Positions 1 through 64,000 of a stretch of 64,000 bases of DNA are shown one piece after another. Made by a program: the position numbers and the translations under genes. The stretch is taken from NCBI GenBank assembly GCA_905479985.1, contig CAJQOM010000022.1:3937-67936 (forward strand), given 5' to 3'. Within the stretch, counting starts at the first letter, position 1. Each line of letters begins with the position of its first letter. This DNA is from an uncultured Gammaproteobacteria bacterium. GTDB lineage: Bacteria > Pseudomonadota > Gammaproteobacteria > Nitrosococcales > Methylophagaceae. The notes below the pieces were generated by a model. It saw only the letters and a list, made by a program, of their open reading frames with translations, did not search any database and was not told the DNA's origin.

Positions 1-1277
1 AAGAACTTGGTATTAAAACTGTTGCGGTCCATTCCGATGTCGATCGTGACCTCAAACACGTCTTATTAGCAGATGAAACGGTCTGCATTGGCCCAGCACC
101 TTCTAACGAAAGCTACCTTAATATTCCTGCACTAATTAGTGCCGCCGAAATTACTGATGCCTCAGCCATTCATCCTGGCTACGGTTTCTTATCAGAAAAT
201 GCCGACTTCTCTGAACGCGTAGAACAAAGTGGCTTTATCTTTATCGGACCTAAAGCAGAAACCATTCGCTTAATGGGCGACAAAGTTTCAGCAATTGCCG
301 CAATGAAAGCCGCCGGCGTACCCTGTGTCCCCGGTTCGGATGGCCCATTGGGCAATGACGATGCTACAAATTTACGGCTTGCTAAAGAAATTGGCTATCC
401 GATCATCATCAAAGCATCTGGCGGCGGCGGTGGTCGCGGTATGCGTGAAGTCCATAGCGAAGCCCATTTACTGAATGCCATTGCCCTTACCCGCAGCGAA
501 GCCAAAGCGGCTTTTGCCAATGACATTGTCTACATGGAAAAATTCTTAGAAGATCCACGTCATATCGAATTCCAAATCCTTGCTGATGAACACGGTAACG
601 CAATCCATTTAGGTGAACGTGATTGCTCAATGCAACGCCGTCACCAAAAAGTATTAGAAGAAGCCCCCGCCCCCGGCATTAGCCCAGAGTTACGTGAGCG
701 TATGGGTAGAACCTGTGCCGAGGCCTGCGTTCGCATTGGTTACCGTGGCGCCGGAACATTCGAGTTTTTATATCAGGATGGTGAATTCTATTTCATCGAA
801 ATGAATACCCGTATCCAAGTTGAGCATCCCGTTACCGAACAAGTGACCGATACCGACTTAGTGGCAGAACAAATTCGTATCGCCGCTGGTGAACCGTTAT
901 CTATCAAACAAGAAGATGTTGTCATCCGAGGCCATGCCATCGAATGTCGAATCAATGCAGAAGATGCCAAAACATTTATGCCAAGTCCCGGCACCATTAC
1001 CCATTACCATGCTCCCGGCGGCGCTGGTATCCGTATGGACTCACATGTTTATAGCGGCTATCGCGTACCCCCTAATTACGATTCTTTAATTGGCAAACTG
1101 ATTGTTTATGGTAAAACCCGTGATTCGGCCATTGCCCGTATGAGAACAGCCCTCAGTGAAATTGGCATCGAAGGCATCAGAACCAATGTTGCATTACAAC
1201 AAGACATCATTGATGACCCCCATTTCCAAACTGGTGGCACCAACATCCATTACCTTGAAAAGAAACTCGGTTTATAA
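1..1277 (+). CDS. accC: Biotin carboxylase subunit of acetyl-CoA carboxylase, 5' end cut by window edge
   Basis: Frame 3 is open from base 3 ([20 protein letters not shown]...) and runs into listed ORF 273..1277. ATP-grasp motifs [11 protein letters not shown] and [14 protein letters not shown]. Confidence 0.95.
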
Positions 1278-1321
1278 ATCGTCATGGATCTCCTCGCCAC
1301 CGTTTTCACCCGTATCTAAAC

Positions 1322-2197
1322 ATGGCTTGGATCCAATTTATTTTTAGCAGCACACCTGACGGCGCCGATCCGCTTTCTGATCACTTATCAGAATGTGGCG
1401 CCAGCGCGGTGACCTTTCAAGACAATGCCGACCAGCCAATTTACGAACCAGAAATTGGCTCAACACCACTCTGGCAAGCCACCAACGTGGTCGCCTTATT
1501 TGAAGCGGATAGTGATACTGATAGCATTGTCTTACAGCTCACGCACTTAATGGCGCCCTCAGTATTGCCCCAATACCGTATCGAAGCCGTTGAAGATAAA
1601 GATTGGGTCAGAGAGTGGATGGATAATTTTCACCCCATGTGTTTTGGTGAACAGCTCTGGATATGCCCAAGTTGGCACCAACCACCAGAACCTGATGCGA
1701 TCAATATTCTGCTCGACCCAGGCCTTGCATTCGGTACCGGCACCCACCCCACCACTGCTTTATGTCTCAATTGGTTAGATCAGGCCCAAGTCAAAGATAA
1801 AATCGTCATTGACTATGGCTGCGGTAGTGGTATTTTAGCCATTGCCGCCGCACTCTTGGGCGCTAAAAAAGTCATTGGTGTAGACATTGATCCCCAGGCG
1901 CTTGAAGCAACCCAAGCCAACGCTGAACGCAACGGCGTTCAAATCGACACTTACCTACCTGAGGCCTGTCCAGACATCACCGCTGATCTAGTCATCGCCA
2001 ATATCCTAGCTGGTCCATTGCAAACATTGGCACCCACACTGCTTAAGTTAAGCAAGCCCAAATCAGACATTATTTTATCTGGCATTCTAGACAGCCAAGC
2101 TAAAGCCGTTAGCGACACCTATCAAACTTGGTTCAATATGGCCCCCCCCACTCAAAAAGAAGAGTGGATCCGTTTAGTAGGCCAACGGCATGACTAA
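1322..2197 (+). CDS. prmA: Ribosomal protein L11 methyltransferase
   Basis: GTGTHPTT and DYGCGSGILAIAA SAM-methyltransferase motifs. Conserved accC-prmA-dusB-fis order. Confidence 0.9.
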   Translation: MAWIQFIFSSTPDGADPLSDHLSECGASAVTFQDNADQPIYEPEIGSTPLWQATNVVALFEADSDTDSIVLQLTHLMAPSVLPQYRIEAVEDKDWVREWMDNFHPMCFGEQLWICPSWHQPPEPDAINILLDPGLAFGTGTHPTTALCLNWLDQAQVKDKIVIDYGCGSGILAIAAALLGAKKVIGVDIDPQALEATQANAERNGVQIDTYLPEACPDITADLVIANILAGPLQTLAPTLLKLSKPKSDIILSGILDSQAKAVSDTYQTWFNMAPPTQKEEWIRLVGQRHD

Positions 2198-3191
2198 TCA
2201 AGCCCTCACTATCGGGCCATACACCTTGCCTAATAACCTCTTCCTCGCTCCAATGGCTGGCGTCACTGATCGCCCTTTCCGCCAGCTTTGTCGACGTCTT
2301 GGTGCTGGCATGGCGGTCTCAGAAATGATCACCGCTAACAAAAGCCTTTGGGCCAGCAAAAAATCATTGCTTCGCGCCAACCACATTGGCGAGCCCGAAC
2401 CCCGTAGCATTCAAATTGCCGGCGCTGATCCCGCCATGCTCGCCGAAGCGGCACAACAAAATGTCGAACAAGGTGCCCACATCATCGACATCAATATGGG
2501 TTGTCCGGCCAAAAAAGTCTGTAATGTAATGGCAGGTTCCGCCTTATTACAAAATGAAAAACTCGTCAGCGATATTCTAGAATCCGTCGTTAATGCCGTT
2601 GACGTCCCCGTAACACTGAAAATCCGCACCGGCTGGGACACCGACCATCGCAATGGCGTCACCATTGCTAAAATCGCCGAACAGTCCGGCATCCAAGTCC
2701 TTGCCGTTCACGGTAGGACGCGTGCTTGCGCCTATAAAGGCGACGCTGAATATGACACCATTGCTGAAATAAAATCAGCCATTAATATCCCAGTTATTGC
2801 CAATGGCGATATCAGCACACCCGACAAAGCCAAACAGATTCTCGACTATACTCAAGCAGATGGTTTAATGATTGGGCGTGCTGCACAAGGCAACCCATGG
2901 ATTTTCAGGCAAATACTCCACTACCTTGAACATGGCGAGCAGCTTGATAGCCCGCCTGTTGCTGAAGTACAACGTATCCTAATCGAACATCTTCATGCAC
3001 TTTATGATTTTTATGGCGAATATACCGGTGTCCGTATGGCCCGAAAACACATCGCTTGGTATAGCAAAGGCCTCCGCAATGGCAACCCTTTCCGCCAGCA
3101 GATGAATACCTTCGAACAGCCACAACAACAATTAGACTTCACTGAACAATTTTTCAGTGATCTCGCCCAAAAAGAGACCGTAGCGGCATGA
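2190..3191 (+). CDS. dusB: tRNA-dihydrouridine synthase B
   Basis: Dus family motifs LAPMAGVTD, DINMGCP, HGRTR. Immediately upstream of fis. Confidence 0.9.
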   Translation: MTNQALTIGPYTLPNNLFLAPMAGVTDRPFRQLCRRLGAGMAVSEMITANKSLWASKKSLLRANHIGEPEPRSIQIAGADPAMLAEAAQQNVEQGAHIIDINMGCPAKKVCNVMAGSALLQNEKLVSDILESVVNAVDVPVTLKIRTGWDTDHRNGVTIAKIAEQSGIQVLAVHGRTRACAYKGDAEYDTIAEIKSAINIPVIANGDISTPDKAKQILDYTQADGLMIGRAAQGNPWIFRQILHYLEHGEQLDSPPVAEVQRILIEHLHALYDFYGEYTGVRMARKHIAWYSKGLRNGNPFRQQMNTFEQPQQQLDFTEQFFSDLAQKETVAA

Positions 3192-3475
3192 CATCGCATA
3201 AATCAAATTCGATCCTGCAAGATGTCAGGGCCAATGACAACGAACAATGTTCACTCAGTCAGTCTGTCGAAGCGGCGATAAAAGACTACTTCAAACAGCT
3301 CGATGGCCACCACACTGCGAATTTATATGATTTATTATTGGCAGAAGTTGAATTACCATTGCTCAAAGCCACATTAGAACATACCAAAGGCAACCAATGC
3401 CGTGCGTCAGAAATATTAGGTCTCAACCGCGGTACGCTACGCAAAAAGCTGAAAACCTACGGTCTCATCGAATAA
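3188..3475 (+). CDS. fis: DNA-binding protein Fis
   Basis: 95 aa with C-terminal [32 protein letters not shown] overlap with the dusB stop. Confidence 0.9.
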
Positions 3476-3500
3476 TTATTTTTATCTTAAGGTTCGTTTA

Positions 3501-5066
3501 ATGAATAAGATCCAACGTGCATTACTCAGCGTGTCAGACAAAACTGGCATACTTGAGTTAGCCCAACAACTTAATAAATTTGGCATAGAGCTGCTCTCAA
3601 CCGGTGGTACAGCTAAACTCTTACAAGAAGCAGGTTTGCCCGTAAAAGAAGTGTCAGAACACACTGGCTTTCCAGAAATGATGGCAGGCCGCATTAAAAC
3701 GCTTCACCCTAAAATCCATGGTGGTCTATTAGGCCGACGTGGCACAGATGAAGCCATCATGGCCGAGCATGACATCAGCCCCATTGATCTGGTTATCGTT
3801 AATCTCTACCCCTTCGAAGCCACCATAGCACGCGACGACTGCACCTTACCAATGGCGATCGAAAATATTGACATCGGCGGGCCGACCATGTTGCGTGCCG
3901 CCGCTAAAAACCATGCCGCTGTCACCGTGTTAATCGATCCTGTCGATTATGATCGCGTTCTGTCACAAATAGAAAACACTGGCAGCGTCGATGACGCAAC
4001 CCGCTTTGATTTAGCCGTAAAAACCTTTGAACACACCGCCCATTACGACGGCATGATCTCCAATTACTTAGGCAAAATCACTGATAATGATGACAACGTT
4101 GAATTCCCACGGACATTCAACAGCCAGTTCCATAAAGCACAAGACATGCGTTATGGCGAAAACCCACATCAAAATGCAGCGTTCTATACCGAGCAACAAC
4201 CTGAATCTGGCACCATTAGTGCCGCAGTTCAAATTCAAGGTAAGGCACTCTCTTATAACAATATTGCTGATACCGACGCTGCCTTAGAATGCGTGAAAGC
4301 CTTTCCTGAATCACCGGCTTGCGTCATCGTCAAACATGCAAACCCCTGTGGTGTGGCAACAGCTGAAGATTTATTAACGGCTTATGACCTCGCTTATCAA
4401 ACTGATCCGACCTCAGCATTCGGTGGCATCATTGCGTTCAATCAAACACTAGATGCAGCAACTGCTCAAGCCATTATCGATCGTCAATTTGTCGAAGTCA
4501 TTATCGCACCTGATATCAGTGATGAAGCCAAAGCCATTGTCAGCAAAAAAGCCAATGTTCGCCTATTAAATTGTGGCGCATTCCCATCGCAACAAGCACA
4601 AGGCTTAGATTACAAGCGCGTCACCGGCGGCTTATTAGTCCAAGACCGCGACACCGCTTTAGTCACAGAAGATGAACTCAAAGTCGTAACGAAAAAAGCC
4701 CCAACAGATCAACAAATGGCCGATTTACGTTTTGCTTGGCGTGTTGCCAAGTTCGTCAAATCAAACGCCATCGTCTACGTCAGCAATCAACAAACGATTG
4801 GTATCGGTGCCGGTCAAATGAGCCGCGTGGTCAGTAGCCGCATTGCAGGCATCAAAGCCGAAGATGCTGGGCTACCAGTACCAGGTGCTGTCATGGCATC
4901 CGATGCCTTCTTCCCATTCCGAGATGGTCTAGATGCCGCTGCAGAAGCCGGCATCAGTGCCGTCATCCAACCCGGTGGATCAATGCGAGATGATGAAGTC
5001 ATTGCCGCTGCCGATGAACACGGCATTACCATGGTCTTTACCGGCATGCGCCACTTTAAGCATTAA
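3501..5066 (+). CDS. purH: Bifunctional AICAR transformylase / IMP cyclohydrolase
   Basis: N-terminal MGS-like domain ([17 protein letters not shown]) and full-length AICARFT region ending GMRHFKH. Confidence 0.95.
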
Positions 5067-5087
5067 ATAGAATCAGATTGAACTGAT

Positions 5088-7736
5088 ATGGACTCAACCC
5101 AAATCATCAATCGTTTTGAACAGCTTAACCGCACAAGGATCGAGCGGTTAAGCCAACTGGTGTCACCTTCGCAACAAAACTTTTTTAAACTACTGCCTTT
5201 TTTGCTCCACACCAATGCCCCCGACTTACCGGGCTACGGCGCCAAAGAAACCCCTATCGGTCTTATTGATTACCAAGCTGATGATAAAACCATCAACGAG
5301 GCTCAAAAACTCAGCCCAAGCTTCAAATACAAACGCCAAGGCATTCGTCATTATGGCTTTTCCGGCCTAGTCCTAATCAATCCCTATGGTCTGCTCAATA
5401 TCCCTGACCAACCCGTGTTCACCGTCTATGTCATTCATACCGATCTTAACCCTGAACAACATCAAGCCTTAACGCATAAACTCAAACTGCTAACGCAATG
5501 GGCACATGGTTTTGACATCACACTCAACATCGAATTATTGGCAGAAAAAACCCTTTCTACCAGTCCACTTCAACCAGGACAGTTAGAACAGCTTTATCTT
5601 AATGGACTGATTCTCGCCGGCGGCATTCCTTTCTGGTGGCTAGTCCCCCCGGGGGGAAATTATCAACAGACCGTGGAACAGTTTGCACAACAAAGAACCC
5701 AAACACATCATCTACTACTCGATTTTGGTGACCTAAGCTCCGACAATGTGCAGGCACTAATGACCATGGCTTGCGAAAAATTGATCGACAGCCTCGAATC
5801 AGGCCTTACCCACATTCTGCCTTCGCTCTATCTTCAAAGCTTACTCGAACACTACCCGAACATCACTTCTTTAAGCAATGGCTATAAAAAAGCGGTTTAT
5901 GATGGCGAACGTGAACCCCTGACTATTGACTGCAAAGTATTACAATTTAGACATATTGCTAACAGCAACTTAACAACGGAAAGCAAACGTTTAGCGCAAC
6001 AGTCACTCTATTGCCAAACACAAGAAGCCTTATCCAAACGCGTCTCACAACCCAAATACCCTTGGCGACGAGACTTCATCGAAAAAACATCAAAAACATG
6101 GGCTTGGGGCAATCACGAATTTCAGATCCTTGACCAACGTGACACGGCGAAATATGAACACTGTTTAACTGAACACCAACAAACACAAATAGCCTTTGTA
6201 CAAATCCAAGCGACCATCAAACAATTTGCCCATCAACAGCAAATCACCCTGCCGGCAAGCAATTCGCTGATTGATAAGACATTACGACGTTATACCGATG
6301 ACAAGCCCAATATCATCAACGCCCTGCCCAATGGCTTATTAGCAAAAAGATCAGAAGAAGAAATCCATTTATATCGCTTCTCAAACAGTGATGGCTGGAA
6401 ATTAAGCCTCGTCCCACTCTCGACCCAAACGCAAAACCCGCTCTATCAAAATACGTCCTTATTACATGTTTTAGCATGGGCTATCTTCAATGGTTTATTG
6501 AATAAAGCGACCCGGATCCTCATCGCTGACAAACGCCATTTGATGACCATCAAAACCGTCATCTCATTTGTACAGCAATTACTTCGTTCGCCCTTAACAC
6601 AGCAGTTCAAACCCGATCCAAAAACACAGTCAAATTCAGCCCAGCTTCAACATATTTTACTGTTTGCGAATCTAGAACAAAATGAACAGCTCATCGCTGC
6701 CAATCCAAAAGGTTTACAACTGACAAGTCTGCATAATGACCCGTTTAATTATGCTAACCGTGGCGAAAGCCTACTCTACAGCGTTGACGGCTTAATCTGT
6801 TCAACATCAGGTGAATGGCAAACGTTTCAAACCCACGGCAAAACAGCACCGCTCGACCTGTTTAATCGCCTCGTTGCTTGGTGGGTAAATGGTAAGGACA
6901 AAGCAACATTAAGTTGCTGGTGTCCATCTGATACACATGGCCCATTAATTAGTCAGCGACTTAAACAGTTATATCAAGATGTAAACACTCACTATCACAA
7001 AAATAGTGAGGGTGTTTACCTGGTACGGATTGCCGATACCCATTACCAAATTAGTTGGCAGCCTGAAGGCCTCGATATAACCCCCTCCAAAAGCGGCAAC
7101 CTTAATCAAATACTTTCTCGACCTAAGGCCTCTTTTGCCGCTTCAAAAGTCGACGGTAAACTTGACCCAACACAGCAGCTAAGCACCCTTCTGACTTGCC
7201 AGACTAAAGACACCATTAGCCTCATAACCGAACAGAAAAACCACACTATCTCAATTCATATCCTAGATGAATTTGGCAACCTAAGATCCCAACATAACCT
7301 TAAGCTGACCCAAGAAACAGCGCTCCATCATTTCCAGTCTTTCTTAAGTACTATTCAAAAACATAAGCCCAAGCTACAGCTTCGATACTTCAAGATGGTC
7401 GCTCAAACGACAGACAGCGCACCATGGAAATTAACACCACTCTCTGCACCTTCTCTGAGAGAAAAACAAGGCTATCTGCCCGTTATCATCACCATCACAT
7501 CACCCAGAGAAGACGCCCACTGTTCGATCAGTTGTGGCCCTAAACAATTCTTAGGTCCGGCCAACGACAAGGCTTTATTCAAGCAAATCTCATCGTTTAT
7601 CCTAAGCTTAAGAAAATCGAATGTCCCTTACCCGCTCTATATCAATGAAATTAACTTTTCAGAACCTGAAAAAATCACCACCGCAGACTACCTACAACAA
7701 AAACAGCGCTTCGAAAAACAGCTAAACTTCGACTAA
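5088..7736 (+). CDS. Class I (CyaA-type) adenylate cyclase homologue with degenerate catalytic motif
   Basis: By-eye collinearity with E. coli CyaA (recalled): LLPFLLHTNAPDLPGY, LDFGDLSS, HVLAWAIFNGLLNKATRILI. The GS...DxD catalytic segment is replaced by NPYGLLNIPDQPVFTVYVIH. Confidence 0.6.
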   Translation: MDSTQIINRFEQLNRTRIERLSQLVSPSQQNFFKLLPFLLHTNAPDLPGYGAKETPIGLIDYQADDKTINEAQKLSPSFKYKRQGIRHYGFSGLVLINPYGLLNIPDQPVFTVYVIHTDLNPEQHQALTHKLKLLTQWAHGFDITLNIELLAEKTLSTSPLQPGQLEQLYLNGLILAGGIPFWWLVPPGGNYQQTVEQFAQQRTQTHHLLLDFGDLSSDNVQALMTMACEKLIDSLESGLTHILPSLYLQSLLEHYPNITSLSNGYKKAVYDGEREPLTIDCKVLQFRHIANSNLTTESKRLAQQSLYCQTQEALSKRVSQPKYPWRRDFIEKTSKTWAWGNHEFQILDQRDTAKYEHCLTEHQQTQIAFVQIQATIKQFAHQQQITLPASNSLIDKTLRRYTDDKPNIINALPNGLLAKRSEEEIHLYRFSNSDGWKLSLVPLSTQTQNPLYQNTSLLHVLAWAIFNGLLNKATRILIADKRHLMTIKTVISFVQQLLRSPLTQQFKPDPKTQSNSAQLQHILLFANLEQNEQLIAANPKGLQLTSLHNDPFNYANRGESLLYSVDGLICSTSGEWQTFQTHGKTAPLDLFNRLVAWWVNGKDKATLSCWCPSDTHGPLISQRLKQLYQDVNTHYHKNSEGVYLVRIADTHYQISWQPEGLDITPSKSGNLNQILSRPKASFAASKVDGKLDPTQQLSTLLTCQTKDTISLITEQKNHTISIHILDEFGNLRSQHNLKLTQETALHHFQSFLSTIQKHKPKLQLRYFKMVAQTTDSAPWKLTPLSAPSLREKQGYLPVIITITSPREDAHCSISCGPKQFLGPANDKALFKQISSFILSLRKSNVPYPLYINEINFSEPEKITTADYLQQKQRFEKQLNFD

Positions 7737-7802
7737 GTCCTTCCTCTTTACCCTAGGCTCTTTTATTATGGTGAGCTTTACTAGACCAATTAGAGACACA
7801 TC

Positions 7803-8831
7803 ATGATTAAAGTAGGCATTGTCGGCGCAACCGGTTACACCGGCGTAGAACTACTGCGCCTACTGGCAAATCATCCTGAAGTCTCAATTGAATGCATTAC
7901 CTCTCGTGGTGAAGCAGGCAAGCTAGTCAGTGATTTGTTCCCAAATTTAAGAGGCCATCTCGACCAACATTTCAGCCAACCAGATGTGACACAATTAGCC
8001 CTCTGTGACGTGGTGTTTTTCGCAACGCCACACTGTGTCGCGATGGAAATGGTACCCGTACTCATCAAACGTAACACCCGTGTTATTGACCTATCTGCTG
8101 ACTTTAGACTGCGTGATGCTGCCGAATGGGAACAGTGGTATAACATGCCTCATACTTGCCCTGAGTTATTATCAGAAGCCGTTTATGGCTTGCCGGAAGT
8201 TAATCGCGACGCCATCAAATCAGCCCAATTAATTGCTGTCCCGGGCTGTTATCCAACTGCGACCCAGCTAGGCTTTATTCCATTGCTAGAACAAGGCATT
8301 ATTGATGCCAGCCATCTGATTGCCGATGCAAAATCAGGCGTGAGTGGTGCCGGCCGTAAAGCCGCTATTGGCACATTGTTAACAGAATCATCCGAAAATA
8401 TGAAAGCCTATGCTGTCGCAGGACATCGCCATTTACCTGAAATAACCCAAGGCCTGAATGCGGTCAGTGATAGCCCTGTTGGGTTAACCTTTGTGCCGCA
8501 TTTAACCCCTATGATTAGAGGTATTCACGCTACCCTTTACGGCACATTGACCAAAGAAGTCGACTTACAAGCACTGTTTGAACAACGCTATGCTGACGAA
8601 CCTTTTGTTGATGTACTCCCCAGTGGATCACACCCTGAGACCAGAACCGTAACAGGCACTAACGTCTGTCGTATTGCCGTCCACCAGCCACAGCAAAGTA
8701 ATACTGTTGTTGTTTTATCGGCCATTGATAATTTGGTCAAAGGGGCATCAGGCCAAGCGATTCAAAATATGAACATTCTCTTTGGTCTACCTGAAAGCAT
8801 GGGTATCAATACCATTGCTGTCATGCCATAA
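7803..8831 (+). CDS. argC: N-acetyl-gamma-glutamyl-phosphate reductase
   Basis: [17 protein letters not shown]-binding N-terminus and active-site PGCYPTA. Confidence 0.95.
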
Positions 8832-8842
8832 AGACCCATAGC

Positions 8843-9550
8843 GTGCTGATACCTCCACAACTCAATAACGATCATCAGGTTATTAAAAACCTCTTGAAGG
8901 CGCTGCTTGCCTTGGTCGTCGTCGCCATTATTATCTGGGTTTATCGCCAGCAGACGACTGGTGAGTTATCCAACAAAGTCAGCATGCTCACACAGCAAAA
9001 TACCGAACTTCACAGCCAAAATACAACGTTAACAACGCAGTATAACGACCTCATTAACGACACCCGACATCAGCAACAAACCGAGGCCATCCAAAAAGCC
9101 ACCCATACCGAGTTACTGCAACAACTCACCGAATTACAAGACAATGTTATCGAACTCAATAAAGAACTTAATTTCTACCAAAATATCACCCAAGGTAGCG
9201 CCACAAGCAAACTACAAATTCGCGAATTAAAAGTAATTGCTGATAGCAAAAAAGCAGATCAGTTCCATTATCGACTCGTTATGTCTCAAGGTAAAAAGAT
9301 AACGAAACCGATTACAGGCCAACTGAGCATCACAGTCACAGGCCAAGTCGATAACAAACCTGAAACTCTTAAGCTCAATCAACACCAGCTTAAATTAAGG
9401 CATGTTCAAGTCTTCACTGGCCAAATTAAATTGGCTAAAAACATGGCACCAAAATCGATTAAGATCACCCTAATTCAAAACAAAAAGACCACCCTCTCGA
9501 GAACCCTCGATTGGAACGTCACAACTAGCCCAACTCAACTTGAGAGGTAA
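8843..9550 (+). CDS. Membrane-anchored coiled-coil protein, DUF6776-like
   Basis: GTG start, one N-terminal TM helix (LLKALLALVVVAIIIWVY), Q/T-rich coiled-coil. Sits between argC and bactofilin/erpA; I recall a comparable argC...erpA neighbourhood in pseudomonads, not verified. Confidence 0.45.
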   Translation: MLIPPQLNNDHQVIKNLLKALLALVVVAIIIWVYRQQTTGELSNKVSMLTQQNTELHSQNTTLTTQYNDLINDTRHQQQTEAIQKATHTELLQQLTELQDNVIELNKELNFYQNITQGSATSKLQIRELKVIADSKKADQFHYRLVMSQGKKITKPITGQLSITVTGQVDNKPETLKLNQHQLKLRHVQVFTGQIKLAKNMAPKSIKITLIQNKKTTLSRTLDWNVTTSPTQLER

Positions 9551-9553
9551 GCC

Positions 9554-10009
9554 ATGTTTGGAAGAACAAAAAAGAACAAAAGTAATAAACCCGCTGTCCG
9601 CATAGACACATTAATCGGCCAACAAACCCATATCAAAGGCGATATTGAGTTTAGCGGTGGTTTACGTGTTGATGGCAACATCACGGGTAACATCAACGCC
9701 ATCAATGATATCGACTCTGTTCTCACACTCAGTGAGCAAGGGTCCATTACCGGTGATATTCGTGTCCCTAATATGATTATCAATGGCACGATCAATGGCA
9801 ATGTTTATGCCGTGGGTCACGTAGAATTAGCCGACAAAGCCAAAGTCAAAGGCAATGTGTATTATCGTTTACTAGAGATGACTGTCGGCTCAGAGGTCAA
9901 TGGTCAATTGATTCGGATGTCCGCAGATGATGACGGTACACTAGATCTTGCCCACGACATTATTGATGAATCTAAAGCCTTTCAGCTTGAACAAAAAGCC
10001 AATTCTTGA
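9554..10009 (+). CDS. Bactofilin family polymer-forming protein
   Basis: Beta-helical repeats typical of bactofilin/DUF583: IKGDIEFSGGLRVDGNITGNI, ITGDIRV, INGNVYAVGHVEL, VKGNVYY. Confidence 0.8.
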   Translation: MFGRTKKNKSNKPAVRIDTLIGQQTHIKGDIEFSGGLRVDGNITGNINAINDIDSVLTLSEQGSITGDIRVPNMIINGTINGNVYAVGHVELADKAKVKGNVYYRLLEMTVGSEVNGQLIRMSADDDGTLDLAHDIIDESKAFQLEQKANS

Positions 10010-10068
10010 CTAAATTACTTGGTTTTTGGGATAATAGCATTTAATTATGCCCGTTTTGGAGTCAAGTC

Positions 10069-10413
10069 ATGTCAAGTGAAATGCCAAGCCCAGTTAACTT
10101 TACTGATGCCGCCGCCAATAAAGTCAGCACACTCATCGAAGAAGAAGGTAACGATCAGCTTAAACTTCGCGTCTTCATCACTGGCGGTGGTTGCTCAGGT
10201 TTTCAGTATGGCTTCACCTTTGAAGAAGAAGTCAATGAAGAAGATACTCAAGTTGAAAAAGCCGGCGTCACCTTATTAATTGACCCAGCCAGCTACCAAT
10301 ATCTTGCCGGCGCAGAAATCGATTACAGTGATAGTGTCGAGGGTGCGCAATTTGTCATTCGTAACCCAAATGCCACTACAACCTGTGGCTGTGGTTCTTC
10401 ATTCTCAGCTTAA
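10069..10413 (+). CDS. erpA: Iron-sulfur cluster insertion protein ErpA
   Basis: A-type carrier, 114 aa, with GGGCSGFQY and C-terminal CGCGSSF cysteine ligands. Confidence 0.9.
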
Positions 10414-10429
10414 ACTGACAATATTGTTG

Positions 10430-11770
10430 TTATTTACCAATACAGAAACTAGAGAAGATCTGGTCTAACAGATCTTCATTAGTAAACGTCCCTGTAATCT
10501 CACCCAAAGCATGCTGAGCTTGTCGTAATTCCTCAGCCAACAACTCACCCGCCCCTAAGCCAGACAAGCAGTCGTAACCCGTTGCTATTGCTAACCGAGC
10601 ACGCTGCAGTGCATCCAAATGACGGCGGCGGGCGATAAACACCCCTTCATCTTGTGGATGATAGCCGACTGAATCACACAAATATTGCTTCAGTAAAACC
10701 ATACCATCACCCGTCTTAGCCGAGAGATAAAGACTAGTTTGTCCTGCCTCTTCTACCAAGCTCGCTGCCAAACCCTGTTTATCAATTTTGTTATAAACCA
10801 ACGTCAATGGAATCGATGGCGGCAGCTCAGACAAAATACGTTCGTCTTCTACTGTCAGCCCTTTTTCATGATCTAAAATCAATAAAATACGATCGGCCTC
10901 AGCCAATTCATTCTGTGTTCGTCTGATGCCTTCTTTCTCTACGACATCAGTTGCATCATGCAAACCAGCCGTATCAGAAATACTGAGCGGCAGACCGCCG
11001 ATGTGAATCTGTTCTCGCAAGATATCCCGTGTTGTACCAGCCACATCGGTCACAATCGCCGCATCATGACCCGCTAATTGATTATGTAAGCTCGACTTAC
11101 CGGCATTGGGCTGTCCGGCCAAGACCACCCGCAGTCCATCTCTCAACAGTCGGCCTTGTTGCGCGCTATCACTAATCGCATCAACCGTCTTTAATAACCC
11201 TTGTAACTGTTGATCGACCGCCGCTTCACCTAAGAAATCGATTTCTTCATCACTAAAGTCGATTGCGGCCTCAACATAAATACGTAAATCAGTCAGTTCT
11301 TTTAATAATTGATTAACCCGATCAGAAAATACACCCTGCAAAGAGCGCATTGCACTACGGGCTGCTTGCGCCGTTGTGCTTTCAATGAGATCGGCGACCG
11401 CTTCAGCTTGGGCCAGATCCATCTTATTATTCAGAAAAGCACGCTCAGAAAATTCGCCAGGCTTAGCCATCCGTGCACCCAAACTAATCGCACGCTGACA
11501 AAGTTGATCTAGGACCAACGGGCTGCCATGCCCTTGCAGCTCAACAACATCCTCTCCGGTGAAAGAAGCAGGGTTAGGAAAAAATAAGGCGATACCACTA
11601 TCAATGATATCGCCCTGTGCATCTTTAAAATGGCTAAACATCGCATGGCGAGGAGAAGGTAACCGACCACAGATTTGCGTTGCTATTTCGGCACTTCGGC
11701 TACCCGATAACCGAACCACACCCACGCCACCACGGCCCGGTGCTGTCGCAATGGCAACAATTGTCTCCAT
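10430..11770 (-). CDS. mnmE: tRNA modification GTPase MnmE
   Basis: METIVAIATAPGRGGVGVVRLSG N-terminus, G-domain GQPNAGKSS / DTAGL, C-terminal CIGK. Start set at the internal Met because the longer ORF overlaps the yidC stop. Confidence 0.9.
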   Translation of the reverse strand: METIVAIATAPGRGGVGVVRLSGSRSAEIATQICGRLPSPRHAMFSHFKDAQGDIIDSGIALFFPNPASFTGEDVVELQGHGSPLVLDQLCQRAISLGARMAKPGEFSERAFLNNKMDLAQAEAVADLIESTTAQAARSAMRSLQGVFSDRVNQLLKELTDLRIYVEAAIDFSDEEIDFLGEAAVDQQLQGLLKTVDAISDSAQQGRLLRDGLRVVLAGQPNAGKSSLHNQLAGHDAAIVTDVAGTTRDILREQIHIGGLPLSISDTAGLHDATDVVEKEGIRRTQNELAEADRILLILDHEKGLTVEDERILSELPPSIPLTLVYNKIDKQGLAASLVEEAGQTSLYLSAKTGDGMVLLKQYLCDSVGYHPQDEGVFIARRRHLDALQRARLAIATGYDCLSGLGAGELLAEELRQAQHALGEITGTFTNEDLLDQIFSSFCIGK

Positions 11771-11781
11771 CGTCTGAAAAG

Positions 11782-13446
11782 CTAAATAGCACCCATTTGA
11801 CGTGTGATATACCACTGTTGTGCAATCGATAGAATGTTATTCACAACCCAGTACAAAACAAGGCCTGACGGGAAGAAAGCAAAGAAAACCGTAAACACCA
11901 ACGGGAACGCTTTCATCACCATCGCTTGAGCAGGGTCTTGCGGCGCCGGGTTCAACTTTTGTTGAATAAACATGCTAACACCAAATAACACCGGCAAGAT
12001 GAAGTACGGATCCATTGCGGTCAAGTCATTCAACCACCAGATAAAATCGGCTTGGCGCAGCTCTATACTCTCAACTAACACCCAATAAAAGGCCAAGAAA
12101 ACCGGCATCTGAACTAAGACCGGTAAACACCCGCCTAATGGGTTAATTTTTTCAGTTTTATACAGCTCCATCATCGCTTTATTAAACTGCTGCTTATCAT
12201 CACCAAAACGCTCTTTTAACGTCGCTAATTTCGGCGTTAATTTACGCATACCCGCCATAGAACGATAGCTGGCAGCAGATAATTTATAAAAAGCTAATTT
12301 AATCAACACGGTCAAAAATACAATCGACCAGCCCCAGTTATTGGTCACTTTATGGATCCATTCCATCACCGTAAATAACGGCTGTGAAATAATCGTCAAC
12401 ACACCGTAATCTACCGTCAAATCTAAGTATTCAACAATGGGTTCAAGCCGTTTATGTTCTTTCGGGCCCAAATACATACTGTATTTTGCCTGTGCCGAGT
12501 CACCGGCTGCGATTGTCACCGTCGGCATCTTCATGCCAGCAGTATAATTCTGCTCATTAATCGATTTGCCGTAAAAGCTTTTTTCTTGATCATCTAATGC
12601 AGGAATCAATGCCGCGACAAAGTAATGCTGAATCATTGATGCCCAACCGCTCGTTGATGTCTTCAAATAAGCCGCATCATCAAGATCATCAAAATCTATC
12701 TTCTCATATTCCTCACCGGGGCTTGAGAACACCGCACCGGTGTAGGTGTAAATCAACATACTGTCATCACTAGGACGGTTACGGTTAAATTGGGCATAAG
12801 GATAGGCAGAAAAAGTCTGACCACTGGCATTAGTCACTTGATAGTCGACATCAACCAAATAACTATCTCGTTTAAAACGATAAGTTTTTGTGACCTTCAA
12901 ACCATCATCAGATTGCCAATGTAATGGCACCACCAAAGTATCAACACCGTCACTTAACACATATTCAGATTGCTCAGCAGCATATTGCTCGTAATGAGTT
13001 GGCGCTTTCGCATCAGAACGTAGGCCTGATTGCACAACAAAAAACTGGCCTGCCGCATCATTTAAAAATTGTACCGGTACATTAGGATCAGATGATTCAA
13101 TCGGGTATTTCAATAATGCCAAACGACGAATATCTGCACCTTTCGGATCGATATAAACATCCATCACATCGGTTTTAACATGCACTTGGCTTTGCGTAGT
13201 CCTTGTAACAGCACCCACTTCAATTGCAGGCAAGCTGCCGTCCGCAACTACATTATCAATAGGCAGATCAGGTAAATCACCTTTAACTGCTTCTTGGCCA
13301 CTCACCGCTGAAACTGGCGCGGGTGATTGTGCAGCCGCCTGCTCAGCAACTTGGGCTGAGCGGACATACTCTTTTTGCCAGGCTTCCCATAATAATAATG
13401 AGACAACTAACAAACCGAATATAAGAAAAGTTTTAATATTATCCAT
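11782..13446 (-). CDS. yidC: Membrane protein insertase YidC
   Basis: 554 aa with an N-terminal TM, a large periplasmic domain and a conserved C-terminal 60 kDa insertase core. Position between mnmE and yidD. Confidence 0.95.
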
Positions 13447-13717
13447 TGCGTTTTTCTATCTTTAGTTCAGGAACAGGATCGATGCCGCCCTCATGCCAAG
13501 GGTGACAGTGTGAAAGCCGGCGTAAGCCAAGCCAAGTACCGCGTATGATGCCAAAACGGGTGATTGCTTCCATCATATAATGCGAACAAGTAGGATGAAA
13601 ACGACAATTCGAGCCCAATAACGGGCTGACAAGAAATTGATATGCTCGGATGAGTCGAATTAGGATTTTTGCCACTGTGTTGCCACCGTTTGCCAATGCC
13701 GCTCTAATGTCACCCAA
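13439..13717 (-). CDS. yidD: Membrane protein insertion efficiency factor YidD
   Basis: [26 protein letters not shown] and [12 protein letters not shown] motifs. Start uncertain: the ORF overlaps the rnpA 3' end. Confidence 0.8.
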
Positions 13718-14013
13718 ATTTGTGCCATCTCACGCTGACTCACATCACCTCGTGACAACACAACAATATCGATATTGGCCAACACCGATTGATGCTGCCG
13801 AAATGATGTTCTAATAACACGCTTTAATTGATTGCGGCGCGTTGCCAACTTGAGATGCTTCTTCGCAATGGCCAATCCCAATCGAGGATGGCCAACTGAA
13901 TTCTCAACAGTTAACACCGTCAGACCACCTTTACTGGAACGTTTAGCCTGACGAAAGACCCGAGTATAATCCCTCGGGTTGTTCATTCTCATGGCCCGGC
14001 TAAATTTTGCCAA
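13660..14013 (-). CDS. rnpA: RNase P protein component
   Basis: Basic 117-aa protein with RLGLAIAKK and RNQLKRVIR motifs, downstream of rpmH. Confidence 0.85.
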
Positions 14014-14042
14014 GTCATGTCTCCCTATTTTATTGAGGGAAA

Positions 14043-14177
14043 TTAAACAGTTAAGCTTGCACGGCCTTTTGCACGACGCGCATTAATCACACGACGCCCA
14101 CCGACTGTTCTCATACGCGCACGAAAGCCGTGAGTACGATTACGCTTTATATTACTAGGCTGAAAAGTTCTTTTCAT
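14043..14177 (-). CDS. rpmH: 50S ribosomal protein L34
   Basis: Not in the ORF track (44 aa). Hand translation of the minus strand gives [44 protein letters not shown] followed by a stop. Confidence 0.9.
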
Positions 14178-14434
14178 TTCACCAACTCCAAAATTTCAAT
14201 GTTTGTTTATCACCAAACCAAGATAGTCAGTCGGGCAAAAGGGGTGAAATTATAGTGCTTTATCACCCATTAAGTCAAACACCACATGAACTAAATCGCA
14301 TAAGTTTTACTTGCTAAAAAAATGCATTGGCGATAACGTTACCGGTCTTGCTGTGGCATTATACTATTAATCGTAAATTACACTTACTTGATTGATAAGC
14401 GATCTAACCCAATCTAGTTCTTTAAGGAGTCTCT

Positions 14435-15787
14435 GTGTCTTCATCCCTATGGGAAAAATGTCTATCCCATCTTGAAGGTGAATTGTCAGTTCAACAGCTG
14501 AACACTTGGCTACGTCCATTACAAGCAATAGAGACTGAAAACACCCTACGCTTACTGGCGCCAAACGCCTACGTTCAAGCCTGGGTACAAGAACAACTTG
14601 AACCCACACTCAATGATCTTATTAGTAAACTAAGCCAAGGTAAAGTCAAACAAATTCAGATCGAAGTCGGCACCCATGGCATAGAAGAAGCAAAAGCACC
14701 CGTCAAAACTGCCAATAAACAACAACGCCCGACCTCGAATGCCAACAAAGCCGAACCGGCATTAGGCAGCCCAATGAACCCACTCTTTACCTTTGACACC
14801 TTTGTCGAAGGTAAATCGAATCAAATTGCCCGTGCGGGCTCCCTCCATGTGGCAGAAGCGCCGGGAACATCAGGTTATAATCCACTCTTCTTATATGGTG
14901 GTACCGGCTTAGGAAAAACCCATTTGATGCTTGCAGTGGGTAATCAGATCAAGAAAAACAATCCCAACGCCCGCGTTATGTATCTGTCTTCAGAACGCTT
15001 TGTACAAGATATGATCACCTCTTTACGCAACAACGTTATCGACCAATTCAAAGCCCATTACCGCAATGTCGACGCCTTATTGATCGATGACATCCAATTC
15101 TTTGCCAAAAAAGAACGATCACAAGAAGAATTCTTCTACACCTTTAACAACTTATTAGAAGGCCAACGCCAAATCATCTTGACCTGTGATCGCTTCCCGA
15201 AAGAAGTCGATAACTTAGATGAGCGACTACAATCTCGGCTCGGCTGGGGATTAACCGTTGCCATCGAGCCGCCCGAACTCGAAACTCGCGTCGCTATCCT
15301 CATCAAAAAAGCACATCAAAACCTGATTGAGTTACCCGAAGACGTTGCTTTCTTCATTGCCAAACGCATCCGTTCCAATGTGCGAGATCTAGAAGGCGCG
15401 CTACAACGTGTTTTAGCTTATTCACGGTTTACCCGCCAGCCCTTATCGATCGACATGGCACAAGAAGCCCTAAAAGATCTATTGGCTTTACATCAAAAAT
15501 TAGTCACGCTAGAGAATATTCAAAAGACCGTCGCAGGCTACTTCAAAATCCGCGTATCAGACCTACTAGCCAAAAAACGCACACGCTCCATTGCCCGCCC
15601 AAGACAAATTGCCATGGCGTTAGCAAAAGAGCTCACTAACCACAGTCTGCCAGAAATCGGCGAAGCCTTCGGTGGCCGAGACCACACCACCGTGCTACAT
15701 GCTTGCAGAAAAGTAGCAGAATTACTTGAAACCGACAGCCGTATCGCGGAAGATCACCGAAACCTATTCAGAACCCTATCCAGCTAA
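14435..15787 (+). CDS. dnaA: Chromosomal replication initiator DnaA
   Basis: GTG start 7 nt after AAGGAG. AAA+ Walker [11 protein letters not shown], and domain [11 protein letters not shown]. Confidence 0.95.
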
Positions 15788-15795
15788 ACGAGAGA

Positions 15796-16905
15796 ATGAC
15801 CATGCAGTTTACAGTCAGCCAAGAAACCATTGTCCGGCCATTGCAATTAGTGTGCAGCATCGTTGAACGACGCGCGACACTCCCCATTTTATCGACCATT
15901 CTACTGAAAGCACATGGGTCACAATTGACCATGACCAGTACTGATATGGAATTAGAGATGATAGCAACGCTCCCCGTTGCCGTCGAACAAGAAGGCAAAA
16001 CAACCGTCTCCGCGCGTAAGTTTCTCGACATTTGCCGTGCGCTACCTTCTAATGCCACCATCAGTTTCCAAGCTAAAGACAATAAAGCCCTCGTTAAAGC
16101 AGGAAAAAGCCGCTTCTCATTATCCACTTTACCGAGTGAAGATTTCCCTGATAGCGAAGGCGCTAACTACATTGATGAAATTAGCCTGCCACAATCAGCA
16201 CTTAAATCATTGCTCGATGAAACCAGTTTTGCCATGGCCAGCCAAGATGTCCGGTATTACCTCAACGGCTTATTATTAGAACGTGAGGACGCTGCATTAC
16301 GTGCCATTGCAACAGATGGTCATCGTTTAGCATTAGGCAGCTTAACCACCTCAAACAAGGCTAAAGAGAAAACCAACGTCATAGTGCCTCGTAAAGCCAT
16401 TATAGAATTAGGCCGCTTACTCAATGACAGCGAAGAGTCTGTCACCGTCGCATTCAGTAACCAGCAAATCAAAGTCGAATTACCCGACTTACATTTCACA
16501 TCAAAACTGATCGATGGCCAGTTTCCTAACTACCAACGTGTTATTCCTGTTGGCGGTGATAAAGAAGTCATTGCAGAACGCGATATGCTTAAGCAAGCAC
16601 TGTCTCGTGCCGCTATTTTATCCAGCGACAAACACCGCAGCGTTCGCATTAATTTAGAAACCAACTTATTCAAAGCCACTGTCGTCAACCAAGAACAAGA
16701 ATCCGCAGAAGAAGAAATCAGCGCTGACTATACCGGCAGTCCATTAGAAATTGCCTTCAATAACGCCTATCTATTAGATCTACTCAACGCCATGCCAGAT
16801 CAAAAAGTCAAAATGACCTTCAGTGATGATAATAGCAGCGTGTTAATTACACCCTTTGATGAAAAGCTTGATCGTCAATATGTCGTAATGCCCATGCGGC
16901 TATAA
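15796..16905 (+). CDS. dnaN: DNA polymerase III beta sliding clamp
   Basis: 369 aa, ending YVVMPMRL, directly after dnaA. Confidence 0.95.
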   Translation: MTMQFTVSQETIVRPLQLVCSIVERRATLPILSTILLKAHGSQLTMTSTDMELEMIATLPVAVEQEGKTTVSARKFLDICRALPSNATISFQAKDNKALVKAGKSRFSLSTLPSEDFPDSEGANYIDEISLPQSALKSLLDETSFAMASQDVRYYLNGLLLEREDAALRAIATDGHRLALGSLTTSNKAKEKTNVIVPRKAIIELGRLLNDSEESVTVAFSNQQIKVELPDLHFTSKLIDGQFPNYQRVIPVGGDKEVIAERDMLKQALSRAAILSSDKHRSVRINLETNLFKATVVNQEQESAEEEISADYTGSPLEIAFNNAYLLDLLNAMPDQKVKMTFSDDNSSVLITPFDEKLDRQYVVMPMRL

Positions 16906-16940
16906 GCTTTAGAGAGCATTGCACAAGCTGGGATTTTATT

Positions 16941-17024
16941 CCCTAGCAAGGCAAAAACGCACGGAATGAGGAAGTTTATACGCATAAATGACCCATTGTG
17001 ACCATTTTTAACGCCGCTACAGGG
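16941..17024. repeat. Imperfect inverted-repeat element between convergent dnaN and the antiporter gene
   Basis: Arms CCCTAGCAAGGC (16941-16952) and GCCGCTACAGGG (17013-17024). The left arm shares the 11-mer CCCTAGCAAGG with the RAYT leader at 55037. Confidence 0.3.
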
Positions 17025-17048
17025 CAAAAGAACAATCGTGCAGTGGTC

Positions 17049-18782
17049 TCAGTGTTTGAGCTCACCCATCACCACACGGTTATCAGACACTTTCTGCACC
17101 ACGTCTGAATAATAGTCATTTCTAAACGCCTCGATCACGCTTTCGATATCTTCCTGATCAACACCATTACCTTGTAAAACCTCTTCTGACAAACGCAAGC
17201 TGGTTTCAAGCGTTTCTGAAATGGCTGTACTGGCACCTTGCGTAATCAATTCAGCACAATGACGCCGATCTTTAGCCCGCGCATGAATCGGTAAATGAGG
17301 ATAATACTGTCTCACTAAGGGCACTAAGCGATCAAAATGCGCTGGATTATCCATCGCCACCACCACCATTTTAGCTTTGGCCGCACCCGCTGCTTGCAAC
17401 ACCTTCACATTACTCGCATCACCATAAAAAACGCTAAACCCTTGCGCCCGAGCGGCCTTAACCCTTTTTTGACTCATATCAATCGCCACATACGGTACAT
17501 TAGCAGCATTTAAAATCGCGCCAATCCGAGCACCAACACGACCAAAACCCGCCAAAATAACATGGCCTTCTGTCTCATCAAATAATGGACAAAAATCGCC
17601 TTCTTCATCGCCATCCGCCACATAAAAACGGGTAGTCAAATAATTCGCCCCTTTCACAACAAACGGCGTCAACACCATCGTTAAGGCAATCACCAATGTC
17701 AGTAGGTTACCAAGTTGCGTCTCTAACACACCGGATAGCGTGGCGAAGCCAAACATCACAAAGCCAAACTCACCACTTTGAGACAATAATGCCGCTGTCT
17801 GGACAGAAACATTATGTCGCGCACCTGAAAAGCGTGCCAAGAAATAAACAATAAGACCTTTGACCAACATTAAGCCCACTGTCAGGCCAATCACCACCCA
17901 AAACTGATACCATAACAGCGCGAAATCAATGCCCATCCCAACCGTCATGAAGAACAGTCCGAGCAAAATACCCCTGAACGGTAAAATATCAGCTTCAATC
18001 TGATGTCGGTAATGTGATTCCGCTAGCATCGTACCGGCAAGGAAAGCCCCTAATGCCATTGAGAACCCAATGCTCTCCATAATCCATGCCATACCCAAAA
18101 CAAGCAGTACAGCCAATGCAACAAACACATCAGGATCTTGACTCGCAACGATTTTGCCTAAAACAGGGTTCAGTAAATAATGCCCTGCGACCAATAACGC
18201 AATAATAATTAAAACAGCATAACCAAAACCGATATTCGACTCAGCCGCTGCCGAGGCCCCGCCGGCAAACATAGACACCAAAGCAAGAAGCGGCACGACA
18301 GAAAGATCTTGTAATAACAAAATTGAAAAGGACATTTGACCCATTTGCGTCGAAATACCACCCCGCTCGGCAAGTAACTTCAGACAGAAAGCAGTCGAGG
18401 ATAAGGCCAGACCAAACCCAATAATAATCGCCACATGATGGGGCACGTCAAATAATAGCGCGAAACCATAAATAACCCCGGCCGTCAGCAATAATTGGCC
18501 TAAGCCTAAGCCAATCACCATTTTGCGCATTTGCCATAACTTATCGGGCTTGAGTTCAATCCCAAGAACAAACAACAGGAAAATAACGCCAAACTCACCC
18601 AAATGGCGAATTTCTTCTACTTCAGTTAAGAGACCAAGACCCCAAGGACCTAGCAGCACACCAGCCGCTAAATAACCCAGAATTGCCCCAAGACGAATCG
18701 CATGGAAAATAGGAACAACAACCACCGTCGCCAATAGCAAAGCAAGTATATCGACTAAATAATGCGCCTCAGATCCACCCAT
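17049..18782 (-). CDS. CPA2-family monovalent cation:proton antiporter with C-terminal RCK/TrkA-N domain (KefB/KefC/YbaL-like)
   Basis: About 12 TM helices followed by the Rossmann motif HVILAGFGRVGARIG. Confidence 0.8.
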   Translation of the reverse strand: MGGSEAHYLVDILALLLATVVVVPIFHAIRLGAILGYLAAGVLLGPWGLGLLTEVEEIRHLGEFGVIFLLFVLGIELKPDKLWQMRKMVIGLGLGQLLLTAGVIYGFALLFDVPHHVAIIIGFGLALSSTAFCLKLLAERGGISTQMGQMSFSILLLQDLSVVPLLALVSMFAGGASAAAESNIGFGYAVLIIIALLVAGHYLLNPVLGKIVASQDPDVFVALAVLLVLGMAWIMESIGFSMALGAFLAGTMLAESHYRHQIEADILPFRGILLGLFFMTVGMGIDFALLWYQFWVVIGLTVGLMLVKGLIVYFLARFSGARHNVSVQTAALLSQSGEFGFVMFGFATLSGVLETQLGNLLTLVIALTMVLTPFVVKGANYLTTRFYVADGDEEGDFCPLFDETEGHVILAGFGRVGARIGAILNAANVPYVAIDMSQKRVKAARAQGFSVFYGDASNVKVLQAAGAAKAKMVVVAMDNPAHFDRLVPLVRQYYPHLPIHARAKDRRHCAELITQGASTAISETLETSLRLSEEVLQGNGVDQEDIESVIEAFRNDYYSDVVQKVSDNRVVMGELKH

Positions 18783-18805
18783 AAATTCTCAATACTCTTT
18801 TGCAC

Positions 18806-20008
18806 CTAAGTAAGTGCATCACCTTGTGACACCATCAGTGCTAACCCTTTCTGGTATGCCTCTAACACTGCCGGCCCATTACCCGCGGCCATAGCGAGCA
18901 CTTCGGCCAATTCTTGATAAGTCTCACCTCGTTCACCATGCACCAAACTTTCCCGCAAGCAACCTTCCGCTTCATCAGCTTGATTATTCGCCTTTAACAA
19001 GCGACCCAAAGTCAGTAGTAGCCATGGGTTATTCGGATGTTTTTTCATCCAGTGCTCCGCACGTTTCACTTGCCCATTGAGGTTATCAAGTTGAATCAAA
19101 CCATATTGATAAACCAGCTGGTCGCTCCAATCATTGTTCATAAACGCTTCGATTAACGGACCCGCTTCCTTACCTCTATCTTGCAGTATTAAACCGGCGA
19201 TATAAGCATGTGACATCGCTTCAGAATGACGAATTTTTGTCGGCGCTTTCTCCCAAATCTCACTGACACCATCCCAATCCTGTCTCGAAATCGCTGATTC
19301 TAATTGCCCAACCGTCGCGTCTGTCGACAAGGACTTCACATCGGCCGACGGTAAAACATGACGTTTTCGCAGATCAGGCAAAACATCTTGTACGCCCTGC
19401 CACTCATTCATCTCTGAATAAAGCTTTTGTAACTGCTGCAACACATAGGGATGTTTAGGCGACACTTCACGCAAATGCTGCAATGTCGCTAAAGCTTGTT
19501 CCTTTTGATCTGATGCCAATTGTAATTCCGCCTGAACAACCCCGACAGCAATATCAGCGCCATCCGTTGTTTCATGGGCCAACCGTAAATAATTATCTCT
19601 ACGTTCACCTGCATCTTGTTTTTGGGCCGCACGGGCCGCCGCTAAATAGTGTAATAACGGTGTTTCACTATGCCCGGCATAACGCATTAATAAACGTTCT
19701 GCTTCTGACCAACGGCCTTCTTCCAACGTAATCAAACCACGCGTTAACGTCTCATTGGCACGTGTTAACCGCTTTGCTGACTGCCAACGCGATAATTTCC
19801 CAGGTGCCTGCTTAATCAACACCAGACTTTTCAAAGCCCAGTAAGCCGCCAAGACCAACAACACAAAGGCCACGGCAAACACCACTAATGATGTTTCAAG
19901 GCTCCAACTGCCATACTGTAATAAAACAAAACCCGGCTCAAACTCTGCCAACCACATTAAGCCCCCGCCAATCAGCAAGGCTATTGCAATAATGATCAAT
20001 AATTTCAT
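18806..20008 (-). CDS. hemY: HemY-like TPR membrane protein
   Basis: Two N-terminal TM helices then TPR-like repeats. Last gene of the hemC-hemD-hemX-hemY cluster. Confidence 0.75.
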   Translation of the reverse strand: MKLLIIIAIALLIGGGLMWLAEFEPGFVLLQYGSWSLETSLVVFAVAFVLLVLAAYWALKSLVLIKQAPGKLSRWQSAKRLTRANETLTRGLITLEEGRWSEAERLLMRYAGHSETPLLHYLAAARAAQKQDAGERRDNYLRLAHETTDGADIAVGVVQAELQLASDQKEQALATLQHLREVSPKHPYVLQQLQKLYSEMNEWQGVQDVLPDLRKRHVLPSADVKSLSTDATVGQLESAISRQDWDGVSEIWEKAPTKIRHSEAMSHAYIAGLILQDRGKEAGPLIEAFMNNDWSDQLVYQYGLIQLDNLNGQVKRAEHWMKKHPNNPWLLLTLGRLLKANNQADEAEGCLRESLVHGERGETYQELAEVLAMAAGNGPAVLEAYQKGLALMVSQGDALT

Positions 20009-21051
20009 TACTGATCACCTTTTTCTTTTAACCACGCTAATGAAGCTGAAATGTCCGGCATCGCCACCGTAATTTTTTCACTGTTTAACGCGGTTAATGT
20101 TGCCAACACCGCATCGCGCTCTTCACCCACGAAATATTGCGTTAGCCACTTTTCAGCGGACGTTAAACTATCGTGATACACCGCTTCACGCCCTTCTAAT
20201 AACGCCAATCGCGCCGTTTCTAATTTAAGGTGCAAGTTTTGATACAAGAAATAACGTTCTTCAGGCACTAATACAGCGGCAGCACCATCCTGCTGATGTC
20301 TAATCACCACCAAAGACCGGACTTCATGCCAAGCAGCCGTTAACGCCCCTTTCCAATCGACAGCAGCCTCTGTCGACGCCACCTCTTCTTTTGCCGCTCT
20401 AGCAGCAACATCAGGCGCCATAAGAACCTGCAAAGTTTCCACTTTATCCAGCACACTTTGTAAGCGTAACGCTAAACCATCAATATCGACCTTCGTCACT
20501 GAAGACAAAGCCAATTGCTCATCCGCCAACAAAGCCCGTAGGCGATATAACCGGGGATCAGCCAGATCTTTTAGCTTTTCATCAGCCAATATTAATGCTG
20601 TCTTCGCCCCTTCATTATCGCCCGCTAGCAAGACGCGCTGACTGGCTGTTTGAAGTAAAAACTCGACTTCAGACATTGCCCAAACCCGCTTAACATCATC
20701 ATTGGTCATGTCTTGAACTTTAACAACCTCGGCAAGCTTTTCAGCTAAGCCGACATCAGCCGAGTTCAAATTCTCAAGTAATTGCGTTGTACTCGTCGAG
20801 CTAGAAGAAACCGTCGTATCTATTTGAGATAACCGGCCATCGAGTGCTTGTTGTGATGCTTTGACTTCTTCCGCCATCGCCGTCATCGCGATTTTTTGCT
20901 GCTCTATTAACCAATACAGTCCAGCACCTAAAATAAGCAAAATGAGAATTGCAATCCATAATAGAATAGGCTTAGACGGCTTTTTTTCTTGCACTGCCGC
21001 ATTCTCAACCGTGACCGGTTCCTTTTTCTTTTGTTCAGTATTATTAGCCAT
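20008..21051 (-). CDS. hemX: HemX-like membrane protein (putative uroporphyrinogen-III C-methyltransferase family annotation)
   Basis: Single TM (ILLWIAILILLILGAGLYWL) plus coiled-coil, located between hemD and hemY. Confidence 0.7.
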   Translation of the reverse strand: MANNTEQKKKEPVTVENAAVQEKKPSKPILLWIAILILLILGAGLYWLIEQQKIAMTAMAEEVKASQQALDGRLSQIDTTVSSSSTSTTQLLENLNSADVGLAEKLAEVVKVQDMTNDDVKRVWAMSEVEFLLQTASQRVLLAGDNEGAKTALILADEKLKDLADPRLYRLRALLADEQLALSSVTKVDIDGLALRLQSVLDKVETLQVLMAPDVAARAAKEEVASTEAAVDWKGALTAAWHEVRSLVVIRHQQDGAAAVLVPEERYFLYQNLHLKLETARLALLEGREAVYHDSLTSAEKWLTQYFVGEERDAVLATLTALNSEKITVAMPDISASLAWLKEKGDQ

Positions 21052-21793
21052 TCTCTTGTCCTATCTCGACTATTCGATTTACCACTGCAGCATCGCTGAC
21101 ATCATCTGACACAACAATATGCTGAAATCCTAATTCAACTGCAACCTGCTTAATACGCTCGCTGACAACCAACAACATTTTAAGCTTTATTGCCTCGTTA
21201 TTCACTATTTGACACAGGTTTTGTAATCCAGCAACGCTGGTCACAACAAGCCAATCTGCTAACAAAGCCGTTGACACCCGTGTCTCGTTATAAGTCGGCA
21301 GGCAACGACGATACACTTCTAGATAACTAATAGTAGCACCTCTCGCTATCAAGGTATCCGCCAGCAGTTCTCTACCCGTTTCACCACGCACAATTAATAT
21401 CTGTTTACCTGCCATATTTTGCATCTCAGGCAATGCCAACAGACTCTCGCTACCTGCAGGCGCTGGCGCCTGAATATCAACGCTCATCCCTGACGCTAGC
21501 AAACATCGCGCCGTCGCAGCACCAACAGCAATGTATTTGATATTGTCTGGCAATCGATCCTCGAAGCCAGCCACAAATGACAGCACAGCGTTACGACTGA
21601 CAAAAATCAACATATTTTGCTCTGCCATCGTCACGTCTGACCAATCTTCTAATGCAATTGGTACAATCTCTATCACAGGCAAAGACACCACCTCAGCACC
21701 TAACACCGTCAGTTTTTCCAACAGTATTGTTGCTTGCGCCTCAGGCCGTGTGATTAAAACACGGAGACCTTTAAGCGGTCGGCCCATCGCCAT
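21044..21793 (-). CDS. hemD: Uroporphyrinogen-III synthase
   Basis: 249 aa with LITRPE N-terminal motif. Overlaps the hemC 3' end. Confidence 0.8.
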
Positions 21794-22715
21794 AAACCTC
21801 AGCTAAGATCTTATCTGCACCTTGTGCTAATAAGTTTTCAGCAATCGCCTCACCCAACGCTTCGGCATCTTCAACTCTTGCACGGGCATCGGCCGTCAAC
21901 ATTTGGCTGCCATCGGGCATACCAACCAAGCCGCGGAGCCAAACTTCATCGCCATCAATCAAAGCAAATCCCGCTATCGGCACCTGACACCCGCCAGCCA
22001 AACGACGGTTCATCGCGCGTTCAGCTGACACCACAATCCAAGTCCGCGGACAACGTAACGGCGCAAGTAATGCATTGATTTCAACATCATCAATACGGGT
22101 CTCAATCCCCACAGCACCTTGACCCACTGCTGGCAAACTCTGCTCTGGGGTCATGGCTTCACGAATACGATCTTCGAACCCGAGCCGCTTTAATCCCGCC
22201 GAGGCCAAAATAATCGCATCAAATTGACCATCGTCTAATTTAGCCAATCGGGTATTCACATTGCCCCTTAAAGGCAACACCTCTAGATCGGGACGGTGTG
22301 TTCGTAATTGACACTCTCGGCGTAAGCTTGATGTACCGACTTTCGAACCAGCAGGTAAATCAGCCAAAGAGGCATAAGTATTCGACACAAACGCATCACG
22401 TGGATCTTCACGCTGACAAATAACGGGTAAATGTAAGCCTTCAGGCAGGTGCATCGGCACATCTTTCATCGAATGCACGGCAATATCCGCATCACCCGCC
22501 AACATGCCTTGCTCTAGTTCTTTAACAAACAAGCCTTTACCACCAATTTTCGCTAATGGCGTATCAAGGATTTTATCGCCTTGTGTTGTCATCTTAACCA
22601 GTTCAATCTCAAGATCCGGGTGCAATTCAAGCAAACGGTCACGGACAAACTCAGCTTGCCACATCGCCAAAGGACTCTTTCGAGTGGCAATCTTTATAAT
22701 TCTCTTTGTCATCAC
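21771..22715 (-). CDS. hemC: Hydroxymethylbilane synthase (porphobilinogen deaminase)
   Basis: [32 protein letters not shown] and a dipyrromethane cysteine region. Confidence 0.95.
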
Positions 22716-22871
22716 TTCTTACTGCTTATAATGTTGGTTAACTGCAGTCTAACAGCCGCAAGGAATCCATCATAGACTCTCATTCTTACTGACCAAAATG
22801 CCAATCGCCAGCCCCCGCGTCATTACGCGCTATAATAGCGTTTTTTGTTTAAATGTTTAAAGACTGAAACC

Positions 22872-24257
22872 ATGACTACACCCAGTAAAAAGCTCTCATC
22901 AGCGCGCCTGACACAACCGACAAATGCCTTCGTAGAAGAATTCACTGCCTCGGTTCAGTTTGACCAACGTTTATACCAACAAGACATTAACGGCTCCATC
23001 GCCCATGCCACCATGCTCAGTAGTGTCGGCATCCTGAGCGAAGCCGAACGCGATCAAATCATCGATGGCCTCAACACCATTCGCGGCGAAATTGATAACG
23101 ACCAATTCGAGTGGTCAATCGCCCAAGAAGATGTTCACATGAACATCGAAGCCAGACTCATTAGCCTGATCGGCGAAGTCGGTAAAAAACTCCACACCGG
23201 TCGTTCACGTAATGATCAAGTTGCCACCGATATCAGACTCTACCTGCGCGATATGGCCAGCCCAATTTCTGAGCAATTAACCCGCTTACAAACGGCCTTA
23301 TTGAATGTCGCTGAAAGAGAAGCCGATACCATTTTGCCTGGTTTCACTCATTTGCAAACCGCACAGCCCGTCACATTCGGCCATCACATGATGGCTTGGT
23401 ATGAAATGCTGTGTCGTGATGCCGAGCGTCTCGAAGATTGTCTAAAGCGTATTAATACCTTACCGCTAGGCGCCGCCGCATTAGCCGGTACCACCTTTGC
23501 CATCGATCGCGAACAAACGGCTGAATTATTAGGCTTTGAACGTATTTGCCAAAACTCATTAGATGCCGTCAGTGATCGCGATTTTGCTATCGAATTTAAT
23601 AGCTTCGCATCATTATTAATGATGCATCTCTCGCGTTTCTCTGAAGAATTAATTATTTGGTCATCAGCCCAGTTTGATTTCGTCGATCTTGGTGATGCCT
23701 TTTGCACTGGCTCATCAATCATGCCGCAAAAGAAAAACCCCGATGTGCCAGAATTAATTCGCGGTAAAACCAGCCGTGTTTACGGTAACTTATTCAACTT
23801 ATTCACCTTGATGAAAAACCAACCTTTGGCTTACAACAAAGACAATCAAGAAGACAAGGAACCGTTATTCGACACCATTGATACCTTGCTTGGCTCACTT
23901 CGCGTCTATGCTGACATGATGAATGCTATCACGGTCAAACCAGATAATATGCGCCAAGCCGCTTTGCGAGGCTATGCAACGGCAACCGATCTGGCTGATT
24001 ATTTAGTCCGTAAAGGTGTCGCGTTCCGGGATGCCCATGAAGTCGTCGGATTATCTGTCGCTTATGGCATCAAACACCAAAAAGATTTATCTGAATTATC
24101 ATTAGCCGAGTTACAAAGCTTCTCAGACCATATCACCGATGATGTTTTTGATGTCCTGACATTAGAAGGGTCAGTCGCAGCACGTGACCATCTTGGTGGC
24201 ACAGCACCAAACCAAGTCAGAAAAGCGATTAAAAAAGCACGTCAGACTTTAAGCTAA
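22872..24257 (+). CDS. argH: Argininosuccinate lyase
   Basis: Fumarate-lyase signature [12 protein letters not shown]. Start placed at the second Met (MTTPSKK) of ORF 22845..24257. Confidence 0.93.
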
Positions 24258-25189
24258 TAAGCAGCAATATAACGCTCATGAACATAGCCTAGCTGCCCGT
24301 CAGACAGTTTGACTTGCAGCCAAGGCGTATGGCGTTCATTTAACAGCATCACCACATCATTCTGTTTTAACACGGTACTGGCGCCAAACTTCATCCCCGG
24401 GCCAGAGCGTAAATTTAAATAGTCTGTCTTCACATAAAAAGACGACACATCACGCGACTCTACTTTCGCTTGCATAATACCTTGCTGATCAAGCTCTTCA
24501 CTACGATCCCAAGTCAACAATAAGCGTCGGAATAAGTCATCGCCTACCCGAACAATTTGCTCATCACTGATGTTACTCGTCGCAGAATAAAGTCCTATTG
24601 CAAGATCAACTGGCGTTAATGGAAAGCTACCACCATGACTAGATGCAATATGACGCCCTTGCCATAACTGATGATTATCCTGAGCACGCACCAACCGTAA
24701 TTTAATGCCAACCGATGTTTGAGAATAAACACCAAAAAACTGCGTATTGTAATCAGTCACTTCACCCAGCAACAGACTATCGCAATCCAAATGTTTTGCC
24801 AGCCCACGATAACTCACCGGCAAATCGCTATAGGTCCTGACGGCTTGGTTAACACGCGCAAGCTCAACATCTTTATAGGGGTAAGGCGCAAGGTGAGAAT
24901 ACAGAACACGTCTCAGCTGCTTTAATTCTATGTCGCTAATTTCTGGGCCAGTCTCAGGTAAAAAAGCCGTTGTAAGCTGTTTACGCAAAGGCATTACAGC
25001 AATACATTTTGGTGGTGAATGATGAAACGCAGGATCAAACTTAAAATGGACAGGGTTCATGCCTGTTGCTTGCCCACGTCCTTCTTCCATCTGTACCGCT
25101 TCATTGATATAGACTGGCGACATCCCACAAGCGCTCACACTTAAAACCAAAGCCCCGACCAATATTATTTTTATAAAATCTAAGCCCAT
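24254..25189 (-). CDS. Lipoprotein with DUF799/GNA1162-like body and C-terminal SH3b domain
   Basis: Lipobox LSVSAC. C-terminal [27 protein letters not shown]...WLQVKL..GQLGYV is SH3_3-like. The stop overlaps the argH stop convergently. Confidence 0.5.
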
Positions 25190-25292
25190 CGCTAACTCCT
25201 TGAGATAGCTGGATTATAGTCACAGAACATCGTGACAAAATGCCGGAAAATAGAATTTTGTGAGCTACGTCAAACAATTAGCCTTTCCCCAT

Positions 25293-25332
25293 AAAAAAAG
25301 ACCCCAGAAATCGAAACTCGATAACTGGGGTC
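25293..25332 (-). terminator. Rho-independent terminator after the repeat lipoprotein gene
   Basis: Minus-strand stem GACCCCAG...CTGGGGTC followed by TTTTTTT. Confidence 0.6.
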
Positions 25333-25375
25333 AAATCGCGGATCTACGCCCGCTTAAGGGTAAGTGCTAATACAA

Positions 25376-26914
25376 TTACAAATCAACACCTAATGCTTTT
25401 ACCGTCTCCATATTGATGTACTTATCAACGGGAAGACTGTTATCACGTTGGAATGCGTTCATTGCGCCAATCGTATCCATACCAATCACGCCATCAACCG
25501 CACCTGGGTTGTATTCACGCGCCATCAATGCACGCTGAATATCAGCAACCGTACTGGCTGTCATATTCGTTTCACATAGAATTGAACGCCATTCCATAAA
25601 ACCTTCTGCTTCCAATTCTTGAGAAACAACCGTGTTATATTCAGCTGGAATTTCTTCTCTCACTTCTTGTGCTTGTGACGCTAATTTGCTGACTTCCACT
25701 GTTTTATAAACCGCTGGAATTTCTACACGATGCGAACTAGCAGCTGTATCAACAACCGTTGATGTCACTGTTTCATAAACATCCGCAGTTTCAGTCAAAC
25801 AAATCTTATTACCCGTACGTGTTGCTGCAGGGTGTTCTTTGTTATGAACCTCATGCCATACAAACGCAACATCAGATACTTGTTTTTTAACTTTCACAGT
25901 ATCGTAAGCAGCAGGCACTTCATTTCTAATTTCTTGTGCACCAGACACTAACTCACGAACTTGAACTGTTTTGTATACAGCAGGAACATCCACTTCTTCC
26001 GTCATAGCGGGTGATGCAAGCACACGACGGCTCACTGTTTTGTAAGTCGCAGGGACTTCGACTAAACACATGATTTCACCGGTTGCTTCATCAATCTTCT
26101 GGATAGGGCCTGTGCCTTTTTTCCAGATTGTGTGGGCAGCCACATCAACCAATTGTTCTGTTTCAGTACTGTACTGAGCAGGTACTGTTCTAAGTACTTT
26201 AGACGCTTCTTTAACTAAAACTTGCTTTTCAACCATGCGATATTCAGGCTTAGAAACAGACACTGTTTCATAAGCGCCTTTCACTAATACCGTTTGATTT
26301 TCATATTCATATGTCGCTGGCACATAATGCTCGTGGTAACACATACCTGGCGTAGCACCCTCTAAATTAATACCACCTGTTTTAGCGGCCATTAATAACT
26401 CATTGCTTGCTGGCGCAGCACCACGATCTAAACTGGTCATCCAATGCGTTGACCCTGCACTGACTAAGCGACGTTCTGATTCTGTTCTATAAGTGGCTGG
26501 CATTGTTTCAATACGGTAATCCGCTTCACTCACTAAAACTTGCTCAGTCACGACTTCATAGCGTGCTGGAATGATACTGACTGACTCGCTAGCTTCTTTT
26601 GCTAATACCGTTTGAGAAACAGTTTTAAATTGTGGCTCAACCCAAACACGGGCATAACACTCGCCTGATTTAGCATCAACTGGTAATAAATCACCTTCAA
26701 CAGACATGCCACCACTTGCTGACATTGAAGCCAACTCTGCTTCTTTACGTGCCAACTCACTGGCACGTTTATCTAATTCAGCGCTTTTTACTGCCAGTTC
26801 TTGAGCGCTTGCTGCACTCATATCCATATCAGGTGCTTGATGTGAAGCACAACCGACGAGCAAGGATAACCCTGCTGCAGTCACCAAGGGGCGCGTTAAT
26901 TTATATTTATTCAT
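25376..26914 (-). CDS. Repeat-rich lipoprotein with C-terminal peptidoglycan-binding (PG_binding_1-like) domain
   Basis: Lipobox LLVGCAS. At least 10 copies of a [VIM]PAxYxTV...V module. C-terminus DIQRALMAREYNPGAVDGVIGMDTIGAMNAFQRDNSLPV. Confidence 0.6.
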   Translation of the reverse strand: MNKYKLTRPLVTAAGLSLLVGCASHQAPDMDMSAASAQELAVKSAELDKRASELARKEAELASMSASGGMSVEGDLLPVDAKSGECYARVWVEPQFKTVSQTVLAKEASESVSIIPARYEVVTEQVLVSEADYRIETMPATYRTESERRLVSAGSTHWMTSLDRGAAPASNELLMAAKTGGINLEGATPGMCYHEHYVPATYEYENQTVLVKGAYETVSVSKPEYRMVEKQVLVKEASKVLRTVPAQYSTETEQLVDVAAHTIWKKGTGPIQKIDEATGEIMCLVEVPATYKTVSRRVLASPAMTEEVDVPAVYKTVQVRELVSGAQEIRNEVPAAYDTVKVKKQVSDVAFVWHEVHNKEHPAATRTGNKICLTETADVYETVTSTVVDTAASSHRVEIPAVYKTVEVSKLASQAQEVREEIPAEYNTVVSQELEAEGFMEWRSILCETNMTASTVADIQRALMAREYNPGAVDGVIGMDTIGAMNAFQRDNSLPVDKYINMETVKALGVDL

Positions 26915-27164
26915 AGCTATATCCTTAAATGTATTATTCTTAATTATTTTTTCAAGCTTCAGCCAAACTGTCTAAATTTAGGCCGTTCGACAGCAGTCTT
27001 AACGCTACTTAGCAACTAACCTACGCTACCAAGATTACGTAAATGAAGCTGAACATAAGCTGAACTGAACTGAATTAAAACCTTAGGTTTCCACGACAAC
27101 TCTTGGCTTCTCCAGAATAAAAAATAGGCCAACACCTTATTTCATGAGTCCTTTAAATTATCTA

Positions 27165-27192
27165 TTGAAAACCCATCATCGCGCCCCCACTT
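27165..27192 (+). promoter_or_regulatory. Sigma32-like heat-shock promoter upstream of cbpA
   Basis: TTGAAA - 13/14 nt - CCCCACTT compared with the consensus CTTGAAA-N13-15-CCCCATNT. Lies about 40 nt before the cbpA ATG. Confidence 0.4.
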
Positions 27193-27233
27193 AATAGGGC
27201 ATCATTCACCTTACGACTTAAATTCAAGCCCTT

Positions 27234-28130
27234 ATGGAATACAAAGATTATTACAAAGTCCTTGGCGTCTCACGTGACGTATCAAAAGATGAGCTCAAAA
27301 AGGCTTATCGGAAACAAGCACGTAAATACCATCCAGACGTCAGCAAAGAAGCCGATGCTGAAGCCAAATTCAAAGACGTCGGCGAGGCTTATGAAGTCCT
27401 TAAAGATGCAGAAAAACGGGCACAATACGACCAATTCGGTAGCAATTATCAACATGGTCAATCCTTTAACCCCCCACCAGGCTGGAATGGTCAAAGTGGT
27501 GCAGGCATGGGTGGTGGTGGCAACTTCAGCAGCTTCTTCGAAAGCATGTTCAGCAACGGCGGTATGGGTGGTGGCGACAATTTTTTCGCGCAAGGAGAAG
27601 ACGTCAATGCCAAAATCACTATCTCATTAGAAGATGCCTTCGCCGGTGCCAAAAAAAGCATCCGTCGTCCCGGCGGCGCTACTCAAGGTGGCACCATCAA
27701 TGTCAAAATTCCAGCAGGCATTACCAGCGGTAAGAAAATTCGTTTAGCAGGCCAAGGTAAAGCAGGCGCAGGCGGTGATGCCGGCGATTTGTTCTTAGAA
27801 ATTAATATCGCCAATCACGCCCATTACCAAGTAGAAGATAAAGACATCACCATCAACCTGCCCATCGCACCTTGGGAAGCCGCACTTGGCGCTAAAGTCA
27901 CCGTGCCAACACTGGCAGGTAAAATTAGTCTCACCATTCCAAGCGACGCCAAAAGTGGTCAAAAAATGCGCCTAAAAGGTCGCGGCTTACCCGGTAAACA
28001 AGCCGGTGACCAAATTGTCATCCTACAAATCATGACGCCACCTGCTGACAGTCCTGAAGCACAGCAGCTTTACCAACAAATGGCAGAAGAATTAAACTTT
28101 AACCCACGTGAAGCACTAGAAGACTTATAA
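27234..28130 (+). CDS. cbpA: Curved-DNA-binding DnaJ-like co-chaperone
   Basis: J domain (DYYKVLGV..., HPD), G/F-rich linker, no zinc-finger CxxCxGxG repeats, DnaJ C-terminal domains. Confidence 0.8.
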
Positions 28131-28151
28131 GCTAAACAATAGGAAACGCTA

Positions 28152-29531
28152 ATGACTAAATTAAAGACCAGTTTAATTTGGCTGGCCGCATTAAGCCTAA
28201 TCATCCAAGTCGCGCATGCCGCCCTGCCTAGCAACTGGTTTAGCAATAATGGTGAAATGCCGACATTAGCGCCGATGATTGACCAATCAAAACCGGCTGT
28301 CGTCAACATTGCCACCCAAAGTCATATCCGGATACAAGACAATCCTTTAATGAACGACCCGTTCTTTCGGCGCTTCTTTAATATCCCACAACAACCGCGC
28401 CATCGCACCAGACAAAGTTTGGGGTCTGGCGTTATCTTTGATGCCAAGAAAGGCCTTGTCCTCACCAATAGCCATGTCATTCAACGTGCTGATGAGATCA
28501 CTGTTTCATTAACTGACGGTCGTAGCTTCCAAGCCGAACTCGTCGGCAGCGATCCAGCCACCGATGTCGCCCTCATTAAAATCCCTGCTGAAAGCCTCAC
28601 CGCCTTACCGCTTGCTGACTCCGATAAACTCCGTGTCGGTGACTTTGTTGTCGCAATTGGTAATCCCTTCGGATTAGGTCAAACCGTCACTTCTGGCATT
28701 GTCAGTGCCCTAGGCCGAAGTGGCTTAGGCATCGAAGGTTATGAAAACTTCATCCAGACTGATGCCTCAATCAACCCCGGTAACTCAGGCGGTGCACTGC
28801 TTAACTTAAGAGGTGAGCTGGTCGGTATTAACACCGCCATCTTCTCACCCGGCCAACGTGCCGGTGCCGGGAATATCGGCATTGGCTTTGCGATTCCCAG
28901 CAATATGGTCAAACAAATCAGTGATCAATTGATTGAATATGGCGAAGTCAAACGTGCTTATTTAGGCGTCCAAATGCAAGATATCAATGATGAACTCGCC
29001 AGCGCCTTTAATATTCCGCCCGGGCAAGGTGCTGTCATTACCAGCATTCAAAAGGACTCTGCGGCCGATAAAGCCGGACTAGAGATTGGCGATGTTATCG
29101 TCACAGTCGACGGCCAAAAACTCAGCAATGCCGATAGCCTGCGTAACACCGTTGGCTTATTAATGGTGGGACAAACCATCAAAATGGATATCCTTCGCAA
29201 CGGCAAACAAAAAACAGTCAAAGCCACGGTTAAAGAAGTGCAAAAACAAGCGCAACAAGGCCCTATTCACCCCAAACTCGCCGGCGCTTCATTCGGTAAT
29301 ATTGAACCCGGCTCACGCTACTATGGCAAAATAAATGGTGTCGCCATCTACGACGTGAAACGTAATAGCCCCGCTTGGAACGCCGGGCTCAGAACCAATG
29401 ACATCATCACCTCAGTCAATAAAGTCAGGGTCAATTCCTTGGATGACTTTAAGTCACACGTTCAAACCACCGGCACCTTACTCTTCAATCTGACCCGTAA
29501 TCGGCAAGCAATGTTCTTAATCTTACGCTGA
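28152..29531 (+). CDS. Periplasmic Do/DegP/DegQ/MucD-family serine endoprotease with two PDZ domains
   Basis: Signal peptide, catalytic triad context TNSHV, DVALIK and GNSGGAL, then two PDZ-like segments. Confidence 0.85.
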   Translation: MTKLKTSLIWLAALSLIIQVAHAALPSNWFSNNGEMPTLAPMIDQSKPAVVNIATQSHIRIQDNPLMNDPFFRRFFNIPQQPRHRTRQSLGSGVIFDAKKGLVLTNSHVIQRADEITVSLTDGRSFQAELVGSDPATDVALIKIPAESLTALPLADSDKLRVGDFVVAIGNPFGLGQTVTSGIVSALGRSGLGIEGYENFIQTDASINPGNSGGALLNLRGELVGINTAIFSPGQRAGAGNIGIGFAIPSNMVKQISDQLIEYGEVKRAYLGVQMQDINDELASAFNIPPGQGAVITSIQKDSAADKAGLEIGDVIVTVDGQKLSNADSLRNTVGLLMVGQTIKMDILRNGKQKTVKATVKEVQKQAQQGPIHPKLAGASFGNIEPGSRYYGKINGVAIYDVKRNSPAWNAGLRTNDIITSVNKVRVNSLDDFKSHVQTTGTLLFNLTRNRQAMFLILR

Positions 29532-29573
29532 CATTAACCAACACAAGCAAGCCATGCCTTTACTGTATTAAAT

Positions 29574-29600
29574 AAACCCGCTTTTGCGGGTTTATTTTTA
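29574..29600 (+). terminator. Rho-independent terminator after the protease gene
   Basis: AAACCCGC-TTTT-GCGGGTTT followed by a T-rich tail. Confidence 0.8.
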
Positions 29601-29672
29601 TCTCTCATCTTCCACACTTCAAAACTATCTGCCCAAAAAACGGTCTATAGATTTAGCTTATCTAAAAAGCGG

Positions 29673-30485
29673 ATGTCACCCATCAACAGGGAGATAAACA
29701 TGAATACTGTCCACGCCTACCATCATCTTAAACCGACACACCCTAACAACATCAAAATAGCGCTGTTAAGGCCTTTTTACTGGCTGAAATCCAGCTGGCA
29801 AGATCTGTATTATCATCCTGCAGCCAGCTTTGGTTATGGCCTCATCGTCACCTCATTAATGCTAATGACCTTTCTCATCACGAGCACCCATATTTATGTT
29901 ATCGCTGCCGCGATTTGTGGCTTTATGTTTTTTGGCCCTATTCTCGCAGCCGGGCTCTGTGAACTCTCATGGCGTCATGAAAAGCATGAACATCTTGATT
30001 TTGACCACTCGCTAAGCCGCTTACGCAAAGTCCAAAATACCTTATATCGTTTTGCCGGTGTGTTACTCGGCTTTAGTCTAATCTGGTTTGCCCTCTCAGC
30101 ATTAATCCTCTCCGTCACCATCGGCAGCGTTGCACCCGCCATTGAACTCACGGTTTGGGATAACTTCTTTGCGCTTGCCACCACACAACAACTCGCACTG
30201 TATGCCTTAAGCGGCGGCTTATTAATGATCGCAGCATTCAGCATCTCCGTCGTCTCCATACCCGCGATCATTGAAATGGATATCTCAGTCAAAGAAGCCA
30301 TGCAACTCAGCTTCAAAGTCTTCATCACCAACCTGCCCACTATGGCGGTTTGGGGAGTTTTAATTGTTCTGCTCTTTTTACTCGGCTTATCAACCTTAAT
30401 GATCGGCATGATCGTACTGTTCCCGCTATTAGGTCATGCAACATGGTATGCCTATCGGGATTTGGTGAAGGATGAGATGTATTAA
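29673..30485 (+). CDS. DUF2189-like integral membrane protein
   Basis: Multiple TM helices. GFMFFGPILAAGLCELSWRHEK resembles my recollection of the DUF2189 core. The start may be the Met at 29700. Confidence 0.5.
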   Translation: MSPINREINMNTVHAYHHLKPTHPNNIKIALLRPFYWLKSSWQDLYYHPAASFGYGLIVTSLMLMTFLITSTHIYVIAAAICGFMFFGPILAAGLCELSWRHEKHEHLDFDHSLSRLRKVQNTLYRFAGVLLGFSLIWFALSALILSVTIGSVAPAIELTVWDNFFALATTQQLALYALSGGLLMIAAFSISVVSIPAIIEMDISVKEAMQLSFKVFITNLPTMAVWGVLIVLLFLLGLSTLMIGMIVLFPLLGHATWYAYRDLVKDEMY

Positions 30486-30628
30486 GTTAAATTTTATGAT
30501 GCTGTAGCAACAAACGGTGTTTATTAATTAAGCTTATTTCGACTAAGGTCGAGTTAAGGAGATGGGGATCCGAAAAATCTCGCGAAACTGTAGAAAAAAT
30601 ACAACATGCCCTTATGCGAAGCCGAGCT

Positions 30629-30776
30629 TTGAAAAGCTATTTGAGATCAATACGACGAGTGTTTGACCGTAGCGACAAATTTGTCTGGAACAAATTTGGA
30701 CGCCGGAGGCGCCCGAAGGGTGAGAGACATGGATGTCTCGAATCAATTTTCGTCGCATCTCAAATAGATTGAAAAG
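30629..30776. mobile_element. MITE-like element with 8-bp direct flanking repeats
   Basis: Perfect 11-bp terminal inverted repeats CTATTTGAGAT (30637-30647) / ATCTCAAATAG (30757-30767), subterminal CGACGA/TCGTCG, and TTGAAAAG on both flanks (30629-30636, 30769-30776). Internal hairpins GACAAATTTGTC and GAGACATggATGTCTC. Confidence 0.55.
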
Positions 30777-30907
30777 TGAGGGAACCCGTAGGGCAAGCAT
30801 GGGCTGGCCTTTTGTTTGGTTCTGTTTATTTTGGCCACGCAAAATAAATGAACACCCAGCAGCAGCTATAAAAATAAAGAGAAAACAAACTTATCTACCT
30901 TTCCCTT

Positions 30908-31729
30908 TTAGTCTTTTTCATAACCTTCATCTAACTCATCTAACAGGAGCGTCATTTCATCATATTCATCAGCATCCTTAGCCCCTAGGTCAACAATGTA
31001 GCGAATTACGCCTCTAATACCATCCAACTCTTCTATAAATTCACTCTCTAATTCTATTTCATGGGCCTGTTGGATGAGATCATAATATTTCTTTACTAAA
31101 AATGCATATGCTTCAGGGTCAATGTTCATATGCACTTTTTTTGTTTTGAGGTTTGTACGCTTAGCAGACATCCGAGTAAGCGCTAAAATCTCCTCTAATA
31201 TTTCTCTCTGATCTCTGCTGGGTTCGATTGAGTCCCCATTATTTTTATATTTCTCAATGATTCCTTTTATTTGTTCCTCCAGCTTAGGCCACCACATATC
31301 AAAAACAGCAGTTAAAACTGAATCATCTAGCCTACTCTCACCCAAAAGCTTGTTAATCGTGGATACAAGCTTTTTAATCTCACCCTTTGTAAATGGTGTC
31401 GATTGAAATTGAACAAGCGGGCCTTTTAAGTCCGAATTATCTAGATCAAAGAGAATAGGACAAACATGAGATGAATCTAATTGTTTCGATAAAGCTCCCG
31501 CTTCAAACATGACCCATGGCTTTTCAAGGTTATCTTTTGTGAGACAAATAATACCAACCTTCGACTCTTCTAATTCGCTCGCGATGTCTGTACTCCACCT
31601 TGTTCCTTTTTCAATATCATTAGGTGTAAAGTAAGGCTTCACTTGCTGAATGACCCCAGGTATCCATGTTCTAAGAGCTTCGCCGAGTTCACGACTCATT
31701 TCTCCTGACCAACTTATAAAAACTTTCAT
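30908..31729 (-). CDS. TIR-domain protein with uncharacterised acidic helical C-terminal domain
   Basis: N-terminus VFISWSG...GTRW...VGIICLTKDNLEKPWVMFEAGAL matches the bacterial TIR/TIR-like pattern, including the conserved Glu (E76). RBS AAGGAG. AT-rich relative to its neighbours. Confidence 0.7.
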   Translation of the reverse strand: MKVFISWSGEMSRELGEALRTWIPGVIQQVKPYFTPNDIEKGTRWSTDIASELEESKVGIICLTKDNLEKPWVMFEAGALSKQLDSSHVCPILFDLDNSDLKGPLVQFQSTPFTKGEIKKLVSTINKLLGESRLDDSVLTAVFDMWWPKLEEQIKGIIEKYKNNGDSIEPSRDQREILEEILALTRMSAKRTNLKTKKVHMNIDPEAYAFLVKKYYDLIQQAHEIELESEFIEELDGIRGVIRYIVDLGAKDADEYDEMTLLLDELDEGYEKD

Positions 31730-31770
31730 CCCTTCTCCTTGTTTATCAATACACTCTGAATAGATCTGTA

Positions 31771-33153
31771 TTAGGTCTTCTTAACCGGCCGAACCCACCC
31801 CTCAACAGCCACCTGCCTACTCTTAGTCAACGTCAACTGCCCATCAACCGCATCCTTCCGTAAAGTCGTTCCAGCACCAATCGTCGCACCCTCACCCACC
31901 GTAACCGGGGCTACCAACTGGGTATCCGATCCAATAAACGCATTATCACCAATCACTGTCCGATGCTTATTAGCACCATCATAATTACAGGTAATCGTCC
32001 CAGCACCAATATTCACCCCGGCACCCATATCAGTATCCCCAATATAGCTCAGATGATTCACTTTTGAACCTAGGCCAATATTGGCATTCTTAGTCTCAAC
32101 AAAGTTACCAATTTTCGCTTTATCAGCTAATACCGTGCCCGGCCTTAGGCGTGCAAAAGGACCAATGTTGACGTTTTGTCCAATCACAGATGAATCAATC
32201 ATGCTATTCGGTAAAATGATACTGCCTTCACCAATCTCACAATCTTTAAGAATACAATTAGCACCAATCTCGACATTCGATGCAATCGATACCTTGCCTT
32301 CAAAAATGACATTCACATCGACTGTACTATCATTGCCTATCGTCAATTCACCCCGGACATCAATGCGTGCCGGATCGGCTAATCTCACACCGGCCGTCAT
32401 TAATTTATCTGCTTGGGCACGTTGATAATGGCGTTCTAGTTCAGCCAATTGTAATCGTGTGTTGACACCCGCTACTTCGGCAGCATCATCACAACATACG
32501 GTATCAATGGCTAAGCCATCAGCCACCGCTAGGGCAATCATATCGGTGAGATAATATTCACCTTGGGCATTATTATTACCCAGCTTATCAAGTGACGATA
32601 ATAGCCACTGGCTAGGCAGCAACATAATCCCGCTGTTTACTTCATCAATGAGTAGCGTTTCAGGATCAGCATCTTTCTGCTCCGTGATACATTTAACTTG
32701 GCCACCTAAATCCCGCACAATGCGGCCATAACCTGTTGGGTCAGCCAATTTGGTTGTTAAAATACCGACACCACCCTCAGCAACACAATCACTTAAAGCC
32801 TGTAATGTTGCAGCTTGGGTTAACGGCACATCACCATAAAGCACTAACACTTGATCAGTCTCAGTCATCGCCGCTTTCGCTTGCATCACTGCATGGCCGG
32901 TGCCCAATTGCTCTGTTTGCATCACGGCATCGACTTGATTGCCTTCTAAAAATGGCAGCACTTGCGCTGCGCCATTGCCCGCCACAACGGTTAACCGTGT
33001 TGGTGTTAATTGCTTGGCAGTATCAATCACATGCTGCAATAACGGTCGACCCGCAAGCCAATGCATTACCTTGGCTTGTGCTGACTTCATTCTAGTGCCT
33101 TTACCAGCAGCAAGGATAACAATACTCAGAGACATAATTTGATTTTCCATCAT
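31771..33153 (-). CDS. glmU: Bifunctional UDP-N-acetylglucosamine diphosphorylase / glucosamine-1-phosphate N-acetyltransferase
   Basis: LAAGKGTRM nucleotidyltransferase motif and C-terminal left-handed beta-helix hexapeptide repeats. The real start is possibly the Met at 33135. Confidence 0.95.
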   Translation of the reverse strand: MMENQIMSLSIVILAAGKGTRMKSAQAKVMHWLAGRPLLQHVIDTAKQLTPTRLTVVAGNGAAQVLPFLEGNQVDAVMQTEQLGTGHAVMQAKAAMTETDQVLVLYGDVPLTQAATLQALSDCVAEGGVGILTTKLADPTGYGRIVRDLGGQVKCITEQKDADPETLLIDEVNSGIMLLPSQWLLSSLDKLGNNNAQGEYYLTDMIALAVADGLAIDTVCCDDAAEVAGVNTRLQLAELERHYQRAQADKLMTAGVRLADPARIDVRGELTIGNDSTVDVNVIFEGKVSIASNVEIGANCILKDCEIGEGSIILPNSMIDSSVIGQNVNIGPFARLRPGTVLADKAKIGNFVETKNANIGLGSKVNHLSYIGDTDMGAGVNIGAGTITCNYDGANKHRTVIGDNAFIGSDTQLVAPVTVGEGATIGAGTTLRKDAVDGQLTLTKSRQVAVEGWVRPVKKT

Positions 33154-33251
33154 GAAAAGTGAAGAAGATGAAGTAGCATTCTAACAAAGTTTGTTTCAGG
33201 AATTCGAGAACAAACACCCAACTCAGCTAAGTTAGCGGCCTTCCTTTTGGG

Positions 33252-33279
33252 CAAAAAAAAGGCCATTCCGAAGAACAGC
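33252..33279 (-). terminator. Candidate terminator/attenuator between atpC and glmU
   Basis: Minus-strand stem GGCTGTTC-TTCG-GAATGGCC (6 of 8 pairs) followed by T8. Confidence 0.5.
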
Positions 33280-33305
33280 CTTTTCTAATTATTTCAATTC
33301 AAGCA

Positions 33306-33731
33306 CTAACGTCCTGCTGCTTGTCTCGCACGTTGAACCACTCTGAGTTGTGCCGCTGCTTCCGCTAATTGCGCTTGTACTTCGGCGTAATCTAGCTTCT
33401 CGCCACTCTCAGCCAATGATTTCTCTGCTGCTGCTTGCGCTGCCATTGCCGCTGCTTCATCAACATCATCAGCACGCATCGCACTATCAGCCAAAATCGT
33501 CACAACGTGAGGTTGGACTTCTAACATCCCACCAGACACATAAAACTGTTCTTCTGTGCCATTGGCCAACTTAACGCGAACTTCACCGGGCTTTAAGCTG
33601 GTTAGCAAAGGCGTATGTCGAGGATAGATACCGATCTCACCCATTGTTGCTGTCGCAAAGACAGCCTCAACTAAGCCAGAAAAGATCGCTTTCTCAGCAC
33701 TTACTATATCAACGTGAATGGTCATTGCCAT
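33306..33731 (-). CDS. atpC: F1 ATP synthase epsilon subunit
   Basis: 141 aa, last gene of the atp operon, with the IVSAEKAIFSG N-terminal pattern. Confidence 0.9.
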   Translation of the reverse strand: MAMTIHVDIVSAEKAIFSGLVEAVFATATMGEIGIYPRHTPLLTSLKPGEVRVKLANGTEEQFYVSGGMLEVQPHVVTILADSAMRADDVDEAAAMAAQAAAEKSLAESGEKLDYAEVQAQLAEAAAQLRVVQRARQAAGR

Positions 33732-33749
33732 GATTCGTCCCCTTAAAGC

Positions 33750-35156
<1,407 letters not shown>

Positions 35157-35179
35157 TTAAAAAGCCCGTGTTATTTGCT

Positions 35180-36046
35180 TTATACCGCCGCGGCGCCAGC
35201 AACAATTTCAGATATTTCTTGTGTAATAGCAGCTTGGCGTGCTTTGTTGTACACCAATTGCAAGTCATCAATAAGATCACCCGCATTGTCTGATGCACTT
35301 TTCATCGCAACCATACGTGATGCTTGCTCACACGCGGCATTTTCAACCACACCTTGATAGACCAAAGACTCAATGTAACGAACCAATAAGGTATCTAGCA
35401 CTTCTTTCGCATCGGGTTCATAAATATAATCCCAATGGTGTTTTAATTCTTCATCTGGTGCTTCAGGCTTATTCGGTAATAACTGCATGATTTTGTTTTC
35501 TTGCGTCATCGTATTTACAAATTCATTAAATACCAGATACAAGCTATCAATATGACCTGACTCATAAGCATTGAGCATGACTTTGACACTACCAATCAAC
35601 TCATCCGCACTCGGCGTTTCGCCTAGTTGCGTCACTTGTGCTGCCAGTGTCACCGGTAAACGGCTAAAGAAACTGCTCGCTTTCTTACCAATCGCACAGA
35701 CATCAACCTCAATGCCTTTATCCGCTTTGCTTTGAATATCTTTCAGCAACGTTCGGAATAAATTATTGTTCAGCCCACCACATAAGCCACGATCTGAAGA
35801 CACGACAATGTAACCAACGCGTGTTTTCTCTTCCCTATCTTGTAAATAGGTGTGCTTATATTCTGGATGAGCATAAGCCAAATGCTGAATCACATTATGA
35901 ATTTTGTCCGAGTAAGGACGCGTTGCCGCCATTCGCTCTTGCGCTTTACGCATCTTACTCGCAGCCACCATCTCCATCGCACGCGTAATCTTCTGCGTGT
36001 TTTTGATGCTGCCTATCTGAGTCCGTATCTCTTTACCACTAGCCAT
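35180..36046 (-). CDS. atpG: F1 ATP synthase gamma subunit
   Basis: 288 aa with [23 protein letters not shown] at the N-terminus and [15 protein letters not shown] at the C-terminus. Confidence 0.95.
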
Positions 36047-36060
36047 GGCTTATGCTCCGA

Positions 36061-37602
36061 TTACCAGCTGCCGGTTTTTTTGAAGCTTTCAATCGCTGAA
36101 CGCATACCGCCAGAGATATCATCACCAAAACCACCCGTTTCATTAATCTTCGCCATTAAGTCTGATTCGTTAGACTTCATGTAAGACAGTAAAGATGCTT
36201 CAAAAGAGCCTACTTTCTCGACTGCAACATCATCAATAAAGCCTTCGTTAGCAGCAAATAAAGACACTGACATTTCAGCAATTGATAATGGCTGATACTG
36301 TGGCTGCTTCATCAACTCTGTTACGCGTTGACCACGTTCAATCTGGCTACGTGTAGCTTCATCAAGATCAGAAGCGAACTGAGCAAATGCTGCTAACTCA
36401 CGATACTGCGCTAAATCAAGACGTGTACTACCGCCTAATTTCTTAACAATTTTAGTTTGAGCAGCACCACCAACACGTGATACTGATAAACCAGCATTAA
36501 TCGCAGGACGAATACCTGAGTTAAATAAATCTGTTTCTAAGAAGATCTGGCCATCGGTAATCGAAATCACGTTAGTCGGTACGAATGCTGATACGTCACC
36601 GGCTTGGGTTTCGATAATCGGCAATGCCGTCAAAGAACCTGTTTTACCAGTAACAGCACCATTTGTTTGCTTCTCTACATAGTCAGCACTAACACGTGAT
36701 GCACGCTCTAATAAACGAGAGTGAATGTAGAAAACATCACCAGGGTAAGCTTCACGACCCGGAGGACGACGTAATAACAATGACATTTGGCGGTAAGCCC
36801 AAGCTTGTTTCGTCAAATCATCATAAATAATTAGGGCATCTTCACCTTTATCACGGTAATACTCACCCATTGAACAACCTGCATAAGGTGCAATGAATTG
36901 TAATGCTGCGGCATCTGATGCTGCTGCTGCCACGATAGTCGTGTGCGCTAATGCGCCATGTTCTTCTAACTTACGAACAACGTTAGCAATCGAAGAGGCT
37001 TTTTGACCAATCGCAACATAGATACATTTAACACCGGTATCTTTCTGATTGATAATCGCATCAATTGCAATCGCCGTTTTACCTGTTTGACGATCGCCGA
37101 TAATTAACTCACGCTGGCCACGGCCAACAGGAATCATCGCATCAACTGACTTCAAACCTAACTGAAGCGGTTGATCAACTGATTGACGAGAAATAACACC
37201 TGGCGCAACTTTCTCAATCGGAGATGTTGCTTCGCTAGTGATTTCGCCCTTACCGTCGATTGGGTTACCTAATGAATTAACAACACGGCCCAATAAGCTT
37301 TCGCCAACTGGTACTTCTAGAATACGGCCAGTACATTTAACACTGTCGCCTTCTGTAATGTGTTGATAAGCACCTAAAACAACAGCACCGACTGAGTCGC
37401 GCTCCAAGTTAAGTGCCATACCATAAGTATTGCCAGGAAACTCTAACATTTCCCCTGCCATAACATCGGCTAAACCGTGGATACGGACAATACCATCTGT
37501 TACACCAACAACAGTACCTTCGGTACGTGCTTCAGTTGCCCCATCAAAGCTTTCAATGCGCTTTTTGATGAGGTCACTGATTTCTGCTGAATTGAGTTGC
37601 AT
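36061..37602 (-). CDS. atpA: F1 ATP synthase alpha subunit
   Basis: Walker A GDRQTGKT; 513 aa. Confidence 0.97.
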
Positions 37603-37624
37603 CTTAATTCCTCTATACGGGCCG

Positions 37625-38158
37625 TTAGTTAATAACGTTGGCCAGTCTGTTCAATTTGCCCAAGGCTGATCCATCAATAATCAGGTCACCTGCACGAATA
37701 ATCGCGCCGCCTAATAAACTGTCATCAACCTCAACGTTTAATGTGACATCTCTGCCTGTACGTTTTTTCAACGCCGCTGAAATATTGGCTTCTTGCTCTG
37801 GTGTCAATGCTTTCGCTGCACTCACATCTGCTGTCATCACTTGTTCAGCTTCCGCTCGTAATTCTTCATAAATTACAGCGATATCGCTTAATAGTGACAA
37901 ACGGTTATTTTCTGATAACAACATCAGAAAATGACGTGCCTCGTCACTCACTGTCTCGCCAGTGATATTTGCCAGCAATTCAATCACCTGCTCATCAGTT
38001 ACTGATGGGCTAGCAATCATGCTTGCAATATCATCGTCTTCGACACACTGTGATAACACGGCCAACAACTCAGACCAAGCTTTCAACTCGCCTTTTTCAT
38101 TGGCAATGCTAAATACCGCATTGGCATAAGGTCGAGCGATTGTAATTGCTTCAGCCAT
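37625..38158 (-). CDS. atpH: F1 ATP synthase delta subunit
   Basis: 177 aa with the OSCP-like [10 protein letters not shown]-terminus. Operon position. Confidence 0.9.
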
Positions 38159-38179
38159 TCGTCTTTTCCCTTATTCCAC

Positions 38180-38650
38180 TTAGATCCGGCTTACCAATTC
38201 TTCTAACAAATCAGTATGTGCCTTATCATCAATCTCACGGTTAAGAATCTTCGCTGCACCCGCTAACGCGATAGTGCCCACTTGCCCACGAAGTTCATCT
38301 TTCGCACGATTGGCTTCTTGTTCAATTTCAGCCTGTGCTGTTGTCAAAATCCGTTCGCCTTCAACGCGAGCAGATTCTTTTGATTCATCCACAATGTCAT
38401 TACCACGACGCTGGGCTTGCGAAATAATGTCGTTCGCTTGCTCTTTCGCTTCATGGATAACTTGTTGTGCACGTTTCTCAGCTAATTCTTGCTCATGGCG
38501 ACCACGTTCCGCAGCTGCCAAACCATCTGCAATTTTTTTAGTCCGTTCTTCGAGCGCCTGCATAATGGGCGGCCAGACGTACTTCATGCAAAAGGCAATG
38601 AAAATTGCAAAAGCAATTGCTTGACCGATCAAGGTTGCATTCATATTCAT
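38180..38650 (-). CDS. atpF: F0 ATP synthase subunit b
   Basis: Single N-terminal TM then a long charged helix. Operon position. Confidence 0.9.
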   Translation of the reverse strand: MNMNATLIGQAIAFAIFIAFCMKYVWPPIMQALEERTKKIADGLAAAERGRHEQELAEKRAQQVIHEAKEQANDIISQAQRRGNDIVDESKESARVEGERILTTAQAEIEQEANRAKDELRGQVGTIALAGAAKILNREIDDKAHTDLLEELVSRI

Positions 38651-38681
38651 GCTAATACCTCTTTATTTATCGCAATAATCT

Positions 38682-38921
<240 letters not shown>

Positions 38922-38969
38922 CTAACAAATATCTAATACTAAAAAATTAAAAGTAAAACCTATTAAAAC

Positions 38970-40257
<1,288 letters not shown>

Positions 40258-40333
40258 TGGGTTTTATTCTTACCTTGATAAAGCCCGGTATTATATAGAT
40301 CTGGCGATTACTGGGTCAATCAAAATAGTTGAT

Positions 40334-41191
40334 TTACTTTATTTTTTTCACTATCTTCTTGAGATCTGCCACATCGGAATAATCGATAACCAGTTTACCT
40401 TTACCACTGGCTGTATGTTTAACAGAAAAACGGTGATCCAGCTTCTCACTAATCAGCTGTTCTATTTTTTCTAACTCAACCAGCAAAGAATCAGCATATT
40501 GCGGCTTTTCTTTTTCCGGTCTTAGCATCCGGCGAATCAACTGCTCTGTTTCACGAACCGACAAACCACGCTCAACAATCCCGCGCGCTGTTTCAGATTG
40601 CAGTTCACCTCCTACCGGCAATAAAGCACGCGCATGACCCATTTCTAAATCACAATTCTCAACCAGCCGTTTCACATCTTCATTCAAATTCCGCAGGCGT
40701 AACAAATTCGAGACTGCCGCCCGTGATCGGCCCACGGCTTGCGCCGCCTCTTGATGTGTCATTGAAAACTCTTCCCGTAAGCGATGAAGCGCATTGGCCT
40801 CCTCCATTGGGTTTAAATTTTCACGTTGGATATTTTCGATTAATGCCATGGCGATCGCATTACGATCAGGCACATCTCGCACTAACGCAGGAATGGTATC
40901 CAAGCCCGCCAATTTACATGCCCGCCAGCGACGCTCACCGGCAATAATTTCATAATGGCCATCTTCAGTCGGTCGAACAACAATCGGCTGCACGACACCT
41001 TGTGCTCGAATAGAGTCTGCTAACTCATCTAAAGATTCTTGTGACATATCAACCCGAGGTTGATACTTACCTGGCTGAATCTTATCAAGCGGGAAATATT
41101 GCAAACTATCGCTAATGCTGCCACTTTTATGATCCACATCGGCCAACAAGGCATCCAGCCCTCTTCCCAATCCTCTTTTCTTAGTCGCCAT
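40334..41191 (-). CDS. parB: Chromosome partitioning protein ParB
   Basis: GLGRGLDALL, the ParB box IIAGERRWRA, and an HTH region. Confidence 0.93.
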   Translation of the reverse strand: MATKKRGLGRGLDALLADVDHKSGSISDSLQYFPLDKIQPGKYQPRVDMSQESLDELADSIRAQGVVQPIVVRPTEDGHYEIIAGERRWRACKLAGLDTIPALVRDVPDRNAIAMALIENIQRENLNPMEEANALHRLREEFSMTHQEAAQAVGRSRAAVSNLLRLRNLNEDVKRLVENCDLEMGHARALLPVGGELQSETARGIVERGLSVRETEQLIRRMLRPEKEKPQYADSLLVELEKIEQLISEKLDHRFSVKHTASGKGKLVIDYSDVADLKKIVKKIK

Positions 41192-41215
41192 CGTTACCTA
41201 CCTAGACTAGAAGCC

Positions 41216-41983
41216 TTAACTTTTTTCTCGTCGCATAAATTCACTGGCCAATGCCATATAAGCAATCGAACCCCGTGACGAACGATCATAGCTTACCACG
41301 GGAATGCCATGACTCGGCGCTTCAGCTAACCGGACATTCCTCGGAATAATCGAATGAAAAACCTTTTTATCGAAGTGATTAATCAACTGCCGAGACACCT
41401 GATTCGCCAAATTATTTCTGGCATCAAACATCGTCCTTACTAACCCCGTCACTTCTAATGTCGGATTGGCCCGCTGCTTAACCCGCTCAACTGTTTTCAA
41501 TAATGAAGATAAACCTTCCAACGCATAATATTCACATTGAATAGGGATAATAACGCCCTTCGATGCCACCAAGGCATTCAAGGTCAACATACTCAATGAG
41601 GGCGGACAATCAATCAAAATATAATCATAATCGGCACGAATAGGCTCTAACGCCAACCGTAAACGATGCTCACGCTGATCTTCGTCAAGCAACTCAATTT
41701 CGGCTGCAGTTAAATCGGCATTAGTGGGAATCACATCAAAGGAAAAGTCATCGCGCTTTACGATCACCTCAGCCGCACTGGCCTCACCCATCATCACGTC
41801 ATAACTGCTTTTTTCAAGGGTCGCTTTATCAACTCCACAGCCTGTGGTTGCATTGCCTTGTGGATCCAAATCAATCAGTAATATTTTCTTCGCATTTTCA
41901 GCCAATGATGCTGCTAAATTAACGGTTGTCGTCGTTTTACCAACCCCGCCTTTTTGGTTTGTTACAGCAAAAACATTACCCAT
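41216..41983 (-). CDS. parA: Chromosome partitioning ATPase ParA/Soj
   Basis: Deviant Walker A NQKGGVGKTT. Upstream of parB. Confidence 0.93.
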   Translation of the reverse strand: MGNVFAVTNQKGGVGKTTTTVNLAASLAENAKKILLIDLDPQGNATTGCGVDKATLEKSSYDVMMGEASAAEVIVKRDDFSFDVIPTNADLTAAEIELLDEDQREHRLRLALEPIRADYDYILIDCPPSLSMLTLNALVASKGVIIPIQCEYYALEGLSSLLKTVERVKQRANPTLEVTGLVRTMFDARNNLANQVSRQLINHFDKKVFHSIIPRNVRLAEAPSHGIPVVSYDRSSRGSIAYMALASEFMRREKS

Positions 41984-42012
41984 TCAAACAACCTTCTGTT
42001 TTGACAATCACG

Positions 42013-42639
42013 CTAGCCTTTGACCAGCTCAACCAAATGCCGCTGCCCATCCGATCCCGGCACATCTAAAACATGAACCGAGTGCAATGAAAAATCATCT
42101 CCTAATGTCTCTAATTCAGACTCGGGATAGACCCCTTTCATCAGCAACAACTTGCCCGCATCATGGCAGTGTCCGCCGGTTAAATCAATAATATCCCCGA
42201 TCGTCGAAAAGGCACGTGCAGTAACCATCTCAAACTGCGGTAAATCGGCTTGCTCAATACGTGCATGGACTACCGTGACATTGTCCAAACCCAGCTCAGC
42301 TTTCACTTGTTGTAAAAAGCGCGTCTTTTTAGAATTACTGTCTAATAACGTCACGGCTAAATCAGGCCGCGCAATGGAAAGTGGGATGCCTGGCAGGCCA
42401 CCACCGGATCCAACATCTAATAGACTCACACCTGCAAGATAAGGCAAAATAGCCAAGCTATCTAATAGGTGTCGGCTGACCATCTCATCGATATCACGGA
42501 CAGACGTTAAATTATAAACCTTATTCCACTTGCCCAATAACACAACATAGTCCAACAATTGTTGTTGCTGTTGCTCAGACAATGTCAGCGCTAAATCATC
42601 ACAACCTTGCTGTATCTGTTGCAGCAATGACGCCGCCAT
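42013..42639 (-). CDS. rsmG: 16S rRNA (guanine527-N7)-methyltransferase
   Basis: DVGSGGGLPGIPL SAM motif. TAATG overlap with the mnmG stop. Confidence 0.9.
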   Translation of the reverse strand: MAASLLQQIQQGCDDLALTLSEQQQQQLLDYVVLLGKWNKVYNLTSVRDIDEMVSRHLLDSLAILPYLAGVSLLDVGSGGGLPGIPLSIARPDLAVTLLDSNSKKTRFLQQVKAELGLDNVTVVHARIEQADLPQFEMVTARAFSTIGDIIDLTGGHCHDAGKLLLMKGVYPESELETLGDDFSLHSVHVLDVPGSDGQRHLVELVKG

Positions 42640-44564
42640 TAACTGGCTTCACTTTGATTTTTATCATCATGATGTTCACGCTTTAAATGCACTAATAGCA
42701 GTGAAACGGCTGCGGGCGTCACACCGGATATCCGAGATGCCTGTCCTAAGCTATTAGGTCGTGCATTCGCTAATTTTTCTCTGACTTCGTTAGACAAGCC
42801 TCGGACGTTACCATAATTAATATCATCCGGTAATGCTGTTGTCTCATGACGTTGTAGGCGATCAATTTCATTTTGCTGCCGATTAATATAACCCGCGTAT
42901 TTGGTTCGAATCACAACCTGTTCAGCCACCACATCATCAACAGCCTGCTCTTCACCCAATAAGGTTAGTAAACCTGCATAATCCACGCTCGGCCGGCGTA
43001 ATAAATCCATCGCGGTACTCGCCTTCTTCAATGGCTCTCCCAGCACAGACTCTGCAACCACTTGGTCCGTTTTTTCTGGACTAAACATCACCGCTTCCAA
43101 GCGCGCTGTCTCTGCTGTTACGGCCTCTTGTTTCTGGTTAAATATCGCCCAACGGTGATCATTCACGAGACCCAGTTCACGGCCTATCGGCGTCAATCTT
43201 AAATCAGCATTATCTTCACGCAACAACAAGCGATATTCAGCCCGGCTAGTAAACATCCGGTAAGGTTCTTGTGTCCCCGATGTCACCAAGTCATCAATCA
43301 TCACGCCGATATAAGCTTCATCACGTCGCGGCGACCATTGCGTCTTTCCACGAACTTGCAAACCGGCATTCAAGCCTGCTATCAAACCTTGTGCCGCCGC
43401 TTCTTCATAACCGGTCGTACCGTTAATCTGGCCCGCAAAGAACAAGCCGGCCATATGTTTGGTTTCTAGCCAAGGCTGCAAATCACGTGGATCAAAATAA
43501 TCATACTCAATGGCATAGCCCGGCCGTGTAATATGGGCATTTTCCAGCCCCCTCATTGACCGTACAATCTCGTATTGCACATCAAACGGCAAACTGGTCG
43601 ATATCCCATTAGGATAGACTTCGCCACAATTTAACCCTTCCGGTTCAAGGAAAATCTGATGAGAGGTTCGTTCTGCAAAACGCACCACTTTATCTTCTAT
43701 AGAAGGGCAATAACGGGGGCCAATGCCTTCAATCTCACCACCATACATCGGTGACCGATCTAAGTTGGCCCGAATCACATCATGGGTCGCTTCATTAGTA
43801 TGGGTAATATGACAGGAAACTTGTTCAGGATGATGCGAAACATCGCCTAAGAACGAAAACACCGGCGTCGGTGTGTCTCCCGGCTGCTCGATCAGCTGCG
43901 AATAATCAATACTTTGTGTGGCAATACGAGGTGGCGTGCCGGTTTTTAACCGATCAACACGAAATGGTAGTGCCCGTAACCGTTCTGCCAAACCAATAGA
44001 AGCCGGATCACCTGCACGTCCACCACCATGGCTCTTCATACCAATATGAATCAAGCCGCCTAAGAAAGTCCCGACCGTTATCACAACGGCTTTCGCAGAG
44101 AATTTCAAACCAATTTGTGTCACGACCCCAACAACCCGATCGTTTTCAACCACCAAGTCTTCAACCGTCTGTTGAAATAAATAGAGATTCTCTTGTGATT
44201 CTAATGCCTCACGCACTGCAGCCTTATAACGAACCCGGTCCGCTTGTGCTCGAGTTGCCCTAACGGCTGGGCCTTTACTCGCATTCAAAATCCGAAACTG
44301 AATGCCACCACGATCGGCAGCCTGGGCCATGACGCCACCCAAGGCATCTATTTCTTTAACCAAATGGCCTTTACCAATACCACCAATCGCCGGGTTACAG
44401 CTCATCTGGCCTAAGGTCTCAATATTCTGCGTCAGTAATAACGTTTTAACGCCTTGGCGTGCTGACGCCAAGGCCGCTTCTGTACCCGCATGACCGCCGC
44501 CGACGATAATGACATCGTAATGATCTTGATAACCCATATTTCTAACCCACGCAGTGTCTATCAC
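42639..44564 (-). CDS. mnmG: tRNA uridine 5-carboxymethylaminomethyl modification enzyme MnmG (GidA)
   Basis: FAD motif [15 protein letters not shown]; about 630 aa. The start may be the Met at 44537. Confidence 0.95.
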
Positions 44565-44724
44565 TAATTAATCAGCAATTTTAACACGAGATAACATCTC
44601 TGATTAATTATAAAGACAACTTAATTAAGGCTATCGTACGTAACTAAGCTGATGACATAACAAGATTTTTTTAACTTAAAGCCATGATATAGTCTTAAAA
44701 CTTATAAGAACGAGGACAATACAA

Positions 44725-45081
44725 ATGGAAAAGAATACCGGGTTAAAACGACTAATTTATGCCAGCCAATACTCGTGGCAAGGTCTTAAATCAGGACTTA
44801 TTAACGAAGCAGCATTCCTACAAGAATTTGTCGCTTTTATCGTTTTAACCATTGTGACTTTTTTTCTCGACATCACGGCTGTAGAACAAATTGCCATGAT
44901 TATCAGCCTGATTTTAGTACTCATTGTCGAAATACTTAATTCGGCCATTGAATGTGTCGTCGATCGCGTCAGCACAGAACGGCACACCTTGTCAGGACGA
45001 GCCAAAGACTACGGCTCTCTAGCCGTATTAATGGCCATCATCATTGTTGCGCTGATTTGGAGTGTTATCTTACTGAGCTAG
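44725..45081 (+). CDS. dgkA: Diacylglycerol kinase
   Basis: 118-aa three-TM protein with the EILNSAIECVVDR motif. Confidence 0.85.
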   Translation: MEKNTGLKRLIYASQYSWQGLKSGLINEAAFLQEFVAFIVLTIVTFFLDITAVEQIAMIISLILVLIVEILNSAIECVVDRVSTERHTLSGRAKDYGSLAVLMAIIIVALIWSVILLS

Positions 45082-45083
45082 CT

Positions 45084-45857
45084 TTACCCCGCTTTTTGAT
45101 AAGCCCGTACCGTAAGAAGCAGACCCACCACAATCATGGGCAACGACAAGATTTGACCCATCGTAATCCAGTCTAATAATAGATAACCATATTGCTGATC
45201 AGGAATACGCACAAACTCAACCAAAAAGCGGAATGTCCCGTAACCTAATAAGAATAAACCGGACACAGCCCCAACGGGTTTTGGTTTTGCGGAATACCAC
45301 CACAGAATAATAAACAGCAAAAGCCCTTCCAAAATCGCTTCATACAATTGTGAAGGGTGTCTCGCCAATGGCCCGCCGTTCGGAAACACCATCGCCCACG
45401 GCACATCACTCACCTTGCCCCACAATTCGCCATTGATAAAGTTACCTATCCGGCCAAAGAACAAACCGATTGGCACCATTGGCGCTATAAAGTCACTGAT
45501 CGCGAAATAGGCTTTTCCTGTCTTGTGTGAAAAGAACGCGAAAGCCGTCAACACACCCAATAAACCACCATGGAACGACATCCCACCCTGCCAAACCTTA
45601 AATAAATTTAATGGGTTATCAATCAATGACGGAAAGTCATAAAATAAGGAATAACCAACACGGCCGCCGACAATGACCCCGATTGCACCATAAAACAAAA
45701 GATCTTCGACCTCTTCCGCTGTCCAGCCATAACGCGTTGCCCGAACACGACCCAACCACCAAGCGCCAGCAAAACCAAACAAATACATCAGCCCATACCA
45801 ATGTATTTGAAGTGGCCCTAAATCTAAGGCCACGGGATCAATTGTTGGATAAATCAT
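45084..45857 (-). CDS. lgt: Prolipoprotein diacylglyceryl transferase
   Basis: [26 protein letters not shown] and HPSQLYE motifs. Confidence 0.93.
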
Positions 45858-45954
45858 ACAAAACTCTCAAAAAGGTGGTAAAAACAGACATATTGTTCTA
45901 TCTGAAGCCTTAAAAACTGGCCCATGCTACTAATTTTGGTTAGAATAGCCATAT

Positions 45955-45987
45955 ATTGTCTTGTTTTAACTGCACTTAAAAGACAAT
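45955..45987. promoter_or_regulatory. Conserved palindrome (candidate operator) upstream of porin paralogue 1
   Basis: ATTGTCTT-N17-AAGACAAT. The same arms recur upstream of paralogue 2 although the surrounding sequence has diverged. Confidence 0.35.
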
Positions 45988-46078
45988 CACAATGCTAGCA
46001 ACCTGCTTAATATCGTTGTTAGTTTACAACATTAATGCAGTCAAACATTTTATTTAACATTTCCAGGAGACGGGAAAC

Positions 46079-46855
46079 ATGAAATTGAAACAACTTTCAG
46101 CGCTATGCCTAGCAGCCAGCGTATTAACAGCAGCACCAGCAATGGCTTGGGAAAGTGCTGATGGTCAATTTAACACTAGCGCAAGTGTTGCCTTATCAAC
46201 CGACTACATGTGGCGTGGTTCTTCTCAAACTGATAATGAGCCGGCTATTTCTGGTAGCTTTGATGTCAACCATGCTTCAGGTTTTTACGCTGGTGCATGG
46301 GCATCAAATACTGACAAAATGGTAATGCAAACAAATCTATCTTTCGAACAAGGTCATATCGAAATCAACGGTTACGCTGGTTATGCTAATGAGGTTGGTG
46401 ACACTGGTATCGGTTACGATGTTGGTTTCAAGCGCTACTTCTTCCCCGGCACTGATGGCCAAGCAGATTGGAACGAAGCTTATGCTGCGTTAAACTACAG
46501 TCACTTTGGTTTAAAAATTTCTCACACTGAAGACTTTAACGCCACTCATGAAGAAGCGACTCATTACCTTTTAACTTTCAACCATGCATTACCAATGGGT
46601 GCTCATTTTCATGCTGGCTATGCCTTCTATGATTTTGATGATATTGATGACGTCTTTGGTACAACACCAAATAACATTGATAACCCACTTCAAGATTTCG
46701 GTGTTGGTGTTTCTAAAGACTTCGCTGGTTTCAACTGGGATGTCACATATTACGAAACGCTTAAAGAAGGTAAAGATGCCACTGAAAACAATAATGCTGG
46801 CTCAGATAACAAAGCTGACAGCAGATTTGTACTGACTATTTCTAAGTCTTTATAA
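46079..46855 (+). CDS. TorF-family (TIGR02001/Gcw_chp-like) putative outer-membrane porin, paralogue 1
   Basis: Signal peptide ending AMAWES, the family-typical SASVALSTDYMWRGSSQTDNEPAISGSFD...GFYAGAWASN, and a beta-barrel-like C-terminus ending ISKSL. Confidence 0.7.
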   Translation: MKLKQLSALCLAASVLTAAPAMAWESADGQFNTSASVALSTDYMWRGSSQTDNEPAISGSFDVNHASGFYAGAWASNTDKMVMQTNLSFEQGHIEINGYAGYANEVGDTGIGYDVGFKRYFFPGTDGQADWNEAYAALNYSHFGLKISHTEDFNATHEEATHYLLTFNHALPMGAHFHAGYAFYDFDDIDDVFGTTPNNIDNPLQDFGVGVSKDFAGFNWDVTYYETLKEGKDATENNNAGSDNKADSRFVLTISKSL

Positions 46856-46886
46856 TAATAAAACATTATAAATAGCTGTAATGAAA

Positions 46887-46916
46887 GCCGCCTATCGAAA
46901 GATAGGCGGCTTTTTT
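46887..46916 (+). terminator. Rho-independent terminator after porin paralogue 1
   Basis: GCCGCCTATC-GAAA-GATAGGCGGC followed by T6. Confidence 0.85.
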
Positions 46917-46924
46917 ATTGGCCA

Positions 46925-46994
46925 CATCAAAGCCGCACCAAGGTATCTGAAGCGGCCAAGGAAAAAGCAACTGGTCAGTTGTTGGACAAATCAC
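46925..46994 (-). pseudogene. Relic of the lgt 5' end, carried in the tandem duplication
   Basis: The minus strand reads VICPTTDQLLFPWPLQIPWCGFD, versus the true lgt N-terminus [25 protein letters not shown]. The DNA aligns with 45786-45857. Confidence 0.7.
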
Positions 46995-47090
46995 ACAACA
47001 TTCTCAAAATGTGGAAAAAACAGACATTTTTCTCAAATTGAAGCCACAAACACTGGCTCATAGTCTTAATTGTGGTTAGAGTCGTGACAT

Positions 47091-47125
47091 ATTGTCTTGT
47101 TTTAACTGCAATTAATAAAGACAAT
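47091..47125. promoter_or_regulatory. Conserved palindrome (candidate operator) upstream of porin paralogue 2
   Basis: ATTGTCTT-N19-AAGACAAT, the counterpart of 45955-45987. Confidence 0.35.
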
Positions 47126-47218
47126 TTCAATACTAACAACCTAAATCAACACCATTGTCAGTTTGCAACATTAACTGCAGTCAAACATTTTATTTAATAC
47201 TTCCAGGAGACGAGAAAC

Positions 47219-47986
47219 ATGAAATTAAAACAACTTTCAGCACTGTGCCTAGCAGCCAGCGTATTAACAGCAGCACCTGCAATGGCTTGGGAAAGTGATG
47301 ACGGCCAATTTAGCACTAGTGCAAGCGTTGCACTTTCTACAGACTACATGTGGCGTGGTAGCTCACAAACTGATAATGAGCCAGCTATTTCTGGTAGCTT
47401 TGATGTTAACCACGCTAGCGGTTTTTATGCAGGCGCTTGGGCTTCAAATGTAGATCTTGGAAATGCTGATGGCCGCGGTAACAACGCGCATATTGAAATT
47501 GATGGTTACTTTGGTTATGCCAATGAAATCGGCGATACAGGTATTGGCTATGATGTTGGTGCGATGCGCTACTTCTTCCCGGGTACTGAAAGTATCGACT
47601 GGAATGAATATTATGCAGCACTAAGCTACAGTCACTTCGGCATAAAAGTTTCTCATACAGAAGACTTTGGTGGTTCTGACGAGCAAGCTACTCACTACCT
47701 GTTTACTTTCAACCATGATTTACCCATGGGCGCGCACCTACATGCAGGTTACGCATTCTATGACTTCGATGATATCGATAATGTCTTTGGTACAACACCA
47801 AATAACATAGACAACCCTCTTCAAGACTATGGCATTGGTGTTTCTAAAGACTTCGCTGGTTTCAACTGGGATGTCACATATTACGAAACACTTAAAGAAG
47901 GTAAAGATGCCACTGAAAACAATAATGCTGGCTCAGATAACAAAGCTGACAGCAGATTTGTACTGACTATTTCTAAATCTTTGTAA
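47219..47986 (+). CDS. TorF-family putative outer-membrane porin, paralogue 2
   Basis: Near-identical N- and C-termini to paralogue 1, with a divergent central loop (NVDLGNADGRGNNAH). Confidence 0.7.
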   Translation: MKLKQLSALCLAASVLTAAPAMAWESDDGQFSTSASVALSTDYMWRGSSQTDNEPAISGSFDVNHASGFYAGAWASNVDLGNADGRGNNAHIEIDGYFGYANEIGDTGIGYDVGAMRYFFPGTESIDWNEYYAALSYSHFGIKVSHTEDFGGSDEQATHYLFTFNHDLPMGAHLHAGYAFYDFDDIDNVFGTTPNNIDNPLQDYGIGVSKDFAGFNWDVTYYETLKEGKDATENNNAGSDNKADSRFVLTISKSL

Positions 47987-48016
47987 TAAATTCAGTCACA
48001 ATCAAGTTTTAAAAAA

Positions 48017-48052
48017 GGGCCAGCTATCGAAAGATAGCTGGCCCTTTTTTTT
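48017..48052 (+). terminator. Rho-independent terminator after porin paralogue 2
   Basis: GGGCCAGCTATC-GAAA-GATAGCTGGCCC followed by T8. The loop is the same as in terminator 1, with compensatory stem changes. Confidence 0.85.
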
Positions 48053-48132
48053 CATTATCGCCATTCCCCATCAAGCACTAAACATCCCCCAAAACAATTC
48101 CCACATCGTCCGATCAAAGGGCTAAACTCACC

Positions 48133-48180
48133 TGCACCTTTATAGCGCACCCCGCTATTTCCTTGCACCAGCATCGCCCA
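48133..48180 (+). promoter_or_regulatory. Two NtrC-like enhancer sites
   Basis: TGCACCTTTATAGCGCA (48133-48149) and TGCACCAGCATCGCCCA (48164-48180), compared with the consensus TGCACCA-N3-TGGTGCA. They lie 65-110 bp upstream of the sigma54 element. Confidence 0.4.
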
Positions 48181-48245
48181 TACAACCACTTAAACCCCCC
48201 ACCAAAATCAACATAACACACTGTTAATAAACATATTTACAACTT

Positions 48246-48261
48246 TGGCCCACATCCTGCA
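48246..48261 (+). promoter_or_regulatory. Sigma54 (-24/-12) promoter for porin3-glnK-amtB
   Basis: TGGCCCACATCCTGCA fits TGGCAC-N5-TTGCA, with GG and GC at the correct spacing. About 90 nt upstream of the porin 3 ATG. Confidence 0.6.
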
Positions 48262-48350
48262 ATAAAGAAATCAGTCTGAATCTACTTAGCCGCTACCCAG
48301 TAGCCCAGTGCATTCAAACGTTAAATTTATATTCTCTAGGAGATGGAAAA

Positions 48351-49052
48351 ATGAAAATGAAAAAACTCTCAGCGCTGTGTCTCACAGCCAGTACATTAAT
48401 GGCCACCTCATCAGTAATGGCCTGGGAAAGTGAAGATGGACAACATTCAACAAGCGCCAGCGTCGCCTTAACATCTGATTACGTCTGGCGTGGTTACAGC
48501 CAAACCGATAGCAAACCCGCCATTTCAGGCAGCTTTGATTACGGCCATTCAAGTGGTTTCTATGCAGGGACATGGGCTTCAAATGTAGATTATGGTGATG
48601 ATGCAAGCATCGAAATAGATATTTACGCTGGCTATGCCAGCGAAATTGGTAATACCGGTGTTGGTTACGATGTCGGGCTATTACGTTACATTTACCCTGG
48701 TGAAGATTATGGCTATAACGAAGCGTACGCCTCTCTTAGTTATAGCTTCTTCAGCGCAAACGTAGCACATACCAGTAATTCTTCTTTTCATAGCGACAGC
48801 GCTACTTATTACTCATTAGGTTTTGATTATGATCTGCCCAAGGGCGTTGCACTGAGCGCAGGTTATGGCTATTACGATTACGACATGTCAGGTGTCGACT
48901 CTCCAACTGATTATCGTGTTGGCCTTTCTACCGAACTTGTTGGTTTTGGTCTCGACTTAACTTACACCGATACCGATAGTGACGGTGAGGACCTTTATGG
49001 TAAGAGCCTTGCCGACGGTCGCTTAATCTTCACAATCTCAAAATCTTTGTAA
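48351..49052 (+). CDS. TorF-family putative outer-membrane porin, paralogue 3 (divergent)
   Basis: AWESEDGQHSTSASVALTSDYVWRGYSQTDSKPAISGSFDYGHSSGFYAGTWASNVD, C-terminus FTISKSL. Immediately upstream of glnK. Confidence 0.7.
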   Translation: MKMKKLSALCLTASTLMATSSVMAWESEDGQHSTSASVALTSDYVWRGYSQTDSKPAISGSFDYGHSSGFYAGTWASNVDYGDDASIEIDIYAGYASEIGNTGVGYDVGLLRYIYPGEDYGYNEAYASLSYSFFSANVAHTSNSSFHSDSATYYSLGFDYDLPKGVALSAGYGYYDYDMSGVDSPTDYRVGLSTELVGFGLDLTYTDTDSDGEDLYGKSLADGRLIFTISKSL

Positions 49053-49107
49053 TTGCCGAATAATAATACGGCCGCCTCACTGAAAGGCTTAGGCGACCAT
49101 TTTTTAG

Positions 49108-49458
<351 letters not shown>

Positions 49459-49476
49459 TTTAGAGGAGCAACACCC

Positions 49477-50745
49477 ATGGAAGATCAAATTTTCCAACTC
49501 CAATATGCGATGGACACATTCTATTTTCTAGTGTGTGGCGCCTTAGTCATGTGGATGGCAGCAGGCTTTGCCATGCTAGAAGCCGGCCTTGTTCGTGCTA
49601 AAAACACGACAGAAATTTTAACAAAAAACGTGATGCTTTTCGCCATCGCATGTACCGCTTATTTAGTTGTCGGTTACGACATTATGTACGGCGGCGGACT
49701 TTTCCTTGATGGTATCGACGGTGGTGAAACATTAGTTGCTGACGCATTAGCCGCTTCTGCAGAAGCCGGTTTTGAAGGTGGCTCTGTTTACTCAAGCGCA
49801 TCTGATTTCTTCTTCCAGGTTGTGTTTGTTGCAACTGCGATGTCGATTGTTTCTGGTGCCGTTGCTGAGCGAATGAAATTATCAGCATTTGCCTTTTTTG
49901 CAGTTGCTATGACAGCATTCATTTACCCAATGGAAGGTGCTTGGACTTGGGGTGGTGAATCTGTATTTGGCCTATATTCATTAGGTGATGACTTTGGTTT
50001 CCTTGATTTTGCAGGCTCAGGTATCGTCCATATGGCCGGTGCAGCAGCAGCCCTTGCAGGCGTTATTTTGTTAGGCGCACGTAAAGGCAAATATGGTGCT
50101 AACGGCGAAGTCAAACCGATTCCTGGTGCTAACTTACCTTTAGCGACACTTGGTACCTTCATCTTATGGATGGGTTGGTTCGGCTTTAATGGTGGTTCGG
50201 TATTAAAACTGGGTGATATGGCCAGTGCCAACGCCGTTGCCATGGTGTTCTTAAATACCAATGCCGCAGCAGCCGGTGGTGTTATTGCCGCCTTGCTAAT
50301 GGCTAAAATGCTATTTGGTAAAGCAGACTTAACGATGATTTTGAATGGTGCTTTAGCCGGTCTTGTTGCCATTACTGCCGGCCCTGATACACCCACACCA
50401 CTTTACGCAACATTAATTGGGGGTGTCGGTGGCGCCTTAGTGGTCATCTCAATTGTCATGATGGATAAATTCAAACTGGATGATCCGGTCGGTGCTATCT
50501 CTGTCCACGGTGTTGTCGGTTTATGGGGTCTATTAGCGGTACCTCTCACTAACAGCGATGCCAGCTTCACCGGCCAATTAGTCGGTGCTGCAACCATCTT
50601 TGTATGGGTCTTCGTGACAAGCTTTATCGTCTGGGCCGTGTTAAAAATGGTGATGGGTATCCGCGTCTCAGAAGAAGAAGAGTACGCCGGTGTTGATTTA
50701 AGTGAATGTGGTATGGAAGCTTACCCAGAGTTCACAGATAGATAG
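49477..50745 (+). CDS. amtB: Ammonium transporter
   Basis: 11-12 TM Amt family protein with DFAGSGIVH and ISVHGVVGLWG motifs. Confidence 0.95.
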   Translation: MEDQIFQLQYAMDTFYFLVCGALVMWMAAGFAMLEAGLVRAKNTTEILTKNVMLFAIACTAYLVVGYDIMYGGGLFLDGIDGGETLVADALAASAEAGFEGGSVYSSASDFFFQVVFVATAMSIVSGAVAERMKLSAFAFFAVAMTAFIYPMEGAWTWGGESVFGLYSLGDDFGFLDFAGSGIVHMAGAAAALAGVILLGARKGKYGANGEVKPIPGANLPLATLGTFILWMGWFGFNGGSVLKLGDMASANAVAMVFLNTNAAAAGGVIAALLMAKMLFGKADLTMILNGALAGLVAITAGPDTPTPLYATLIGGVGGALVVISIVMMDKFKLDDPVGAISVHGVVGLWGLLAVPLTNSDASFTGQLVGAATIFVWVFVTSFIVWAVLKMVMGIRVSEEEEYAGVDLSECGMEAYPEFTDR

Positions 50746-50776
50746 TCAAGTCCGTTACATTTTAAACTAACAAAAA

Positions 50777-50804
50777 GGGCAGTTCTTATGAGCTGCCCTT
50801 TTTT
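50777..50804 (+). terminator. Rho-independent terminator after amtB
   Basis: GGGCAGTTC-TTAT-GAGCTGCCC followed by T6. Confidence 0.8.
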
Positions 50805-50859
50805 ATTCATATGTTAAAGTGAGTGCATTACCAGCCTAACGTCATAAATAGGGTTAACA

Positions 50860-51300
50860 ATGGACAACTCAAACACCACCGATATACTCTCCATTATTGT
50901 CAGATTCCTCGGCCTAATTGTCCTACTCGTCGGCCTCTATGTCGGTATCAAAGTTATTCTAGAAGCTTGGCACCTCTACGAAGAACCACAACGCATAGAA
51001 CGTTTTGCCGATGCTATAGAGCATGGCTCCAACCTCGACGCCGTCCTCGCAGCCATCACTGTCGGTAAGGCAATACCCAAACAACTTAAGCCTGAAGCCA
51101 GCACAACATCAAACAACGCAACTCCAGCTCTGAAAGTCACCTACTTCTTAGCCTGGGGGATTGTCGTTGTGTTGTTAATGGTCATCGGTAGCCTAGCCTC
51201 AGCCGCCATCAGAACGGGTGGCCAACTGGCCTTATACGATCTACAAGTCAAACGCTTCGCCAAGCAGCTTCTCAAAGAAGCCAAAACAATAAAAGAATAA
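50860..51300 (+). CDS. Hypothetical two-TM membrane protein
   Basis: ORF with two hydrophobic helices (ILSIIVRFLGLIVLLVGLYVGI and FLAWGIVVVLLMVIGSLASAAI). No recognisable family. Confidence 0.45.
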   Translation: MDNSNTTDILSIIVRFLGLIVLLVGLYVGIKVILEAWHLYEEPQRIERFADAIEHGSNLDAVLAAITVGKAIPKQLKPEASTTSNNATPALKVTYFLAWGIVVVLLMVIGSLASAAIRTGGQLALYDLQVKRFAKQLLKEAKTIKE

Positions 51301-51363
51301 TGTCAGTCAATGCAGAAAAGCGTAAACTGAGGCCATAAACGACCAACACAACATCAAAACGCT

Positions 51364-51969
51364 ATGATAAATATCGACTCAATCAACAAAGCACCGCTAA
51401 AAACAGCACCTTTTCCTTACTTCACCGTAATGCAATCGATGCTGGATGAAAAACTCCCGCAGCTTGTCCAAGAGTTTCCAGCTATCACGCGTGGTGGCAG
51501 CTTTAACAAAGAAGACCTTGATCTTAGCGATAACTACGATGCCCTCCATCAATCGCTTGACTCAGCAGGCTTCCGCCAAGCCTTATCCGAAAAATTTGAT
51601 GTTGATGTTATCGATGCACCGATCATGCTCACCTACCGTGGCTTCTCTCGCAATAAAGATGGCCGTGTTCATACCGATTCAAAGACCAAACTCCTCACCA
51701 TCCTGATCTACTTCAATGATGGTTGGTCAGCAGAAACCGGCAAATTGCGCATTCTCAACAGTGACGATATGAATGACATTGCCGAAGAAGTTAACCCCAC
51801 TGCCGGCTGTATGATCGCCTTTAAAGTCACCGATAATTGCTGGCACGGTTACCCTTCATTTGAAGGCACGCGGAACGCCATCCAAGTGAATTTCCTCGCC
51901 AGCGAAGCAGCCAGTAAAAAGCACAAATTCTTCCATAAAATGAGTGCCAAGCTAAAGTCACTTAAGTAG
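51364..51969 (+). CDS. 2OG-Fe(II) oxygenase superfamily protein (prolyl-4-hydroxylase-like)
   Basis: RVHTDS (HxD) ... GKLRIL ... CWHGY distal His, in a jelly-roll-sized 201-aa protein. Confidence 0.6.
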   Translation: MINIDSINKAPLKTAPFPYFTVMQSMLDEKLPQLVQEFPAITRGGSFNKEDLDLSDNYDALHQSLDSAGFRQALSEKFDVDVIDAPIMLTYRGFSRNKDGRVHTDSKTKLLTILIYFNDGWSAETGKLRILNSDDMNDIAEEVNPTAGCMIAFKVTDNCWHGYPSFEGTRNAIQVNFLASEAASKKHKFFHKMSAKLKSLK

Positions 51970-52675
51970 GGCCAGAGCTCTTTCTAATATTTACTGGCCG
52001 ACCACGCCGGCTATAGCCCACTTTTTGGCCCAAGATAGATTCAACCTCCGACTTAAACCGAGCATCACCCAGTGGTGCACCAGTCTGCCAACACGCATTA
52101 ATTTGCCTCAACACCTCGGCAGACTCTTCCGAATCAAACAAAGCCAAATAAGCCGCTTGTCGCAAGCCCCTATCAGCATCTAAATCTTGGTAAATAATAT
52201 GCGGACTTAAAAAATCATCTCGCATGCCTATCCCGTTGGCATTACGGTGATGGCTCGACCACCGATAATCAAGCGGGCTAGCCACCTTGCCTGCACGAAC
52301 AGGGTTCGATTCAATAGAGCGCATACATCGTAGTAAATAAGCCTCTTCTTGTACCAAGCTGGCCTTATAGCGGCCTTCCCACAGCGAGCCGCTGCGGCCA
52401 TACTTCTGATTAATGTAAGGCACATAATAACGGCCCACATACTGCATCATCCGAGTCACACCCTCATTATCTTCTGGCGTTGCTAAAATATGAATATGAT
52501 TTGTCATCAACACATAAGCATGGACATGACACCGGTACCGACTTGCGGCTTGTTTAAGCCAGCCTAAATAGGCTAAGTAGTCTTCATCTTCGAAAAAAAC
52601 AGCAGAGCGATTATGTCCACGCTGGACAATATGCAGGGGAATACCAGGAATAACAAAACGTGGCTTACGAGGCAT
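51962..52675 (-). mobile_element. REP-associated tyrosine transposase (RAYT, IS200/IS605-like Y1 HUH), apparently intact
   Basis: PLHIVQRGHNR, HUH motif MTNHIHIL, LWEGRYKASLV catalytic Tyr region, IESNPVRAG, DYRWSS. Confidence 0.85.
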
Positions 52676-52733
52676 GTCTCAATCTAACAAGATAAATAAA
52701 TGGATCTCCAGCTTAGCACGACAGAAATTGTTC

Positions 52734-52760
52734 TTAAAGCGCTCCGGCCCCTTTAATTAG
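52734..52760. repeat. Degenerate REP-like sequence upstream of the intact RAYT
   Basis: TTAAAGCGCTCCGGCCCCTTTAATTAG resembles the REP core AAAGGGAAGCGTCCCCTTTTAATT. Confidence 0.3.
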
Positions 52761-53527
52761 AGCACCGCATTTTTAATCAAATGTGTCGGTATTTTATTTT
52801 TGATCTGCTCGTGCAGCGCCGGTAATAACGACCAATGCACGCCTTGCTCATGATGGTGTGCAGTATGGTAACCCAAATTACCTGTCATGATATTGTAGAA
52901 CCGGTTCAAATTGTTTCTTGACGCCTCAAACTCATTATCGGTATCCAAACCTGAGTGATGCTCATATGTCGCCCAAGCAGTCAGTAATAAACCAGTAATC
53001 ATTGGTAAAATAAATAAGAACAGCGCAGCTATCGGATTAAAATAGGTCAACACTGCCACGACAGAAAATGTAATTGCCGTATAAAACATGAATATTTTTT
53101 GTAACTTAGGAAAACGCGCTCCCACTTTAAACCCGCGGAAATAAGCGGTGCCAGCCACGGTCAGCGTATATTCAATTTCACCCATCGTTTTTCCGGATTT
53201 ATGCTGCCAACGACTCTCATCCTTGCTTTGATCCATATAATTCTGATGATGCCCCAAGACGTGGTGTAGCATCCATAAATTCGTGGTGATACCAGTATGC
53301 AAAGCATAGAACAGCTCTAGTAATCGGTTCAATCCCTTTTGTTTAAACGTCAACGTGTGTTGGTGATGGTGGTTCCACGCACATATTTTACCTTTGGGTA
53401 TGATCATCACGAACCAAAAAGCCGCTAATAACCAGACGTTCTCAACTAGGAAATACAAACTAAAATCGAGCACACTAAACAAAAGTATAATTGTGACAGG
53501 CAGACGATCAGCAGCGTATTTAAACAC
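52757..53527 (-). CDS. Membrane di-iron fatty-acid desaturase/hydroxylase superfamily protein
   Basis: Three His boxes (NHHHQH, HHVLGHH, HTAHHHEQ) and four hydrophobic segments; 256 aa. Confidence 0.65.
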   Translation of the reverse strand: MFKYAADRLPVTIILLFSVLDFSLYFLVENVWLLAAFWFVMIIPKGKICAWNHHHQHTLTFKQKGLNRLLELFYALHTGITTNLWMLHHVLGHHQNYMDQSKDESRWQHKSGKTMGEIEYTLTVAGTAYFRGFKVGARFPKLQKIFMFYTAITFSVVAVLTYFNPIAALFLFILPMITGLLLTAWATYEHHSGLDTDNEFEASRNNLNRFYNIMTGNLGYHTAHHHEQGVHWSLLPALHEQIKNKIPTHLIKNAVL

Positions 53528-53702
53528 AGAGTAGAGCCCTATTTATAAATGACCCGTAAGAATAGCCTAATCTGATCTAAAAGGTAAAGAACAAAAGTTA
53601 ACGAAAGTTGTCAAATAAGCAGTGTCTTCGCCGCCACAAATAAAGGGGTCAGAGTTGTTTTATGCCATTTCATCTAAAACATCCTCACCAAGACTTTCTA
53701 TA

Positions 53703-53957
53703 TCAACGCTTGAACTGCAAACTACCAACTCCTATCAATACCAATAAAGCCCCGATACCGATCGTCAATGTAAATGGCTCATCTAAAATATAAACCGCTA
53801 ATGCAATCGTAAAGACTGGCCCAAGCATGCCAACAGCACTGGCTTGAACAGCCCCAATTCGGCCAATCGCAGCACTGATCATAAAACTGGGAATAACCGT
53901 ACTAAAAACGGCGAGCAAAACCAACCAGAACCAAGGTAACTGGCCCCAAAGCGAAAA
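53703..53957 (-). pseudogene. 3' fragment of an EamA/DMT-family transporter gene
   Basis: Only the last ~85 codons remain open (LVLLAVFSTVIPSFMISAAIGRIGAVQAS...LDEPFT...LVLIGV). There is a stop immediately upstream and no N-terminal half. Confidence 0.6.
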
Positions 53958-53982
53958 TTAGCCTCATGCCTAACTGCTCTTT

Positions 53983-54015
53983 TAAAGGGAATTAAAGGCA
54001 AGCATCCCTTAGGGA
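53983..54015. repeat. Degenerate REP copy
   Basis: TAAAGGGAATTAAAGGCAAGCATCCCTTAGGG compared with GAATTAAAGGGAAGCGTCCCCTTTTAG. Confidence 0.35.
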
Positions 54016-54067
54016 TCAAAATAGAAATCACTCTAGTTGGGCTTGCTTTTTAAAGTGGTATTTTTAA

Positions 54068-54322
54068 TCAATAATGATAACGACACTGTGCTATAAATAA
54101 GCCAGAATCATTTACCTTATATACTAAGCGATGCACCATATCTATTCTCCTCGACCAATATCCTGACCAGTTGTGTTTTAACGGTTCTGGATCTCCCAAA
54201 CCATTAAATGCTTGGCGCTGGATATCTTTTATCAATAAATTGATGCGCTTTAACTTTTTTTTATCTTCTTTTTGCCAGTACAAATAATCATCCCAAGCAT
54301 GACTCGCCCAAGATAAGTGCAT
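54068..54322 (-). CDS. yoeB: YoeB/Txe-family toxin (mRNA interferase)
   Basis: 84 aa with WDDYLYWQ...DKKKLKRINLLIKDI...PEPLK...WSRRI...HRLVY...CRYHY, typical of YoeB. Confidence 0.9.
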   Translation of the reverse strand: MHLSWASHAWDDYLYWQKEDKKKLKRINLLIKDIQRQAFNGLGDPEPLKHNWSGYWSRRIDMVHRLVYKVNDSGLFIAQCRYHY

Positions 54323-54573
54323 TATTTTATAATCTCTCGGCTAGTTGCATTCCCTGACTCAATTTCCAGAATAGCTTGGTTCAGCCTGATAGCGTTCTTA
54401 GGGCTAGCCATTAAGTAAGCTGTTTCTTCGTATGATTGAAAGTCTTCCAAACTCATTACGACAGCAGGTTTTCCATTTTGTCGTGTAATCATCATCGGTT
54501 TATGGTCGTTATTTACTCTATCCAACACACTCGCTAATTGAGTTCTAAAGGCTGAATAACTTACGGTATCCAT
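54322..54573 (-). CDS. yefM: Phd/YefM-family antitoxin
   Basis: 83 aa with SYSAFRTQLASVLDRV...PMMITRQNGKPAVVMSLEDFQSYEET. TAATG overlap with yoeB. Confidence 0.9.
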   Translation of the reverse strand: MDTVSYSAFRTQLASVLDRVNNDHKPMMITRQNGKPAVVMSLEDFQSYEETAYLMASPKNAIRLNQAILEIESGNATSREIIK

Positions 54574-54605
54574 AATATAATCTCACTCTAAATAGGAACA
54601 TACAC

Positions 54606-54633
54606 TTATTATAGTACCTGTACCATAATAAGT
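54606..54633. promoter_or_regulatory. Palindromic candidate operator of yefM-yoeB
   Basis: CTTATTATAGTACCTGTACCATAATAAG is a near-perfect palindrome with GTAC cores, 33 nt upstream of the yefM start. YefM-YoeB operators in E. coli carry TGTACA-type cores. Confidence 0.5.
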
Positions 54634-54659
54634 ACAAGGTGGCCCAACCTATTTATTCT

Positions 54660-54731
54660 CAGCGATGGCCGCGCCGGGTGATGGTGAGAGATATTTTCAG
54701 GAAAAACATGACTAGAGACTCTGGACATAGG
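54660..54731 (-). pseudogene. Second RAYT 5' remnant (about 24 codons)
   Basis: The minus strand reads MSRVSSHVFPENISHHHPARPS, compared with MPRAARHVFPNIPHHITQRGN of the neighbouring fragment. DNA 54700-54782 parallels 54996-55075. Confidence 0.45.
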
Positions 54732-54738
54732 CAATACC

Positions 54739-55029
54739 TTACCCTCGCAGGAAAATAAAAGGGAAGCGTCCCCTTTTAGTTTGCAACGGTTTTAAGACCT
54801 TCATAAGCCCATCTTCAGTAGAAGGAATAAGCACCAAGTGGATATGGTTATCCATTAAGCAATAGCTAAGCAACGTGACAGCGTATTTGTGGCAATAGTC
54901 TATTAGCCATTCAAGATAAAGCTGCTTATCATCATCACAAAAGAATACGTCCTCACGGCGATTACCACGCTGGGTAATATGATGAGGAATATTAGGGAAA
55001 ACGTGTCTAGCGGCTCTGGGCATAGACAA
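54739..55029 (-). pseudogene. Truncated RAYT (N-terminal ~86 aa including HUH), broken at a REP copy
   Basis: MPRAARHVFPNIPHHITQRGNRREDVFF...LMDNHIHLVL. The frame then runs into REP1 sequence; the catalytic Tyr region is absent. Confidence 0.75.
54758..54782 (+). repeat. REP hairpin copy 1
   Basis: AAAGGGAAGCGTCCCCTTTTAGTT, with stem AAAGGG/CCCTTT. Confidence 0.8.
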
Positions 55030-55051
55030 TATCTTGCCCTAGCAAGGAATT

Positions 55052-55088
55052 AAAGGGAAGCGTCCCCTTTTAGTTTCCCTTTTAGTTT
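55052..55088 (+). repeat. REP hairpin copy 2 plus partial tail duplication
   Basis: AAAGGGAAGCGTCCCCTTTTAGTT followed by TCCCTTTTAGTTT. Confidence 0.8.
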
Positions 55089-55181
55089 ATGACTACTGAA
55101 ATCATCACCAATTTTACTGAAAACATCTCCCAAACTATAGTTCTTAGGACCAGCAACATAATCAAACTGTCGACTTGAATT

Positions 55182-55205
55182 AAAGGGAAGCGTCCCCTTT
55201 TAGTT
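55182..55205 (+). repeat. REP hairpin copy 3
   Basis: Identical core AAAGGGAAGCGTCCCCTTTTAGTT, preceded by GAATT as in copy 2. Confidence 0.8.
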
Positions 55206-55263
55206 CACTGACCATGTGGGCTATACAAAAACGTTCGTCTGCGTTTAAATGATGGTAAGGCAT
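55201..55263 (-). pseudogene. Possible IS30-family transposase N-terminal remnant
   Basis: The minus strand reads MPYHHLNADERFCIAHMVSE and then runs into REP3. HLxxxER..I is the usual start of the IS30 HTH. Confidence 0.25.
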
Positions 55264-55379
55264 CGTAGGTTTCCTAATAACTTAAGTTGTGGTGATTTAA
55301 ACTTATTAGAATTTACGATGCCTGCTTTTTTATCTCAACTGTTGCACTTGGAACTTGAATTCAGCTATTGATTTCAAAT

Positions 55380-55856
55380 TTAATTACTCTGGCTTATTTT
55401 ATTTTTGTATCTGTGCTGCGAATATTTTCTTGCACCATACAAGAAAAAACCGAAAAACCAAGCATAAAGTGCTGTCACCCTTGAATGTGATTTCCGCTCT
55501 TGAAAATTCACAATTTCTATATTATCTACGTACAGCTGCTTAATCGAACCTGCTGTAAAGTAGGCATTAAAGTTAGAATGTATGGGTTTAGGGACCAAAC
55601 TGTAAAAGTCATTACACTTTTTATTGGGCAGTCTAAAAAGTAAATTTTTTTCTGTATTCAAATGTACTTCGAGCAAAGTTTTTTCGCCTCCTCGCGTCTT
55701 CTGTAGTTCTTGACAATCAAATAGTTGTATTGTGCCTTGATAATGCCTAAGCCTTCTTATATCTGATACATCCTCTGCTGTTTCCCAAAAGATAAAATAA
55801 ACCGCAACCAAATACCCGATAAATAAAGTCCACAACAATCTCTTTTTTGCACTCAT
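55380..55856 (-). CDS. Orphan AT-rich membrane protein (N- and C-terminal TM helices)
   Basis: 158-aa ORF with no recognisable motifs, lying between REP copies 3 and 4. Confidence 0.4.
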   Translation of the reverse strand: MSAKKRLLWTLFIGYLVAVYFIFWETAEDVSDIRRLRHYQGTIQLFDCQELQKTRGGEKTLLEVHLNTEKNLLFRLPNKKCNDFYSLVPKPIHSNFNAYFTAGSIKQLYVDNIEIVNFQERKSHSRVTALYAWFFGFFLYGARKYSQHRYKNKISQSN

Positions 55857-55928
55857 TCTAAAACTCGCTAATTCCTATTAAGGATCGATATTTTACTTTG
55901 GTTTATCTGTAATATTAACAAGACAATC

Positions 55929-55952
55929 AAAGGGAAGCGTCCCCTTTTAATT
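55929..55952 (+). repeat. REP hairpin copy 4
   Basis: AAAGGGAAGCGTCCCCTTTTAATT. Confidence 0.8.
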
Positions 55953-56065
55953 CAAACCTTGCTGATAAAGCAACTTAATGAAAATAGATTTAACAGAGAA
56001 CAGTAATGTTCCGCCAACGGCTAAGCCAAACCCCAGCCAGACTTTATCTCTCTGGCTTATCAGCA

Positions 56066-57163
56066 CTAACTCTGGCTTTGTTGGTGGTATGGCTCACTCA
56101 AACAGTGGACAGAATCAACTAATCTCGCCATATTCTCTGGTGCAATAGTCGGGTGAATACCATGGCCTAAGTTGAAGACATGACCTGTTTGGCCTTGACC
56201 AAAGCCCGCCAAAACGCTCGCGACTTCTTGCTCGACGCGATCAGGCGAAGCATATAATACGCAAGGATCCATATTTCCTTGTAACGTCACTTTCTCACCG
56301 ATACGTTGACGTGCCGCTGTGATATCTGTCGTCCAATCTAAACCAACGCCATCGACGCCGGTATCAGCCATCATCTCTAACCATTGGCCACCACCCTTAG
56401 TAAACAAGGTGACCGGTACTTTTCGGCCTTCGTTTTCTCGGGTCAGGCCTTCGACGATTTGCTGCATATACGCTAATGAAAACTGTTGATAATTACTTTG
56501 GCTTAATGCGCCACCCCAAGTGTCAAACAACATGATCGATTGTGCACCCGCTGCTATTTGAGCATTTAAATAGGCAATAACCGATTTCGCTAAGACATTC
56601 AACAAAGCATGCATTTGCTCGGGTGCATCGAATAGCATGCCTTTAACCTTAGCAAAATCTTTACTCGAGCCACCTTCGACCATATAGCACGCTAAAGTCC
56701 AAGGGCTACCACTAAAACCAATCAAAGGCACTTTGCCATCAATCTCACGGCGGGTGACGCGAATAGCATCCATCACATAGCCTAAATTGTCTTCCATATC
56801 TGGCACGCCCAATTTAGCAATATCAGCGGCAGATCGAATAACATGATTAAATTTAGGACCTTCGCCAGCAACGAAATGTAAGCCTAAGCCCATTGCGTCA
56901 GGAATCGTCAAAATATCAGAAAAGATAATCGCCGCATCTAAGTTATAGCGGCGTAATGGCTGCATCGTCACTTCGCAAGCCAAATCCGGCGTGCTGCACA
57001 AAGTCATGAAATCGCCCGCTTTTGCTCGCACCTCACGATACTCTGGCAAGTAGCGGCCTGCTTGACGCATCACCCAGACTGGCGTTTTATCAACAGGCTG
57101 ACGTAATAAAGCGCGCAGATAACGATCGTTTTTTAATTCAGACACAGATGAGAGACCTTTCAA
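56066..57163 (-). CDS. hemE: Uroporphyrinogen decarboxylase
   Basis: [15 protein letters not shown] signature; 365 aa. Confidence 0.95.
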
Positions 57164-57198
57164 ATTGATTATGAGCGTTTCGACAATACCTTGCTATT

Positions 57199-58632
<1,434 letters not shown>

Positions 58633-58638
58633 TTAAAC

Positions 58639-61600
58639 CTAAGCCGCTTTCGCTTTACGTTTATTCACTAACTCGATTAAACCATCCACTGCCGCTGCTT
58701 TCGGCTTCACCAACCAGAATTGTTTCAGGCGCTGCTCAAACATATCTAAGATTTGGTTGCCCCAAACACTGTTTGTTTCACGAACATGATCTTCAATCAT
58801 CGCTTTCAAATAAAGGGCATGGTCGGAGTGCGCTTGGCTATCTCCGTCAATACGGACTAACTCGACTAGCTCGGTGTTGTAACGTTCAGCAAAGGTATTA
58901 TCGAGATCTAAGACATACGCAAAACCACCAGTCATACCCGCACCGAAATTCAGTCCTGTCTCACCCAACACCGTCACGACACCACTGGTCATATACTCAC
59001 AACCGTGGTCACCAACGCCTTCTACAACAGCAATCGCACCCGAATTACGGACAGCAAAGCGTTCGCCAGCCATACCCGCCGCATACAAAGCACCGCCCGT
59101 TGCACCATATAAACAAGTATTACCCATAATACTGGCTTCTTGGGTTGCAAACTCGCTTTCTGGTGAAGGATAAATCGATAACTTACCATCAGCCATGCCT
59201 TTACCAACATAATCATTGGCGTCACCTTCAAGTCGCATTTCAAGACCACCCGCATTCCACACACCGAAACTCTGACCCGCAGAACCCGTTAACTGCACAC
59301 GGATTGGCATTTCATTCATACCGTAATTGCCGTGATGCCGGGCAATCTCACCTGAAATACGCGCACCAATCGACCGATTGATATTACGAATATCATAGCT
59401 AAAGAAGCCGCCTGCCTTCGTTTCAATCGCCGTTTGCATATCGGTAATCATTTGCTCAGCCAATTCGCCCTTATCATAAGGTACATTATGTGGCTCAACG
59501 CAGAATTGCGGTTTATCAGCAGCAATACCTGCGGTTGATAACAGTGGTTTCAAATCTAACTTACGCTGCTTATCTGTCGTTCCTGGCAAAATCGCTAATA
59601 AATCTGTACGGCCAATTAAAGCCTCAAGACTTTCAACACCTAACGCCGCCAACCACTCTTGTGTTTCACGTGCAACAAATTGGAAATAATTCATCACCAT
59701 CTGAGGCAGGCCAATAAAATGCTTCGAGCGCAATGTCTCATTCTGAGTTGCAACACCGGTCGCACAGTTATTCAAATGACAAATACGCAGGAATTTACAG
59801 CCTAGTGCCACCATCGGCCCGGTACCAAAACCAAAGCTTTCTGCACCTAAAATCGCCGCTTTAACAACATCTAATCCTGTTTTTAGGCCACCGTCTGTTT
59901 GCAAACGCACTTTGTCACGCAGATCATTCATCCGTAATGTCTGATGCGCTTCCGACAACCCTAATTCCCATGGGCCACCAGCATATTTCACTGACGTTAA
60001 TGGGCTCGCACCTGTACCACCGTCATAACCCGAAATCGTGATTAAATCGGCATAGGCTTTCGCTACACCTGCTGCGATCGTACCCACACCAGCTTCTGAC
60101 ACCAATTTCACAGATACCAATGCTGTCGGATTAACCTGTTTCAAATCAAAGATCAGCTGGGCTAAATCTTCAATAGAGTAAATATCATGATGTGGCGGCG
60201 GCGAAATCAACGTCACGCCCGGTACCGAATGGCGTAAAGTCGCAATCATTTGATTCACTTTACCACCCGGTAATTGGCCACCCTCACCTGGTTTTGCCCC
60301 TTGCGCCACTTTAATTTGCAACACTTCAGCATTAACCAAGTAATGCGGCGTGACACCAAAACGACCTGAAGCAACTTGCTTAATTTTTGATACTTTCTCA
60401 GTACCAAAGCGCACAGGATCTTCACCACCTTCACCCGAATTAGAACGGCCACCTAAGCGGTTCATGCCCACAGCCAAAGCCTCGTGGGCTTCTGGTGATA
60501 ATGCGCCTAGTGACATACCTGCACTATCAAAGCGTTTTAAGATAGCGCCAATGCTTTCAACTTTATCTAATGGTAAAGGCTCATCGGCTAATTTTAAGGC
60601 TAATAAATCGCGTAATACAGCGACTGGACGCTCATTAACCAATGTCGCGTAAGATTTGTAATCTTCATAACTCCCACCTTGCACTGCTTTATGCAACTCG
60701 CCAATGACATCGGGATTATAAGCATGGTATTCACCACCATGAACAAACTTTAATAAGCCACCTTGTTCACGCTTCTTACGATTATTCCAAGCCTTATCAG
60801 ACAAAGTTTGCTGATCCGCTTGTAACTCTTCATAGCCTGTACCACTAATCCGGCTCGTTGTTGCCACAAAGCATTTATCAACTACGGCTTCATTCAAACC
60901 AACAATTTCATAAAGCTGTGCACCACGATAACTTGCAATCGTCGAGATACCCATCTTAGAAGTAATTTTGTATAGACCTTTGTTGACGCCTTTCCGATAG
61001 TGAGTACATACTTCAGCATAATTCATGTTCTGAATTTCACCAGTATTAATCAAATTATTAAGACACGCATAGGCTAAATAAGGATAGATTGCCGTAGCAC
61101 CGTAACCCAATAGAACAGCACAATGATGTGAATCACGTGCCGTTGCCGTTTCAACCACAATATTGGCATCACAACGCAAGCCCGCTTTAATTAACCGATG
61201 ATGCACCGCACCCGTTGCTAATAAGGCATGAACAGGCAAACAATCTGCTGTGGCATTTTTATCGGTTAACAATAAAATAACGCTACCATCACGAACAGCT
61301 TGTTCTGCTTTATCTGTGATCGCATCAATCGCCGCTTCTAAACCTGTCGCAGGATCGAAATGTAATGACAATGTCGTCGTTTTATAATCCTGATCATCTT
61401 TAGCCAATGCTAATAACTGGTTAAAACGGCTGGTCGATAAAATCGGTGAATCAACCACAACGCGTTTCGCGTGATCGACACCTTCTTCAAATAAATTATG
61501 TTCTTTACCGAAGCACGTCTCCAATGACATCACAATACTTTCACGCAGAGAGTCAATTGGTGGATTGGTCACTTGAGCAAACTGTTGACGGAAATAATCA

Positions 61601-63198
61601 AACAAAGAACGTTCGCGTTGAGACAACACAGGGAAAGGCGTGTCATCACCCATTGAGCCCGTCGCTTCTTGACCCACTTCGGCTAACACGCGAATCACTT
61701 GATCGCGCTCTTCAAAGGACACTTGGAATAATTTTTCCAACGTCGCAAATTCTTGTTCTACTATCGCAGGTGGTATTTCGTCTTCAGCCTTGTCCTGCAA
61801 GCGCTGTAGATTCTCTTCTATCCAAGTACGGTATGGCTGCGCTTTTTTCAGGTCATCGTTAATATCTTCAGGCAATAACAATTCACCCGTTGACGTATCA
61901 ACTGCTAACATCTGACCCGGTTTTAAACGGCCTTTCGCCACTACATCTTCGGGCTTATAACCATACACACCGACCTCTGAGGCCAAAGTAATATGACGAT
62001 CTTTAGTGATGATATAACGTGCCGGACGTAAGCCATTGCGATCCAAGGAACACGCTGCGTAACGGCCATCGGTTAAGACCACACCCGCTGGTCCATCCCA
62101 AGGCTCCATATGCATCGAGTTGTAATTATAAAATGCTTTTAAGTCAGCATCCATAGTGTGATCGTTCTGCCATGCCGGCGGGACTAACAAACGCATTGCA
62201 CGGAATAGACTCACTCCACCCGCCAATAAAGCTTCGAGCATATTATCCATACTCGAAGAATCAGACCCGGTTAATCCCACTAATGGGCGAATATCGTCCA
62301 TATTGTCGATTAATGAGGTCGCAAATTTTGCACCACGAGCCAAAGCCCAGTTACGGTTACCTTGCACAGTATTAATTTCACCATTGTGAGCAAGGTAACG
62401 GAAAGGTTGTGCTAAGCGCCATTGCGGTAAGGTATTGGTAGAAAAGCGTTGATGGAAAACACAAATTGCCGTTTCCATCCGCCTGTCTTTCAGATCAGTA
62501 TAGAAAGCCGGCAAATAAGCAGGCATCACCAAGCCTTTATAAGACACCACATGTGACGATAAACTTGGAATATAAAACGCATCATCGTTAACTGATTTTT
62601 CTGCCAACCGGCGCGCAATATAAAGATGGCGCTCAAATGCAGCCTCATCCATATCCGCAGGCGCATTGACAAATACTTGACGCATAATCGGTAGCGAGCG
62701 CATCGCTTGCTCACCACATGCCGTTTCAGAATCAACAGGCACATCACGCCAGCCCTGCACATCAAGACCTTGACCGACTAGCTGCTTAGTGACAACCGCT
62801 TGGTTAGTTTTCGCTTGTGCCGCATCTTGTGACAAAAACACCATACCCACGGCATAATAATCAGACAGCGTGAAACCAAGCTCATCAGCCACGGCACGGA
62901 AAAAGCCATCGGGCTTTTTCATTAAAAGACCACAACCGTCCCCGGTCTTACCATCAGCACCAATCGCGCCACGGTGGGTTAAGTTACCCAACGCTTCGAT
63001 CGCTGTTTCAATAAGCCAATGACTCGGTTTATTATCCATCTGAGCAATCAGACCGAAACCGCAGTTATCTTTTTCAAATTCTGGCCGATACAGGCCTTGT
63101 GTTAATTCAGTTGGCTGACTCACGTCCGTCACCTTCAACGTTGCGTTAATGCCTGGTTTCTCGCGACCTAGATATAATGGAGAAACACTGTCTTTCAT
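58639..63198 (-). CDS. gltB: Glutamate synthase (NADPH) large subunit
   Basis: 1519 aa with an Ntn amidotransferase start (DNCGFG), FMN and 3Fe-4S domains, and a GXGXG C-terminal beta-helix. Confidence 0.97.
59662..59677. promoter_or_regulatory. parS-like site inside gltB
   Basis: TGTTTCACGTGCAACA compared with the consensus TGTTNCACGTGAAACA (15 of 16 positions of the perfect palindrome). Confidence 0.45.
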
Positions 63199-63356
63199 AA
63201 TAAAAAGACGGCAAAATGGACCGCCTATTATAGCTGTTTATTAGGCCCTGTTCAATCATTTAGTCACTAGTGGAAATGGCCATAATTAGCACAAATTTCC
63301 CTAATTTCAATAAAATAGCTAAAATAACCGGTTCTTTCAAAAAGTGTGGAACAAAT

Positions 63357-63848
63357 ATGGATAAGCCTGTTATTGGCGTTGTTATGGGAAGTAACAGTGA
63401 TTGGCCTGTTATGCAAAAAGCGGTCGAGCAACTTGAAGCCTTTGGTATTTCTTACGAAACCAAAGTCGTTTCAGCACACCGCACACCTGATTTGCTGGCC
63501 GAATATGCGCTCACAGCACAAGAAAAAGGCCTAAACTGCATTATTGCCGGTGCCGGCGGCGCAGCGCATTTACCCGGCATGCTAGCCGCCAACACAACCA
63601 TTCCGGTACTTGGCGTTCCGGTACCATCCAAATATTTGAAAGGGCAAGACTCCTTATTATCAATTGTCCAAATGCCTAAAGGTATTCCCGTTGCCACATT
63701 TGCTATTGGTGAAGCGGGCGCTGCCAATGCTGCCTTATTCGCTATTGCACAACTTGCAATCAACGATAACGTCCTCTCAAAAAAACTAGATCAATTCAGA
63801 TTAGACCAACACCAAAGTGTGTTGGATATGACCCTTCCACCACAGTAA
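63357..63848 (+). CDS. purE: N5-carboxyaminoimidazole ribonucleotide mutase
   Basis: [22 protein letters not shown] and GGAAHLPGM motifs. Start set at MDKPV within ORF 63270..63848. Confidence 0.93.
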
Positions 63849-63864
63849 AAAGGTAAGTTCGACT

Positions 63865-64000
63865 ATGATTCTCCCCGGCGCAACTCTCGGTATGCTTGGT
63901 GGTGGCCAATTAGGTCGCATGTTCACAACAGCAGCACAAACAATGGGTTATAAGGTCGTAGTACTAGACCCTGATACTAATAGTCCTGCAGGCATTATTG
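63865..64000 (+). CDS. purK: N5-carboxyaminoimidazole ribonucleotide synthase, 3' end cut by window edge
   Basis: Hand translation [37 protein letters not shown], directly after purE. Confidence 0.85.

Follow-up and report, generated by a model that had tools for sequence, protein, structure and literature searches.

A solitary TIR-domain gene in a strain-variable slot behind glmU: a candidate single-gene anti-phage defence

Directly behind glmU, the 64-kb window studied here (the whole stretch of DNA that was analysed, 64,000 nucleotides from an uncultured gammaproteobacterium) encodes an intact TIR-domain protein with a conserved putative catalytic glutamate. The reading preferred here, at a probability of about 0.52, is that a defence hotspot took up this gene by horizontal transfer as its only cargo and that the gene probably encodes an autonomous TIR protein that cleaves NAD+ when triggered by phage. 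As far as sequence can tell, the context gives good support to a role in defence and to a layout of one gene. The gene is an additional member of an already catalogued, very widespread TIR family. On the same footing, it makes a good but fairly ordinary anti-phage candidate. The features on which this reading draws are collected in Table 1.

Table 1. Features of the TIR gene, its product and the surrounding slot (positions in the window)
Feature	Coordinates	Strand	Evidence
TIR-family ORF (273 aa + stop, ATG start)	30908..31729	-	ORF list; PADLOC TIR-TM E=3.7e-84
41-bp glmU-TIR spacer with AAGGAG; left edge of variable slot	31730..31770	-	sequence; end of allele homology
glmU, last gene of atp-glmU cluster; conserved left flank	31771..33153	-	Pfam Hexapep/NTP_transferase
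DUF2189 membrane-protein gene, convergent; conserved right flank	29673..30485	+	Pfam DUF2189 E=9e-21
TIR domain, residues 1-128	31346..31729	-	Pfam TIR_2 residues 3-116; AF2 model; Foldseek
Glu76 codon, putative catalytic residue	31502..31504	-	invariant in 27- and 106-sequence alignments
Conserved helical 'neck', residues 129-195	31145..31345	-	invariant residues; model helices
Hypervariable acidic C-terminal helical bundle, residues 196-273	30911..31144	-	17% mean identity; net charge -14
Conserved ~90-120-bp element after cargo; right edge of slot	30774..30895	.	allele comparison

The glmU stop codon (31771-31773) and the ATG of the TIR gene (31729-31727) lie 41 bp apart, and an AAGGAG sequence at 31735-31740 precedes the ATG by 5 nt. 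Consensus scans of this spacer found no terminator-like hairpin, and promoter signals in it showed no excess over shuffled sequences, with none that was convincing. The spacer length, the gene's own AAGGAG and the missing hairpin had all been described in the original prediction, made from the letters alone, and were verified in the sequence and by the terminator scan. Its further suggestion of co-transcription with glmU is plausible as read-through across a spacer without a terminator, and from that absence the TIR gene is probably co-transcribed with glmU. The ORF itself is also present where it had been placed, together with every motif quoted for its product, namely VFISWSG (residues 3-9), GTRW (42-45), VGIICLT (58-64) and PWVMFEAGAL (71-80). 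The identical protein (P0001) is found on 23 metagenome contigs from several independent samples.

The AT-richness that had been remarked on is likewise borne out, with a GC content of 0.38 in the TIR gene versus 0.46 in both glmU and the DUF2189 gene and 0.448 in the window, which places the gene among the lowest of the 60 ORFs called there. The window itself is an origin-proximal housekeeping region that includes rnpA, yidC, mnmE, dnaA, dnaN, mnmG, rsmG, parAB, the atp operon and glmU, names that were given by gene order and translations. Against these housekeeping surroundings the low-GC TIR gene is conspicuous.

Profile and fold searches both place residues 1-128 in the TIR fold, in agreement with the N-terminal TIR domain first proposed from the motifs. 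Pfam TIR_2 (PF13676) scores 39.8 bits over residues 3-116 against a cut-off of 28, and the TIR family PF01582 scores 25 bits against a cut-off of 21.3. An AlphaFold2 model built on 106 homologues (mean pLDDT 83) comprises a TIR beta-alpha core at residues 1-128, a helix at 136-163, a low-confidence linker, a second helix at 174-195 and a three-helix bundle at 205-272. In Foldseek searches against the PDB, residues ~1-160 match the SPARTA TIR, L6, RPS4, RUN1, SpbK, AbTir and PdTIR at a probability of 1.00, while a search against viral structures returned nothing informative. A PDB sequence search retrieved plant TIR NADases, in which the catalytic glutamate of the 'WCLDEL' motif (7crb, 7xoz) aligns with the E76 of W72...E76 in the window protein. 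Glu76, whose codon reads ttc on the plus strand and gaa on the coding strand, is invariant across 106 family members, as are 31 further positions. The residue originally singled out as catalytic is thus correctly positioned, invariant and aligned to the plant glutamate, and NAD+ cleavage is the activity that would be predicted from it.

Behind the TIR core, the neck consists of a long helix with VFDMWWPKL, the low-confidence linker and then the REILEEILALTR helix, and it contains the invariant residues W147, R172, E180, L182 and R186. Among the 106 members, mean identity to the window protein is 69% in the TIR core, 50-56% in the neck outside the linker and 17% in the C-terminal bundle, and the entropy of the bundle is 3.1 bits compared with 0.95 bits in the core. 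With a net charge of -14, residues 196-273 form the most acidic bundle in the family sample. Searches of the C-terminal half against Pfam, PDB sequences and Foldseek returned no match, and residues 129-273 modelled alone (pLDDT 68) gave no fold match. The early description of the C-terminus as acidic, helical and without a recognisable match therefore stands. Given 17% identity in the bundle against 69% in the TIR core, the C-terminus appears sensor-like and is the natural candidate for binding a trigger.

The original view that the protein has no known relatives does not hold for the protein as a whole, which belongs to the PADLOC family TIR-TM. Model PDLC03016 matches it with E=3.7e-84, aligning residues 1-203 with profile positions 1-206 of 293. 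A literature search on the PADLOC name 'TIR-TM' found nothing relevant, and the name was resolved by scanning the proteins of phage AC1. Thousands of relatives of ~265-300 aa occur among the 5.8 billion proteins searched, and species-representative genomes hold at least 573 family loci. These are distributed among Pseudomonadota, Bacteroidota, Acidobacteriota, Planctomycetota, Clostridia and other groups.

The slot that the gene occupies varies among strains. In all six contigs shown of the 23, the TIR gene directly follows glmU, and where the contigs are longer the layout is atp-glmU-TIR-DUF2189. Sister contigs with a glmU about 92-93% identical in nucleotide sequence, some of them from the same sampling series, carry in this slot an AbiTii/AbiTi fusion (273-289 aa, GC 0.40, PADLOC AbiTii 2e-34). 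An apparently empty allele (L103, L106) consists of the last ~115 bp of the Abi gene fused to the end of glmU. More distant relatives encode a PtuB-like HNH protein (glmU protein 92% identical; intact in L107, frameshifted in L108-L110), SoFic (PADLOC 5e-48; glmU protein 86% identical) or a baeRF/Host_attach gene (glmU protein 79% identical). The TIR gene is therefore not universal between glmU and the DUF2189 gene, the point on which comparison with relatives had been proposed, as other cargo is found there. Because sister strains and relatives carry AbiT-like, SoFic and HNH genes in the identical slot, the defence role predicted for the TIR gene is strongly suggested.

The boundaries of the slot are sharp. 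Homology between alleles stops within the last one or two codons of glmU (31771-31776) and resumes after the cargo stop codon, so the slot holds exactly one gene between glmU and the conserved downstream element. This element directly follows the cargo stop codon and is 85-95% identical behind TIR, AbiT-like, HNH and SoFic cargos, and from 30564, in the DUF2189 flank, identity to the other alleles resumes at about 95%. Six contigs agree in every nucleotide of the TIR gene, although one of them departs from the others by about 0.4% in its flanks. An identical gene amid differing flanks would fit recent acquisition or spread, as judged from these few contigs.

Two details of the original prediction at this locus were not upheld. 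It had described the 3' side of the gene as mobile-element debris, but the interval 30486-30907 has no transposase or IS signature, is unrepeated in the window and gives no Rfam match, its small ORFs show neither Pfam matches nor a TM signal, and the part at 30774-30895 is the element common to all alleles. It had also taken the slot for the usual place of glmS, a gene that lies behind glmU in none of the relatives of the lineage examined. As to the element itself, it has no Rfam match and folds no better than shuffled sequences. A terminator or sRNA was rejected for want of a significant fold, and an integron attC site for want of RYYYAAC/GTTRRRY cores on inspection.

Relatives of the window protein are usually encoded by solitary genes. 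At 78 genome loci the surrounding genes were called, and for each family member its ten closest neighbours entered a BLASTP clustering. Neither this clustering nor Pfam or PADLOC revealed a recurrent neighbour in the 78 loci; no neighbour family occurs in more than 7 of them, and none at a fixed position. What Pfam and PADLOC detected among 147 immediate neighbours was a scattering of integrases and a mixed set of defence genes (AbiV, LmuB, PD-Lambda-1, PD-T7-4, DRTs and mads), and nothing more. Two closer relatives, P0006 and P0002 (66-71% identical), are likewise solitary, and the close relative at L114 adjoins ParE/Phd and HicB toxin-antitoxin genes. Overall, about 80 of roughly 88 non-redundant family loci have no Thoeris or TM partner.

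Mobile copies follow the same pattern. A tblastn search of phage records retrieved the P2-like phage AC1 and the lambdoid phage mEp390, and in the latter the TIR gene (gp47, 272 aa) forms a moron on the opposite strand, flanked by Q and the holin genes, with annotated bidirectional terminators on the Q side. Among 5,426 complete E. coli genomes, none was found with a near-identical copy of the mEp390 gene. A mobilisable Serratia plasmid of 4.7 kb has the TIR gene as its sole accessory (cargo) gene, its other genes being those for replication and mobilisation and a small one of the NadS family.

In the preferred reading, the TIR gene would have been acquired horizontally as the sole cargo of a hotspot that extends, near the replication origin, from the glmU stop codon to the ~100-bp element. 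Its transcript would probably arise by read-through from atp-glmU, with the gene's own AAGGAG serving its translation. The protein may be kept in an inactive state until it binds a phage component, most likely with the variable C-terminal bundle, upon which the TIR domains would cluster and cleave NAD+, leading to growth arrest or abortive infection by analogy with SpbK. A systematic survey of TIR-based signalling left out the TIRs that stand alone, regarding them as probable NAD+-depleting effectors (bioRxiv 10.64898/2025.12.03.692087), which matches this reading and marks the class as under-studied.

In the main alternative, a ThsB-like TIR would, on sensing phage, convert NAD+ into a small signal (of the cADPR isomer or His-ADPR type) that activates an effector encoded elsewhere, for example a Macro-TM ThsA or small TM proteins, making the window gene an orphan sensor acting in trans or a stranded one; this is a possibility to be taken seriously, albeit an unlikely one. 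In Vibrio parahaemolyticus (L007-L010), family members lie directly upstream of a ThsA_Macro and ThsB_TIR pair, and the same holds for a Burkholderiales MAG (L014). A third such pair lies 2.2 kb from member P0010 (L117; 62% identical to the window protein), and these Thoeris-linked members interleave with solitary ones among the nearest relatives of the window protein. The same reading can also point to AC1, the only relative with validation, whose TIR was assayed alongside two TM proteins, themselves proposed as effectors that a signal activates. However, co-location in defence islands is possible without functional coupling, most family loci have no such partner, and a trans partner is unlikely to travel along with the solitary phage and 4.7-kb plasmid copies. 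In the 64-kb window, a PADLOC scan of the 53 other proteins detected no ThsA, SIR2, Macro, cyclase, RT, pAgo or STING-like protein and no 1TM-TIR or 2TM-TIR, only weak generic matches, and tblastn with the Vibrio ThsA and ThsB found no match; the window protein itself matches neither the PADLOC ThsB models nor Pfam ThsB_TIR. The missing partner reported in the original prediction was thus confirmed throughout the 64 kb. Its companion claim, that the gene does not fit a Thoeris layout, is right in that no ThsA is present here, but the layout is not decisive: with three relatives adjoining type II Thoeris modules, its absence here does not settle whether the protein is an NAD+-depleting effector or a signal-making TIR.

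That the gene is instead a functionless or decaying passenger, a recent transfer persisting in a recombination-prone slot with no contribution to fitness, seems very improbable. Sibling alleles do decay, as the truncated AbiTii 3' end and the frameshifted HNH genes attest, and the TIR gene has zero nucleotide diversity on which selection could be gauged; against this, its ORF is intact, every invariant and near-invariant residue of the family is kept, a strong Shine-Dalgarno sequence is present, and the same protein recurs across the independent samples. Still smaller is the likelihood of a role outside defence, whether as a toxin-like or addiction element or as a regulator of NAD+ or nucleotide pools tied to the cell-envelope and energy operon. 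The location right behind atp-glmU, with no terminator between, the intrinsic toxicity of TIR NADases and the toxin-antitoxin genes beside one close relative would be compatible with such a role, yet the position is not conserved, other strains having unrelated defence genes or nothing there. Moreover, the family occurs in unrelated contexts across phyla, and no antitoxin-like partner lies at the TIR gene.

Stand-alone bacterial TIRs are common, but few have been tested, and surveys deliberately exclude them (bioRxiv 10.64898/2025.12.03.692087). Because members of this one TIR family stand by themselves, accompany two TM proteins or adjoin type II Thoeris, the family offers a convenient test case for depletion versus signalling. 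A broader and rather unlikely generalisation would make the family a portable, modular phage sensor, in which the hypervariable bundle recognises varied phage proteins and the TIR and neck core either kills alone through NAD+ depletion or sends a diffusible signal to any effector in the genome, in cis or trans (Macro-TM ThsA, small TM proteins). If this were true, the solitary copies would be functional immune sensors that act in trans or autonomously, a class left out of systematic Thoeris surveys; among them would be the window gene, driven from an essential operon by read-through. The locus is also of interest in its own right, as a defence hotspot that is compact, takes one gene and lies by the origin, at the 3' end of atp-glmU; its alleles are TIR, AbiT-like, SoFic and HNH. 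Together with its sharp boundaries, these alleles should help in searching uncultured marine bacteria for more defences of one gene.

Among known systems, the closest by sequence is that of phage AC1 (Rst_2TM_1TM_TIR in DefenseFinder). Over residues 1-209, the window protein is 43% identical to the TIR protein of AC1, gp02 (315 aa; E=3e-56), whose gene comes after two small membrane-protein genes. PADLOC assigns the trio to TIR-TM (E=2.7e-118, full length), 1TM-TIR and 2TM-TIR, and the identical three-gene unit is present in 14 of 5,426 complete E. coli genomes. When the three genes were cloned, they gave E. coli C protection from lambda, LF82_P8 and P2, and the authors suggested that the TM proteins respond to a messenger made by the TIR (Rousset et al., 2022; PMC9122126). 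The two proteins have in common their family, the FISWSG, GTRW, PW.xFEAGAL and WWP motifs and an N-terminal TIR followed by a helical C-terminus, and both are cargo of variable hotspots. They differ in that AC1, validated only as a three-gene unit, has two small TM genes upstream, both of which are missing upstream of the window gene. The two proteins are also unrelated over the C-terminal ~70 residues, and the PADLOC match of the window protein goes no further than position 206 of the 293 in the profile. Searched with PADLOC, the 53 other window proteins gave no match to 1TM-TIR (PDLC02977), the upstream gene being glmU, or to 2TM-TIR (PDLC02978), and tblastn found no homologues of AC1 gp03 and gp04 in the window or at any other family locus. 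A hydrophobicity scan flagged small TM ORFs upstream at about five family loci, but as AC1-like partners these were rejected, the ORFs being homologous neither to the AC1 proteins nor to each other.

Type II Thoeris, which consists of a ThsB TIR and a Macro-TM ThsA (renamed ThsC) and signals through His-ADPR (bioRxiv 10.64898/2025.12.03.692087), resembles the present case in that relatives are encoded beside ThsA_Macro and ThsB_TIR at three independent loci and in TIR chemistry on NAD+, which is predicted for the window protein. It differs in its ThsA/Macro component, absent from the window, and in its ThsB, the co-located examples of which are ~90 residues shorter than the window protein. The SPARTA TIR-APAZ proteins give the best structural matches, over residues ~1-160 (the TIR and the next helix) with E of about 1e-4. 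However, the window protein has no APAZ domain or Argonaute neighbour and reaches only E=2.6e-4 with PADLOC Aga_TIR, and its C-terminal half shows no APAZ, SAVED, STING or cNMP-binding domain.

Precedents for defence by a single TIR protein are SpbK of B. subtilis, which is activated by a portal protein and requires filament formation (PMC12847820), and TIR-V/VI/IX of E. coli (PMC11350192). The likeness to SpbK is at the level of the fold (9phb_A, a TIR filament, at E=2.2e-3 and 14% identity by Foldseek), and SpbK was not matched when PDB sequences were searched with the window protein. In SpbK, TIR-V and TIR-IX, the TIR domain is at the C-terminus, whereas in the window protein it is N-terminal. 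What SpbK and TIR-V/VI/IX have in common with the window protein, as far as gene neighbourhoods show for the latter, is a layout of one gene and no obligate partner, in which a TIR with a catalytic glutamate, putative in the window protein, has attached to it a non-TIR portion with the potential to bind a phage protein, as is proposed here for the trigger of the window protein.

The slot behind glmU is bounded on its right by a conserved element of about 90-120 bp (window 30774-30895), which lies directly 3' of the cargo and retains 85-95% identity among the TIR, AbiT-like, HNH and SoFic alleles. Within it is an AT-rich hairpin, UUUAUUUUG/CAAAAUAAA; a search of the element against Rfam returned no match, and its predicted fold is no better than that of shuffled sequences. 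Candidate roles for the element are the native operon end, a recombination boundary or a small RNA. Between it and the DUF2189 gene, about 80 bp (30668-30746) are missing from a TIR-allele contig (L001) that is otherwise near-identical to the window. These 80 bp contain two GC-rich hairpins, one being GAGACATCCATGTCTC and the other a GGGCGCC...GGCGTCC stem that leads into a T-rich run. The remainder of 30565-30773 is a mosaic among the alleles.

The allele without cargo, found at two loci (L103:5766-6018 and L106), is a deletion derivative. At both, what remains of the AbiT-like gene is its final ~115 bp, joined to the end of glmU, and this fusion has altered the final glmU residues to ...VKIP. 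At three further loci (L108-L110), the HNH cargo is frameshifted. Given this truncated AbiT-like remnant and the frameshifted HNH genes, cargo in the slot evidently decays in addition to being swapped.

Elsewhere in the window, three tandem paralogues at 46079-49052 encode outer-membrane beta-barrel proteins of the Gcw_chp type (PF09694) whose signal peptides are near-identical. A glnK/amtB-like pair (49120-50745; named by translation only) lies a short way downstream of them. A second low-GC accessory patch is also present (see table).

Gene content of the second low-GC accessory patch of the window
Feature	Position	Size	GC
Whole patch	51962-55856		low
IS200/Y1-transposase-like gene	within patch	237 aa	
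Fragment of another IS200/Y1-transposase-like gene	within patch	96 aa	
Fatty-acid desaturase gene	within patch		
YoeB/YefM toxin-antitoxin pair	54068-54573		0.36-0.39
ORF, no assigned identity	within patch	158 aa	0.35

Members of the TIR family are also carried on a plasmid and beside phage-type genes. The 4.7-kb mobilisable Serratia marcescens plasmid NZ_CP091124.1 encodes one that overlaps the end of the rep gene by 4 bp, and a small 'NadS family' gene is the sole other gene outside mobilisation. In Pseudomonas sp. TH32 (L011, 8001-10725), two divergent copies of 275 and 271 aa are arranged convergently. The island that holds them is bordered by a phage-type integrase and contains no further recognisable defence partner. 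In four Vibrio parahaemolyticus loci (L007-L010, 8001-10415), the family TIR gene is grouped with the type II Thoeris genes ThsA_Macro and ThsB_TIR. Filamentous-phage genes adjoin this group, with Rep_trans and Zot upstream and, in L007, Phage_CRI also downstream, and the group looks like a small defence island adjoining an integrated filamentous phage.
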